Assembly: GCA_004764695.1 (NCBI GenBank)
Contig: SMSO01000037.1
Coordinates: 4,440,747 to 4,504,746, forward strand
Direction of reading: 5' to 3'
Source of the DNA: Schizochytrium sp. TIO01
Lineage: Eukaryota > Protista > Bigyra: Labyrinthulomycetes
DNA: 64,000 bases
Positions 1-64,000 of this stretch are shown in pieces. Made by a program: the position numbers and the translations under genes. Each line of letters starts with the position of its first letter. Within the stretch, counting starts at the first letter, position 1. The notes under the pieces are model-generated. The model was not told the DNA's origin, searched no databases, and saw nothing but the letters and a program-made list of their open reading frames with translations.

Positions 1-239
1 ATTCTTTTCAAAAGCAGAGCATACAAAACCAAACCGGCAATGGTATCTTTATTTTGAAAATAATTTCATTCAAATGATTGGGAATTGAAAAAAGAAAAAA
101 GGAATGTTTATTTGATAATGATAAAAAACAACAAACATTTTTCTTTTATTTTTTAAGATTGACAAGCAACAGGAACTGTAAAAGAAAAGGGAAAAAGAAA
201 AAAAAAGAAAAGGAACGTGGGAAAGGAAAGCATGTTTAG

Positions 240-2195
240 TCAAAAAGGGCGATACGCAGGAGGAAACGCACCATCCATGGGGTCCGAAAATAGAGAGCAT
301 ACGCCCAAGCATCCAGGACGGACATTGTTCATTTGTTCAGGGATTACACCGACATCATCCAGCCTTCTAATATAACCAGGCATCTCCACCTGGATGATAT
401 CAATCACATACTTCCACTCAGAGTGTTTAGCATCGATCTGCTTCACGAGCACTGAGTCGAAGAAGTGTGAAATGCGATCTACTAAGATTCTGGTAGTATC
501 GCTTTCACGAAGGACTACCGTTATCACCATCAGAAGATCATTCGGAGTCATGGTTTCAATACCTTGCATCCTTGTGTTCTTATTGAAAAAGAGAGACATT
601 CCATCAACGGACGGCTCATCAGGAACACCGTTAACCACAAAAAATGGAAGGTCAGACAAATCAAGTCCTAGATCTTCCATTTCCACATCATAGAAAAAAT
701 CGGAGTCTTCCGATCGAAAGAGTAACACCCTCTTTTCAAAACAACCTTCAGTACTGATTGGTATCATAGGGTAGTCAGAATTCCTAACGTTTTGCGGAAT
801 TTCGAGACCACGGTATCGTTGTCGTCGAATCATGTGCAAGAAAGTAGATTTGACCCTTCTACCTCGCAGTTTAAAATATTTGACAACAAGCTGCGAGCGT
901 AAGCCTTCAACACATTCCACAGCTGGATAAGTACGTGGAATGCATGTGAGTGTACTACCATCCACTGCTCCAACAATTTCATTCAGAGCAGAAATCAGCA
1001 GAGGAGGCATCTCCACCTTGATCGGGTCATGAACGTGATCAGTGATCTGGTAAAGTCCTGAATTGAGACCCAACATGATAGTAAGAGAATTCAAATGAAC
1101 AACTCCCAGACTCGTGTTGATGTCCCCAAAAGACCAATTTGGAGATATATTCGTTTCAGTGATCGCAAGGTGAAGAAGCATTCTCATTGATATCTCCGTT
1201 GCTTCTTTAAGAGCAATATCATAACCATTGGGTTGACCTGAGATGTCGGGATGCACACGCATAAAAAAAGCGACTTGGCACTTCCATGTATCGAGAGAAA
1301 AGTAAGTAGATACAGTTCTCAGTACCGTCTTGCGAATGATTTGCATATCCTCAGGACGCATCGTTGTGTCAAGAAGATTCAACCTTTCTTGTCTCGATAA
1401 CTTCAGTGCGAACTCATAGAAACGAGGATGTCCATCAATATCATTCAGGAAAGGGCGTAAATTTGGCCATTCCTGAATACGAATGCGATCGTTCACCGTG
1501 TCTAACTCTGTTTGAGAAGCGTCGCGTTGATGAGCAGCACGGATAAGAATCTGCAAATATTGTTTCTCAAGTTGAGACACAGCATAAGGATACTTGCGCA
1601 ACCCATGAAGTAATGTGACTACCACGTTCGGGATATTATTGGTAGATGTAGTAAGGTAAGGGCCAGTAAACATGGCCATCGAACTGTCAGGTGACACATA
1701 ACTTGTCATGCCAGTAATGATTGGGAAAATTTTGAGACGGGATCGACTTCTACCCCAAAACAGCGTCTGTGAACAGTACAAAAGCAATACATTAGTTCCA
1801 GGAAGATCATCGCGATACTCGTCTATATGCAGAAAGAGCATGTCAACGTCTAAAAGTTGTTGAAGTCTCGTCGAGAGCTCCTCCGCAGTGTAGCTCGCAT
1901 ACCCCTTCATAAGACACACAATAGTGCGCAGAGGAGGAATGTCTTCGTCCTTTAGAAGAACAAACAAAAGAATGGCTGAAACGTAGCCAATGTGATCGAC
2001 ACGTTGAGCCCCGGATTTATATTCTCGACGAAAGTACGAGGAGTCTAAACACAGGTGTTTATTCATCTGAATAAACGCAGATAAGGCTTTCTTTTCATCG
2101 TTTTCGACGTAGTTCACTCCATGTTTTGCCAACTCAACACCTAGACGGGTCTTCCCAGAACCACTGGGACCCTCGATGAGTGGCATTTCCATCAA
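240..2195 (-). CDS. Crinkler(CR)-type STAND-like P-loop NTPase with probable degenerate C-terminal REase-fold domain; 5' end disrupted (probable pseudogene, original start near 2686)
   Basis: 651-aa ORF with Walker A GPSGSGKT, Walker B MLFLHIDEY and a GxP-like motif DIDGHPRFYE. The Walker A lies only ~9 aa from the ORF start. Upstream protein-like sequence (MDQSVQDS... from 2686; MSKLFMETDF...SASE*DPEYF...) is broken by a TAA at 2381-2383 and by frameshifts. Confidence 0.6.
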   Translation of the reverse strand: MMEMPLIEGPSGSGKTRLGVELAKHGVNYVENDEKKALSAFIQMNKHLCLDSSYFRREYKSGAQRVDHIGYVSAILLFVLLKDEDIPPLRTIVCLMKGYASYTAEELSTRLQQLLDVDMLFLHIDEYRDDLPGTNVLLLYCSQTLFWGRSRSRLKIFPIITGMTSYVSPDSSMAMFTGPYLTTSTNNIPNVVVTLLHGLRKYPYAVSQLEKQYLQILIRAAHQRDASQTELDTVNDRIRIQEWPNLRPFLNDIDGHPRFYEFALKLSRQERLNLLDTTMRPEDMQIIRKTVLRTVSTYFSLDTWKCQVAFFMRVHPDISGQPNGYDIALKEATEISMRMLLHLAITETNISPNWSFGDINTSLGVVHLNSLTIMLGLNSGLYQITDHVHDPIKVEMPPLLISALNEIVGAVDGSTLTCIPRTYPAVECVEGLRSQLVVKYFKLRGRRVKSTFLHMIRRQRYRGLEIPQNVRNSDYPMIPISTEGCFEKRVLLFRSEDSDFFYDVEMEDLGLDLSDLPFFVVNGVPDEPSVDGMSLFFNKNTRMQGIETMTPNDLLMVITVVLRESDTTRILVDRISHFFDSVLVKQIDAKHSEWKYVIDIIQVEMPGYIRRLDDVGVIPEQMNNVRPGCLGVCSLFSDPMDGAFPPAYRPF

Positions 2196-2821
2196 CTGCG
2201 GACTGCCAACGCCATTTTTTATACCACGAATGACCTTTCTACCGATTCAAAAGAACCTTCTGTCAGAGGAGATATCACATACTCTAAGTCAGTGTCAAAA
2301 GTCGGCGAAGGCCGGCAAACAATACGGTCTTTCAAAGTCATGGGAAAAACGTTATCCAGAGTCAAAAAATACTCTGGATCTTATTCAGAAGCAGACAAAT
2401 TGCGCAAGAAGCGCTCCGCAACATAATTAGGAACCTCACGCAGTTGTACATTCGTAACTATCCCAGAAGGAAAATCAGTCTCCATGAAAAGTTTAGACAT
2501 CTTCGTCCTCAACTTTCCCAGACTTTCAATTTTTTTTTCTGTTGATTACCAGAACCACTTTCAACAGAATCACCTATATTCTGGTTCTACACCTTCAATG
2601 AAAGTAACTATGTTAGAAATCAAATCGGGCGCTTTATCGCTTTTACTAGTTAATCGATAAATCGAATCTTGAACCGATTGATCCATTTTGTCAAAGTTAG
2701 TTTCGGGTCTGTTCAATGTCAAATTTTGGTTCATCAACTCGTCCCATGATGTCTCTCGTCAAGTTCTATTCGAATAGATCTTCTTTTCTCTCTTTCTTCT
2801 TCTACCTCTCTACCTGTCTGT

Positions 2822-3260
2822 CTGCAGAACTTTTGACTTACGCGATTTAATGATCAAGGGCTACTGAGAGAAAGTTTGTCCTTAGTGAGCGAGGGAGGGT
2901 ATCTATCTTTCGATCTTCTCTAACTGCACAACTCTCGACTTAGAAGATCGAAAGATAAGTAGTCAAACCTCTACCACTGGCGAGTCAGAGGATCGTTCTT
3001 CAAGTCTCAAACAACACTGCCTGCAGAACTCAATCAAACGATCGATCAAGGTCTACTGAGAGGACCGATCTTCAATTCTCTTCTCCTGCCTAGCACTGCC
3101 TGCACAACTCGCAACTTACGCTTGACCAAGGTCTACTGAGAGGACTGATCTTCTCTTCTCCAACCTACCGGCACGAGCCAGCACAACCTGTACAACTTTC
3201 GACTTACGCAATCAAACGATGCATGGAAAGTTGTCCTTGGCCTTAGCGAGCGAGAGCATC
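2822..3260. repeat. Degenerate modular direct repeats plus a perfect 16-bp inverted repeat in the divergent intergenic region
   Basis: CAAGG(G/T)CTACTGAGAG occurs 3 times, CTG(C/T)A(G/C)AACT about 5 times and ACTTACGC 3 times. TATCTTTCGATCTTCT (2904-2919) is the exact reverse complement of AGAAGATCGAAAGATA (2942-2957). Confidence 0.7.
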
Positions 3261-3718
3261 GATGTTACCCACTTGCATCGTATCATCACAACGTTTGACT
3301 TGCATGATCGAACAGTGGAGGGAGAGATGGGTGGAATGAGCGCGTGCACGTGCGAGGAGAGAAATAGATTCGTAGCACGCCACCAGCCACGGCATCAAAG
3401 TTATGCAAACGAGCACTGCAGACTTTTTACTTCGCGGATTCTGGGTTTCGCAAAATACTAGCACTTGAAAGATACATTATAGATCGATGCAATTTGTAAT
3501 GATTGTTTTATAATTTATCCCTCGTGCAGTGTATGAGTCATTAGAAGAAGACATGGGTTTGATTTGAGGGTGTGTAAGAAACAAATAAATAAGTAAGAAT
3601 ATCTACTAGTAAGATTCATTAGTTAATCAAGTATAAACAATAGAGGAAGCATCCAAACCTAGTTCTCAACAGCAGCAAAACCCAATCGTTCGAACACCCA
3701 AAAAATCGTTCGAACACC

Positions 3719-5257
3719 ATGTTAGGTGCTACTTTGAAGGGAGTTAGAAATGTAGCCTCCAAGATCACCAGCCAGGCAAGGAGTGCTGCTAGTAGACGTG
3801 AATCCCGCCTCTCATCAATTCAGATGTTCACAACCGATACAAACAGACTCACTCCTATGAAACACGTAGTTTTGCATCAGGAATTATCTTCCCTCTTGGC
3901 CGACGCTAGAACTTATCGTGCCAAAAAGACTAAGGAGTACGATGACACGTTAAAATCCATTACTGATCTCGAGGCTGAAAAAGCCAAGCTTTCGCAAAAA
4001 ATCGAGGATCTGAAAGAGAAAATCGCCAACAAGTTAGGACCCGATAACTACAAGTTTCTCGATGCTTTCTGCCGTGGTGAGATCAAGTCAAAATCGTTCC
4101 AGAAGAGGTACGGGTACTCGCCCGATGATATAGAGGACGTAAATATTGCCCTTTGCATTAGTTCGATGGAAGACCTTTTCCAAAAAGAAAAGTCGTTAGA
4201 AGTGACCGAGCAACAAATTCTTGCAGATACTCTCCGCCTTGCAAAAACGCAGGGCAATATCAATGATTATGATGCTGATGTGAGGAGGTTAAGTGATTTG
4301 ATTTCTCGTACGGAACCGCAACGCTTTCTGTCGTTCACCAGTGATCATCTACCAAGGATTGCTGATTCCAAGCTAGTATTTAAAAAAAACAGGACAGATA
4401 TCTCAAACCTCAAAAATTACCCCGCTTCGCCCGCGAAGGTCAGGCCTTTGTTAGTGGAGTCTTTCGTGGACTACTGTGACCGGAAAGGGTACATTGATAT
4501 TCTGAATGAACTGCAATCTACCGTCGACTTCAAGGATACCTTTGAGAGTATGAGTGATATGATAAAATTCTCAAACGAAGGAACTGTCACGGACGCATTT
4601 CAGCAGGTTATGCGTCTTGTAACAAAAGCCATGACTCAAGAATCTAACGAAAAAGTCCCTTATAAGGTCTCCATCTATACGTCTGGTCAGGAAGAAGTAG
4701 AGGGTAGAGCAGACTTTTCTTTTGCTGCTAAGAAAGTAGACCGTTCCCATATTCCGTTGATCGTAGGTGAGACGGAAGGTCCTGGTAAGGAGTACTCCTA
4801 CGACAACCTCGGTGAGACTTATTGTGATCATGGCTGTCCTGGATGTGAATCAGAACGTCATAAAAATCATTCAGTTGTTCGTCAACTATACGGCTACATG
4901 CTTTTGAATGGTCTACTGGTTGGCGTCTACTCGAACTACAAAGTGACTTGTATTTTTATCAGGGACTGTGAAGGAAATCTAATGATCACGAACTCTGTTC
5001 GGGCTGAAGAAGTTGGCGATATCGCTCGCGGCAAACTCAGTTCGATGCAACTTGTCGCACTTGCTATCTTGCTCGCAGCGGATACAAGCGAGATGAACTT
5101 CAGTGAAATTGAAAATAACATATTGGTTCCCTGTTTAGGTGGCCCTGAGATTAGTGAAGAATGTATCATTCTACCATCTGATTGCAGAGGCAGTAATAAC
5201 TTGGAAAACGACAAGCACGGAGATACTAATTCCGTGAACGTAAAGAAGCTCGGCTAA
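3719..5257 (+). CDS. Coiled-coil plus restriction-endonuclease-fold (CR-REase-like) protein; 5' part of a split REase-kinase gene
   Basis: 512-aa ORF with N-terminal heptad-rich segment and motifs GRADFSF...LIVGETE...VRQLYGYMLLNGLLVGVYSNYKVTCIF, which resemble the REase domain preceding the kinase in CR effectors. Confidence 0.65.
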   Translation: MLGATLKGVRNVASKITSQARSAASRRESRLSSIQMFTTDTNRLTPMKHVVLHQELSSLLADARTYRAKKTKEYDDTLKSITDLEAEKAKLSQKIEDLKEKIANKLGPDNYKFLDAFCRGEIKSKSFQKRYGYSPDDIEDVNIALCISSMEDLFQKEKSLEVTEQQILADTLRLAKTQGNINDYDADVRRLSDLISRTEPQRFLSFTSDHLPRIADSKLVFKKNRTDISNLKNYPASPAKVRPLLVESFVDYCDRKGYIDILNELQSTVDFKDTFESMSDMIKFSNEGTVTDAFQQVMRLVTKAMTQESNEKVPYKVSIYTSGQEEVEGRADFSFAAKKVDRSHIPLIVGETEGPGKEYSYDNLGETYCDHGCPGCESERHKNHSVVRQLYGYMLLNGLLVGVYSNYKVTCIFIRDCEGNLMITNSVRAEEVGDIARGKLSSMQLVALAILLAADTSEMNFSEIENNILVPCLGGPEISEECIILPSDCRGSNNLENDKHGDTNSVNVKKLG

Positions 5258-5270
5258 GAACTTTCAAAGG

Positions 5271-5861
5271 ATGGTGCGGCGATTCATTTACCATTATTAC
5301 AACTTGATGGGTACACTGAACTCCCTCCCACCTTGTCGCACGGGTAGAACACTTCGGGTTGATATCCCCCTACCAACAGGTGAGAAGATTGACAGCGTCT
5401 TGAAGATATTGGATTGCTTTGAGCAAGAAGAACAGCTACCAGAACTTGAACACGAAGCTGAAATTTACAGGGAGTTAAAATCGCTACAAGGCGAACACAT
5501 CCCTGAATTTATCGATTACGGCTTGTTTGATTACGATGTCCTGTACGGTCTTAGGACAAAATATTCTGGCGAACCTTTAACACCTGAAGACATTACTGAT
5601 GACTTTGTGGGAAAGGCAGTGATTGCTCTCGATGAAGTTCACTCCCATGGTGTACTGCACGGTGATGTGGAGGCCCGCAATGTCCTAGACAATAAGGAAA
5701 CTCAAAGGCCTGTCATAGTTGACTTCGGCATGGCCGTTCGCAAGATGGAAATGAGTGATGAATACTTCACACAAAGCACTAGTCGAGAGATTGCTAGACT
5801 TCGACGTGCGTTGGAGAGGGAAAGAACAACTCAAAATGAAAACATTTACAGTCCTCAATGA
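5271..5861 (+). CDS. Protein kinase-like domain (CR/RIO/Bud32-like minimal kinase); 3' part of split gene
   Basis: Motifs RTGRT (G-loop remnant), VLK, LEHEAEIY (alphaC Glu), HGVLHGDVEARNVL (catalytic loop) and IVDFG. It is separated from the upstream ORF by TAA 5255-5257 and an apparent frameshift near 5335. Confidence 0.8.
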   Translation: MVRRFIYHYYNLMGTLNSLPPCRTGRTLRVDIPLPTGEKIDSVLKILDCFEQEEQLPELEHEAEIYRELKSLQGEHIPEFIDYGLFDYDVLYGLRTKYSGEPLTPEDITDDFVGKAVIALDEVHSHGVLHGDVEARNVLDNKETQRPVIVDFGMAVRKMEMSDEYFTQSTSREIARLRRALERERTTQNENIYSPQ

Positions 5862-5889
5862 ACCAAATTAAAAACAATAAAAAAGACAT

Positions 5890-8829
5890 TTATGAAAAGT
5901 CATCAATTTCATTTGCGAAATTATACTGTGTTGCAATCTGATGAGACCTATAATAATAAACAAACCGATAAAGCACCATAAAACAGAGCAAAGAAAGTGC
6001 ACCGACTGTTAGACCTAGATAAATATGATTTGAACCAATTTGTTCAAACAGTTCCTTTAAGTAAGAAAGACTAGTATCATCTGAAATCGTTGGTGCTGAA
6101 GAAGGATTTCCAAGCGTAGGTCTCATCGTTGGTGCAGGAGTTGGAGCCGTGGGTGAAACTGTAGGTGACGATGTTGGTGCAGGAGTTACAGCAAAAAAGG
6201 TTGAAGAATAGATGTCCTGTATGACAAGAGAGTTCTCTTGTGGAGCAATAGAAAGATAACCAGTTGACCACGCCGTTGTACTGCTAATATTCGTTGGCCA
6301 AAACACGCTAATGCTTTCTGACTTCGTAGCCACAGTCGAAGAGTTAACAAGAGCAACGAACGACCACTCACCAGAGTAATCACGAGTCAGAGTATAATTC
6401 GCAGAGCTAAAGACTGGATAACCATCTGTCATAGTGCTGAAGTTATAATTCCCTGCTATACTATGATTTTCACTAGATGTTACGTAGATAGTTTCTTACG
6501 GAACAAAACAAGAGGTACCCATCGAGAGGACTTACCATTGCACCATCGCCAAGACCATCACTTTCTCCACAATAAGGGAAATCTGCACACATACATGTCA
6601 AGGAATATCCAGATTCAACTCCAGATTCACCGAGCACTGGATGTTGGTAATTGCTCGCACTCACCTCATAAGAATAGGCTGCAGAAGCAACAGAACCAGT
6701 CCCAAGAACCCACCCCTGAGTATTAAGGAAGTATAGTAAATAACTCGTATCCCGTCCATCATTAGAATATAACTCCCAAGAATCCTTTAAATCTACATGT
6801 TTACCCGTCGTTTTCATCACTCCAGTTGAACTCACGTATGGAGATTCCAGTATTAGATAAGGACAATCCACAACACAGCTAGTGCTGTTCGGTTCCGACA
6901 TCATACCTTGGCCACATGGTTCGCAAAGACCACTCGATTCATTCATAAACATATTACTACCACAGTAAATCACATCACAAACAACTTCCGCAGTAGCACC
7001 ATCTATGCCGCCCGTAATGAGAAGATAGGTACTGTCATTGGCAAAGGTGTGTACCTCAAAATTTTCAGTAAAGTATCGGGTAAGCATTTTGTAAATCTGC
7101 AGCCCGGCTTTCAGAACTGCACGCGGAGGTCCAACTTCGCGAAGAACTGGTGGTAATAGGATAAGTAAAAGCAATATTGTCCTCCGTCAGTTCGGATAGA
7201 TAAATGAGTGTGGTCGAACCGACCAATCCGTAAAACGAACCGCATGCCAAGCTGGTGCAAAAGACCCAGCAATAATAATAAATCCCACAGTACCCCATGT
7301 ACACTGATTTAAGGTACACTTCATATTGGTCATTCACATAATCAGTCCCAGCGGGTCCACTTGAGACTCCAGGAACAGCATAAAAGATCATCTCGCCCGC
7401 ATAACTTAGAAATGGAGAAACCGTTAAAGCAACATTGCAAGCATCCGCAGAACGGTGTTTAACACCGGAAACATCAAATGCCCGATTCCAATCATACAAG
7501 CTAGTCGAATTAAATGCGGTCAGGTTAAATTCTCGTTGACTATCACTAAATAGATGAAATGGTTTGCCTCCAAAAATATAAGCGTCCAGGTAGTCACCAC
7601 AAGATACATTCAAAGAAACCTTTGAAGGGTTAGGAGTTTCCAAATGAAACCATGTATGCCCCACAGCTTCTGTGTAATTCACTGTGTCGCCACAAGAAAT
7701 AGAGGTCAAATTTTGCATTTCATTCTCAAATTCATCTACATCATTGATACTGTTATTTATATGCCTTACTCTGACTTTCACGCGCTAAGTATCCTCATCA
7801 AGTTCTAAGACAGTCACCGCAACTGTATTTCCTCCCTCGCGATAATCATACACATAGGTAGAATTTACTGGGACAAAATCAGCTCCAGTTGTATCAGTCA
7901 CCAATCTGGGCAAGCCAGTTGGATCGATCAAGTAACTAGGACCTGCAATATCTTCACAACGCCTTGTTACCCATTCCAACATCACACCTAGAAGATCACT
8001 TTCATAGAGTGATTGGAATGCATGTATTTGGATACTCCAACCGATACAGAATACAGTAGTACAGAGATGAATTAAACCCCTCTCCTGTATCGTGGGCATA
8101 GAGCCACACAGTTGTATCATCACTTATACAAGACTCATCTGCTTCGCAATACAAACCATGTGACATTTGCAAAATACTCTCTTCTGGAATCCACCCCCAA
8201 AAGTACTTGTAGTAGGTACTAAATCGAGCTAACAACCACTAAGCCTTTGAACCCATTTCATCATATTCATTACCATATTCTCCATCAATAGCATGAGCAT
8301 GCAGCAAACCAAGATTGTGACCAAACTCATGCGCTAAAACTCCCATGAGATAAGCGGTTGAATTCACTGAACTTGCAGCAACGTTCATATGCAACCGAGA
8401 ACCAACAACATAAGCAACCCCAACATACCCCAGGTTACAATAAGGGGTGAACAGAGCAACAGAGTCATATGTAGACGCATTTGCACTATCTTCCGCGAGA
8501 GCAAAAGCATCTTCATAAACAAGCATGCTACTCGAAGTCACCTCTACTCCATTGATGTAACAATTATCTGATTCATCAATGCTAAAAGATTCCATCACAT
8601 AGGTAGTCTCATCAACCGATAAGTGAACATCAAAACTACCACCAGAACTTGAGTAATAGAACGTACTCAAATCGCTGCCTATATCGGCCATGATCTCATC
8701 ACTCGGAACCAACGAAGAGTAGCTGCTGTTGGGTATAATTCTGACCGCTCGAATTGTATCTGTAGTCACACCATTGCTATAAGTGCTCGCATCAACAAAT
8801 CCAACAATCAAAACCAAACACCGCATCAT
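5890..8829 (-). pseudogene. Disrupted type I membrane metzincin metalloprotease (peptidase M11/gametolysin-like), ~975 aa when reconstructed
   Basis: Signal peptide MMRCLVLIVGFVDA, zinc motif HEFGHNLGLLHAH, EYGNEYDEMG (Met-turn), Cys-rich segments, a PT-rich stalk and a C-terminal TM (IYLGLTVGALSLLCFMVLY). Six consecutive ORF pieces are joined by in-frame TAG at 8239-8241 and 7785-7787 and by frameshifts near 8030, 7070-7170 and 6495. Confidence 0.8.
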
Positions 8830-8920
8830 TCTTTCTAATAATAAGTAATCTCATTGCTTTTACTTTATATTGCCAGCGCAAAATAACATAGGTGCAAACA
8901 ATTTCAACCAGTTAAAATAA

Positions 8921-10168
8921 ATGTTAATTGTCAATGACATTGTCTTCTCTCATGAAATCTGGAACTGGTATGCTGAAAGGAAACAGAACGTTAACCTTAC
9001 ATGCTCACAAAAATGGTACCTACATGCATTGAGAAGCTTTTTACCCAAACAATACTTCCCAAATCAGTTTTCACAAATTATTCTCCAGGATTTAACAACC
9101 GCAGAATTTTGGGAAATTCTCAATATCACATTTTACACATAATCTGATCTCCAACATAATGACAACGACAGAAGAATGCCAACAAATGTTAGTATCCAAT
9201 CCATTCTAAGCGAGCTACAACACATTGAGGCTATGATTGTATTTTGAGCAATCACAAAAGACCACACAAAAGAGAAATTAGAACTTCCAAATATTGATTA
9301 TTCCCTCATTGTTAATGAAACAGGATTAAACTTGAAGTTCGCAGCCCAGCATGATTAATAGTTGCTTCGAATCCGTTTCCAAATGTACTTCCATTTTACC
9401 ACTTCACGCACCACCAGATCACATTGCTACAACTTTGAGACGGCAAACCATGCCATCCAATAAAAATGAGTTTGGCTCTCGTCACGATCATTTGATGAGT
9501 TTTTGAAAAATATCATTCGCGTAGCCTATGGTGGTGACCTCGACGAATACATCGACGCAGTCATTGAAGACATTGAATAAAAAAAAATAGGCAACTTCCA
9601 CGAAACCCTTGCCCGAATTAAAGGTTACGAATTGATGGATCAGAAAGATGTTCCAACAAAGTTACCTCCTAGCGAATCCTGGCGAAGGCTTTTCAATACA
9701 TACTTTGACAAGGAAGAAAACAACTTTGAAATGTTCTATCAGACATTTACTGCTGAATATATTTTCTTTATCCTCAAAGATTACCTCGCAATCTATGATA
9801 ATGATGGAATCTCATATCTACCGATTTATAAACTCTATTCCAATGACCACTTTACACAGACTTACTGTACAAATATAAGATTTCTTATAAAATACTAAGA
9901 AAATAAGAAGTCAGCTTAAAAAATTATACAATATTAGAATTTGATTCATCAAAAACCTTAATTTGTTACAGACATGTTCATTCAATCGGAGAAAATTCGA
10001 AAATTCATTCAGAATCTGTTCCGTCAGAAAAATGAACATGTCGTCATTCAACGCAGAAACGCTATGTCTAATGAAGAAGCTATATCCTATTTCTACCACC
10101 ACGACAAACCACTCATCACATACAAAGACATTAAACATAAAAACAAGACCACTAGCCGTCACCGCTAG
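8921..10168 (+). pseudogene. Decayed gene of unknown function
   Basis: ORFs 8921-9142, 9632-9898 and 9974-10168 share one frame. The intervening sequence translates to protein-like text (e.g. FDEFLKNIIRVAYGGDLDEYIDAVIEDIE*KKIGNFHETLARIKGY) interrupted by many stops. Confidence 0.5.
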
Positions 10169-10185
10169 AGAAGGTATCCACACTG

Positions 10186-10638
10186 CTACAATCTGTCTAC
10201 ATAGTTCAGCATAACAGTTAGCAAATGCATGCCGATGAAAGACAAACATTCTTCCTTCTTTACCAACATTTCACAAGATTTCAAACCACGCACTTGCACA
10301 ATTTCCTTTCCAATGAAATAGTAGAATCGATACCTCCAACTACCAGGTGTCGGCATCAATGAATGTATTCCTACATTTTTATCACCTTCTCTTCGTATAA
10401 TAAATACTAGTATATCCCATGCAAGAAATTTTGAATCATCTAACATCCCAATCAGGAAATTGCCTAGTTCATCCAATTCACCATTTTCAAAATTGAGCAG
10501 GAGATCGAACCAATCAAATTCATCAATCCATTTCAACAATTCATCATTTTCAACATCGAGCAGGAGATCGAACCAATCAAATTCATCAATCCATTTCAAC
10601 AATTCATCCCAACATGAAGTTTTTTTAAAAGCATTCAT
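10186..10638 (-). CDS. Hypothetical 150-aa protein with internal 21-aa duplication (may be the antisense shadow of the decayed + strand gene)
   Basis: Open frame with ELLKWIDEFDWFDLLL repeated at a 63-bp period; no recognisable domain. Confidence 0.25.
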   Translation of the reverse strand: MNAFKKTSCWDELLKWIDEFDWFDLLLDVENDELLKWIDEFDWFDLLLNFENGELDELGNFLIGMLDDSKFLAWDILVFIIRREGDKNVGIHSLMPTPGSWRYRFYYFIGKEIVQVRGLKSCEMLVKKEECLSFIGMHLLTVMLNYVDRL

Positions 10639-11615
10639 CTTGATGCAAACGTCAGGTTTTGTTTACTTCCTCCATAATTCATATCGCATGAAGATATATT
10701 AAAACATCAATCAATATGGTTCCTAAATAAAAGAGTCAGCATGAAAAGTGTAGAAGATATACTCTCAGGGATATTCAAAAAAACAATTTAATATTGGGGT
10801 GAATTCACGCGACGATGAACTCGGGTATAATCTACAACTCTAGTTACTCGAACTAAATATGGAGTGTGTTTGAATACCAGAATACTGAAACATTTACAGT
10901 TGTTTCTTATGGGAAATACTATAAGAGTTCTTCCGCAGAACTCTCAATTTAAGAACGGAACATATAATTAGGATTACATGAGCTAGAAGCGTATAGTAGA
11001 AACATGCATAGATGTCGAGTAGAACTACATAGACTATCTATTAAAATAAAATACATTTCAGGGATGCATTTATCGAAACGTTACAAAGTCGTTGATGCTA
11101 ACTCATTCCATCCACACCCACATCTCCTCGTCTCCCTCTGCCAAGTCTGAGCTGTCTGGGAGGGACAGCTGAAGCACTGCTATTCATTCTACATACTTTT
11201 CTGCTGTTCACTTTTTATTCTGTCTTCAAAGTTTTGCAGCTTTTCAAGCTTATGATTTTTATTTTATTCTTTTAGCATTCAGCACCATGTCTTTTTTGTA
11301 GTATCTCTCTGTCTCTCTCTTATAACAATAAGTTTTGTTTTTAGAGTGTGCTTACTCTGATGCCCTATGTTAGTAGACAATGAGTGATTGATGCGATACA
11401 GGAGAGGAGAAGAGAAGAGAAAATAGGCGGGAAGAACAACTGATTGGTAAATTTTATCCCATTCTCAATATCGAAGTCTGTGATTTGCTGAGATTCTTCT
11501 GCAAACCTCTCGACCCTCACTTCCCATAGAGTCTCCCTCAGCCCAGGCGAAACTAATCGAGAGCAGTTGAAGAGGAGATAAACCCGATTCCTGCGCATGT
11601 TCACATTCAGGTGGC

Positions 11616-11745
11616 ATGATATGATATGATATGATATGATATGATATGATATGATATGATATGATATGATATGATATGATATGATATGAGATGAGATGAG
11701 ATGAGATGATATAATATGATATGATATGATATGATATGAGATATA
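11616..11745. repeat. (ATATG)n / (ATGAG)n microsatellite
   Basis: Direct reading. Confidence 0.95.
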
Positions 11746-14497
11746 TATCATATCATAACACCCTACCGCTAACTTAGGGAAAACGCTTAATCGCACAATG
11801 CTGCCTCTACTAGTGGCACTTCTATTACGATAACATCTGCGAAAAAGCCTCATGCGTGTCGGTTTTGCAGGCCGCTTCCTTGCTAGAGGTCTTGGCCTCA
11901 GCTTCACTACCCAGACTGCGGGAGTTGCGGGATAGCGCGGAGCACTGCGGATCTGCAGCTAAGCAACTGCTGCCATACCGCTAAAGATGCAGACTCATTG
12001 ACGCCTCTGGCTCGACATCTTAACAGACAGACAATCAGACAGACAAACAGAGACGTCCTTTTACAGTTAGGTACTAGGTAGGCTATAGGAATTGATAAGC
12101 TGGTGGCTAAGGAAGCTGAAAAGGAAGAGAAAGCTTAGCCCCTGGTAATATTTCTTTCATAATCTTTTCCCCTTAATTTAATTTATTTTTAATAAAAAAC
12201 CTTTTTGGAACAATAACTCGATTAAAAATAAAATAAAATGTATATATTTTATAAATAAAATAAAATAATATCATGTCAGAAAGTATGATGAAACTTTTTG
12301 TCCTTTCTATGAAGGAAGAGATCCAACCTACACGTTATGGTAAGGTAACGTTAGTCGACGAATGAAGTTCTTGATCGCTTGAATTGTTGAATTTGAGTCG
12401 GCGTGTGTGTTCGGCTGACTAGCCTACGTTGATCTTGCGCTTAATTAAACTTGAGTCGAGAATGTTCGCGTCTGCCAAAGTTTATTGATCTCGGCGGCTT
12501 GCTTCAATTGCATGAATTGATTCCAAGCCCCCTGCACCAACGTGGCATGCCGGTCTTATTTTACTCTAGCGAATGACCGGATTTAATTAATTAATTAATT
12601 AAAATTAATTCATTAGTTTGCTTTTAGAGTAACTAAAAAAGAGACTTTTGAGAACAACAAAGTTTTGGAAACTGAAATGGAATTCAGACGCAATTCAAAT
12701 GAATAACTACAGAACTCTCACTGACCAACCAGACCATCTTCGCGATCTACAGCTACAGCGATCACAGTCCATGGCTTCTGCTTTGTTCCCCGAAGTAGAC
12801 AGACACCTAGGAGCTCGACTCTCAGCGGCATCGAAGAATGGGATATTTTCCGCCGACCCACCCATTGCAGATGACTTGGATTAATTCGAGCTCAACTTAA
12901 GATTCCGGGTCCCTGAGAGTAAAGGAAGAGAGCAAGACTGGAAATTGGTCCAGCCTGGGATCGCCAGAGCATTCGCCAAATCCCAACTTCGAGGTTCGCT
13001 GTGCGTGAGACGAGACCAAGTTGAGCTTGAAGCCTCTGCCTCTAGTCAAGTAAACGAATGGGAATGAAAATGAATAAGATTGACCTCGATGCCTTCGCAA
13101 CTAAAATCACGGCACGGTACGGTCTGCTTGAAGCTGCTCCAGCAGAACCTCAAGCTCACTCGAGCTTCAGGCGCGATCTTTCTGCTGCGAATTCCCGTAC
13201 GAATCCGAAACTTGCGAAGCGCGCGAAGAAAAACAAGCTTCTGCCGACACCCTCGATCATCTCGTATGCGCGTCGGGCCTTCGCTTGAACTACCGCTGCG
13301 CGTTTGTAGACAGAACAGCTCATGTTGAACTCCTTTTCTTGTCTTTTTGATTTTGATTTTTTAAAGTTAATCAAGTAAATCTAAAAAATGATTGAAACAA
13401 CCACTCATTTCTGTAGACAGTGCGCACCCTCTGCTATTGGCTGTTTTTCTTTGCACTTCCAAGCGACTCTCGATCTTTAAAAGTCAAAGCTGCTCTTCAT
13501 TGGCAGATAGCTTTTGTCTTAGTACCTGCGCTTTTCAATTCAACCTCAACACTAAAATGTGTTAACTAACTAACCTTGAGGTCAATGGCCTGGTAGAGAA
13601 GCCTCTGAGTAACTAACCCCTCTTCGATTGAAGGTGCGACCTTTTGCTAATCCAAGGCAACTTCTCGAGGTATATGGTCAAGACCAGAGCCTGAACAAGC
13701 ACTGATGACACATGCGGGCAGGCAAACAGTTAATAGCCTGATTGGCGGCGCTAGTTGAAGAAACACTCGAAGAGAAAGCAGCGCATCGACTTAAAACCGC
13801 GACCGTGACTTGAGCATTCGCAGTGCAAGCTGAAGATGCCAATCATCAGAATAAAGAAAACAAACCTGACTCGCGATGCGCAGTAAGCTCACAGCCCTCC
13901 TCCCGAACCATCCGCGTAATGTAGGACAGGAAAGAGCTTCAGAATGAGCTCAAAAATAAAGCGACGAACATGCGCCCACGCCTGTCTTTCAAGGCACACA
14001 GCTAGCTCATTAGATAAGCTGGATAGCTATCTAGTCTCCCACAGCAGCTCCGTGGCCGTGGGGCTATGTCTCTCTGAATAAGGTAGTCTCAAAGAACTTC
14101 AAGTTGAATGCACAGAAACACCGCGAGAGAGCTCTTGGTCTTCGCCTGAAGTCCTTCTTTTCGCCTGCCCCTACGTCGCCGTCGTGGACGCCCGATCTCT
14201 TGCACAGGGCCGCCTGATTCTTCGTTTTCTAGGTTCTTGGCTTCGGCCACCAGGCAAAGAAAGTATTCTCTACTTCCGAGGAAGCCTGCGATCAGGAAAC
14301 CTCTCGGGATAACTGCAATGTGTCACCTTGGGGGAAAAGAACACATACTTTCTATCACTATCAACTTCCCGTGTGGGTCCCTGTCTAGTTAGCTTCCCTG
14401 CTTCGAGTTTTCAAGTTTAAAGAAACGACGCAACGGAGCTTTGCTTCAAAGTAAGGTCGTTGAGTCCTGAAAATAATAGAAAATGCTCCTTGCCTAT

Positions 14498-14688
<191 letters not shown>

Positions 14689-15379
14689 CTATCGCTAGAT
14701 AGTTAACTACTATTGCTAGCTAAAGACAGGGAGGCGTTTCGATTGGCCATTTCGTTTTATTTCGCCTTCGCGACCTTTGAAGTATGAAGCAAATCAGGGT
14801 TAGTTTCTTCGAACGCTGTCAGAAATCATGATGGCTAAAAGAGTCTGGGTTACCAAGCACCTTCGTCTGTTTGCCGATATTGAGGTTGCTTGAGCAGAGG
14901 GGAATGTCATGATGACTAACATGGACTTGTGCGTGGAAACGTCTGCGTCTCGCAGTATCGAAGCATAAATTCGCTGGCAAGTCTAGCAGAAAAACCTAGT
15001 ACTTACTAAGAAATTAGTAAGGAAGAACACAGAGAGCATAAGAAAACCCCTCAAAGCGCATATATTCTTGGAAACAGACCTCAGAGCTTCACCACACCCA
15101 AAGGAACAGGATACCTTCTCTTCTCTTCTCTTTTACCAATTAAAAGCTTCGGCAGAAGTGTAACAGCACTGCATATACACCTACCAGTAGAACTTATTCG
15201 TTTATTTTTCATTCTTCATCGTGACCCCAGGCCATCATTTTTCTGATTTCTTACTAGCTTTCTAACTTTTACAAAAACAGATATTTAAATAAAGGCTGAA
15301 GCATCAAATTCTTCCTTCCTTAATTATTCATTACTAACTTTGATTTAAACTTTCTTTCAAATTAAAATAAATTAAAACA

Positions 15380-15380
<1 letters not shown>

Positions 15381-15416
<36 letters not shown>
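15381..15416. repeat. (AAT)n microsatellite
   Basis: Direct reading. Confidence 0.9.
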
Positions 15417-15418
<2 letters not shown>

Positions 15419-16599
15419 GCACGTAACCTTTTCCTCGTAAAGGTTCACTTCTTTCACAGCAGACCCATCACGATAGTTCTCACGGGCTTCGCCAATTCGT
15501 ATCGATTATGCGAGGCGGAAGACCGTTACTGGCTTGCCTTCTTTCCCGTATCAGAGTATGGCCATCACGCCGTACCGCACAGCCTGCCTCCTTGCCTCCT
15601 TGCCTCCTTACTTCCTTCTTTCCTTCGAACTAACCAACCACCAAAACTAACCAACTGACTGACTGCTTAACTTACTTTGGACCAGTGCTACAGTAAACGT
15701 TAGGAGGCCCTCCACCTCAGCAACTTGCGCTCGAGCATTGGTCTTCCCAAGGCCAGGAATAAAAACACAAAGTTCTTTCTATTCGCATTTCTAACTGCCG
15801 TCCACCCGTGCCCTTGTTCTGTCCTGCCAAAAGAGCAGAAGATGGATGGCAGCCCAACAGAGGGAGGGCGCCTTAGCAGGCTCCTGAAGGCAGGCAGAAT
15901 AGCGATGAGGAGGAGGTCACCACGACAGAGGCGGATTAGGTTGTGCCTCTTCGGAATGGGAATATTTCAAGATTGCAAGGTCTCAAGGTCTCAAGTCTCA
16001 GGATCTCAAGCAGGTGAGTGAACCGAGCGACTGTGTGTATGTGCGGAGGGAAGGAAGCAGTCTATCCCCACAGCCGGTGCCCACAGTGCCCACATCAACT
16101 CTCCTGCCGATTCCCAGAGGCTGGAGGCGCTTCTCCGCTTCCCCTGCTGTTCCGCGCAGAGAGGGTACAGGTCTTGCGCAGGAGCTTCTCAACTCAATCA
16201 GGGCTACCGGTTTCCGGAACATCGAGCAGGCCAAAGAAACGGGCGGCTCCGAGACAGCTCGTGCGCGCTTCTCAACAAGTTCTAGCCAGAAGGAGATAGA
16301 TAAACGAAGAATCTGCAGGTGCCTGTGTAGCTGAAGAGTGAAGAGGTTATTTAGCAAACAAGCGAGCAAGCAATACAGATAGACAGACTGAACGTATATG
16401 TGTATTTATTTGTGTTACGTATACGAAGAGAGTTAGCACTTGTTTGTGCGACTCTTTTCTTTTTACGTGCTGCGCCTGTGTAATTAGACTTGCAGACAAT
16501 GATTAGGGAGCGACTTTGTTCTCGCTCGCTAGGCAGCTTGAAGAGCAAGAGTTAAAGAAGGGTTCTCGGTGATGGCCTTATGTGCAGACTATGTGAATG

Positions 16600-17094
16600 G
16601 TTTGATTTGATTTGATTTGATTTGATTTGGTTTGATTTGATTTGGTTTGATTTGATTTGGTTTGATTTGATTTGATTTGATTTGATTTGATTTGATTTGG
16701 TTTGATTTGATTTGATTTGATTTGATTTGGTTTGATTTGATTTGGTTTGATTTGATTTGATTTGATTTGATTTGATTTGATTTGATTTGATTTGATTTGA
16801 TTTGATTTGATTTGATTTGATTTGATTTGATTTGATTTGATTTGATTTGATTTGATTTGATTTGATTTGATTTGATTTGATTTGATTTGATTTGATTTGA
16901 TTTGATTTGATTTGATTTGATTTGATTTGATTTGATTTGATTTGATTTGATTTGATTTGATTTGATTTGATTTGATTTGATTTGATTTGATTTGATTTGA
17001 TTTGATTTGATTTGATTTGATTTGATTTGATTTGATTTGATTTGATTTGATTTGATTTGATTTGATTTGATTTGATTTGATTTGATTTGATTTG
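16600..17094. repeat. (GATTT)n microsatellite, ~495 bp, with a few GGTTT variants at the 5' end
   Basis: Direct reading; it explains the SNQIK ORFs. Confidence 0.97.
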
Positions 17095-18895
17095 AAATCG
17101 AATCCAAGTTGGTCGTTTGATCAACTCGCAGACTTCCTGGTGGTCCACGGCGTCACTACTCGTGCGAAAGATGTCAAGACGTCACGAGCGAGGCACGGCC
17201 CTCTAAAAAAGGTATTATCAGCGATAAAGGACTGAAAGTTGTCATTGGAAGGCATATTCCACTCAGCTTAGCTTGGGGCTTAAGGAAACACTAGAATTGA
17301 GTTTATCTCCAAGTGGCTGGCTAAGCGGCTGATATCAGTTACTATGCGCTGCTACTCTGTATCAACGGCCACTTGTATCTCCTGAATGAGAACATTGAAG
17401 GAGTAGTAGATTAGATACTACCTACATGCCATGTAGAACTGAAGAACGGGTTTATCAATATCAGATGAACGAATACGGAAACGTTCGCAATTCTTGCTTC
17501 TGGGCTGCCAGAAATGAGCCGCGATCTTGAACAACGTTTAATCCATGCAGCCGTCTAGAGCTTCAGATAGACGTTGCCATGAATGCAGATGAATGCGACA
17601 TTATAACTTTGCATCTTGAAAGCCCAAGCGTGTTTTGCATTCCCTACTACATTATCAATGAAGCAACTAGTCAGAGCTTTACAGAAAGATGCTGGGAGGA
17701 AATATCTCTGGCAAGTACAGACTAACCTCATTGCAAACCCGCCACACATCATTCATTTCCTCGAAAGCCGCAGGTGACTAAGTCATTCAGTCGGGCAGCT
17801 TGCCAACCACCAGTGCTTGAAATTACGATTTTACTAACACCTGCTGCGTCCTCTCTTCTTGCAGCAAACCCTGCAACCAACTCTTGTCTTTAGATCAAAA
17901 TACCAAGGTTTCAAGATCCTGTGTCTCTAGTTTGAAACCTTTAGACCCTTCCTTGAAGGTCTCTTGAGAAATGATGGCGATGTCGGTGATCATCGATGAT
18001 CACAGATCACAAGACAAGGAAACAGGATTCAAAGGTACCTGCTACAGTGAGTGAGGAAATAAATCAAATAACTCTTCTTCGGGAAAAAGACAGAGATACT
18101 AAGACAGGAAAGCGCCGACCCTTGGATTAGGCGCCATATGTCTGATAGTGTCGCAAAAGAACACAGCTAAGGAGTCTGTAGCAGGACACCGGGAAGCGCC
18201 CGTGTGAAAAAGGGAGGCGGGGTGGGGGGTATTCTACGTGTTGCGCTGTCCTTCACATTTTCAAAAGGCGGAAGAAAAGGTCATCAAACAGCACTTATAC
18301 AATCGATTTAGTTATATTAAAAAAAATAAAATTAAAATTAAATGTATGCATATATATATAGTGGCTACCTCTCGTCGATACATGCTATAGTAGTGCTGCA
18401 GCAACGTAAATATTCTGCGTCAATAGAAGACCCTCGAAATTCTGCTGCCGAAAGTTTCCTCTCTCTCGATCCGCCTGCTAAGCGTTCCGTCTCTAGCTTT
18501 TCCAGCTCGAAACTCAGCCGAGCTAGCCAGCCAACAAAGCAGCGAACGAACACGCAAGCAACGCAAATGGCCTCTCCCTCCCTCCTCGATCTCCTGTCTC
18601 ATCAGTCGCGCAAAAGATAAATCGAATAAGCACAGCAGACAGAAACACGCGAGCGATCCCAGGAACCTTGGACTTGCTTTCTTCTTCTTCTTCTCTCCTC
18701 TCACACGTACCATGCCAAGCGAGGCGGGCTCTTAATCTGTCTCATCCACCCACCCATTCACTCCACGTTCTCTCTCTCTCGATAGCTAAGCTAGATCTCT
18801 CGAGGCCTCAATATGCATCTCAGCAGCAGGTTTCAACAGCAACAGCAGGTCTCCCTCCCTCCACAGAGGACTTCTTCTTTCTCGTGAACTGCATC

Positions 18896-18930
18896 GGATT
18901 TTGGATTTTGGATTTTGGATTTTGGATTTT
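18896..18930. repeat. (GGATTTT)5 short tandem repeat
   Basis: Direct reading. Confidence 0.85.
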
Positions 18931-20306
18931 GGTTGGCTTGGCGGACTGGTTCCCGTGAAGCAGGGAAGCAGCAGCTCGAAGCAGCAGCTTGCTGATTAGC
19001 TCGTCTGCGGCGAAGCTCTAGCTAGCTATATACAGCTACGCCCAAGCTTCTTCCTTCCTTCCTTCCTTCCTTCTTTCTTCTTTCTTTCGGGCTCTTCAAA
19101 ACTCCAAGGCCGACCTCTCATCAGAATATTTGGCAAAAAGAAAAAGTGAAAGAGGGGCGGCTAATAAAGAGAGAGAGCATTAGTAAAACTCGGAGGTTTG
19201 TTTTTAGTATTAAAACAACATTTTCAAGTAAGAGTAAGTAAACATGACAGTCAATCATTCTCTTCTACTTTTTTTCTTTTTTTTCAATGCCTCTATTTTA
19301 TTTCAATTAAATAAAATAGTAATAAAATTCTATTTTATTAACTTATTTAAATAAAAAAAAACAAAAAAAAACGTTCTTTCGCTCTGTTCTTTCGTTCTTT
19401 CTGGTTGGTTCATGGATAGGTTGATTCGAAGATTGCTTCCTCGGTTGGATGGCCGGTTCGCCTGTCTTAAAGCCTCCACCACTGGCAAATCGCTCGCAAC
19501 GAGGCCCCAGCCGCCTTCCCTCCCACTCAGATGCTGCCCGCAGACGCAGCAAGTGCCCAGCTGCACGCACGCAGGCAGGCAGACCTTCCTCCTCAGAGGC
19601 AGCTAACTCCACCCGTCTCTTCTTCTTCTTCGTTCACCCCAATTGGAACACGCGCCTGCTTGTCTGCCTGCTGATCAACTCCAGGAAAAGAACAGGCCAG
19701 CTACGGCAGGTCCTAGGCATTAAGCTAGGACTCCCGCTAGCAGGGTCCTCGTGGACTCAGCCCACCGAGCACGTTCTGGCATAGTGACCTGAACACCTGC
19801 GAGGAGACATGTTGGGCCTGACTTCTGCGGGCAAAGCCCTTCGCAGCTTGCCCAACAGGCGGCGTGCTTGCACAGCCAGGGCCTCGGACACGTCCGTGCG
19901 AAGGTCTTCACGCAGGAAGGCATGAGCTGGACGCGTCCCCTCGAGACCTCGAGCCAGGTCTCGAGATTTGGTCCATGAGGCAAACAAAGCTTACTATCGA
20001 TTGCTATAGCCAGCGAGAAAGAAAGAGAGAACTACAGCGAAAGCGTCATGATCCTTCCTTCCTTCCTTGGCACTTGCCCGTTCCCAATGCCAACACTTGC
20101 TTGCTTGCTTGCTTGCTGACTTCTTCAAGCGGCGAAGACTTGAACCACCACCCGTGCGGGGAATCGGGGCAGAGCGCCCTCTATGGCCGGCGCCCAGCGA
20201 CCTGCTGCCGTGACAGTTTGGGCCTGCGAGATCGAGATCAAGATTGGTTGACGACCACGGTTCTCTCTCTATGTGGGAAAGAAAGGTGTGTACTTGGGGT
20301 GTGCAA

Positions 20307-20534
20307 TGTATGTATGTATGTGTATGTATGTATGTATGTATGTATGTATGTATGTATGTATGTATGTATGTATGTATGTATGTATGTATGTATGTATGTA
20401 TGTATGTATGTATGTATGTATGTATGTATGTATGTATGTATGTATGTATGTATGTATGTATGTATGTATGTATGTATGTATGTATGTATGTATGTATGTA
20501 TGTATGTATGTATGTATGTATGTATGTATGTATG
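20307..20534. repeat. (TATG)n microsatellite
   Basis: Direct reading; it explains the MYVC/HTYI ORFs. Confidence 0.97.
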
Positions 20535-22095
20535 CATGCATGTACGAACGAAAGTGTACATACACCGTGGCATTCAGGGCCTTTTTCAGGAACTCGCTGG
20601 AGAAGACGAGCTGCGGCCTGGGAATGCCGCATCCTCTCTTGCGTGCCTCGCATCAGGCACTATGCTGGTGACCATTGATTGTTGAGGAGGCGCACACCCT
20701 ATGTTTCTTTCTGCAGCTGTTTGTTTGTGCGGATAGAACACACACAGACCCGTGTTCTGTCATTGTTCTCTTTGGTCGTTCTCTCCGCATAGCATTTCCA
20801 TCTAGTGTTTTCATTAAGATTACTTCAAATTTCCCGCCTGACCTTTCTCTCTCAAATTTTGGGGAGGTCACTCTGGCTGACATTTTATTTAATTCATCAT
20901 TCCAAAGTGATGGGCGAACGCTTATTCTCTGGACCTGGGGGGCCTCCTGAGCGAATATTGAACAAGTTGGCGAGCCGAGCAGGGTGTACGTATGCGCTTC
21001 TTTTGTTGAAGACTCGACTTGAAGTCGTCAAGGTCAATGGGCTTTTGATCGATTTGCTGGGTTTGATCGATCTGATCGTTGATGACAATCGCTCATCTTT
21101 TTTGGTAAACTACCTATTATATCCCATTGGTACCAGGGGAAGAAAGAGTAGCGTTTCCTTTTCTTTTACCTTGAAAAAAATAATAATATACATACATATT
21201 TTTATTAAAGATCTCTCGCAGGAGGGGCATAAACTGATCTTCTTCCTTTTTTCTCTTTTCTTTTTTCCCTTTTCAATCCTTTACAAAGAATTGCTAGTGC
21301 CTCTTAGAGAAAGAGGAAGAAGAAGAAAAAAAGGCAATTAGAGACTGTATGGGGTGGGAAAAAACCGAGGCTATCAAATTATTTTTCATTAAAATAGATA
21401 ATATTTTAGTTTTTGACATTTTTAGTTTTAATTTATAAAGTCTTGAAAATGTTTCGTGAGTATGCACGATGGCTTAATGGTATTTGCAGCCTTTTCATGA
21501 AAAGGCCGGGAAAGAACGTGGTCGACGCGGAAGAAAGAGAGGGGCACGCTACGCCACGATGCACGAATGCAAACTTTCTTCCCTGCTTCTTTTCCTGCTC
21601 TGCCTTCACTTATTCTATAAAACGTTTTAAATTAAGATGATTCTTCTTACGACTCTTTAATTTAAAATCTTTTAAAGTTAATATTTTCATCAAAAAGAAA
21701 AATGGAAGGAGTGAAGGAGGAAAAAAGAAAGAAAAGCCAGGCTGCTCAGTGCAAGCAGACTCATTCAGAGGACACGGTTGGTAAGGCCTCTAACTTATCC
21801 ACTTGTACCCCTCTAGCTGTGAGGGGTACTTTGTGAGGCAGTGCATGTGAGGCAGTGGCGTCGGTCGAAGTGCCCCCTGAATCGCCATTTTCTCTCTCTC
21901 CCAGGCGCGCAGTGTGAGGGAGAGGGAGAGAGGGGCTGAAGCAGGCTAGCTCTCCGCAGCTTCCTCTCTGGAGAAGCCTAAAGAGAGCAGTAGCACAAAT
22001 ACCCAAATAAGCAGCAGCAGTAGCTCGAAAAGCAAAGCAGGAGCCCCAGGATGCCCTCTTCCCAGGCAGACCAAGCAGCTTCCGTGGCTGCAAAA

Positions 22096-22150
22096 CAAGG
22101 AAAGCAAGGAAAGCAAGGAAAGCAAGGAAAGCAAGGAAAGCAAGGAAAGC
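22096..22150. repeat. (GCAAGGAAA)n 9-bp tandem repeat
   Basis: About six copies seen. Confidence 0.9.
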
Positions 22151-23432
22151 AGCAAGCAGACGAACCCGCCCAAAGGTGTAGCAGAGAAGTCTTTCGCTCC
22201 TTCGTTGCAGTAAGCAGCTATTGATCGCTGTTATGGAGCCAGGTTGGGTTAAAGTTTTTATCTATTTAGAACGAGCTACTTGTTAACTTGTTAGTTAGCT
22301 TGTTTTTATCTCTAGTAGGCCTTTCGATTGAAACGAATTGAATTGATTCTCTGGAGATTAACAAAATTAATTGTGGCTGGCTTATTGCTGCTGTTATGAA
22401 TCTTAACAGTTTCCGATTCTGGTTTTCTTTCTTTCTTTCTTCTTCTCTTCAGAGACGAGGCATCGGAAAGCAAAAAGCAGAGGAAAGCCTGCGTTGCGCC
22501 CAAGTTTTGAAACCCTCGTGGCTACGCGAAGACCAACACCGACCGAAATCTTTGTTCGACTTTCTCAACTCTTGTGGACGAAATAAATAGACAGTAGTGA
22601 TGATGATATAGCAAAGAAAATACCGTGCCAAGGTCAACTTGTTTTTGTTTTGTACTTGTCCCTGGTCAACCACCACGTGAAGTAAGTTTTTTGTAGTGTG
22701 CTCATCAAAACGAACGAAAAAAGCGCTCAATGTTTTTTTTTTTTGTTGTTGTTGTTGTTATTCTATTTTTTTGTTATTTTTCTTTTCTTTCATTGAGAGT
22801 CGCTGATGAGAAACAGGGAGCGTGGCGATGCGGCCGGAGCAGCAAACGGCTTCTGTGCTCGAAAGACGATCGATCCAGCAAAGATGTCGCTCGCTTTCTC
22901 GCTTTCCTGCTGGAAGACGGTCCATGGCTTGTGGCGGGTGCGCACATAAGTGCCGCTGGGCCTCCCGGAGCTATAGCTTTAGCAGCCCGCAATCCCCGCT
23001 CTCGCAAGCGCGCTCGGCCGGTCGCTGTCTATATCTCTTCTTTGTTTCTTTGCTGCGCTTGGGTGTTCTGTTCGTTCCTGTTTGGGATCATGGAACGCTG
23101 CGCTTCTGACTTCTGCCTTCTTTGTTCTCCTTCTTTTTTTTGGCTTTTCATCGATTCTCGAGCTCTTAAACTCACCGATCGAACGATTGACGCTCTGATT
23201 CTGGTTGGTCCTTTGAGTGGTGGCAAACCACGTAATGCGCTGCTAGGGCCGATCCTCTCTGAAGAAAGAAAGAAAGAAAGAAAGAAGAAAGCTTTTGCTT
23301 GTTGTGTAGCTTTGGTCTGCTTTGGTCTGCTTTCTCTCAAGTCGAAATGAGTACGAACGGATGAAACAGTTCATTTCAAAGCAGAGCGTGAGCGGAGTTG
23401 TTTCCAAGGATAGATAGCCGAGTCCATCTGTG

Positions 23433-23580
23433 TGTATGTATGTATGAATGTATGTATGTATGTATGTATGTATGTATGTATGTATGTATGTATGTATGTA
23501 TGTATGTATGTATGTATGTATGTATGTATGTATGTATGTATGTATGTATGTATGTATGTATGTATGTATGTATGTATGTA
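23433..23580. repeat. (TATG)n microsatellite
   Basis: Direct reading. Confidence 0.95.
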
Positions 23581-26138
23581 TTAAGCATGTATCAGCTTCG
23601 TAGCGCAAAAGAACGAAAGAACGAAAGAACGAAAGAGGTGCTGCAGGGAACGCCTAACGGGTGCTTAGTAGGTCCTACCGGCGGGATGTTGGATGCATGG
23701 TATGATGAAAGCAGCTTTGAGCACATTTTAATTTACTCTGTTTCTCTGAGCAAACTTTGTTTTGTGACGGTGGATTCGATAGATGTCATGATAGCGCTCT
23801 TCTGGCGATGTGGATGAGGGTCTTTCGCTCCTCTCGCTCAACCAACGAGGGTGTTCTTTCGTTCTTCTGAGTGCGCTCACTTGATAAGCAAACAAACCAA
23901 GCAACCCTTTTTCATAGTGCTGAGGAAGAGAGAGCTATCTCTCTCTCTCGCTGCCTCTGTCTCTGCTTTCAGTCAGAAAGCGCGGCGTCCATGAAAGGGA
24001 GGGAGAAAGGAAAGCTCTGCAGAAGAAGTAAGTGATCAGTGAGCGGCCAACGCGTATCTCCGCGAGAAGCGAAGAAGAGGACCTTCCTTCTCAACCGACA
24101 GGCGCCAGGCGTGAAGGTTCTTTCTTTCTCTTCGATCAGTGAGAGCTCTCAGATAGCGAGTGAGTGCTCTGCTGAGTCATCTACCGAGAGTTTCGTTCCA
24201 AGGAAGCCTGTAGCACTACGCATACAGTCCGCGCCTCATCGAGTAGAAAAGGAGAATTAATTTATTGAAGAATTAATTAATTCATTGATTGATTGACTGA
24301 TTGACTGATTGACTGATTGATTGATCGATAAGTTAAAACTTTATGGTGAAATACTTATTTGTTTAATTATTAGTTAGAATTGAACGAGCGATGAATTATG
24401 TATCACATATTGGCACTTTTTGTCCTTCTGCTCTTCAGAGGTGAGGTGACTGTGCGATTGTAGTGGCCTCCTATCCTAAACAGTAGGCAGCGCCAGGAGC
24501 GTGTCAGGAGGCTGGAGTCAGCAACAGTGCTTCCTCTGAAAGCTAAGAGTTCGAGCTGCTCTCTCTCTTCTATCAACAGCAAGGCCCTCCCTCCCTCCCT
24601 CCCTCATAATAGTCCTCATGTTCTCTCTCTCTCTCTCTCTCTCTCAGAGTCGCCGTCAACACAACTCGAAGCAAAGAACAAGCAAAGGAACAAGCAAAGG
24701 CAAGCAAAGAACAAGCAAAAGGAAAGCAAAGGAAAGCAGAAGCTGCCGAGAGGAGGGAATATGAGGCTGTGATTGGCGGGTTGGACGACCATGGAGCGTT
24801 GAACACTTGGGCTGAGAAGGAGGAGGAGAAGAGCAGGAGCGAGCGAGTGGGCGGGCGCTTTCGAGGCAGGAAGGGAATGGCGGCGCGAGAAAAGATGTGA
24901 AGGCATGAAGGGAGGCACTAAAAGATACCGTGTTATACTGTAAAGAGGTAGTCAAGCAGGCCTTCCTTTCTTTCTTTCTTTCTTTCTTTCTTAGTGTCTT
25001 CGATCGATTGAGGAAACTTACCATCACATCGCAACTTGCTTCATTATTTTTATTATTATTGAAGATTTATTATTTTAACAATAAAGTAGTATGTATACAC
25101 AGCTGGTTTCAATCAAGTTTTAACCTTGTTTAATAAACATCAGCAGAGAGAATGCCTCTGAGTTTTCGAGTTCGCTTCTTTGAAAGCTACGCTTCCTCCT
25201 CTTCTTGCGTTTACAAGGTCTCTTTTAATTAAAAGAAAGGGAGGATGGAGGAAAGGAAAGCAGGTAATGAATGACAGGCAGGAATCAACAGATAGGAAAA
25301 GGGGATCAGGAACTCTCAAGTGTTTCATTTCAACCTTCTTCTCTTTTTACATAAATAAATACTTATTTAGAAAGAGCAGCAGAATGAAGGATTGAGAGGA
25401 ACAGGATGGTATAACCTATAGTAGGTACCTTTTGCCCACTTCGAAATACCGTATAGTCTACTGTGGCTCCCGCTTTAGGCTACTTAAGGTCACGTACCCA
25501 CCCCACCACGGAACAAAGCAGGACAGGAAACGGAGGGAGGGGGGGGGGCAGTCTGGAGAGTGAGCTGAGAAATAGAGAGCTCTGACTTTATTCAGACACA
25601 GGTGAAAGCAGCAGCACTGAGCTGCGAAAACAGACGGAGAGACCTTCAATACTTCTGTTTGTTTTCCATCAAAGAAAAATATCATTCAAGCTCAAGTTGG
25701 TTTTAGGAGAGCAAGATAAGAATAGAATATTTTTAATGCTTTTGACATTGTTACTGTTATTGTTATTATAATTAAAATGTAAAGAAGGGTAAGAAGAAGA
25801 AGAAGAAGAAGAAGAAGCGCTCATAGGTCAAGGGGCGCGATGAATGAATTGAAGTGATGTCTTCTTCTTCTCGCTCTCGATTGCCTTCCGGTGGCTCATA
25901 AAGGGGTGTTGGACTTTGGGAATTTGTTTACGAAGTTGCTTATTATCAAACTATTTTACTCTTGGTTTCACTTCCTTCCTTCCTTCCTTCCTTCCTTCCT
26001 TCCACCTGATGGAATGAATAATAGATATGCTTTACGAATCATTCAAACATTTTTTAAAATGTTTTTAATTTAAAGTATAAAATCTTCTGAGATAAAAAGA
26101 AAGTTTCATTCACTCACTCACTCATTCATTCATTTGAA

Positions 26139-26250
26139 TTGTTTGTTTGTTTGTTTGTTTGTTTGTTTGTTTGTTTGTTTGTTTGTTTGTTTGTTTGTTT
26201 GTTTGTTTGTTTGTTTGTTTGTTTGTTTGTTTGATTGTTTGTTTATTTGT
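26139..26250. repeat. (GTTT)n microsatellite
   Basis: Direct reading. Confidence 0.95.
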
Positions 26251-27248
26251 TTATTCCATAAGAGGAATGAATGAGTACGTAGGAGTGGATATTGAATTGT
26301 TACTGACGATCGAAAAGCAATCGAATCAAACCAAACAGAATAATAGAAACAGCGAAGAAGAGGCGACCAAACCCTAGGCAGCGCGCGCAGCAGCCGACGC
26401 ACGCAGGCACGCACGCACGCACGCAGGCCCGCGCGGACGCAGCAGCGACACGCCAGGAAGACTGCTCGACAGCCAGCCAGGGCGGAGCCCAGCCGTCTGG
26501 CCCGTAGCCAGGGAGTAAGCGGGGGAGCGGGAGAGCGGCCGCGGCATTGACCGATTGAACTCGCGTCTGCTCTCTTTTGTTTCTCTTTGTTTTTCCTTTT
26601 CTCTTTTATTGGTCTTTCTCTCTCTTTCTCTCTCTTTCTTTCTATTTGTCTCGTCTCTTCTTTGTTGTTGTTGTTGAGCCGCTCTGCCTGACGACTGAGT
26701 CTAGAAGCAGAAGCACAAGCTCCAGGACTGGGAGGACGAGGACCTGAGCGAGTGCGAGCACGGCCCCACCTCGCTGGACCGCTCAGATACACCGGCCTAG
26801 CTTGCAGAGTTTGCTTGCTTGTTTCTTTCTTTCTTTCTTTCTCTCCTTTCTAGTTAATCTTCGCGGAGCGGGGTTTGGCTTTGTTTGCTCTGCGTCGCCC
26901 TAGCTGCCGGCACTTGTGAGCCTGCTTGTGAACTATCTCGCTTGCCTTCGTGAGCAAAACAGCATACGCTCTTTATATACCTTGCGAAGCACCGATCTTC
27001 GTGGCTCTCTTGACAGCTCAGGGCCGATTTATCCCCAGGAGTTCTCTATCTCTATCTCTATCTATCTCGCTCGCTATATATACACGTACATATATATAGA
27101 TAGATTTGAGATTGGTATCGCGTTCGGACAGATCAACAGAAGCACAACCCACTTATCGTCTAATTTGTGTAATAGCGTGGACTAGTCCCAGGAGGGAAAA
27201 GGATCTGGACAATTTCATCTCGGTATAGTTAACAACTCTATAACCAAA

Positions 27249-27394
27249 ATGTGGGGAGGATCACAGCACCCGCAGCAGCACCGGCAGAATAGCGCCGGCA
27301 GCAATAACAGCAATAACTCGGGAAACAACATGATGATGCAGGGAAACAACAACCTTCGTATGCCAGGAAGCCAGGCAGACGTCATGTTGCAACA

Positions 27395-27425
<31 letters not shown>

Positions 27426-29234
27426 CAGCAAGGCGGACACAATCAGCACCACCACCACCAACAACATCACCACCAACAACAACAACAGACATGGTTTCCG
27501 GACCCAGCCATTCTGCAGGAGCTCCGCGCCCGCGGACCTGGTCAGTACAGGATTCAAATGAGGACCTTTGAGCCCGGTTTCGGTATGAATGGTGCAATGC
27601 AGCAGCACCCCGGTATGGCAATGGGCCTTATGAACAGGGATTCTAACTTTCAATCACAGTCCAATAACAATCCCGGTGGAATGACCAACGGAGGACTCGC
27701 ATCCTCGTACATGAACCAGGCATCCATGAACCAAGACCCGATGCGACAGATGCAGCAGCAAGTCGGATATCCTGGCGCCATGCAGTCCATGCACCCACAC
27801 ATGAACCCTCAAATGCAGCAACAGCTGCAGCAGTGGCAGGCCGCTCAAATGGCAGCCGCGCAGCAAAACTTCCTGGCCCAAAACGGCATGTACTCTGTCG
27901 ATGTCGTTCGCAACCAGTCCATGGGCGCCGATGTCTTCCTGATCCAAGCCGGTAACTTTGCGGCCTTCCCCATGCAGGCTAAAAAGTCGAGGAAGCGCCG
28001 CCAGCGTGACCCTCTTGCTCCCAAGCCTGCCCGGTACGCATGGAACTTCTTTTTCAAAGAGCACTACAAAAAAATCCGCAACAAGAACTATGGCGGAGAA
28101 CATTTTGACGTGCAGAAGGCGTTCACTGATATCGGGCACAGCCTCGGAGATAAGTGGAAGGCACTAACAGCAGAGGAAAAGGAGCCCTACATTAAGATGG
28201 CCCAAGATGATAAGAAACGCTTTGAGCGCGAAATGAAGGAGTACACCAGCGCCCGCAGCGGAGACCGCGGTTCGGATGACGACGAGGATGATGATGCCAG
28301 CAACGCAGATGAGGACTCCAGATCCCCGGACAGTGCCGAAGAAGCCACAGCTGGCGTTAAGACCGACGCAGACTCCAAGGATATGGAGAACCCACGTCCT
28401 TCGAAGAAGTCTCGGCGCAGCAATAAAGCAGCAGAGGAAGACGAGGACAACGAAGAGGCTCTCGCTACAGACCCGAGCACTTCTGATCTCGTCAAAGCAG
28501 CACTACTTGAAGGGTCCGCAGAAGTGGACGGGCTCAAGATCAACATCATTCGACCTGGCGAATCTGCACCGACGCCTCCGCCTAACATGACGGAAATGAC
28601 AGCCGACGTTCTCGTTACTGATGATGACGAAACCTTCATCGTCATGATGTCTGCCACTTTACGCAAACTCCATGTCAAGGAAGGGTATCAGAACCTCAAC
28701 ATTCACGTTGCTCACAACGGAGAGGAGGCTCTCAAGAAGATCGTTGACGAGAAGCAGCGATTCGCAGTGGTTACCATGGATAAGTATATGGGCGAGATGG
28801 ACGGTGTCGAAACCGTTAAGAAGATGCGCGAGGCTGGGTATGACGGGTGCGTCGTAGGCGTCACTGGAGATGAGTCTGGCATCGGCAGTGAGTTTGAGAA
28901 GGTTGGCGCTGACACCACCCTGTACAAGAATCAGAGCGGCCTTTTCTCCCAAGTGCACAGTATTATTGTTGAAAAGCTTTCTGGCAAGGAGAACGAGAAC
29001 GAGAACTCAGATTCTGATGAAAAGGATGCGGACGATGACAACGATAAAGACGCAAAATCTTCTTCTGACAAAGAAAAGTCCAGCAAAAGAAAACAAGCAG
29101 ATGTGAAGGATAACTCTCCTTCTGCTAAGAAGTCAAAGGACGATAGCGGCAAAGATAGTGGTACAGAAGAGAAGGACAAGAAAGTGTCCTCTTCTGTATC
29201 TACTTCCGCAAAACCTGTCTCGGCTGCAACCTAG
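27249..29234 (+). CDS. Q/N/M-rich transcription factor with HMG box and response-regulator receiver (REC) domain
   Basis: 661 aa. PolyQ/H N-terminus and basic NLS-like KKSRKRRQR. HMG box DPLAPKPARYAWNFFF...GDKWKALTAEEKEPYIKMAQDDKKRFEREMKEY (28008-28244). REC domain VLVTDDD...AHNGEEAL...VVTMDKYMGEMDGVE...VVGVTG...GADTTLYK (28605-28980). Confidence 0.92.
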
Positions 29235-30893
29235 GGCCTACAGAGATCCCAGAATTTGCTTTGGTAGGTAAGTGCGCACACTATCGCCCAATTTTTGCCA
29301 CTTTCCCACGTATATCTACTAGTACTTCTTCTTCTTCTTCTTCTCTTATGTCCTCTTTTGTTCTCTTTCTATATAGTCTGCAATTGCCCTCCCTCCTCTC
29401 ACACTTCTCTTTATTCCCTCCCGCTTCTGCTCTCAATCCCTGCCAAGGCCAAACAGTCTCTTATTTCTTCGTATTTGGTTTTGTCTTCAACACATAAATG
29501 ACGAACTCGACTGTTGAGTGATGTTTTTAACGAAAACGAAATCACTCAAGATGAAATATTCAGCCTCATGGGAAAGGAGTCTCACTAAGAATATGATCCA
29601 TCATGCCAGCAGAAGCGTTGGTACCCCAAGTAACCACTCCTTTTTTTTCACATCCACTCTCGTGTCTACTTTCTCTCTCGTCAGATGAAATATAGACTCA
29701 TCCACACAAGCAAACAAACATACAAACGTGTGTTCATTGGTTGTTAGCTAGTTTGTTTTTCTAGTTGATCAACCCGTGCGGGTTCTTCTCACTTCCCACA
29801 CATGTTTTCGACTTGCTTGCCGATGCCTGCTCTCGTGATAATGTAGATGCTGAGATATTTGCTTTTGCTCGGGCAGCCGCCTCGCAAATGCATCCATGGT
29901 CACCCCAACTCACGTCATTAATATTCCTTCAATGTAGCCAAATTTTGCCTTCTGTCAAGGCTATTTGGAAATGGGAAAAGGGCAGCCTGAATTTTTTCCT
30001 TGCAGTCCCTATATACCTACCCTCTTGGCTGCTTCTGGTCCTGACCATTTTTTCTCAACACTCTGCTTTTACTTTGTCCTTGTCTGACGACAAAATCAAC
30101 GTCTGGAACTGACACCTACTATGGTTTTTGAGTTTTGCCTGTTTTGCCACCCCGCGCACCTTTTAATGCATTCTTTGCTCTAGGGTTGGTGTAGTCCTAT
30201 CTGATTGTGTTGCGATTGGCCTGTTCGTCTTTCATGCTCTTGCAAAAACCTATACGTGTACTGGTAAATTTTACATTATCGTACTCTGCTTTTCTTTATA
30301 CTTTTTGTTGCTTTCTTGCCATTTCTTGGACAGACCAAATCCGTTCACAGCCATTTCTCTAATTCTAGTAAAGTTATGGACTAGATTTTCTCCTTTTAGC
30401 TGTACAGGTGTCTCTTCACCAACACCAAATTAATTTATGGGACATTGTCTCAAGCAGTTTTCAATTTCAACAACAAACAAAATAACATTGATTCTGCGAT
30501 TCTATATGTAACTGGATTGTGGGCTCTGAGTCCTTATGTGAAGGCTCGTAGTACCACGTCTTCCACAACCATCCTTCTATAATCTGTGGTTAGCAACTGG
30601 TTAGTACTTGGAGGGAAAGAACTATAAAACTTTTCCTTTTCTTTTTTTTGATACAAAAAATAGCCGTTGATAGTCTAGCGGTCGGTATTGCATTAATCAA
30701 GCTTGAGATCGCTTGTTTGAGCTCTACTTGAGGTGCCTTGGCAAGTGAGCAGGACTTTGACGTTGCCCTGTGTCTATGCAAGCTCTGTTCTAGCGCTTGC
30801 TTGTGTCCCCAAAACATACTAAAATCTGAGCAGGAGCACCTAGAAGCTCCACTGCAAAATAATCACCAATTACCTGAGCAGCCAATCGCAACC

Positions 30894-33164
30894 ATGCAAG
30901 CTGCGCAACTCCAAGGCCTCGTGACGCTTGTGCCAGAGCATGAGAAACACGAACATTACAGAGATATTTATCGTGTTCTTGACCAAAAAGCGGAGAATAA
31001 AGTGAAGGCCGAAAGTAGAGCTTTAAAGCGAGGAATTCGTGAGCGCCGTCATCATCAGTCACCAAAGCAATGTAAGACAGATAAAAACCTCAAAAATACT
31101 GCTGCTATACAGCTTGAGATTATAGCTAATGGAATTAATCCTCAAAACCAAATTAAGAAAAACGTACAAACACTGAGGAAGGACTACCTAGAGAAATATT
31201 CTTATGAAACCAAGGTTGCAGAAGACGATTTTATTAGTAGTGATGACGAGTCTGCACTTGACATGGCTCTTTATGAATACCATGATTGTAGTAGCAATGC
31301 CTCTGAATCACCCAGTAGGATGAGCCACAGCAGTGAAAGTACTATCAAATCTTCCCAAGATGAAGACAATGAAGAGGTCGAGGAGAACGAGGACAGGCTC
31401 CTTGATTTATTTGCAAAGCAATTACAACTTGAACAAGACAAACGTTTCAAGGCAGAAGTTCGCCAGGAAGAAGAGGCTATTGTCAAATATATATTAGCTC
31501 TTGAACAAGATCGAGATGCCAAGGTGAAGGAGATTGTTAAGCTTCAGCAAGAAAACCGTCGCAACGAGGCTCGTTCATTGCGACGTCAGCGTGCATCACG
31601 GGCCTATCAACAGAAGCAACTTGCACGTCAAGCCTGGCATAAATCTGATGACGAAGACTCAGATGACTCATCTCTTAGTAGCAGCAGTAGTAGCAGCAAC
31701 GAGAACGACAGTGACGAGAACTACTCGACTTACTCCTATAGTGGCAGCACATTGAAAAGGAATAGGCAGTTGACAAAACGTTTAGCAACCACCAGCTCGT
31801 TGATTAGTGGTCAATCCTCTTCAAGCGAACGACGAGAACGACGTATGAGAGCTTATGAGGAAGAGCTTCGGGCACGGGAAGAAGAGGAACTTGCAGAGAC
31901 CCGTGTACGATTTAAGGCTCGCCCTGTCCCTGTCAGCACATTATTACCAAAATATAATGAAATCAGAGAGCTTGCCGAAGCTCGATCTCTAGCACGCAAA
32001 TTAGATCGACAAGCAAGACTCGACGACCAACAGTGCCCCTTCTCAGCCCTTGACAAGCGCACAAACTCATGGATCGAAAGACAGAAGAAGGAAACGAAAC
32101 TGGCAAAAGGTGAGAACCGTCCTCGTAAGAACTCGATGTGTAACCAGGATCAAGATTTTTTTGCTATGCATAAAACCCAGAAGAAAACAATCAACTTAAA
32201 TGATGCTCACTTAAGCTTTACAGAACGTCAACAGAAGGAAGATCGTGAACGCCGAGCTCGTTGTGACCGCCGTGCACAACAGCTCTTGCGCGAGAGCCGA
32301 CTTCCCCGGCGAATGGAATTTCATGATATGTATAACGGCAAAACAGCAAGCGCAAGAAGAACAACTTATGATAACACATGCACGTTTCAACCCAACGTAA
32401 ACACCCGAGTCCCTGATTTCGAGGCCAGTAAAGACCGGTGGGTAAAGACTTTGGCTAACGCTAGACGCAAGCAAAAACCAACACAACCTGATGTCTCTGG
32501 TCTAAGTATGTTTAGTGATGAAGCAAAGACACGGGAAGATCTGCGAAAGGCCCGCACAGCAGCAAGGCTTGCCGCAGAAGAAGAGTCGAATGCACGCGAT
32601 AAACGGAAAATGGAGAACTTAGTAAAACGAGTTCAATCTCAAGCGACACGACGCCCTACCACCGTAAATATGACCAAGTCCCAGGAATTGAGACTACGCC
32701 AGTGCGCAGAAACCAAGGCTGCAGAACAAGCCAAACGCCAGCGTGAGGAGGCACGACGCAAATTACAAGCAGAAAGACTAAGAGAAAGATCCAAGGTCAT
32801 CCGCGCAATGGTAAACGAAGCGGAAGAGACTCGTCGACAGTCATCTGCAGGATACACCAGCCTCGAGGATGCAGCACGAAAAGCCAAAGAGCGAGCTGAG
32901 CAGGACAAGCTCGCATGGAAACAACGGCGTCGCGAGCTTCGAGATAAAATGAGTAACCCTCGCCCCGACAGGCCCGCCTTAATTGAGCGTAATGGGGAAG
33001 CTAAGCGCCTTCAAGACCGAAAACAAGCTGCATTGGCACGAGTTGCTGCAACCTTGCACAACGTAGATCAAGAAGATTCCCATAATGCACTCACCCAAGA
33101 TGAGTTGGATCTTGTAAAAGAAACCATCATCAACGACCAGCTTGTGAATGACTACCTTGCGTAG
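30894..33164 (+). CDS. FAM161-like (UPF0564) coiled-coil centriolar/ciliary protein
   Basis: Long charged coiled-coil ORF (track start 30738 is TTG; first ATG is 30894) with FKARPVP...LPKY...PFS and TFQPNVNTRVPDF motifs characteristic of FAM161A/B. Confidence 0.7.
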   Translation: MQAAQLQGLVTLVPEHEKHEHYRDIYRVLDQKAENKVKAESRALKRGIRERRHHQSPKQCKTDKNLKNTAAIQLEIIANGINPQNQIKKNVQTLRKDYLEKYSYETKVAEDDFISSDDESALDMALYEYHDCSSNASESPSRMSHSSESTIKSSQDEDNEEVEENEDRLLDLFAKQLQLEQDKRFKAEVRQEEEAIVKYILALEQDRDAKVKEIVKLQQENRRNEARSLRRQRASRAYQQKQLARQAWHKSDDEDSDDSSLSSSSSSSNENDSDENYSTYSYSGSTLKRNRQLTKRLATTSSLISGQSSSSERRERRMRAYEEELRAREEEELAETRVRFKARPVPVSTLLPKYNEIRELAEARSLARKLDRQARLDDQQCPFSALDKRTNSWIERQKKETKLAKGENRPRKNSMCNQDQDFFAMHKTQKKTINLNDAHLSFTERQQKEDRERRARCDRRAQQLLRESRLPRRMEFHDMYNGKTASARRTTYDNTCTFQPNVNTRVPDFEASKDRWVKTLANARRKQKPTQPDVSGLSMFSDEAKTREDLRKARTAARLAAEEESNARDKRKMENLVKRVQSQATRRPTTVNMTKSQELRLRQCAETKAAEQAKRQREEARRKLQAERLRERSKVIRAMVNEAEETRRQSSAGYTSLEDAARKAKERAEQDKLAWKQRRRELRDKMSNPRPDRPALIERNGEAKRLQDRKQAALARVAATLHNVDQEDSHNALTQDELDLVKETIINDQLVNDYLA

Positions 33165-33839
33165 GCAGCAGACTTAACCGCTTTTAAAAGATATACGAGA
33201 ATCTTGATTTTAGCCAAATCTACATTGCTCCCAACAACAAAACGGCATCGACCTCTTCATAAGAAAAATGAAAACTAAATCAGAGCAATTAAGAAACTGA
33301 TGCAGAAATAGCCTGGAGAACTGAGGTGGTTATGAAGGGGAAGAGCTCAAGTCAGTCTGTTTCTACCCTGATTTGAGGGTTCAGAATACCGGAAAGAGAT
33401 GGCAACAAGGAAGTCCAAGAAATGACAAAATGGATATAAAAGGTCGAGAATATGCTTGTCGTTAAAATTATTGTCCAACTGAGTTAACAAGCACATTTTT
33501 GCAAGTAGTGGCTTTGTAAAACAAGCAGTTGCATAGTATCTACAACAACAGCAACACTTGAAACTTTCATGTGTCGCGCACGTTAAAGCATTTTTTCATC
33601 GAGAAGAACAAGAAGAAGCTTTCCGTGGGTGCACCACTTAAAGTCATAATCGTCGTCGCTGTTTTATCGCAGATCTATAGAGCATTTGTGCATGTGTGGT
33701 GTAATCGGTCTTGTGTTACTTGTATAGAATTTTCGAACGATGCCCCTCCGCTGAGCAGGTAAGTAGCAGAAATCCCAACGCGAGAGAGCTATCGATCAAT
33801 GAATCAAGGCTTAGTGAATATTGCAGAATCTTGGTGAAG

Positions 33840-34337
33840 TTAGCTGCTGTAGAGGTCGGAGACCTGGGCAGAGACCTTGGGCTCGTCACCGGTGAGGTCG
33901 AGCTTGTAGACAAACTGCTCAGGGAGAGGCTTCTCGTTCATCTCGCCATCAGCGCTCTCGAAGTTGAGGTTCATCTCAGAGCTCTTAGCAGCGATAACCT
34001 GGAAATCAGTGTTCTCCTGGGTCTCTTTGCTCATGTAAATCTGGCAGCCGTCGGTCTTGTCAATAGCAACGGAGTTAAGGCGAGCACCAGGCTTCATGAT
34101 GATCTTGACGCGCTGGCAGTTGGAGACCTCGACGGTGGACATGACGGAGTCAACCCAGAGCTCGAGCAGGGTGCAGTTGTCGACCTGCACGGAGTTGCAC
34201 TTGCCGTTGATCTCAACCTTACCGTAAGATCCCTTCTCGCCGCCACACTTGTAGACGGAAACGCTCTTGCGCATGGAGTCCACATCAACGGAGGCCTCCT
34301 TCTTGTTCTCTACGGAAAGCAAGTTGGCGGAGTTCAT
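33840..34337 (-). CDS. Stand-alone C-terminal domain of cyclase-associated protein (C-CAP / CARP beta-helix), G-actin binding
   Basis: 165 aa from ATG 34337: INGKCNSVQVDNC, SVAIDKTDGCQIYMSKE, AKSSEMN, EKPLPEQF. Strongly biased codon usage suggests high expression. Confidence 0.88.
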   Translation of the reverse strand: MNSANLLSVENKKEASVDVDSMRKSVSVYKCGGEKGSYGKVEINGKCNSVQVDNCTLLELWVDSVMSTVEVSNCQRVKIIMKPGARLNSVAIDKTDGCQIYMSKETQENTDFQVIAAKSSEMNLNFESADGEMNEKPLPEQFVYKLDLTGDEPKVSAQVSDLYSS

Positions 34338-37300
34338 TTTTCTTGAAGGGTGCTGAGGATACCTGGAGTCAACTGCGAACGAAGACGAAGCGAGCGAGCG
34401 AGAGCTGCTTAGGAGATTGGTATTCTGGCCGCGATGGAGATACGGGATTGGATCGAGTCGAACACACGAAATCAAGAAATCACTCGCTCATCAAACTGAC
34501 TCACCGATGAGCAACAAACTATTCCTATATAACAATATAAGCGCAAAATATTCTTTCAAGTTCTTTCTTACACTTCTTGCACACGTAGATATCTTCAGGA
34601 TGTGGATGGATTCTCATGTTGATACTATTTATTCGCAAATCCTCATCGCCTTACGAGAGCCTGCCTTCAGACTCGACCTCATCGCAGTCAATCCTCCCGC
34701 CGCATCGGCTCGCATGCAGAGCTGCGGATAGCAATGAACCTGCGACGATGGGATCGTTTCGGAGGGATCCAATCGCGGCAAAATCATCAGTTTAGCAAAA
34801 CTCATCAAATGAATCTAATCATGTTTTCCTTCCTCAGACTGACTCACCCAGGCACATCTACCCTAAACCACTAGGACTCCCTACGCCACATCAAAGATAA
34901 CTTTTCATCGTAAGTCTGAAAAGGATTTAGTACTCTACTTCTTTTACACACCTAAACCACAATTGCTCCTAGTGTTACCTATAGCCACACCATAGACAGT
35001 CCTCATAAAAATAAATGTGCAGACTGAAAAGAAATACGAAACTTGAACCTCCGGCTACTTCTAAAGGAACCCCCACTCTTCACATGTGGTCTGGGACCGC
35101 ATGTGTATATTAGGGGTGTATTGCGAGTTTTAGATGACAATAAAAGAACACCCCGCGGCGGACAGTTGCTTGTGCAAATTGTTGATGATGCCTTGGAATG
35201 TTTACACGCGAAATGAAGCGATTATGAAGAGCCTCCAACGAAGAGCAGACAACAGGCCCCACCGAAGCCATGGCTCGGGACAGGAATCAGCCAGTTTGGC
35301 GGACGGCTGGCCTGCCGGGAATGCTACAGCTGAGAAGGAAGCCCAAAGCTAACTCGTCGTACCTCACTCCGGGTCCCTTTTTTATCCTATATTACATTTT
35401 ATAAACTATATTTATATACTAATCAGTCAATTATAGGAAAAGATGCCACGTGGGCAATGTTGGTCCCACGGTACCTACGACTCGGTACCAGTAGATTATG
35501 AGAGAGTGCCGCTTCTGTTTTGCGTTGACCTCCCACCATGGACTATCTTGAAATGGTATCCTAGGTAGGCATGCCATGATGAACAGGTTTTAATGATAGT
35601 AGTGGTGGGGAAAGTGGCGCGAGAATCGGACGCCCAAGGACGAATGAAGGTTGTGAAGGATCGTTTCGCTTGCTTGTTGCGTTCTTGCTTTCTTGCTAGA
35701 AGGCTAGAAGGCTGACATACTCAAAAGTTCAACTGAGGTAATTTCGAGTCCAACATGAGATGCCAAGTGGTCATTGTGCGATAGAACTTGAAACAAGCGA
35801 TAGGGGAATTCGAAACCAACTACGATGAACCTAGTCGAAAAGCAACCAAAGTTCATCTTCGACTTTGTGCTCGATCACTGGATTTGGGGGGGGGCACTTA
35901 GAAACAATGAAGCAGAAGGGATCCCCATGCATATGCTCTTATGAAGGGAAAATGTCATTTGCTAGAACTCGTCAGCTCTATTTCTATATCTACTCTTTGA
36001 GTGTAGCCCTTCCAATCATTGATTGTGCTGTGAAGAACGCTCAACGTTTGTAGGAATAGGTTCTAAAGAGTATACCTCTCAGGAATTAAGTTTCCTTGCT
36101 CACAATCGTACATAGTTAGGAAAGGATCATCAACGTATTCGAGAGCTAAACGTATGTTTGTTGTGGTCATCATATAGCAGCTGTAGCCGGGGAGCGCGAG
36201 ATTGCATTCAACACGTATGTACGTTCAAGCTTTGTAAAATCAATACCATTGCTAAGATTACAAGTCCCAACGTCAGCAAGCATGTACACACGGCTATTGA
36301 TTTAGAGGTCAGAACGCATGTCGTCAAGCTATACTCAAGATCAAATACAGTAATTGTAAAAGTCCAACCAAGCCACCCGAGGCGAGCTGTCACACATCCA
36401 AATTTAAACCTAGGATATATTTCCCATCGCCAGCCCGCATATGCGCTGCTCAATCCCTGCCAATCACCTTCCGGACGTCCGGAAGGTCAGTTCTAAATTC
36501 ACCAACTTCGAGTTGAAGATACTCCCTAATTGCTGGGGAAGCCAACCCTGCCAGTAGCATACTTCGTCTAAACCTTCAACAATCATTGCACTTCCATGAC
36601 GGTCATTCTGTCTTGCACATAGGTTTGCGTTGCAATGAACTATTCCTTCACAGCTTGTCTCTTGGAAAGTTTATCGAAACTACAATGTGCGAGTTCTCCT
36701 CCGATCGTCTCCGCGGATGGGTCAAGAAAACTGCAAGCGTGCTCGTATTCCCCACAGAGTGCTTCCGCCTACCTTGACCGTCACGAATTATTATTTGGAG
36801 CACAACAAAGATTCATCTTGACCTTTCCCGTGACACATGTTTCATGAAGAGATGTCTACTTTCACGCGTAGGTACTTTAGGTACTTTCATATGCGCACGT
36901 ACCAGACATTTGAGGCGAGGATGTCGATCAACCTTAAAGGTCGTCCGCTCCCATAGTTTCCACCTTGAAGAAAGGAAACGAATTTCGCAAGAAATATCGC
37001 TCCCCAAAGGAGCTCTTCTAGGCAAGTTAGCTTCGAACCATGTAGAATGATGTAGTAGGCATGCAAAGAAAAGAGCATCGAAACCCCAAGCCATCGCCTT
37101 TAATTTGTCTCGAGCTTTCGATCCTTTGCTCCCTAAAGTCACCATGGAGTAATTGCATAATACGTCCAAAACAAATTAGGCACTATGATTTAGTGTAGGA
37201 GGACGCTAGTCGGGGACCCCCTCTGTTAAATTGAATACTTGCGGGTCTTATATAGCAACTAGTGACTCCTAATGTCGTGGAGAAAGTTTCTTTTGTTTTT

Positions 37301-37817
37301 GGAAATGATCGTATTTATTTCTTTCTTGAAGGGCGTAGGCGCTGGTAGTATCAAGCTAGGGGTACTTAGTGTTTACTATCCAAAGTGGTTGTTATTGAAG
37401 TCTTATTGATTATAGTTCATTTCTTTTGAGGGATTCAAGGTCTGTCTTCGCGATTTTGCGAAGTTTGCAAAACCCAGTCCGCAAGACGCTCGCGGAAGAC
37501 GATCCTCGCGAGCGTCTCAATAGTATTGCGCGGTTTGTGTGGTGAGTCGTACGATCCCGCTAGCTGACTCCCTTGGTGAGCTGCGTTCGTGGCTGCGTTC
37601 GTCGGTCGCAATCCTAGCTCCACGGCATTGGAGAGCTAGCTAGCTAAAGCGCTGTTGCTGAGGGCTTGAGACTAACGCGAAGACAGGGACGATAGAAATT
37701 ATACGATCGAGGAGACAACGCGGAAGAATTTGGCTGAGTTAGGTGAAGAGTTTTTAACATAAAAGCTCTCAGTTTTACCGTAGCAAATCTGGAATTCGAT
37801 TATATTTAGTTCTGAGG

Positions 37818-40496
37818 ATGACGACAATCGAACATGTAAGACGATTGGCGGTGATGCTTGTAGCCGTGGTGGTCTTGGCAATGCTAGAGGCTGTAAATTC
37901 CCAGCAAATGGGATCAAGTACTATTGCAGATGACTTTAAATCAGGAGTGACAGTGAGTATGGAAGGTGCCGGGGTCTCCACACCTGGGGCAAATATTTGT
38001 CTCAACGTCATGGACAATCTCAAAGACGTTGAACTGGCTGCAGGACCCTGCGCAGTATCCAACCCACGGCAGGTATGGTATTATACCACTGATGATCACC
38101 TTGGTATGCAAAATGGATTTCTCACATACGCTGCAGATAAATATGGCGCGGCTCAAATTCGTCCAGTGGATGCTCCGAGTGCTGTCGATGGTGATAATAT
38201 TATTCAGTTCATGTCAGACGGAAAAATCATGAACCCCAAAACCCAGCTCTGCCTTCAGCCGGGGACCTTTGGTGCAACGTTGCTCCAATTCGCAGATTGT
38301 GCCAGAGCACCTTCATGGCATCTTCGCAGAGCAAGCCTGTCATACGTAGGCGTGGCAACCATGCCAAAGATTGAAGATTCAATGCCTCAAGTCATTCCTG
38401 CGTCACCCTCATTAAATACCCCAGTGGTTCCAGTCGTGCCACAAGTTGCCAGCAACATTGTGCCGGCAGCGAGCCAAGCATCCAAGCCTCAGGTTGTTGA
38501 CAACACCCCAAAGGCAGTGATATCCTACAAGGGAAATGGCGCTACAGGAACCCTTACAGAGAAAGATCATTATCTTTGCATTTGTGTCGTCGATAAAGAC
38601 GATGACAAGTGTGTGCAAGCAGTCAGTGCCGCATGCACGGTAGGCCATATTCCTTCTGAGCTTTGCAAGCAGTCTTTCGAAGATGGTGACCATGACGCTA
38701 TTGCAAAAAATATTGTGGAGCTTATCGAGAATGGTGAGCGCTGCAGTACCCTTGATTCAGAAAAGATCAGGAAAGAATTTGCTGCGTCAAAGCTTCCCGT
38801 TCAAGCTTTCCACGGTCAGCAGCTTGTCACCGCAGAAGACCACTATTTATGCGTGTGTCTGGCAAATGGTGGGGATACTGCAAAACTTGATAAACAGTGT
38901 GAAGATGCAGTGCGTGTTGCTTGCATGGTTGGTCACATCCCTGAAACGGAGTGTTTTGCCTCATTTGACGAACAGAATCATGCGATGATTGTTGAGCGCA
39001 TCATGCGAATGATAGATCGTGGCGCGAACTGTGCACAAAAACTTCAGGTACATCCTTCCAAAACTTGCGAGCACCCACCTTGCTACCATCCTCTGCGGCA
39101 TTCGAGCCACGAGCCTACCTCAGAGGATCATTATCTTTGCCCCTGCATGGATGATCATCAGAGTGAAATTTGTTATGAAGCTGTAAAGAAAGCATGCAAA
39201 CTCAAGCACATTCCCGCGGCTGATTGCGAGCTTGCTGAGAAGGCTAACTATCGCCATGCTGTGACCCGCCATGTGTTGCATCTGATTGATCACGGTGCTG
39301 AATGTGGCCTTGCAGACTCGATGACATTTACCAACCGTGGTTGCCACTGCAAGAACAAATGGACTGCTATGAATGGCGAGACTCTTGAATTGCCAAACAA
39401 CTGCAACGACCCAGGCGGTGAAAAGGGCTTTGACTGGTGTGAAACATTTCCTGAGGAGGGATGTGTAGGTGTGGGTGATTCCATGTCATGGGATCGATGT
39501 GATGCGCCGCGCAAACCACGTTACCACCCTGGCCAGTTTGTTTCAACCGCAGCTGGAAGGGTGTCTCCTGTTGACCACTACCTGTGTGTCTGTGTTGACA
39601 AGGGCAGCAATGATGAAGCTTGCGTGGCTGCTGTCAAGGCTGCCTGCCATGTTGGCCACATCGAAGCTGACGCCTGCGCAAAATCATTTGAGCATGAAGA
39701 TCACACAGACATTTCAGATCATGTCCTTTCTTTGATCATGCAAGGCGCGCGCTGTAATAATGTTGAGCTCTCTAGCATTTCAAGTATGCAACAAGTGCCC
39801 CGTAATAATGTTGCTGGAGGGTGTGGACATGGTACTCTCACTGGAACTAGCACTTGCGAATGCCAGCTCGGTTATGCTGGATCGCGCTGTAATTACTGTG
39901 CCCTTGGCTACGTGGGATACCCGCTTTGCAAACCAAAATTAGACTGCTCGCCAGCTTGCCGTTATGGATCATGCGACTTTGAAACAGGCACATGCAGATG
40001 CCCGGCAAACCGTGCTGGCACAACTTGTGGGGAATGTGCTTCGGGCTACAGTGGAGCCCAATGCACCCCTGCAGGACTTTTTGGAAGCGGTCCGTTGGCT
40101 ACCCTTTTCATGTTTGCTGCATGCGTTGGTGCCACATATCTGTGCTGCTGCACCCCACTTGGTGCTCAGCTTGTAAGCACGATGCCTGGATCAACTTCTT
40201 CCGGTGGAAAATATTCTCGTCTTAATAATTTTGACGAAGACGAAGATATCGTCAATTTTGATGATGACGATGAGGATGATAATTTCACACACGGAGACCT
40301 TGGCGATGATAGCGACTTTTTCAGTAAACTTAACAAGCAGCAAAGCGGCGAAATGGATAACATGCTTGATATCAAGCCTTCAACTAGCTCGCACAAGAAC
40401 GCAAACGAGGTCGCTGGTCTGGATATCAGCAATGAGAGCTCATCATCAAAGAACTCATCAAAGGCTAAACAGGCCCACAATGGGCTTGCGATCTAA
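37818..40496 (+). CDS. Type I membrane protein: ricin-B-like lectin, four DHYLC Cys/His repeats, FN2-like module, EGF/laminin-EGF repeats, TM, acidic cytosolic tail
   Basis: 892 aa. Signal peptide; ICLNV...C...RQVW and LCLQ...C...SW (ricin-like); four repeats at 38565-39755; GCHCKNKW...WCET...SWDRC; CECQLGYAGSRCNYCALGYVGYPLC; TM LATLFMFAACVGATYLCCC; tail YSRL plus an acidic cluster. Confidence 0.88.
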   Translation: MTTIEHVRRLAVMLVAVVVLAMLEAVNSQQMGSSTIADDFKSGVTVSMEGAGVSTPGANICLNVMDNLKDVELAAGPCAVSNPRQVWYYTTDDHLGMQNGFLTYAADKYGAAQIRPVDAPSAVDGDNIIQFMSDGKIMNPKTQLCLQPGTFGATLLQFADCARAPSWHLRRASLSYVGVATMPKIEDSMPQVIPASPSLNTPVVPVVPQVASNIVPAASQASKPQVVDNTPKAVISYKGNGATGTLTEKDHYLCICVVDKDDDKCVQAVSAACTVGHIPSELCKQSFEDGDHDAIAKNIVELIENGERCSTLDSEKIRKEFAASKLPVQAFHGQQLVTAEDHYLCVCLANGGDTAKLDKQCEDAVRVACMVGHIPETECFASFDEQNHAMIVERIMRMIDRGANCAQKLQVHPSKTCEHPPCYHPLRHSSHEPTSEDHYLCPCMDDHQSEICYEAVKKACKLKHIPAADCELAEKANYRHAVTRHVLHLIDHGAECGLADSMTFTNRGCHCKNKWTAMNGETLELPNNCNDPGGEKGFDWCETFPEEGCVGVGDSMSWDRCDAPRKPRYHPGQFVSTAAGRVSPVDHYLCVCVDKGSNDEACVAAVKAACHVGHIEADACAKSFEHEDHTDISDHVLSLIMQGARCNNVELSSISSMQQVPRNNVAGGCGHGTLTGTSTCECQLGYAGSRCNYCALGYVGYPLCKPKLDCSPACRYGSCDFETGTCRCPANRAGTTCGECASGYSGAQCTPAGLFGSGPLATLFMFAACVGATYLCCCTPLGAQLVSTMPGSTSSGGKYSRLNNFDEDEDIVNFDDDDEDDNFTHGDLGDDSDFFSKLNKQQSGEMDNMLDIKPSTSSHKNANEVAGLDISNESSSSKNSSKAKQAHNGLAI

Positions 40497-41326
40497 AGTA
40501 TCTATACATTAATGAAAGAATCAAATTTTCGTGTAGCCTATATTACTCATTACGATTTTTTTTACTTGACTTACTCGGAACCATGCGGTTGGTTTTCGCT
40601 TGGCTTCCTTCTTATAGCTAACTCTTTCAATTCTAGCACATCCGTGCAAATTCTCTGGCCATGCTTCTCTCTGGTAAGGTTCTGAATGGTCAGAAATGTA
40701 GCCAAGTTGTCAAGCGAAAGCTCTTCTAGGTGCTGAGTTCTTAACCCTGCACGCAAGGAACTTCCTCCCTTCTTCCTTAAAATCATGTTACTCGTCTCTG
40801 TTGGTTCGCCATTGCAGCAGAACTACCTAACTAGTAAAAGATGTTCAATTTTTTTAAGCAATTTCAAGCTGCAATCGGAAGCGGTCCTGAGAACCAGTGA
40901 GTCCACCAAATTCCTTGGTTGCAAGTTAGAATAGTCAAAACTCCGTAGCAGACCCAAAAAAAGATCAGAGAATCCTATATTTAGCACGTCTGACCTCCAC
41001 GTCCCAGGCCTGCTGCAGGAACGGCCACCACCCCTCCAGGGAAGCAGCAGAACCATAGCGGATCGCCCGCAAAGGTACTAATTGTAATAGCCTTTGTTGT
41101 AGAAAACAAGAGCATCATTACTATAGGAGAACTTGGCCACTATACTTCACTTTAGAAACTATACTCTACTGTACCTTTAAGTGGATTATAGAAATAGATC
41201 TACTTATCGATCCTCACAAATATATTAACTTGCTCGATTTATCGATTGAGTTGGTTTGTTGAAAGCAATCAAAGCAAGGTAGCGCAGTGCGGTGCAGTGC
41301 AGCGCAGCAGAATCGAATTGGTTGTT

Positions 41327-42622
41327 ATGAGCTTTGTGGCGCACAGGGGTCTTCGCAGGCTTACATTGGGACGTCAAGGGCTTTGCAGGATGTCAACCTC
41401 TGCAGTGGAACCCTCCCCGACCGGCCCTGAAGAGAGCTCCACTTCTCCGGCACCACCTGCAACAACAGCACCGAGTACAACTGAGAGTGCGCTGGCCGAA
41501 GTCGTAGAAACAGTGCCGGCACCGAGGTGGCGCGTGGCTACATACAACGTGTTGTCGCCAAACTTGTGCTCTGCTGGGTACTTTACGTTTAGCAAACCCG
41601 AGGCGTGCGAGCCTGCAAAGCGACTTGCTCGGGTGCAGAACAAACTAGATGAAGAAATTGGTCGTAATGGCATCATTTGCCTGCAGGAGGTCTCTCACAG
41701 CTGGCTTGGAGAGCTTCATACGTTCTTTGCCAAGAACAAGTACACCTACATTCACGATTCGTACGGGTATCACTTCAACGGGTACATGGGCGTGGGCGTT
41801 GCCTTCAACCATGAAAAGTACGCCCTGGAGGACTGCAAGGTCGTACGGATTGCTGATACTAAAGGCGGCGGGTATGCTCTGCGAAACAACAAGCCTCGTC
41901 TCTCCCCTTTACAGATGATCTTTCATCGTGCGACGGGAATTATTAAAAACGCATTTAACGCGCTCATGGCACTGATCTGGAAACCGAAACCTGACCTCTG
42001 GTGGGAAGTTGAACGAAGAACCAACACTGCAGTATTCTTACGCCTGCAGGATCGCGAGTCTGGACAAAAGATGTGTGTTTCCACCTACCACATGCCCTGT
42101 GCATTCCGTACGCCCCCTGTTATCTCGGCACACTGCTCTCTTCTGGTGAAGCGCATCAATAAACTCGCCCAAATGGACCCTTATGTGATCGCTGGTGATT
42201 TCAACCTCAAGCCTGACTCGCCAATGTATGAACTCTTGACAACTGGCAAATTCCAGTCGGAAGAGAGCAAGGCAGAAGGTGATATGCCAGAGCCTGCGTT
42301 CCCTGGTGACAGGTGGGCGGTGGCATCCAAATTCATGCCGCTTAAGAGTGCTTACGCCGTAACCCGGGGAAACGAACCTGAGTTCACTAACTTGGCACGC
42401 ACCAAGTCACAGCCACAGGGTTCATTTATTGAGTGCCTGGACTATATTTTCTATCAAGGACCGGGTATTGTTGCTGAGGCAACGGATGAGCTGCCTAGCA
42501 GGGAATCTGTAGCAGACATAGTGTCATTTCCAACTGTTGATGAGCCTTCTGACCACATTAAAATTGCTGCTGAGTTTACTTTGGGAAACAAACGCCGCAA
42601 GAACAGTGAGTCATCGTCATAA
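41327..42622 (+). CDS. Exonuclease-endonuclease-phosphatase (EEP) family, CCR4/nocturnin/PDE12/Angel-like; probable mitochondrial presequence
   Basis: VATYNVL, ICLQEV, STYHMP, IAGDFN, PEFTN, CLDYIF and PSDHIKI motifs. Arg-rich, acid-free N-terminus from ATG 41327 (track start 41246 is TTG). Confidence 0.9.
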   Translation: MSFVAHRGLRRLTLGRQGLCRMSTSAVEPSPTGPEESSTSPAPPATTAPSTTESALAEVVETVPAPRWRVATYNVLSPNLCSAGYFTFSKPEACEPAKRLARVQNKLDEEIGRNGIICLQEVSHSWLGELHTFFAKNKYTYIHDSYGYHFNGYMGVGVAFNHEKYALEDCKVVRIADTKGGGYALRNNKPRLSPLQMIFHRATGIIKNAFNALMALIWKPKPDLWWEVERRTNTAVFLRLQDRESGQKMCVSTYHMPCAFRTPPVISAHCSLLVKRINKLAQMDPYVIAGDFNLKPDSPMYELLTTGKFQSEESKAEGDMPEPAFPGDRWAVASKFMPLKSAYAVTRGNEPEFTNLARTKSQPQGSFIECLDYIFYQGPGIVAEATDELPSRESVADIVSFPTVDEPSDHIKIAAEFTLGNKRRKNSESSS

Positions 42623-43441
42623 ACCCGCTCTATACTTTATTCACTACGCAAGACCTATTTTACAGGATAATATGGTCTGGTCATTTGTATGTCAATATTC
42701 ATTCATCCTTTACACTACTCCTTCTAGTGCATACCTGTTGGTATGTGCTGAACAGATATTTTTGCTTGTGAGAAGGGGTAGGCAACTTTAAGGTGTGGCT
42801 TCTGCCGTCACATAACTGAATATACTTATACTGATTGATCCATTCCTCAATTTCTTTGGTCTTCTTCGCTTTTATCCAACTTTTATGGAGTGAAACCCAA
42901 CAAAGTAACACGTGACAGACTCTGACAAATGTCCTTCCCTCAACGAACATCATTATTACTCTCTTTTTGTAAAGACAACAGCGCCAAATATTTTATCTTG
43001 TTCCAGTCGTACCGTATCATGGCTCTTTTTTCTTGCTTTTCTTAGGCAACTTTTTTGAGGACACATATTCAGAAACCTGTGCAAGCTAGAAGTAGCAAAT
43101 CCGTCCAAGCTATAGCATGCTAACAATCCAGTCAATCCATTCTATGTGTTAACTTTTTATCATGTGTTCTAATTATTTCTCTTAAATCTCTTGGTTTCAG
43201 ACAGAAGCAACGCCAAAGAGTCGAATCCTGGGTACGCCTCTGTAAAATTTACAGTTGGTCTTGATAGAATATCAGATGTAATGCAGAGTTTAGCACTACA
43301 TCAATCACAGCATGGTCTTTTAAAACCGTTCCAGTTGGTTTTTTCCAAAGAGATTAAAGTCAAGCAACAGAGCATCAACAGTGCACTGTATCTTCTGCAC
43401 GGAAGAGGAGACAATCGACGTCGCTTCTACTCTGCGGATAT

Positions 43442-45265
43442 CTAGCACTCTTCCTCTGTTTCAGAGCAAGGGCACAAGGTTGTATTGCCCATACCCTTCG
43501 TATTGGTTGCGTCGAAGCACCACGTCTCGCGCAATGGTGACTTCGGGAAATCAGAGTTATAAACACACACCAAATCTCCGATGGTAGCCTGGTAGTTGTG
43601 TTCCTCCATGTCGTTGGTGTATCGCATGGTGATGTCAGCTCCGCTTACTCTTTGGCAAGAAGAAGAAGATTCGCAGTCCAGTTCACACTGCTTGAATCGA
43701 ACTGGATTCTCAAAGAGCTCGGGGTAATCATCACCAGTGATATACAAGGTTCCGTTGCATGGAGGCCGGGCAGCAGGAATTACAAACGAAGTCTTCCAGG
43801 TACCACCGTAAAGATACTCCACCGTGACGCCCTGTGAGCACTCTTCAAGAATCTTCGGGTACTGGGATACATCGTTCACACAGGACGCAGCAGTAGGCTG
43901 TGCTGTTGCCGTACGGCCTGACCCGTACGTGTTGACAGCATCATCCCAACTGAATTCAGAGATAGTGTTTTCACACTGAAAGACAAATCTCTTAAAATCA
44001 TCACCCAGCTCAAGCCCACTGGCATACGCCGCTGCTGTGCAGTAGGTCTTGGATGCACTTGTAGAAATTGCCTTGAGGCATTTTGACACGCTCATTTCAG
44101 GGCCAGCTCTGTGACTACACCAACCGGAAAGACACTCTACCTTTTGCGGCTCAGAGAGAGATTTAGTACACACCGCCTTTGCCATCAAAAAATCGTCATT
44201 GAGTGCCAATGCAACGCACTTCTTATGAACCTTGTCGGTGTTGTCAGTGGACCCCGACTTGTCATTTATTGTATCAGTATAGCATACGCCATCAAGGTTT
44301 GATCTCGAGACAGTGTAGTCAGTCATTGGTTCAAGTAGCTCCTGGACATTGATACGAGGAGGCCCAAGTTTACCATCAACCTCTGACTTGGTGCAGACAA
44401 ATTTAGCATTAATGCCAGTCTTCTCGTCCATGATGTACCATTCTTTCTCGATAGTGCTAGTTTGTGCCCAGGTCCAAGTCGAGGGAATCGAAGTGGATTC
44501 ACCAGAAAGGGTCTCTGCAGACCACGATTTAGCTCCTTTCATAGTATCACAGTCGTCTGATGTTAAAGTGTAAACTCCCACGTCGTTAGTGATAATAGCT
44601 TTGTTGATGATGCCACGTTCACCAAGAACTAACTCGAGTTTAAAGTCGTCAGCGGAATACATATTCATAACTGGGAGGTTTTCAGGATCCCAGTCAGGCT
44701 GACAAGGACTACCATAAAGGCCAATAGGCCAGTAGCGGTTCTCTGTGTTCAGCCAGACACAGTCATTCCCGAGATGGTCAGTCTGTGTTTTGCACATCTC
44801 CTCGGTCACCTCGCATTGCAGAGTAGCGTCTGCTGTCCAATGTCTGCCGTCACAGAGTACCCATTCATCTGCTACGCCATTAAAGGAGACGCAATTTGGA
44901 TCACCATAGCACTGGCACGTTTTGCAGCATGAGCCACTTGAAACTTCAGGAAAATCAATTGTGATTATAAGCAAATCATTCTCATCGAGCGAGTCGCAGT
45001 ACGTGCTGTTGCAATACGATCCAGAGGTTTCGATGTATCGGCACAGAGCTTCATTCGATGTGACAGGCTTGCAGGACGTATCTGCGAGTGGACAGCACTC
45101 ATCAAACTTCTCCGAAACCAGAAGATCTTGCTGATAACATGCATCTGATATATTCAGAAATTTGGTTTGTTCAAAATTGCACAGCTGACATTCTTGTGCA
45201 TATGCACCATGCATCAAGCTAGCTAAGCATGCCACTAGGGTAAGAGACTTGAGCATCTCTGTCAT
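43442..45265 (-). CDS. Secreted Cys-rich protein with VWD-like domain (paralog A)
   Basis: 607 aa with signal peptide, CCKTCQCYGDPNCVSFNG (VWD start motif) and LDGVCY (GLCG-like motif); clear colinear similarity to 51471-53406. Confidence 0.85.
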   Translation of the reverse strand: MTEMLKSLTLVACLASLMHGAYAQECQLCNFEQTKFLNISDACYQQDLLVSEKFDECCPLADTSCKPVTSNEALCRYIETSGSYCNSTYCDSLDENDLLIITIDFPEVSSGSCCKTCQCYGDPNCVSFNGVADEWVLCDGRHWTADATLQCEVTEEMCKTQTDHLGNDCVWLNTENRYWPIGLYGSPCQPDWDPENLPVMNMYSADDFKLELVLGERGIINKAIITNDVGVYTLTSDDCDTMKGAKSWSAETLSGESTSIPSTWTWAQTSTIEKEWYIMDEKTGINAKFVCTKSEVDGKLGPPRINVQELLEPMTDYTVSRSNLDGVCYTDTINDKSGSTDNTDKVHKKCVALALNDDFLMAKAVCTKSLSEPQKVECLSGWCSHRAGPEMSVSKCLKAISTSASKTYCTAAAYASGLELGDDFKRFVFQCENTISEFSWDDAVNTYGSGRTATAQPTAASCVNDVSQYPKILEECSQGVTVEYLYGGTWKTSFVIPAARPPCNGTLYITGDDYPELFENPVRFKQCELDCESSSSCQRVSGADITMRYTNDMEEHNYQATIGDLVCVYNSDFPKSPLRETWCFDATNTKGMGNTTLCPCSETEEEC

Positions 45266-47596
45266 CTTGGTGGGGTGTGTCTGCCTTCGACCGTTCAGAT
45301 CGATCTCGAGGTTTTAAACTGTACCAAAAGTCTTCTCTCTATTCTCTAAGCACTTCTTCGTGAAGCGACTTTTCGCTTTTATGTTTGTTATTGTTGAAGA
45401 TCCTCGAAGTAGGATCCTGAATTAGAGGTTTGCTTGTATTGGATGCTCGAGAAGTCAAGTGTTTCTGATCTTATCCCCACCGCATTTGTTTTCAAGATTG
45501 AATGAGAGAACATATTGTAGTATAAAGGAGAAGACAACACACCCATGGCAAAGTGAGACGAAACCTCGAGAGAGGGTAAAAGAAGCAAGTTTGAGCAGTC
45601 TTCTAGGTCCTACGGCAGCAAACGAGAAAAAATAATAGTTTTCAAGGTTTCATTTTTCTTTACCTGTAGTCTCTTTTCTCCTCTAGAAAAGAATTCTTTT
45701 CTTCTTCTTTTTTCAAATAGTTTTAAATTTGTGCTCAAAAAGAGCGAGCAGGTAACCTGCTCTCTCGCTGCGCATTAGAGCAGGATATGTTGCCAACTTG
45801 TTGCTGCTACAATGATTGTCAGTCTAAAGAGGTTCGGGCCAGGTCCGCGGCTTGTGGAATTCAACTGTCTACCTGCGCCCAGGCACTCATTTGTTGTACT
45901 GTCACGGTATAAGCAGAGGGTCAAGGCACGTGAACTTCCGGCGAGGCCGTCCAGAGTAGGTACTTTTTTTTTTTCTTTTCTTTTTAATTAAAATTAAAAT
46001 GTTCTTCTTTAGATTTTTTTAATTTTTTATTTTTTTAATAAATAAATAATAATAAGTTTGGAAGATCGAAAGAGCTTTCTCAGACTTGCTCTCCGACATC
46101 ACCTAAGCGACTGCAATCGTAGAGAAGTTGTGGACAAAGGAATGCGAATGAGAACTACCCTCTGATGGAGAAACCCTATGGAGCAGACAAGCAAGAGGAG
46201 AAAGCCAAGATAGCGGTAGAGGCCGGACTTGTAATAAACCACATTGATGGAGACCAAAAAAAAAAATGTCTCGCACTTTTGCAGAAATCGAAGAGGAAAT
46301 CGAAGAGGAAAACGAAGATCTCGAAACCCCCAAACTTTGTAGAAGGATGCAGGAAATTTCTATTGGGGGTAAAATCTGCAACGAGGAAAGTTCATACAAG
46401 AAAACAGAACGCAAAACTTAGCTCTGAGGGTCTAATGCTTCACTATCATTTTAGAAGAATAGAAATACAGACCCCGACGCTTGCTGGAGCGAAGATTGAT
46501 CTGCTGCGGAAGAGTTTCATTGTATTTCGGTGTCCTTTGCCTATTTGGCTCCCTTTCCCTTTTGCCCTTTTTACTTTCCTTACGCTCATTCTCTAAATTA
46601 CTTTCAAAACAACGGGTCGTAACAGAACAAAAACAAACTTTCTTTTCCTCTTCCTTTTTACACAGGAGAAAGAAAAGGGGTTTCAGAGAGTCGAGAGGTT
46701 CGTTTTCTGGTTTTTTAATGTACTTCAAGATGGAAAATGCACATCGCTATTTGAATCCTATTGGTCCCACACCTCGCATGTACCACGCAGTCCTCCTTCT
46801 TCTTCTTCCGGCGCAGTTTAATGCCTCCAAAATTATTGCACCTCCAAGTTTCATAGCAGGACTCGGACCTTGGTCTGTCTGATCCTTCACGCAGCGCCGA
46901 CACCCATGAGTGAACTGCGAAGCACCGGGCAGGTGAAACTCGCAAAGAAGACCAACGAGGTTGATAATAGAGGGGAAGAAGACTCGTCGACGAAGAAGCA
47001 AGTGAGGCACCATCTTGAATTCCGCTTGTAGCACAAATGTGTCGTGTGTGCTTTTCGTCTTCGCTTTCGCTTTCGCTTTCGCTTTCGTTTTCGTTTTCGT
47101 TCTCACATCCTCGCTCTTTTTTCGAAGAAAACTGCGAGCCGCTCTTTGGCTGCCTCGTCAGGACCTCGGCGCGGCGGGGCTGCGACACGAGCCTGTTGCC
47201 GGCTGCTAGCCTGAGGGGCGCCAAAGCAATCGGCACGGCTCCAGCCTGAACGCCCTCGAAATAACAGCATCGAGAGCCTCGCTTCTCATGGCCCGGCACG
47301 AGCGACTCTTTTAGAAATAGAATGCCATGTCCTGAAGACGAAGACTTTGGTCAAAATCTTGGCGCTCTAAGGCAGACTAACTGCCACGGCGGCGAAGCAT
47401 CCGGCGAGATTCTCCTCGCGATCAAATTGACCTGAGGAACCTCCTGAGCCCAAGCTCGCCCGGTGCCTACAACTCCCAGGCCCGACCTTCCCTGGCCGCC
47501 CAACCAGCAACTGTCTGCCTCCAAGTTTTCGAGCCGCGGAGCTCGCGCGCTAGCTGGCCAGCGAGAGCCAACGGTTGAATGACCATCGATCGCAAC

Positions 47597-47880
47597 GAAA
47601 GACTCGAAAGACTCGAAAGACACGAAAGACACGAAAGACACGAAAGACACGAAAGACACGAAAGACGCATGCACCGATCTTTCGGCGGTGGAGAAATGCG
47701 GCTGGTTGGACATGCACATGCGTGGCAGTGGCCCAAGCGGAGACGCAGCAGAGATGCAGGACGACGACGACGACGAGAGTTGTTATTATTATTGTTATTA
47801 TTATTATTATTGTTATTATTATTATTATTAGCATTGTTATTATTATTAGCATTGTTATTATTATTAGCATTGTTATTATT
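47597..47880. repeat. (GAAAGACAC)n 9-mer repeat and compound (TTA)n microsatellite
   Basis: 9-mers at 47597-47666; TTA/TTG/AGCATTG compound tract at 47781-47880. Confidence 0.9.
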
Positions 47881-50800
47881 TACGTCTGCAAACCATCTGA
47901 GATGCACTCGGTCGCAGCGTCTCGTGGCTACTTACTAAACAGACAACAGAAGAAATCGCAATAGCAAAGAATGGCCGCCTACCTTAGCTAGTGCACGTGT
48001 AGCATGGAGGAGGAGGACTTACATGAAGGCAGATGGAATTTCTTGGAAAAGGAATGTACCACGGCCGTGAGATTTCTCGTGACCGTATGTGAGAGGGCAA
48101 AGCAACGATGCATGCAAGACCTGCTGTGGTGGCGCGCGCTTCAGGCAGTAAACTAAAGTAGGCCAGTTGTTGATGAGTCATCTCGCAGATTTCCGGGAGG
48201 AAGTTTCTTTTGAGGCATCCAAGTCTTTCTGTCAACTACAATTGCGTATTGAAAAGAGAGCTTATAGCACACTTGTTTGTTTTCTGGGGTTTTATTTAAT
48301 AAAAATTGAGAAAAACTAGAAAAACTATCTAACGAAAGGGCGTATTTTTAAAACCATGAACTTTATAAGCTAGGACGAAAAATTAGATGTAAATCATAAG
48401 TCTAGTCTCATTCAAAGACTTCGTGAAGGCCTACTAATGTTATATGATTCATGGCAGCGATGTTCTTTGGCTGATCTTAACGATCAGATCGATCACTCTG
48501 TTTGGTGGGCTAGGAGCCGTATCACAAGGAGCCGTACCAGCCAGCCCATGGACAACCTTCAATAATTCAATTCCTGAGGAAAAAGGGCCTGTAGTCAAAA
48601 AGGCATTCAGGTGAGGAAATGGCGCGGATCTCTTCTAGCAATTGTTCACCTGGGTTCATAGCACCTTTTTTTTTAATATTAGAAGAATCAAACGTCAACA
48701 AATCTGTATAGAGGAAGCTACCTAGCCTATTGGGAAGTAGAAGTAGAAAAATGCAGTTAACAACCAATATCCTGAATTTATATCAGTTCTAATTTGACTG
48801 TAGAGGAGAAATGAAAAAGTCTTGTAGATCGACACAACTCATTTTTGTAAAATGAAGAATTATTGAAAGAATTATAGAATGTACGGAATATGGCCAAGTG
48901 ATGCATGGAAACTCTTTCAGTTATATAGTGCTTTCAGAGTAAAGCAGCTATTAAGCTCATATTATTCGACGCAAATGTACAAGAATACGAAAAGAGAAGC
49001 CAGCGAGAGTTTCGCTAGACTCGGAGTTCTCTTCCGCCAACCAACCGGTGACGAAATGACTATTTATGGTGGAAAAGCTGCCTACCCAAGGCGCCATGGT
49101 GGTTCAATATACTATCGCAACGATCCTGAAAGGATCACCATAGCTGAAGGCGGATAATTACATAAGAATCAAGACAACAACCGCCAAATACTTACTCGAG
49201 CATCGAATGATTGGGTTACAAAAGAGGCCGAACCAGAACTGGGAAGCAAACAACACTCACTAGAATTTCAGAGGAGCTACACCATATTTTGCTTCAAAAA
49301 GGTAGAACTAGTTAATATTGTATGCCCCATAAAATACCATGTACATTCTTTTCAAGAAGGTGAGCAGTAGATTTTGACAATGTTCCAAGAGTGGAAAAAG
49401 CAGAAAGTTCGGTTTTTTGTTTCATTTCTATTCTCTCTATCTTCCAGATCTTCAGCAATCATGATATGCCTTCGGAAAAAAAAAATTGTCAAGGAGAAAA
49501 TTCAGCATCCTGTCAGTTGAAGCAAAAGTTCTTTTTCTCCCTCCTAATTCGTATATTCCTCTTCCTCAGAAATGCTTCTAACAAGTGTGTTGAGATAATC
49601 AACAACAGTTTCTTTCTCCCTTGCAGCGTATTCAAGTGATGGCAAATATTTGATGATTACATGTCCTCCTTGATCTTCATCATCACTGGCTGCCCTTTTA
49701 GAATTGCGTTTGCCTGCCGTCCCCTGAGCCTACTATGGTGCCTACCTTCAGCTGCCAGCCCCTCACTCTCTCCCCAAGTGCATGGCTTCACAAAAATGTA
49801 GTATGATACTTTTCCTCTAAATCTACTGTAATGCCATACGAACTCTAGGAAACAATCAGCTGCCAATTGATCAGATAGATATTCGGTCCCAGGTGGACAA
49901 GCCTCTGCGGGCTTACCATCCGCCTCCTCTCCCTCCTCCAAGACTTGTTTAAGCTCGTGCAGGATTTCCTAAGCCAGGCCAACCGTCCTTTGGCTCACCT
50001 TTGACTACCTCTTTTCCCTTCAGTTAACTCCGCTATACTACCTACTACTGTCTCTATGTGCATGAACATGGAAAGTACCCACCCATGGAAAGTACCCACC
50101 CACCTCTATCATTATGTGGCTACGACGCTGCTACTAGGGTACGCCTGCTAGTATAGTCTCAAGACATCATGAAAATGTGCTCTTTTTTTAATTTTCTTCA
50201 ACGGAGACAGTCTGAACTTCACCCCATATCTAGTCCTTCTTTGGTTCAATGGCTTGTACATTTATCAACCCTTGGCACCCACAAATCGAAGGGGATAGAA
50301 TCGTTGCGTAGATCTGGGGGAAGGCGCCGAAATGCTCTAGTATCACCTACTGGCGAAGGCCGAAACAACACTCTCATTAGTTAGAGCCTACTCTTACTCA
50401 TCCTTTTATTCGCTTGCTCAAGTAAAAACTCGAGTCTAAGCAAAGAACTCGAAAACAAGATGAGCGAAGGTAAATCTTTCTAAAGGAGGTCACCCACTAC
50501 GTCAAATGTATGAACTATATTTACTACATACTACTACAAACATTGGAAAACCTGCTTATCAAGACCTCCTGCTGGAACGAAGTCTCTAAGCAAACGGAGG
50601 TTAAACGTACGGCTGCTGATGCTGTTTTTGCTAGCTATGTGGCCTCAAGCCCCTCGGAGCTGCGCGGAGGCACGCGGAGCCTCATAAATTTGCGCGAGAA
50701 TCGAAATTAAGAAGTCAAAAAGTGCGACCATAACGGTGTCCACAACGCACCCGAAATCTTCAAACTCTTATCATTCAATTCTTTTGATTTTTAGATGATG

Positions 50801-51470
50801 ATTTTTAGATTTTATAAAAACGCTTTTTTTTTCAGGTTCTCTTTTTAGAACTTTTGCCATAACATTTTTATTTATTTTTAATTAAATATAACATTACTTT
50901 TTTCAACCTGCGTTGCAGCTGCATTACGAATCGGGCTCCCACCAGGTCCTCCGCGCCCCGCGTGCCAGCTTGAGGAAAAAGAGTATGTGCGATGCATATT
51001 CTCTTGTGTGCCTGGTCTGCGCCGAGCTTGAAGAATATGGGGAAAAGATTAAACTCTGAGACTGCCGACAAACGCAGGTTCGGAGCAGAAATGTATGAAA
51101 GCGGTGGTCAGAAGAAGAAGAGAAGTGCCGCCTTTGCTGCTTTTGGTAGGCTTATTTCATTTTGGCCTTTTAAAATAAATAGCATCGAAGCCGCATTTAG
51201 GTAAATATAACTTTCTATGTCAAATTGGTCGAAATGGGGAACAGATTACATACCAATTCAAACCAAACCCAAAACTTCAGTCTCCATCGGAAGATAGTAA
51301 ATCAACAGAAATCAGGAAAGGTGCTTAGTCACGCAAATAGTGACACTGTGATAGAACCTAAAGTACTTTGACTTGTTTCATAGATAAAAACAAGGGTGAG
51401 ATATCCGAAATTACAAAACATCAAGAAGAAGGGTTTTGATCGCCACAACGTATACCCATCATAAAGTGCA

Positions 51471-53406
51471 ATGCAGAGAACACATTATAGTAAGTTGGTG
51501 CTCGCAATTGCCGCAGTAGTTGTTCTTGCAGTACCACAAGCTGAAGCTAAATGTTCAAACCAACTCTGCAATCACGATGGCAGTGGAAGCGCTGATGCAA
51601 GCCCTTTTACAGAATCCTACTGCAGCAGTAGATCAAATGGAGATGTTGTTGGCTCATTCGATAAATGTTGCCCCTACTCTACCGATGATTGTGATACTGT
51701 TGGTACAGGCAAAACATGCCGTACACTGCCAGTTGGAGGCCAATTTTGTGATCCAGAAACAGACCGCTACGAATGCACTCAGCTTCAAGGATCTGTACTC
51801 TACATTAACATGGAGGTAGACTATGCTGATGTTGACGGCTCATGCTGTTCCACATGCCAATGCTATGGTGATCCCAACTGTATCAGTTTTGATAGTGTAA
51901 TTGACGAATGGGTGCTTTGTGATGCGCGTTTGAAAGATCCGGAGTTAGGTCATTGCATAATGAGCAAAGATGTTTGTGACAAACAAACCGACAGCAATGG
52001 CAACGCATGCGTGTGGCTTGATGAGACCCGCCGTCTTCGGAGTGCCACCAACCAAGGAAGAAACCTTGTTTCAACCTCTTCTTGGAGTGTTACCCTCCAA
52101 GGTTCTCCATGCCAGCCCGACTTCACGCTAGACGATGCCCCAACTATGACCATGTACAAGGCTGATGGTTTTAAGCTTGACCTCACGATGGGAGAGCGAG
52201 GTGTTATCACTTCGGTCATAATTACCACAAGCCAGGCTATTTTCACTCTAGAGGCTGAGCGCTGCGACGATCTTCGCTCGTCTGCCGATCCACTTGATGC
52301 CTGGATTGTCTCAAATGAGGATGGAATCGACATTGCTAACACCTGGACACGTAGTATGACCAATGAAATTGACACTACTTGGTTTGTATATGATCCAGAT
52401 ACTGGAATTCGTATGACCCTCGTCTGCACGAAGTCTTACGAGCAAGTTGGCCGAGTTATTCAAACGGGTCCGCCTCGCATTAACGTAAACGAGCTCCTTG
52501 AGCCAGATGCTGACCGCACAACGCGCTCGAACCTTGGTGGGTTCTGTGAGACCGGAGTGATTGCGGAGAAAAAAGGTACTACTGGCAATACTGACACTCT
52601 TCATGAGTATTGCTCCAGCAAGGCGAATGAAGATCTTTCCGCAGCCAAGGTATTTTGTGGTGGTGGAGTTACCCAGGCTGGAGTTGACGCTTGCAAGGTT
52701 AAGTGGTGCAACAAGGCTTACGGATATGCATCTAGTACTAAGTGCCTTAGCTATATTAAGGAAACATCGTGGCCGGTTGCTTATTGTCATGCTGCTGCTC
52801 TCTACTTAAGCTCAACCTATCCAGATCAATATGAGGCTGATCGTGTTCAGCGCTCATGCCAAGACACAATTCAAGAATTCTCATGGACTCAGGCTGTGAA
52901 CGAGTATGGCACAGGTGCTGCTGGCTCTGTAGGCAGCGCTCCAACTCCGCCGCCGACTTCGCCAGTATATAGCTCCCCTGAGCAGTGTGCAGAATCTCTT
53001 GAAATTTATCTTAATATCGAGATTGATGAGTGCACCGACAAAATTGCAGTGCAGTATGAGCTCGATGGAACCTGGCTAACTGCTTTTGAAATCCCCACAG
53101 CTCTCCCTCCATGCGACGGTAACCTTGCTCACAACCTTTGAGAAGGTCCCTGAATTGTTCATGCACCCAATTCGCTTTTATCAATGTGAACGCCCCGCAT
53201 ACTGTTCACAGAGTTGCTCTCCAGTTTCTGGAGCTGACCTTTCTGTCCGATATGCCTCAACTCATAACCAAGCTGAGTGGGCTGTGCAGCAAGGACTTGC
53301 TCACTGTCGTGAAAATGCGGAATATCCTGATGACAAGTACTGGTGTTTGTCTCAGATTTCCTCGTTCGAGAAAATGTGCGAATGCTGCGATGAAGATAAT
53401 TCCTAA
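51471..53406 (+). CDS. Secreted Cys-rich VWD-like protein (paralog B), split by a +1 frameshift near 53127-53141
   Basis: The 556-aa ORF aligns with paralog A up to PPCDGNL. The +1 frame continues EKVPELFMHPIRFYQC...VSGADLSVRY...WC...C, matching paralog A YPELFENPVRFKQC...VSGADITMRY...WC. Confidence 0.85.
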
Positions 53407-54095
53407 ACTGATTTGCATCAACGTCTCGCGGTCATGGCACCTGTCTTACTTCTTTGTAAGCTGGCAGCACAAGACCTGACCCCCTGCTGATATTCTACCG
53501 ATACTACATTCAACGGTGGAGTATGATAACCTGTTTTACGCAAGATTTGAAAAGGATGATGACATTTTCCTATTCATTGTACCTGAAAAGAACAAATGCG
53601 AGACATGCTGGATTTAGATCTGACCATGCTCTCTGCTGTGCCTACCTAAAATAGGGTAGATATAAATTGTTGTTGAATAATTGGCAAGTCCTAGAACATA
53701 AAAAGAAAAAAGAATAAAGCTTAATTCCAAATTCGTATTCGCTTAACTTGAAGGAAATGAAAGAAATTTCACGATCATCATGGTAATTTTGCTTTTGAGA
53801 AGAGAATTGATATAATGATTGTTCTTTGTTAAAGAAGGACTGGATATGTGCATGTGTGTACATTTTATAATCGCGATTTGTATTGATTAGGACCAGGCAG
53901 TATAAGAAGTATTGGAACAGTGGATAAAGTTGAAAACGCCAGTTTGTTGGCTGAGGTTTGAAGTGCAGATTAGCTGACAGTTAGATGGGCAGCAGTGGAG
54001 AAGCAGTGCAGGAAGTTTATACAGAGTTGTAGAAGTACATTTATATGATGTCACAGTGGTACACTTTAGCAGTAGCTTTGTGAAATCTTACGAAT

Positions 54096-55172
54096 TCAAG
54101 AGAGATTTAACAGAGCAGCAGCTGCTAGAACCTCGTCCTTACTGTTGCGAGGGCAGCTTTCTTGGGCGCACTCGCTATGAATGGTGTGATTTGTAGGCGG
54201 GGCAATACGTTTTTTATTTATCCCTTGAGATTCGGTTGACATAATTGCCCCTGCGGTGCTCTTCGCTTTTGTCTTACGTTTCGTTGCAGAAGTCGATGCT
54301 GCTTGTGAGAACGAGGGAGATGCAGGGTAGTTCCACATGCATGGACTGATAGAATTGTTGATATTGTTGGATGGAAAGTATGTGGTTGGAGTGTAAAGCA
54401 CAGGTGATAATGTCTGTATAGGTACAGATTCCACACCAGGAGCGACCGGCGATGAAGGCGGGCAAGATGTAAGCTGCTTAAATCGAAGCTTGACACCATT
54501 TTTTGATCGCTTTGGTAGCACAGCGGCAATAGTTTCCCACCGGCAGGAGCGCTGAGTACGCATTTCCAGCAGGAGGCGATCTTCTTCGTACGTCCATTTA
54601 CGCCGTGCTGCACGCTGGAGACTTCGAAAGCGTGTTTTGATTGCATTTTCCGTGCGACCATTAAATGAGCGCGCAATGAGCGCCCAACGATTACCAGAGC
54701 TTCGTTGGAGTCGAACAAGAAGAGCATCCTCTTCAGGGGTCCAATCTGCTTTGTTGATTGTTGGGCAAAGGTTGAACTTCCAGCGCTCGCGACATTGCTT
54801 GGCACTGCGCCCAGGTAGCCGAGAGGCAACTTCACTCCAGCTCCCCTCTGCGTAGCGTTGTACAAGCTCTCGAAGAGTATCATCCTCACTGTCAGTCCAT
54901 GCACCGCGCCGAGGCCTCTTCGAGCAGGGCCCATCTTCATGGAAATCTTGTGGTGATCCAGGCTCTGTGGGTGAGGTCCTCGCGGAGGAATTGGCGGGAG
55001 ACCCGGACAACGATGACTTTCGTCGCATGGGGAAACCAGCTGTGCTGGTGATGTCTGTAGACAGACAACCTTTGTCTTGCATAATTCCAGATCTCATTGC
55101 AAGGCTCGTCGTTGCAGAATCCCACGATCCACCAGAATCTGTTGAGTCCCCCCTTGCTCTCAGCGCCTGCAT
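54096..55172 (-). CDS. Myb transcription factor with three repeats
   Basis: WTDSED...WSEVA...GRSAKQCRERW; WTPEED...GNRWALIA...GRTENAIKTRF; WTYEED...WETIA...KRSKNGVKLRF. First ATG is at 55172. Confidence 0.92.
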   Translation of the reverse strand: MQALRARGDSTDSGGSWDSATTSLAMRSGIMQDKGCLSTDITSTAGFPMRRKSSLSGSPANSSARTSPTEPGSPQDFHEDGPCSKRPRRGAWTDSEDDTLRELVQRYAEGSWSEVASRLPGRSAKQCRERWKFNLCPTINKADWTPEEDALLVRLQRSSGNRWALIARSFNGRTENAIKTRFRSLQRAARRKWTYEEDRLLLEMRTQRSCRWETIAAVLPKRSKNGVKLRFKQLTSCPPSSPVAPGVESVPIQTLSPVLYTPTTYFPSNNINNSISPCMWNYPASPSFSQAASTSATKRKTKAKSTAGAIMSTESQGINKKRIAPPTNHTIHSECAQESCPRNSKDEVLAAAALLNLS

Positions 55173-58100
55173 ACTCAAGACGTAAGATTAAAACTGGAAT
55201 GCCCCACAAGCACGGGGTCGGTGCCAGCCTTTTTAACTAGCCAATCCCAAAGCTTGCTAAACCAATCTCCAAGCTGTGTTTATGATAACAGTGAACAAAT
55301 GTCTCGAGATCCAATTCCCTCTTTTCGTCAACCCCCACACAAGATTTATGTATCTCGCCCGTGCACAAAGAGTTCTTGGGCCTAGTCTTTGAAAGTAAGC
55401 GTCTATGTATAGTCTATATACACTCTCGGCGGCTGTTTCGTGGTCCTTCCAACAACTCTCGCGTATTTACAATCTTGCAAACACACCTCTGCAATAACCG
55501 CAGTCGCAACGCGCGTCTTCGGGCCCGACTGGGACCTGCTGTCGTGTAGGCTTGGTTCTTGTTCTCCTCGCCACTTCTAGTTTCGCTATTGTAATATCCG
55601 TATTACTTGCACTTATTCTGTGCCTTTCATGTCTGTTCGAGTCTCCAGAAAAAGCCTCGGAACCGGACGAACCGCCAGATCGCCTGATCGGTGCCTGCAG
55701 CTCGCACGTGAAAGAACCCGGGGGTCTGTCGGTCCTCGCTCCCGGGACGGTCTTCCGCAGCAAAGAGTCTGCCGAGGGTCGCCAAGCGCTGGCACGAGAC
55801 CTGCGCAGACCTGGATGCGTCAGTTGGAGATCTGGGATCCATGACTAAGTGCCCATCTTATTTTAATTAAGGGGAACAATAGGTACTCATACCCAGTAAC
55901 TAGTAAATTAAATAAATAAATTAAATAAATTAAATAAATAAATAAGTAAATAAATGTCCAAAGAACAAAGCGAAGGAAAAAGAAGGAAAAGGAAGAAAAG
56001 GAAGAAAACTATGGAAAACTATGGAAACACTGGAAAGGAAGAAAAGTCCGTGGTACTTGCGCAACCCATTTATGCGCAACCCGATTTTCTGCGCAACCCA
56101 TTTCCACCGCATTCTCTACTTGAGGAGGAAGAGGAGAAGCGCAGAGCAGGCAGAATTTGCAAGTGGGAAAGTTGTAAAGATGAAAAGAAGTAAAAGGCCG
56201 CTACCAGTGCAATAATTTGTCTTTCATGGGTTCGCTTGACACCTCCATCTCCTCCCGTGGCATTCGTTAATTTCCGGTGCGTTGCGAGCTCCTTTTGTTG
56301 AGATCTCCTTGCGGAATTAAGTGCGCTGCTTGGGGTAATTGCAGCGTCATAAGTCTGGTGGGCTCCCTTTGTGGTAGGGTTTGGACATGAGGAGAGTGCG
56401 TGAATAAGAAGGTAAGTGATAGGGCTGATTCTTAGTATAGCAGAGTGCAATCAATATTAAACTTGTAGAAGCCTGGAGTGTGTGGGGTTTGCAGTAACTT
56501 TTGTTGTGATTATTCTAGCTCTTTGCTTTCCAAGCAATTGTGTTTTGTATGACTCATGCCAGAAGCAAAATGTGCTTCTATCTATAGTGCCTTGCTTGGT
56601 GTTTTCCATTAGCTGTATGTATACAAGTTCCAGGAAGATCGTGTAGGTTATATAACTCAAAATGAGTATCACGATAACGCAAAACTATGCTTAGGTTTTA
56701 CTCTAGGAGTTGATTATTTGCCATTTGACCCTGATGTCTGCGTCTCTTCAAGTTGACTCAGACAGCGATTAAACAACAAATTTTCCTTCAAAGTGAGTGG
56801 AAACGTTAACCCAGAAGATTCGAAGCCACCCTGTCTCAGCTTTTCTCTAACTGCGCAGAGAATTCAGCTACAATTTCAAATAAACGTAGATCTGGATGAA
56901 AGAGAACAATTGATATACGCTTCAAACTCACCCAAGGCTTTGATGTAGAGTACGCATTTTCGATTTAATCTACCTATTGGTTTGAAATATTGCAACGCAT
57001 ACCGCCTATGTTCATATCTGAGCCCAAGATAATGAATAAAGTCTACAAAAGGTTATATTATAGATTTTGTGAGGTTAACTTATGGTCATGCGTTTTTACA
57101 CCATTAGAGCTGACTTGACAAAACAACCCCTCTTTGAATGCTATGTAATTGATTTGATAGATCCCTGTCAACTTCGGGTTTGTTACGGCAGACTTGCGTC
57201 TGTGGTGATCAATACCAGATGAATTGGCTGGTGGAAGTCTCAATATTTCGCATCAAAAAGATGCCTAACCAATGTAAGACGTATTGTTTTCCATTGTAGA
57301 GCGTGAGGTTATATATGAAGCACATCGACGTGTTAATTATCTGCGCTTATGTGTGATATCTCATTTACTCTAATCGTCAAACCCACGCCCCATCTTTACC
57401 CGAGGTTCAGATGGGTGGACTCTGAGAACTGTAGTACGTGTTATTTATGAATAACTCACCGAATACTGCAAATTACATGAGTCTATACGGCTGAATCAAA
57501 CCCCTTTTATATTTGCATCAACTTTTGGGAGCCACGTCTTACCCTCTGCGAATAGGCCATACAACATACAGTAGACCACTCTGTAGTAATACCAGCTCTA
57601 ACAGAACTCAAAACATACAGAAACTGAATAGAGATAGCGTTTATACACTCTGTGAGTACATTTGAACTGTATACTTGGCACAATCATCGCTGTTAATATA
57701 TTCTTTGTGTAGCATTGATCCAAGTTGAGATTGATCCAAGTTGAGATACTATACTAACCGTCAGAACAAAGATACCAACTTTAGTTATATCAAAACCATA
57801 TTGCGACAAGAATGAATGCAAAGACCTCCAATATAACTATGCACGCCACGTCGCCTTTACAGCAAGATAGCTAAATATATAGTCGAGAGATAGCTCTCTG
57901 TTTTTGCAGAGATCAGATGTCGCATCGATTTCGTCATGATAGGGCATACAGACTTCAAGATCAAGCTGGTACAAGGAGGACGCAATGTCACGACTTGACA
58001 TTTCGAGGAACATACTAATTTCCAAAGCACACAAGCGCATTATAGGAAATGCAATACTCTCTTGAACAAGTATATATGAAAAAGAACACGTATATCTATA

Positions 58101-59073
58101 TATGGGAAGCCTTATTTACACAAGGCATATTCGCGAAATATCACTCGTCGTTACGGATGTAGAGTCACAATAAACCTATGCAACATGACGGATTTGATAT
58201 GTTATTTTTTACATCATGATTTAATCTAAAATAATTTACAATTACATTTTAATAGTGTGCCATGGAAAGGCCCATGATATAGTAACACCTATAAACCACC
58301 TCAGGCAAAGTAACATGAATTCAATATGACAACGTGTCGGATTGGCATAGTTGAGGAAAAGAGAAAAAGATTGACCCATTTAAAAGATGGAATATAAATA
58401 AAAAGAAAGGTTTAGATTAGGGGAAAAAAGTGGAAATAGAGAAACAAAGAGATTGATTCCCTCTCGATCTCACAATGATGTACTCCTACAGAGCAATTCA
58501 CTTGTGTTCTCCGGGGCTCAACTACGAAGCTCCGCACGTTCATACTGAACTCCATCTTGGACAAGCAGGCTCAGAGCGACAACCTAGTGCCGTTGAGGTT
58601 CTGCGTGAGAAGACGGTTACAAGCACTGGGGATCCTGCACGTGGGGTAATAGCCTTATATAGTCCTAAGATACTGCTATACATTAGAAAAATAGCAGTAC
58701 CTTTCTTCGAAGTTAACTTCGAAGTATAATCAGAACATTGGTTTAACATACACACACAAACCTGTTCTGTCATTGCATAGGTCAGAATTAAAGACAAACA
58801 CAAACACAAGCCGCGCTCTTTCAACTCGCTTGACGCTTATATGCGAAATTCGATTTCACTGCTTGTGCAACTTCGAGTATAGTGTTGCGGACGAGGGATT
58901 TGACAGTTCCGGCACGAGGAAACCGACCACTTACAACACAATTAACTATAGGAAGGGTACGCACGTGAAAACAGAAGGTATCAAGTCGGTCTTTCACCCA
59001 CTCCAATCTACAAGCTCATTCCTATAGAGTGCCTGGCCCCATTCGGTTGTGTGAATATCATATTGCGGAGAGA

Positions 59074-60954
59074 ATGCAGAGAAAGCAACAACAAATCTTG
59101 AATGGGCTGCCTCAACCAAGGTTTTCCAACATGTATGATGCTCCTCCAGACGTGGACAGTGGCATGGCGGCTATTTCAAACCGATTGGGAGATGTAGAGG
59201 TTATTTGCAATGAGCTGCGCAGTAGCGTGGCACGCATTGAGGCGGCGATGGCATACAACAGTCGAGTCTTAGGTAAAATTCTCTCAATTGTCAAGTCAGA
59301 GCAGGATGTCCGTCTACAAACGAAAACCTATCGAACACGATCGGCGGGTGTCCATCACTCAGTCAAGACAAAACGCTACTCTTTATCAAAACATGAGCGA
59401 CACCATGTCAAACACATTGTTGTTAGTGATGAGGAGCAAGACGAGGTCAAAGACGAGGTCAAAGACGAGGTTAACGCAGGCGAGGTCGAAGTAGAAGAAG
59501 ACGAAAAGGAAAATGAAGAGGAAAACGACCAAGGTGAAGAGCAAGAGGAGACACCAACAGAGGAACCAGAATCCCCTGCAATGACGGACGTTATTGTAGA
59601 GGAGGAGGTAGTCGAGACAGAGGAGGTCGAAACCCCAGGGATTTTATCTCCGCGAGATTCATTCCTCGAAAAGGTCAATGGGGGCCAAAGTATGTTTGTT
59701 GAATTAGATCTTAGCGGCGGGGTTGACCTCTGTGGGTTTGATTTTTCAGGTTTACGCCTCTTTCGAGCAAACTTCTCTGATGCTACACTTAGAGATGTAA
59801 ACTTCTGCGGGGCCGAGCTTCGATTTGCCAATTTTTCAAATTGCGACCTGGATAATTCGCAGTTCTGTAATGCAGTCCTTGACTCTGCCATTATGCAAAA
59901 TGCAAGTCTACAACGTACTGATTTTGAAGGTGCTTGCCTAGACAAGGTAGATTTGTCAGGTGCCAACCTACGTGCCGCTAATTTGCGAGTCGCTAGTATG
60001 AGGAGAGCAATCTTGCACGCGGCTGATGTTCGCGATGCATCCTTCCTGGTTCAGCATCTCCACACAATCCAATGGGGAGAAATTGCAACCTTAAACACCT
60101 CCATCTTTGAGGACTGGGCTGTTGAGGCCATCGACGAGAAGCACTTCGGAGAGGTGGCTAGACATATAGAGCTTGCACTCGATACATCTTTATTGGGGAT
60201 TATGTGCGCCTGTGGACTAACTGCTGGGCTCATGGAGTGGTACGCAGGTCTTGCGTTCTATGGTTGTAGCGAAACCTTTACTCGTATCTCAAAGAGCCGC
60301 GAGCCGTTCATGTACCCCAAGATCCACCAGGATGGCACGTATCCAGATATCAATCAAATGCATGCCAGCATTCAGCCATCAGAAACAGTTGTCAAGAGCA
60401 TGGGTATGATATCAATTTTAGTAGAAGAGCATGGAGTCGACATTAATATGCCTCTAGCGAACATGGGATCTGCATTGCACGCAGCAATCCTTTTTGGTCA
60501 ACGAGAGTTGGTTGACTTTCTTGTTGAGCTTGGGGCAGACATAAATAAGCCTGCAATGATGCGATTTCGCTATGACGACGAAATGAGAGCAGTAGTTCAT
60601 GATGCGTGCAGTGATGCTGAGCCAGCCTTTCCTTTAGATTATGCCATAACTCCAATTACATTGGCAGTTCGTCAATATGCTCAAACTTACTCACACAATG
60701 GAGGTCAAGGAGGAAGGCACTATGTCTCGACGATTGACGCTATTAAGTATATCTTGGACCTCGGTGCAGATCCAGAAGCGGGAAAGGAAGACTATATTCG
60801 TCGCAATGTAGGCGTCTTTATTGCAGAAACCTTGGACATTGCAGGCAAGTTTGGTTATTGCAGAGGTTCAGGTCTGTTAAATTTGCTCATGCGCTATAGT
60901 ACTTTAAATACATTGAAAAGTACTACGAGAGCACCCAACCACTTTCGTCCTTAA
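59074..60954 (+). CDS. Pentapeptide-repeat plus ankyrin-repeat protein with N-terminal coiled coil and acidic linker
   Basis: A(D/N)(L/F)xx repeats (ANFSD ATLRD VNFCG AELRF ANFSN ... VDLSG ANLRA ANLRV); ankyrin GSALHAAILFGQRELVDFLVELGADIN and TPITLAV...YILDLGADP. The start could be ATG 59074 or 59131. Confidence 0.85.
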   Translation: MQRKQQQILNGLPQPRFSNMYDAPPDVDSGMAAISNRLGDVEVICNELRSSVARIEAAMAYNSRVLGKILSIVKSEQDVRLQTKTYRTRSAGVHHSVKTKRYSLSKHERHHVKHIVVSDEEQDEVKDEVKDEVNAGEVEVEEDEKENEEENDQGEEQEETPTEEPESPAMTDVIVEEEVVETEEVETPGILSPRDSFLEKVNGGQSMFVELDLSGGVDLCGFDFSGLRLFRANFSDATLRDVNFCGAELRFANFSNCDLDNSQFCNAVLDSAIMQNASLQRTDFEGACLDKVDLSGANLRAANLRVASMRRAILHAADVRDASFLVQHLHTIQWGEIATLNTSIFEDWAVEAIDEKHFGEVARHIELALDTSLLGIMCACGLTAGLMEWYAGLAFYGCSETFTRISKSREPFMYPKIHQDGTYPDINQMHASIQPSETVVKSMGMISILVEEHGVDINMPLANMGSALHAAILFGQRELVDFLVELGADINKPAMMRFRYDDEMRAVVHDACSDAEPAFPLDYAITPITLAVRQYAQTYSHNGGQGGRHYVSTIDAIKYILDLGADPEAGKEDYIRRNVGVFIAETLDIAGKFGYCRGSGLLNLLMRYSTLNTLKSTTRAPNHFRP

Positions 60955-61073
60955 CAAGCATACTATTTTGAAACCCATCTCGATCAAGAATTGATGGTTT
61001 GAAATTAAAATTTAGCAGATTGATTATATAATCCATTGATTTTGTTCCACGTCAACAAATTAATTGAGCTTGT

Positions 61074-61146
61074 GCTCGGATAGCTCAGTTGGTAGAGTGA
61101 CAGTTTAGTAAGCTGTTGGTCCCGAGTTCGACTCTCGGTTCGAGCA
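61074..61146 (+). tRNA. tRNA-Thr(AGT) copy 1
   Basis: 73-nt cloverleaf: acceptor GCTCGGA/TTCGAGC, D arm GCTC/GAGT, anticodon stem ACAGT/GCTGT with loop TTAGTAA, T arm CCGAG-TTCGACT-CTCGG; followed by a T-tract terminator. Confidence 0.96.
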
Positions 61147-61246
61147 TTTATTTTTCCTTTTTTTCTCCCGAACAAAAGGTTACCGTACTTGATGGATATA
61201 TAGAATAAGGAGGCTCAGATTGTCAACAACCCAATTAGGAGCTTGT

Positions 61247-61319
61247 GCTCGGATAGCTCAGTTGGTAGAGTGACAGTTTAGTAAGCTGTTGGTCCCGAGT
61301 TCGACTCTCGGTTCGAGCA
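61247..61319 (+). tRNA. tRNA-Thr(AGT) copy 2
   Basis: Identical to copy 1. Confidence 0.96.
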
Positions 61320-61703
61320 ATATTTTTATGTTCTCCATTCATAAATATAAAAATTATCATTTTTTAAATTTCGTTGTTTTTATTTGAAGAATTTCTTACC
61401 TAATCCTAAATTCTCAACAAAGATCTAAATAATTATGATATATCATGAACACTACCATTTGGAGGTGGTCTTCAAATAAGTTCTAATGTTTTCATAGGCA
61501 GTAATAAAAAAAAGGAAGCTTATTTAAAACAACTTAAGTTGTTCTGAAGGGGAAAGAAAAACTGCATCTTTTCCAATATTCTTCTTAGGAATCCCTCATA
61601 CTTTTTCTAAGTTTGCCTACATATCTGAAAGAAAAAATTATTTTACATATTGAGTATATATAGTGAATGACAGAATTGTGCTTCATCAATTTAATGAGCT
61701 TGT

Positions 61704-61776
61704 GCTCGGATAGCTCAGTTGGTAGAGTGACAGTTTAGTAAGCTGTTGGTCCCGAGTTCGACTCTCGGTTCGAGCA
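61704..61776 (+). tRNA. tRNA-Thr(AGT) copy 3
   Basis: Identical to copy 1. Confidence 0.96.
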
Positions 61777-61871
61777 TTTATTTTTTCTCTACGTTAAAGA
61801 AATATTTACAATACTACATAGATAAGTGAATTAGTGAAACTTCTCTGACAACAACCCAATTAGGAACTTGT

Positions 61872-61944
61872 GCTCGGATAGCTCAGTTGGTAGAGTGACA
61901 GTTTAGTAAGCTGTTGGTCCCGAGTTCGACTCTCGGTTCGAGCA
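61872..61944 (+). tRNA. tRNA-Thr(AGT) copy 4
   Basis: Identical to copy 1. Confidence 0.96.
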
Positions 61945-62045
61945 TTCTTTTTTTGTTATTTTAATGATAAAAATAAATCAGAAGCGGACCCAATAGTTTG
62001 GATGAAGCATTGACGCTTGATCGTTCAACAATGTAATGAGCTTGT

Positions 62046-62118
62046 GCTCGGATAGCTCAGTTGGTAGAGTGACAGTTTAGTAAGCTGTTGGTCCCGAGTT
62101 CGACTCTCGGTTCGAGCA
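62046..62118 (+). tRNA. tRNA-Thr(AGT) copy 5
   Basis: Identical to copy 1. Confidence 0.96.
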
Positions 62119-62216
62119 TTCTTTTTTTTAGTCATTTTTCTTTCTTCTATTCGATTACACCTAATGTTTGGGAGAGCAATTGGTCCCGGTGCAACACAAC
62201 AAAGTAATGAGCTTGT

Positions 62217-62289
62217 GCTCGGATAGCTCAGTTGGTAGAGTGACAGTTTAGTAAGCTGTTGGTCCCGAGTTCGACTCTCGGTTCGAGCA
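62217..62289 (+). tRNA. tRNA-Thr(AGT) copy 6
   Basis: Identical to copy 1. Confidence 0.96.
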
Positions 62290-62770
62290 ATTTTTTTTAA
62301 TGGTTTGAGTGCGTATGCACTGTTTCTATTTACGTGTGCCTGAAGGTTTTTTAAAAATAAACTACTTGTTGATGTTTTTTAAAATTAAATTTTCCTTATT
62401 TTCATAGGCTCACCTTTCTAAACATTGGTGTATCTCTCGTCAAATTTATTCCTCGTGAAAAGAAGCTGGAATAGTGTCAGCCACAATAGATAGAAACGGT
62501 GATGGTGATGGAGTGGTTTGATTTTGTGAAAAGTTGGTTTAAAACAAAAGTCTTGTAGTACGAACAAACTCTTTTCTGCCCTGTACCAATGAAAGGAGAA
62601 AAATATATGATATAAATACATAGCAACTCCTAACAAGATTCTGTGGCAGAAAGCCAATAATGGCCTAATATACAAATAGTATTAAGGACAGTTTTTCTCT
62701 TGAAGAATATTCATAAAGTTCTAAGTGAACGTGTTTGAATAAGTGGCCCAAACCACATCAATGAGCTTGT

Positions 62771-62843
62771 GCTCGGATAGCTCAGTTGGTAGAGTGACAG
62801 TTTAGTAAGCTGTTGGTCCCGAGTTCGACTCTCGGTTCGAGCA
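62771..62843 (+). tRNA. tRNA-Thr(AGT) copy 7
   Basis: Identical to copy 1. Confidence 0.96.
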
Positions 62844-63676
62844 TACATTTTTTAAATAATTGCTTTTTTATATTAGATGAGGTTTTCACGGTTGTTATAC
62901 AGAGAGTTGCAATCATAGCCAATCGATTACTGAAGCATCGTAATCTGCAAAGCATTAAGACAACTATGTTCAAAGTGTTTGTTCAAAGTATTTGCTCTGA
63001 TGTTTTATTTTTAGGCCACACCAAAGTAGGTATCCACGGTCTATTTATCGAAGTTTTGATTATAGGTACAAAGGCAAATTCTCTCGCGAGTTGAGGTAGC
63101 ACTTGCACGCACATTGAGAGTATAGTTTAACGTTGCAGAATTGGGCGACTTGATTTACATCATATTCGTATTTGCTTGAAAGTATCGTTAACTTGCCCAG
63201 GTATGGTAGGGCTTGTAGAGGTCTGACGCAGTGCAGTTGTAGATTGGGTTTGGGAAGGCGAGATAAAAACACAAGTTGTAAGGGCGACCTTTCTCAATTG
63301 AGCTATAGAACAGGGAGATAACATTGAAGAAGGAATGAAGAATAGAAGATAGGATTTCAATGAAGGAACGTTAGTCAAGCAAAACAATACAGGCTGTGGA
63401 AGTACCCAAATATGAGAGACAATCGTACGATTTAATTTCTTGTTTGAATAGCGATACCCCGGGTCAGCTGTTCATTCTTCAGCCTTAATACCTGAGGAAC
63501 CGTGGTCTATTAAAAAAAAATTAAACAATTTTTTTTTTTTTTTTTGTCTTATTTGGCTATTTGAATCTGGTTAGATTGGAAAACAGGTCCAACTAAAATA
63601 TTTTTCACTACATGTATATAAAGTACAGAAGCAAGGGCCTCAACAAAGTGGCCTACTCCACTTAAAATGAGCTTGC

Positions 63677-63749
63677 GCTCGGATAGCTCAGTTGGTAGAG
63701 TGACAGTTTAGTAAGCTGTTGGTCCCGAGTTCGACTCTCGGTTCGAGCA
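63677..63749 (+). tRNA. tRNA-Thr(AGT) copy 8
   Basis: Identical to copy 1. Confidence 0.96.
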
Positions 63750-63851
63750 TTGCTTTTTGTAAGCTAAAATTTATTGTTAAGTGTAAAATTGAATAAAATA
63801 AATAAATTTACCCATAGGCCGTTAGTCGTCAACATCAAGTAATGAGCTTGT

Positions 63852-63924
63852 GCTCGGATAGCTCAGTTGGTAGAGTGACAGTTTAGTAAGCTGTTGGTCC
63901 CGAGTTCGACTCTCGGTTCGAGCA
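63852..63924 (+). tRNA. tRNA-Thr(AGT) copy 9
   Basis: Identical to copy 1. Confidence 0.96.
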
Positions 63925-64000
63925 TTATGTTTCAATCTTTTTTGTTTTTACCCCCTATTTTAATTTTACATAAATATAAACACGCAGCAAGTTTTGAGTG

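What the first reader, a model, noticed from the sequence alone, without database searches (positions are those of the whole stretch)
27249..29234. HMG-box transcription factor fused to an apparently phosphorylatable response-regulator receiver
Seen: a Q-rich prion-like/activation region, an NLS-like basic patch, a complete HMG box, an acidic linker and a REC domain. The REC keeps the acidic pocket (TDDD), phosphoacceptor Asp (TMD, codon 28779-28781), conserved Thr (28863) and Lys (28926; followed by N rather than the usual P). Known: characterised eukaryotic response-regulator transcription factors use HSF (fungal Skn7/Prr1) or GARP-Myb (plant type-B ARR) DNA-binding domains; I know of no characterised HMG-REC regulator. 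Inference: an independently evolved His-Asp phosphorelay output controlling a DNA-bending factor, possibly in life-cycle or mating decisions where HMG proteins often act. This is the strongest candidate for an undescribed system here.
Basis: partly seen in the sequence, partly recalled or inferred. Interest (0 to 1): 0.82.

Follow-up and report, generated by a model that had tools for sequence, protein, structure and literature searches.

The report
HMG-box response regulator of thraustochytrids
A marine protist (thraustochytrid) has one intact gene that joins a DNA-bending HMG box to a bacterial-type phosphorylation "receiver"; it is conserved in its relatives, not described in the searchable literature, and is the only DNA-binding output found for the cell's 14-kinase His-Asp signalling relay.

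Summary
Window 27249-29234 (+) is one uninterrupted 661-aa ORF. It has a Q-rich N-terminus, a basic arm, an HMG box (258-335), an acidic disordered linker and a canonical REC domain (447-580). Both Pfam hits exceed their gathering scores.

The fusion is real. About 27 distinct homologues carry both domains. They include transcriptome-derived sequences from Mucochytrium and Aplanochytrium and the Hondaea genome protein. The phosphoacceptor D511 and D460 are invariant. D458, D459 and K560 are at least 90% conserved, and position 539 is always T or S.

AlphaFold gives a (βα)5 receiver at pLDDT above 90, closest to the fungal Sln1 receivers that dock Ypd1. The genome holds 14 hybrid histidine kinases (two ethylene-receptor-type, one phytochrome, several PAS), one Hpt with the AHSIKGSS motif, and four non-kinase receivers. 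Only this one has a DNA-binding domain, and no Skn7-type (HSF-REC) protein was found.

One correction: the HMG box resembles architectural Nhp6A/HMGB1, not SOX/MATA factors. Sequence-specific action and a mating role are therefore unsupported.

Verdict: a new variant of a known kind, a lineage-specific eukaryotic response regulator with a new output domain. Phosphorylation and DNA binding are inferred, not shown. The scan had not noted this protein before.

The parts
27249..29234 (+). Complete single-exon gene (661 codons plus stop) for the HMG-box/receiver protein
   Evidence: ORF list. It is collinear with the 661-aa Hondaea orthologue P0002, which also starts 'MW'. The start context is AAAATGTGG.
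27249..27980 (+). Q-rich, low-complexity N-terminal region (residues 1-244), including a poly-Gln run encoded by the (GCA)14 repeat at 27389-27430
   Evidence: 23% Gln. Tandem repeat found. Predicted mostly disordered. Gln enrichment (14-23%) recurs in most core-group homologues with a full N-terminus, but is lower in the divergent group (5-18%).
27546..27632 (+). Conserved N-terminal motif 1 (residues about 100-128; W.PDP..L..LR..G.GQYRI), function unknown
   Evidence: Conserved in the core-group alignment A1. The sub-HMM hits several members. It is modelled only weakly: a helix at 86-94 and a strand at 100-104, with pLDDT about 70.
27876..27968 (+). Conserved N-terminal motif 2 (residues about 210-240; GMYSVDVV.N...GA.V), function unknown
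   Evidence: V217, D218 and G226 are nearly invariant in A1. The sub-HMM scores 16-61 bits in 16 of the 23 proteins with both domains. It is predicted as a beta hairpin at low confidence, pLDDT 50-59.
27981..28019 (+). Basic arm (residues 245-257; KKSRKRRQRDPLA), net charge +6; a possible NLS that is homologous in position to the DNA-binding basic N-terminal arm of yeast Nhp6A
   Evidence: Charge computed. It aligns with RKKKDPNAPK of Nhp6A. The pattern K/R-rich then RDP is conserved in most of the family.
28020..28253 (+). HMG box (residues 258-335), three helices, with the family signature PKPARYAWNFFFKE
   Evidence: Pfam PF00505/PF09011. AF2 helices correspond to residues 264-279, 288-305 and 308-337, with pLDDT 82-96 for the helices. 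The best solved relatives are Nhp6A (E 7.8e-15), HMGB1 and NHP1.
28254..28586 (+). Acidic, Ser-rich, disordered linker (residues 336-446), net charge -17
   Evidence: Composition. pLDDT below 50. The sequence is unconserved, but the net charge is negative in all 29 family members examined (-1 to -18).
28587..28988 (+). Receiver (REC, CheY-like) domain (residues 447-580), a full (beta-alpha)5 fold
   Evidence: Pfam PF00072. AF2 pLDDT above 90 with five strands and five helices. Foldseek top hits are Sln1, CpxR and PhoP receivers, E about 1e-8. PDB sequence hits are YycF, PhoP and CheY.
28620..28628 (+). Acidic metal-binding pocket D458-D459-D460 at the end of beta1
   Evidence: D460 is invariant and D458/D459 are at least 90% conserved in 19 sequences. 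All three are invariant in the 10-sequence alignment.
28779..28781 (+). Predicted phospho-acceptor Asp511 at the end of beta3
   Evidence: Invariant in all aligned members. It aligns with the phospho-Asp of YycF in the phmmer alignment.
28863..28865 (+). Conserved Thr539 (Thr or Ser across the family) at the end of beta4
   Evidence: Alignment A3: GVTG, GVSG, GISG and GITA.
28926..28931 (+). Conserved Lys560 at the end of beta5, followed by Asn561 instead of the usual Pro
   Evidence: K560 is invariant in A1 and at least 90% conserved in A3. A non-Pro residue (mostly G or N) after the Lys is also seen in related hybrid-kinase receivers of this genome: HK409, HK773, HK670 and HK673.
28989..29231 (+). 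C-terminal low-complexity tail (residues 581-661), rich in Ser, Lys, Asp and Glu, with KRK and KKSK patches
   Evidence: Composition. Disordered. Not conserved in length or sequence.

Best explanation
The gene encodes a genuine response regulator of a eukaryotic multistep His-Asp phosphorelay, and its output module is an HMG box. SHOWN by sequence and modelling: one ORF carries a basic arm and an HMG box, an acidic disordered linker, and a canonical receiver with all catalytic residues. The fusion is conserved in Labyrinthulomycetes. The genome encodes 14 hybrid histidine kinases, one Hpt, and no other receiver protein with a recognisable DNA-binding domain. INFERRED pathway: the hybrid kinases (two ethylene-receptor-type, one phytochrome, several PAS) autophosphorylate. 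They pass the phosphoryl group through their own receiver to the single Hpt (His in AHSIKGSS). Hpt then transfers it to Asp511 of this protein, presumably in the nucleus. INFERRED output, the least certain step: phospho-Asp511 switches the conserved alpha4-beta5-alpha5 face of the receiver. This would change how the positively charged basic arm and HMG box (+10) are masked by the acidic linker and receiver (-17 and -8), as the acidic tail of HMGB1 masks its boxes. It may also drive dimerisation, which would bring two HMG boxes together. The result would be phosphorylation-dependent DNA binding and bending, which the Q-rich N-terminus would convert into changes in transcription or chromatin. 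The HMG box is closest to Nhp6A/HMGB1, so the protein may act as a signal-controlled architectural cofactor and not as a classical sequence-specific factor.
For: The ORF and domains are established. The catalytic quintet is conserved over deep divergence, with mean column identity of 28%: D460 and D511 are invariant, D458/D459/K560 are at least 90% conserved, and position 539 is T or S. The (beta-alpha)5 fold has pLDDT above 90. The best structural matches are Sln1 receivers, including the Ypd1 complex with Mg/BeF3 (2r25), and the Chaetomium hybrid kinase 6 receiver bound to Hpt (8pdc). Relay parts in the same genome: 18 REC hits, of which 14 are in HATPase_c-containing hybrid kinases and 4 are not (REC-PAS, REC-IQ-SAM-Ank, a 243-aa REC protein, and this one). 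There is one Hpt with AHSIKGSS. None of the three HSF-domain genes is near a REC, so there is no Skn7 type. The fusion is present in about 20 representative clusters and 8 further divergent members, including transcriptome-derived proteins. The gene is single-copy. Separate small HMGB-like genes exist, so this is not the housekeeping HMGB. The linker is acidic in all 29 members. The alpha5 motif L..Q[VI]......EK is conserved.
Against: No experiment supports this: phosphorylation, nuclear location, DNA binding and target genes are all inferred. Lys560 is followed by Asn, not the usual cis-Pro. The position matching the aromatic switch residue of CheY (K-3) is Thr557 and varies in the family. 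AF2 gives no confident contact between the domains (pTM 0.44 and 0.34), so the autoinhibition and dimerisation ideas rest on charge and analogy only. DNA-contact positions of the HMG box are unusual: Tyr263 where HMGB has Ser and SOX has Asn, and Asn266 where Nhp6A has the wedge Met29. DNA binding could therefore be altered. The REC census is a six-frame lower bound. Earlier scan notes mention further receiver-like domains that I did not detect.
Confidence: 0.7

Rival explanations
1. It is a sequence-specific HMG-box transcription factor of the SOX/MATA kind that controls mating or life-cycle decisions under phosphorelay control.
For: The Q-rich N-terminus looks like an activation region. The family-specific, invariant DNA-contact signature PKPARYAWNFFF differs from generic HMGB boxes and could encode specificity. 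It is the only receiver protein with a DNA-binding domain found in the genome.
Against: All 27 solved relatives at E of 1e-3 or better are non-sequence-specific proteins: Nhp6A, HMGB1/2/3, NHP1 and SSRP1. No SOX, SRY, LEF or MAT box appears. The position that is Asn in sequence-specific boxes is Tyr here. The basic arm plus acidic stretch is the HMGB/Nhp6 layout. Nothing links the gene to mating, and the neighbouring genes are unrelated.
Confidence: 0.2
2. The receiver is not phosphorylated. It serves as a phosphorylation-independent dimerisation or protein-docking module, as in atypical or pseudo-response regulators, on an HMG-box chromatin protein.
For: The residue after Lys560 is not Pro, and the aromatic switch position is not aromatic in the core group. 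Pseudo-receivers are known in eukaryotes, for example plant PRRs (background knowledge). One divergent member, P0030, has lost the Lys and scores only 26 bits on the REC sub-profile.
Against: All residues needed for phosphoryl transfer (DD, D, T/S, K) are retained across about 27 homologues at 28% mean identity, which is hard to explain without selection on catalysis. The same non-Pro feature occurs in receivers of hybrid kinases of this genome, which must be phosphorylated to relay. A complete relay with Hpt exists in the genome.
Confidence: 0.12
3. It acts mainly as a phosphate sink or nuclear anchor for Hpt. The receiver competes with the other response regulators for phospho-Hpt, and the HMG box merely tethers it to chromatin without itself being regulated.
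For: One Hpt serves 14 kinases and only a few receivers, a layout in which sinks and competition are known from bacterial and yeast relays (background knowledge). No interdomain contact is predicted.
Against: The strict, deep co-conservation of the box, acidic linker and receiver order, and of the HMG DNA-contact signature, argues that the two domains work together. A sink would not need a conserved Q-rich region or the N-terminal motifs.
Confidence: 0.06
4. The fusion is an artefact: two adjacent genes, or an assembly join, read as one ORF.
For: None, beyond the long disordered linker between the domains.
Against: There is no stop in 1,983 bases. The same order occurs in independent genome, transcriptome and metagenome sequences from several genera.
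Confidence: 0.02

Closest known systems
Fungal Skn7 / Prr1 (HSF-type DNA-binding domain plus C-terminal receiver)
   Same: It is a eukaryotic nuclear response regulator fed by hybrid kinases through a single Hpt (Ypd1-type). The domain order is the same, with the DNA-binding domain N-terminal and the receiver C-terminal. The receiver is canonical. Structurally the receiver is closest to fungal Sln1-type receivers that dock Ypd1.
   Different: The DNA-binding domain is an HMG box, not a winged-helix HSF domain; Pfam finds no HSF hit. The genome's three HSF genes carry no receiver. There is an acidic disordered linker in place of Skn7's coiled coil (Skn7 layout from background knowledge). The receiver groups with the lineage's own hybrid-kinase receivers, so the fusion arose independently.
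Plant type-B ARRs (receiver plus GARP/Myb domain)
   Same: They are a phosphorelay output that binds DNA and carries a Q-rich or acidic activation region. In type-B ARRs the unphosphorylated receiver inhibits the output domain (background knowledge), which is the kind of mechanism proposed here.
   Different: In ARRs the receiver is N-terminal and the DNA-binding domain is Myb-like. Here the receiver is C-terminal and the DNA-binding domain is an HMG box.
Yeast Nhp6A and animal HMGB1 (architectural HMG-box proteins)
   Same: They are the best sequence relatives of the box: Nhp6A at E 7.8e-15, then HMGB1. They share a basic N-terminal arm before the box as in Nhp6A, an acidic stretch after it as in HMGB1, and the second intercalating Phe (F292, matching Nhp6A F48).
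   Different: Those proteins have no receiver and no Q-rich region. There is a 7-residue insertion between helices I and II. Nhp6A's wedge Met29 is Asn266 here, and its Ser26 is Tyr263. Both residues are at least 90% conserved among the ten closest relatives but vary in the divergent members. Separate small HMGB-like genes exist in this genome.
Bacterial OmpR/PhoB- and NarL-type response regulators
   Same: They share a receiver that controls a DNA-binding domain through phosphorylation of a conserved Asp. Receiver sequence similarity is to YycF, PhoP and CpxR.
   Different: The domain order is reversed. The output is a eukaryotic chromatin-type domain. Input comes through Hpt, not directly from a kinase. 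There is a long disordered linker.

Membership tests
CheY-like receiver (REC) domain, Pfam PF00072 | Sequence match above the curated threshold | tested here: met
   43.2 bits against a cut-off of 30.2, E 5e-11, residues 454-561. The genome-wide scan gives 47.3 bits.
CheY-like receiver (REC) domain, Pfam PF00072 | (beta-alpha)5 doubly wound fold | tested here: met
   The AF2 model has five strands and five helices at pLDDT above 90. Foldseek matches Sln1, CpxR, PhoP, Spo0F and CheY with probability 1.00 and target-normalised TM 0.7-0.83.
CheY-like receiver (REC) domain, Pfam PF00072 | Catalytic residues: acidic pair after beta1, phospho-acceptor Asp after beta3, Thr/Ser after beta4, Lys after beta5 | tested here: met
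   D459/D460 (plus D458), D511, T539 and K560 are present and conserved in the family.
CheY-like receiver (REC) domain, Pfam PF00072 | cis-Pro after the conserved Lys (common, not universal) | tested here: not met
   The residue is N561. This is a subfamily trait shared with hybrid-kinase receivers of the same genome, which have K followed by G, so it does not argue against function.
CheY-like receiver (REC) domain, Pfam PF00072 | Actual phosphorylation on the Asp | not testable with these tools
   This needs biochemistry: phospho-Hpt or a small-molecule donor, Phos-tag, and a D511N control.
HMG box, Pfam PF00505 / PF09011 | Sequence match above the curated threshold and a three-helix L-shaped fold | tested here: met
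   43.8 and 49.3 bits against cut-offs of 25.4 and 22.4. There are three helices with pLDDT 82-96. PDB relatives are Nhp6A and HMGB1.
Non-sequence-specific HMGB/Nhp6 class versus sequence-specific SOX/TCF/MATA class | Class-diagnostic residues (Ser versus Asn at box position 10; hydrophobic wedges) and closest relatives | tested here: inconclusive
   All solved relatives at E of 1e-3 or better are in the HMGB/Nhp6/SSRP1 class. The diagnostic position is Tyr263, which is neither Ser nor Asn. The first wedge is Asn266. The second wedge, Phe292, is kept (residue roles from background knowledge).
Skn7/Prr1-type response regulators | HSF-type DNA-binding domain fused to a receiver | tested here: not met
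   There is no HSF_DNA-bind hit in the protein. The three HSF genes of the genome are far from any REC hit.
Type-B ARR response regulators | N-terminal receiver followed by a GARP/Myb domain | tested here: not met
   There is no Myb hit, and the receiver is C-terminal.
Eukaryotic multistep phosphorelay (hybrid kinase, Hpt, response regulator) | Hybrid histidine kinases and an Hpt with the phospho-His motif present in the same genome | tested here: met
   There are 14 hybrid kinases with HATPase_c and REC, 8 of them with strong HisKA hits. There is one Hpt ORF, PF01627 at 37-38 bits, with the motif AHSIKGSS.
Eukaryotic multistep phosphorelay (hybrid kinase, Hpt, response regulator) | Physical phosphotransfer from Hpt to this receiver | not testable with these tools
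   There is only indirect support: the best structural matches are receivers solved in complex with Hpt proteins (2r25, 1oxb, 8pdc).

The most novel reading that the evidence does not exclude
Labyrinthulomycetes independently invented a third kind of eukaryotic DNA-binding response regulator, after HSF-REC in fungi and REC-Myb in plants. They did so by fusing a receiver of their own hybrid-kinase type to an Nhp6/HMGB-like box. This single protein would be the common nuclear output through which phytochrome, ethylene-receptor-like and PAS hybrid kinases control chromatin bending and transcription, by aspartyl phosphorylation releasing an HMGB-style acidic autoinhibition.
Probability: 0.45. Interest if true: 0.72.

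Novelty: new variant of a known kind. Interest (0 to 1): 0.56.

Why it matters
Few eukaryotic phosphorelay outputs that bind DNA are characterised. From background knowledge, the known kinds are the fungal HSF-type Skn7 and the plant Myb-type B-ARRs. An HMG-box version would show that eukaryotes recruited the bacterial receiver switch to a chromatin-architectural domain at least once more. It would also give a natural case of aspartyl-phosphate control of DNA bending.

In practice it names the most likely nuclear end-point for the ethylene-receptor-like and phytochrome kinases of thraustochytrids, whose downstream pathway is unknown. These organisms are transformable industrial DHA producers, so the hypothesis is directly testable with D511 alleles, DAP-seq and RNA-seq.

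Tried and rejected
- **The look-up of encoding contigs:** I could not inspect the contigs behind P0001, P0017 or P0021, so the taxon of the divergent subgroup and direct transcript evidence for this organism stay open.
- **ESM Atlas on residues 240-585:** it returned only generic bacterial single-domain receivers at 0.89-0.90, which is uninformative.
- **Second word search with the divergent member P0157:** it found 8 more HMG-REC proteins, but all are unnamed metagenome sequences.
- **Full-length AF2:** it did not give a confident fold for the conserved N-terminal motifs or any interdomain packing.
- **Seven literature searches and four paper look-ups:** they gave no description of the architecture. 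The full-text library is open-access only, so absence is not proof.
- **Gene neighbourhood:** the neighbours (FAM161-like and CAP_C proteins) are unrelated.
- **Pseudo-receiver reading:** rejected because the catalytic residues are conserved.
- **Housekeeping HMGB reading:** rejected because separate small HMGB-like genes exist.
- **Fusion artefact:** rejected because of the independent homologues.
- **Limit of the range claim:** the profile search lists only the best 150 of 11,616 hits. An unrelated, independently formed HMG-plus-REC fusion elsewhere, scoring under about 85 bits, would not have been seen.
Full report
**1. The observation**

Window 27249-29234 (+) is one open reading frame of 661 codons. 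Pfam places an HMG box at residues 258-332: HMG_box_2 at E 8.3e-13, and HMG_box at E 3.5e-11 with 43.8 bits against a cut-off of 25.4. It places a receiver domain at 454-561: Response_reg at E 5e-11 with 43.2 bits against a cut-off of 30.2. NCBIfam shows only partial matches to the receiver parts of many bacterial regulators and hybrid kinases.

D458-D460 lie at 28620-28628, D511 at 28779-28781, T539 at 28863-28865 and K560 at 28926-28928, followed by N561. All are correct.

The segment composition is as follows:
- The N-terminal 244 residues are 23% Gln, with a (GCA)14 repeat at 27389-27430.
- Residues 245-257 are a basic arm, net charge +6.
- The linker 336-446 has net charge -17.
- The C-terminal tail is low-complexity and rich in Ser, Lys, Asp and Glu.

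The start codon has an A at -3, and the orthologue in Hondaea also starts 'MW'.

**2. The organism and the reality of the fusion**

The best homologues are from Labyrinthulomycetes:
- Hondaea fermentalgiana: 661 aa, 56% identity by BLASTP and 63-64% in the alignment, named 'High mobility group protein-like NHP1'.
- Mucochytrium quahogii: an MMETSP transcriptome protein.
- Aplanochytrium: MMETSP0954.

The genome is 64 Mb in 37 contigs, so the source is a thraustochytrid. Earlier scan notes say the same. I treated those notes as leads only.

I searched 1.84 billion cluster representatives exhaustively with a profile of the family. This gave 29 proteins at E of 1e-30 or better. Sub-profiles of the two domains showed that 23 of the fetched proteins, about 20 distinct clusters, carry both the box and the receiver. 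Pfam confirmed the two domains in divergent members P0014, P0017 and P0022. In P0030 Pfam finds only the HMG box. A second word search starting from divergent member P0157 added five new proteins with both domains.

Two of the named members come from transcriptome assemblies. Both domains are therefore on one mRNA in relatives. In this genome the combination is single-copy.

**3. The receiver**

Two alignments, of 10 and 19 sequences (mean column identity 39% and 28%), show the following:
- D511 and D460 are invariant.
- D458, D459 and K560 are at least 90% conserved.
- Position 539 is always Thr or Ser.
- The DG at the start of alpha3 and an alpha5 motif, L..Q[VI]......EK, are also conserved.

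AlphaFold2 on residues 240-585, with the family as alignment, gives a complete (beta-alpha)5 receiver at pLDDT above 90. Foldseek against the PDB ranks the Sln1 receivers first: Candida albicans 8phx, and yeast 2r25 and 1oxb in complex with Ypd1. A Chaetomium hybrid-kinase receiver bound to its Hpt (8pdc) also ranks high, alongside CpxR, PhoP, Spo0F and CheY. By sequence the solved relatives are YycF, PhoP and CheY.

Receivers of several hybrid kinases of this genome (HK409, HK773, HK670, HK673) have Gly there. They also share the R..GY.G.I.GVTG pattern.

I built a maximum-likelihood tree of 49 receivers. It puts 17 of the 19 family receivers in one clade, with support 95/80. Two divergent members, P0018 and P0030, are unresolved beside it. 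In the same group sits a starred (100/97) clade of hybrid-kinase receivers: own HK409, P0080 (a hybrid kinase with many PAS domains) and P0099. The grouping of the family with that clade has only 89/71 support, and the root is arbitrary. The receiver is thus of the eukaryotic hybrid-kinase kind, which fits a fusion that arose within this lineage.

**4. The HMG box**

All 27 solved relatives at E of 1e-3 or better are non-sequence-specific architectural proteins: Nhp6A (7.8e-15), HMGB1, HMGB2, HMGB3, NHP1 and SSRP1. No SOX, SRY, LEF or MAT box appears.

It may still also serve as an NLS. The box has the signature PKPARYAWNFFFKE, which is near-invariant in the core group and varies only slightly in the divergent members. 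It also has a 7-residue insertion between helices I and II.

In the Nhp6A alignment, three positions stand out (residue roles are from my background knowledge):
- The wedge Phe48 is kept, as the invariant F292.
- The wedge Met29 is Asn266.
- The class-diagnostic Ser, which is Asn in SOX-type boxes, is Tyr263.

So the box is HMGB-like overall but has its own DNA-contact surface. Whether it is sequence-specific cannot be decided here.

The genome has at least 14 HMG-box matches in about 10 genes, including a small two-box HMGB-like ORF. This protein is therefore not the housekeeping HMGB.

**5. The linker and other regions**

The linker is predicted disordered (pLDDT below 50) and is not conserved in sequence. 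Its length ranges from 20 to 140 residues. Even so, it is net negative in all 29 members examined, at -1 to -18 with 16-41% Asp plus Glu. The box is net positive in all complete members, and the receiver is net negative. This is the layout of HMGB1, whose acidic tail masks its boxes (background knowledge).

Two short N-terminal motifs are conserved in the core group: W.PDP..L..LR..G.GQYRI, and GMYSVDVV.N...GA.V. They fold only weakly in the full-length model, with pLDDT 50-70. Their role is unknown.

AF2 predicts no confident packing between the domains (pTM 0.44 and 0.34).

**6. The signalling system in the same genome**

The Hpt search found one gene (38 bits). Its 186-aa ORF carries the phospho-His motif AHSIKGSS. 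The HisKA search found 8 loci, and the Response_reg search found 18.

Scanning the open frames around all 18 shows 14 hybrid kinases with HATPase_c and REC. Their inputs include:
- two ETR1_N (ethylene-receptor-type) domains;
- one PAS_2-GAF-PHY phytochrome;
- several PAS sensors.

Four receivers are not in kinases:
- a REC-PAS protein;
- a REC-IQ-SAM-ankyrin protein of more than 2,000 aa;
- a 243-aa REC protein;
- the present protein.

Only the present protein has a recognisable DNA-binding domain. The three HSF-domain genes lie far from any receiver, so there is no Skn7-type regulator.

Three caveats apply. The scans are six-frame and exon-blind, so the counts are lower bounds. Earlier notes mention receiver-like domains in a HET/TIR-TPR protein and in a channel fusion, and I did not detect those. 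The N-terminal halves of the small receiver proteins have no Pfam match and could hide an unknown domain.

**7. Mechanism**

The parts list, their conservation and the fold are shown. The pathway is inferred: hybrid kinases pass phosphate to Hpt, and Hpt passes it to Asp511.

The output step is the weakest inference. Phosphorylation would switch the conserved alpha4-beta5-alpha5 face. That would either release the basic arm and box from the acidic linker and receiver, or dimerise the protein so that two boxes act together. Either way, DNA binding and bending would become signal-dependent.

I rate a genuine phosphorelay-controlled DNA-binding regulator at about 0.7. The specific output mechanism rates about 0.35.

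**8. Comparison and novelty**

In function the protein is closest to fungal Skn7: a DNA-binding domain followed by a receiver, fed through Hpt. It fails the defining HSF-domain test. It also fails the type-B ARR test, since it has no Myb domain and the receiver is at the other end. It is not a plain HMGB protein.

Searches of the open-access full-text library found no description of an HMG-box and receiver fusion, and no account of response regulators in Labyrinthulomycetes. A review does note ethylene-receptor homologues in this group (PMC6944256).

The proteins are already in public databases, under names that miss one of the two domains. I therefore class this as a new variant of a known kind: a response regulator with a new eukaryotic output domain, restricted as far as seen to Labyrinthulomycetes and to unnamed environmental sequences.

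There is a limit to the range claim. Only the best 150 of 11,616 profile hits were listed. Independent HMG-plus-receiver fusions elsewhere that score below about 85 bits cannot be excluded.

**9. Tools**

Noticed in passing
P0004: A 439-aa HMG-REC protein is labelled as 'Non-histone chromosomal protein 6, partial' of the dinoflagellate Durusdinium trenchii. In the REC tree it nests inside the thraustochytrid clade, as sister to this gene plus Hondaea with support 99/88. It is probably a thraustochytrid contaminant in that assembly and not a dinoflagellate gene.
   Followed up: partly
G000 C31:7408000-7413000 (L041) and C24:5589000-5593500 (L042): Two hybrid histidine kinases have an N-terminal ETR1_N (ethylene-receptor-type) domain, at E 1.4e-16 and 5.9e-14. 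Earlier scan notes had flagged such kinases in this genome.
   Followed up: partly
G000 C24:2858500-2864000 (L045:1450-4887:+): A 1,146-aa hybrid histidine kinase has a PAS_2-GAF-PHY phytochrome photosensory core in this non-photosynthetic protist.
   Followed up: no
G000 C34:2363000-2372999 (L030:3841-9921:-): A very large protein (more than 2,000 aa; the frame runs off the fetched stretch) combines a receiver domain with IQ, SAM and ankyrin repeats. This is an unusual response-regulator architecture.
   Followed up: no
G000 C31:4936000-4948100 and C34:3858500-3866500: There are two tandem pairs of hybrid histidine kinases: HK862 with HK1074, and HK670 with HK673. The receivers of HK670 and HK673 are sisters in the tree (99/92), and those of HK862 and HK1074 fall in the same subclade, so these look like local duplications.
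   Followed up: no
G000 C13:2198627-2199097 (L035): The hybrid-kinase receiver closest to this protein's REC (36% identity) lies in a short 409-codon frame, with an in-frame TAG just beside the match. This may be an intron or a truncated gene model.
   Followed up: no
window 26139-26252 and 26570-26661: A (TTGT)28 microsatellite and CT-rich repeats lie about 0.6-1.1 kb upstream of the gene. The mechanical ORFs listed across them (26130-26792 and 26147-26377) are repeat artefacts.
   Followed up: partly
window 30738-33164 (+) and 33840-34475 (-): The downstream neighbours are a FAM161A/B-like protein (a basal-body/cilium family, E 2.3e-15) and a CAP_C/TBCC-domain protein (E 5e-32). Neither is functionally linked to the finding.
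   Followed up: no
window 27546-27632 and 27876-27968: Two short N-terminal motifs are conserved among core family members but have no Pfam match and no confident fold. They are possible docking motifs.
   Followed up: partly
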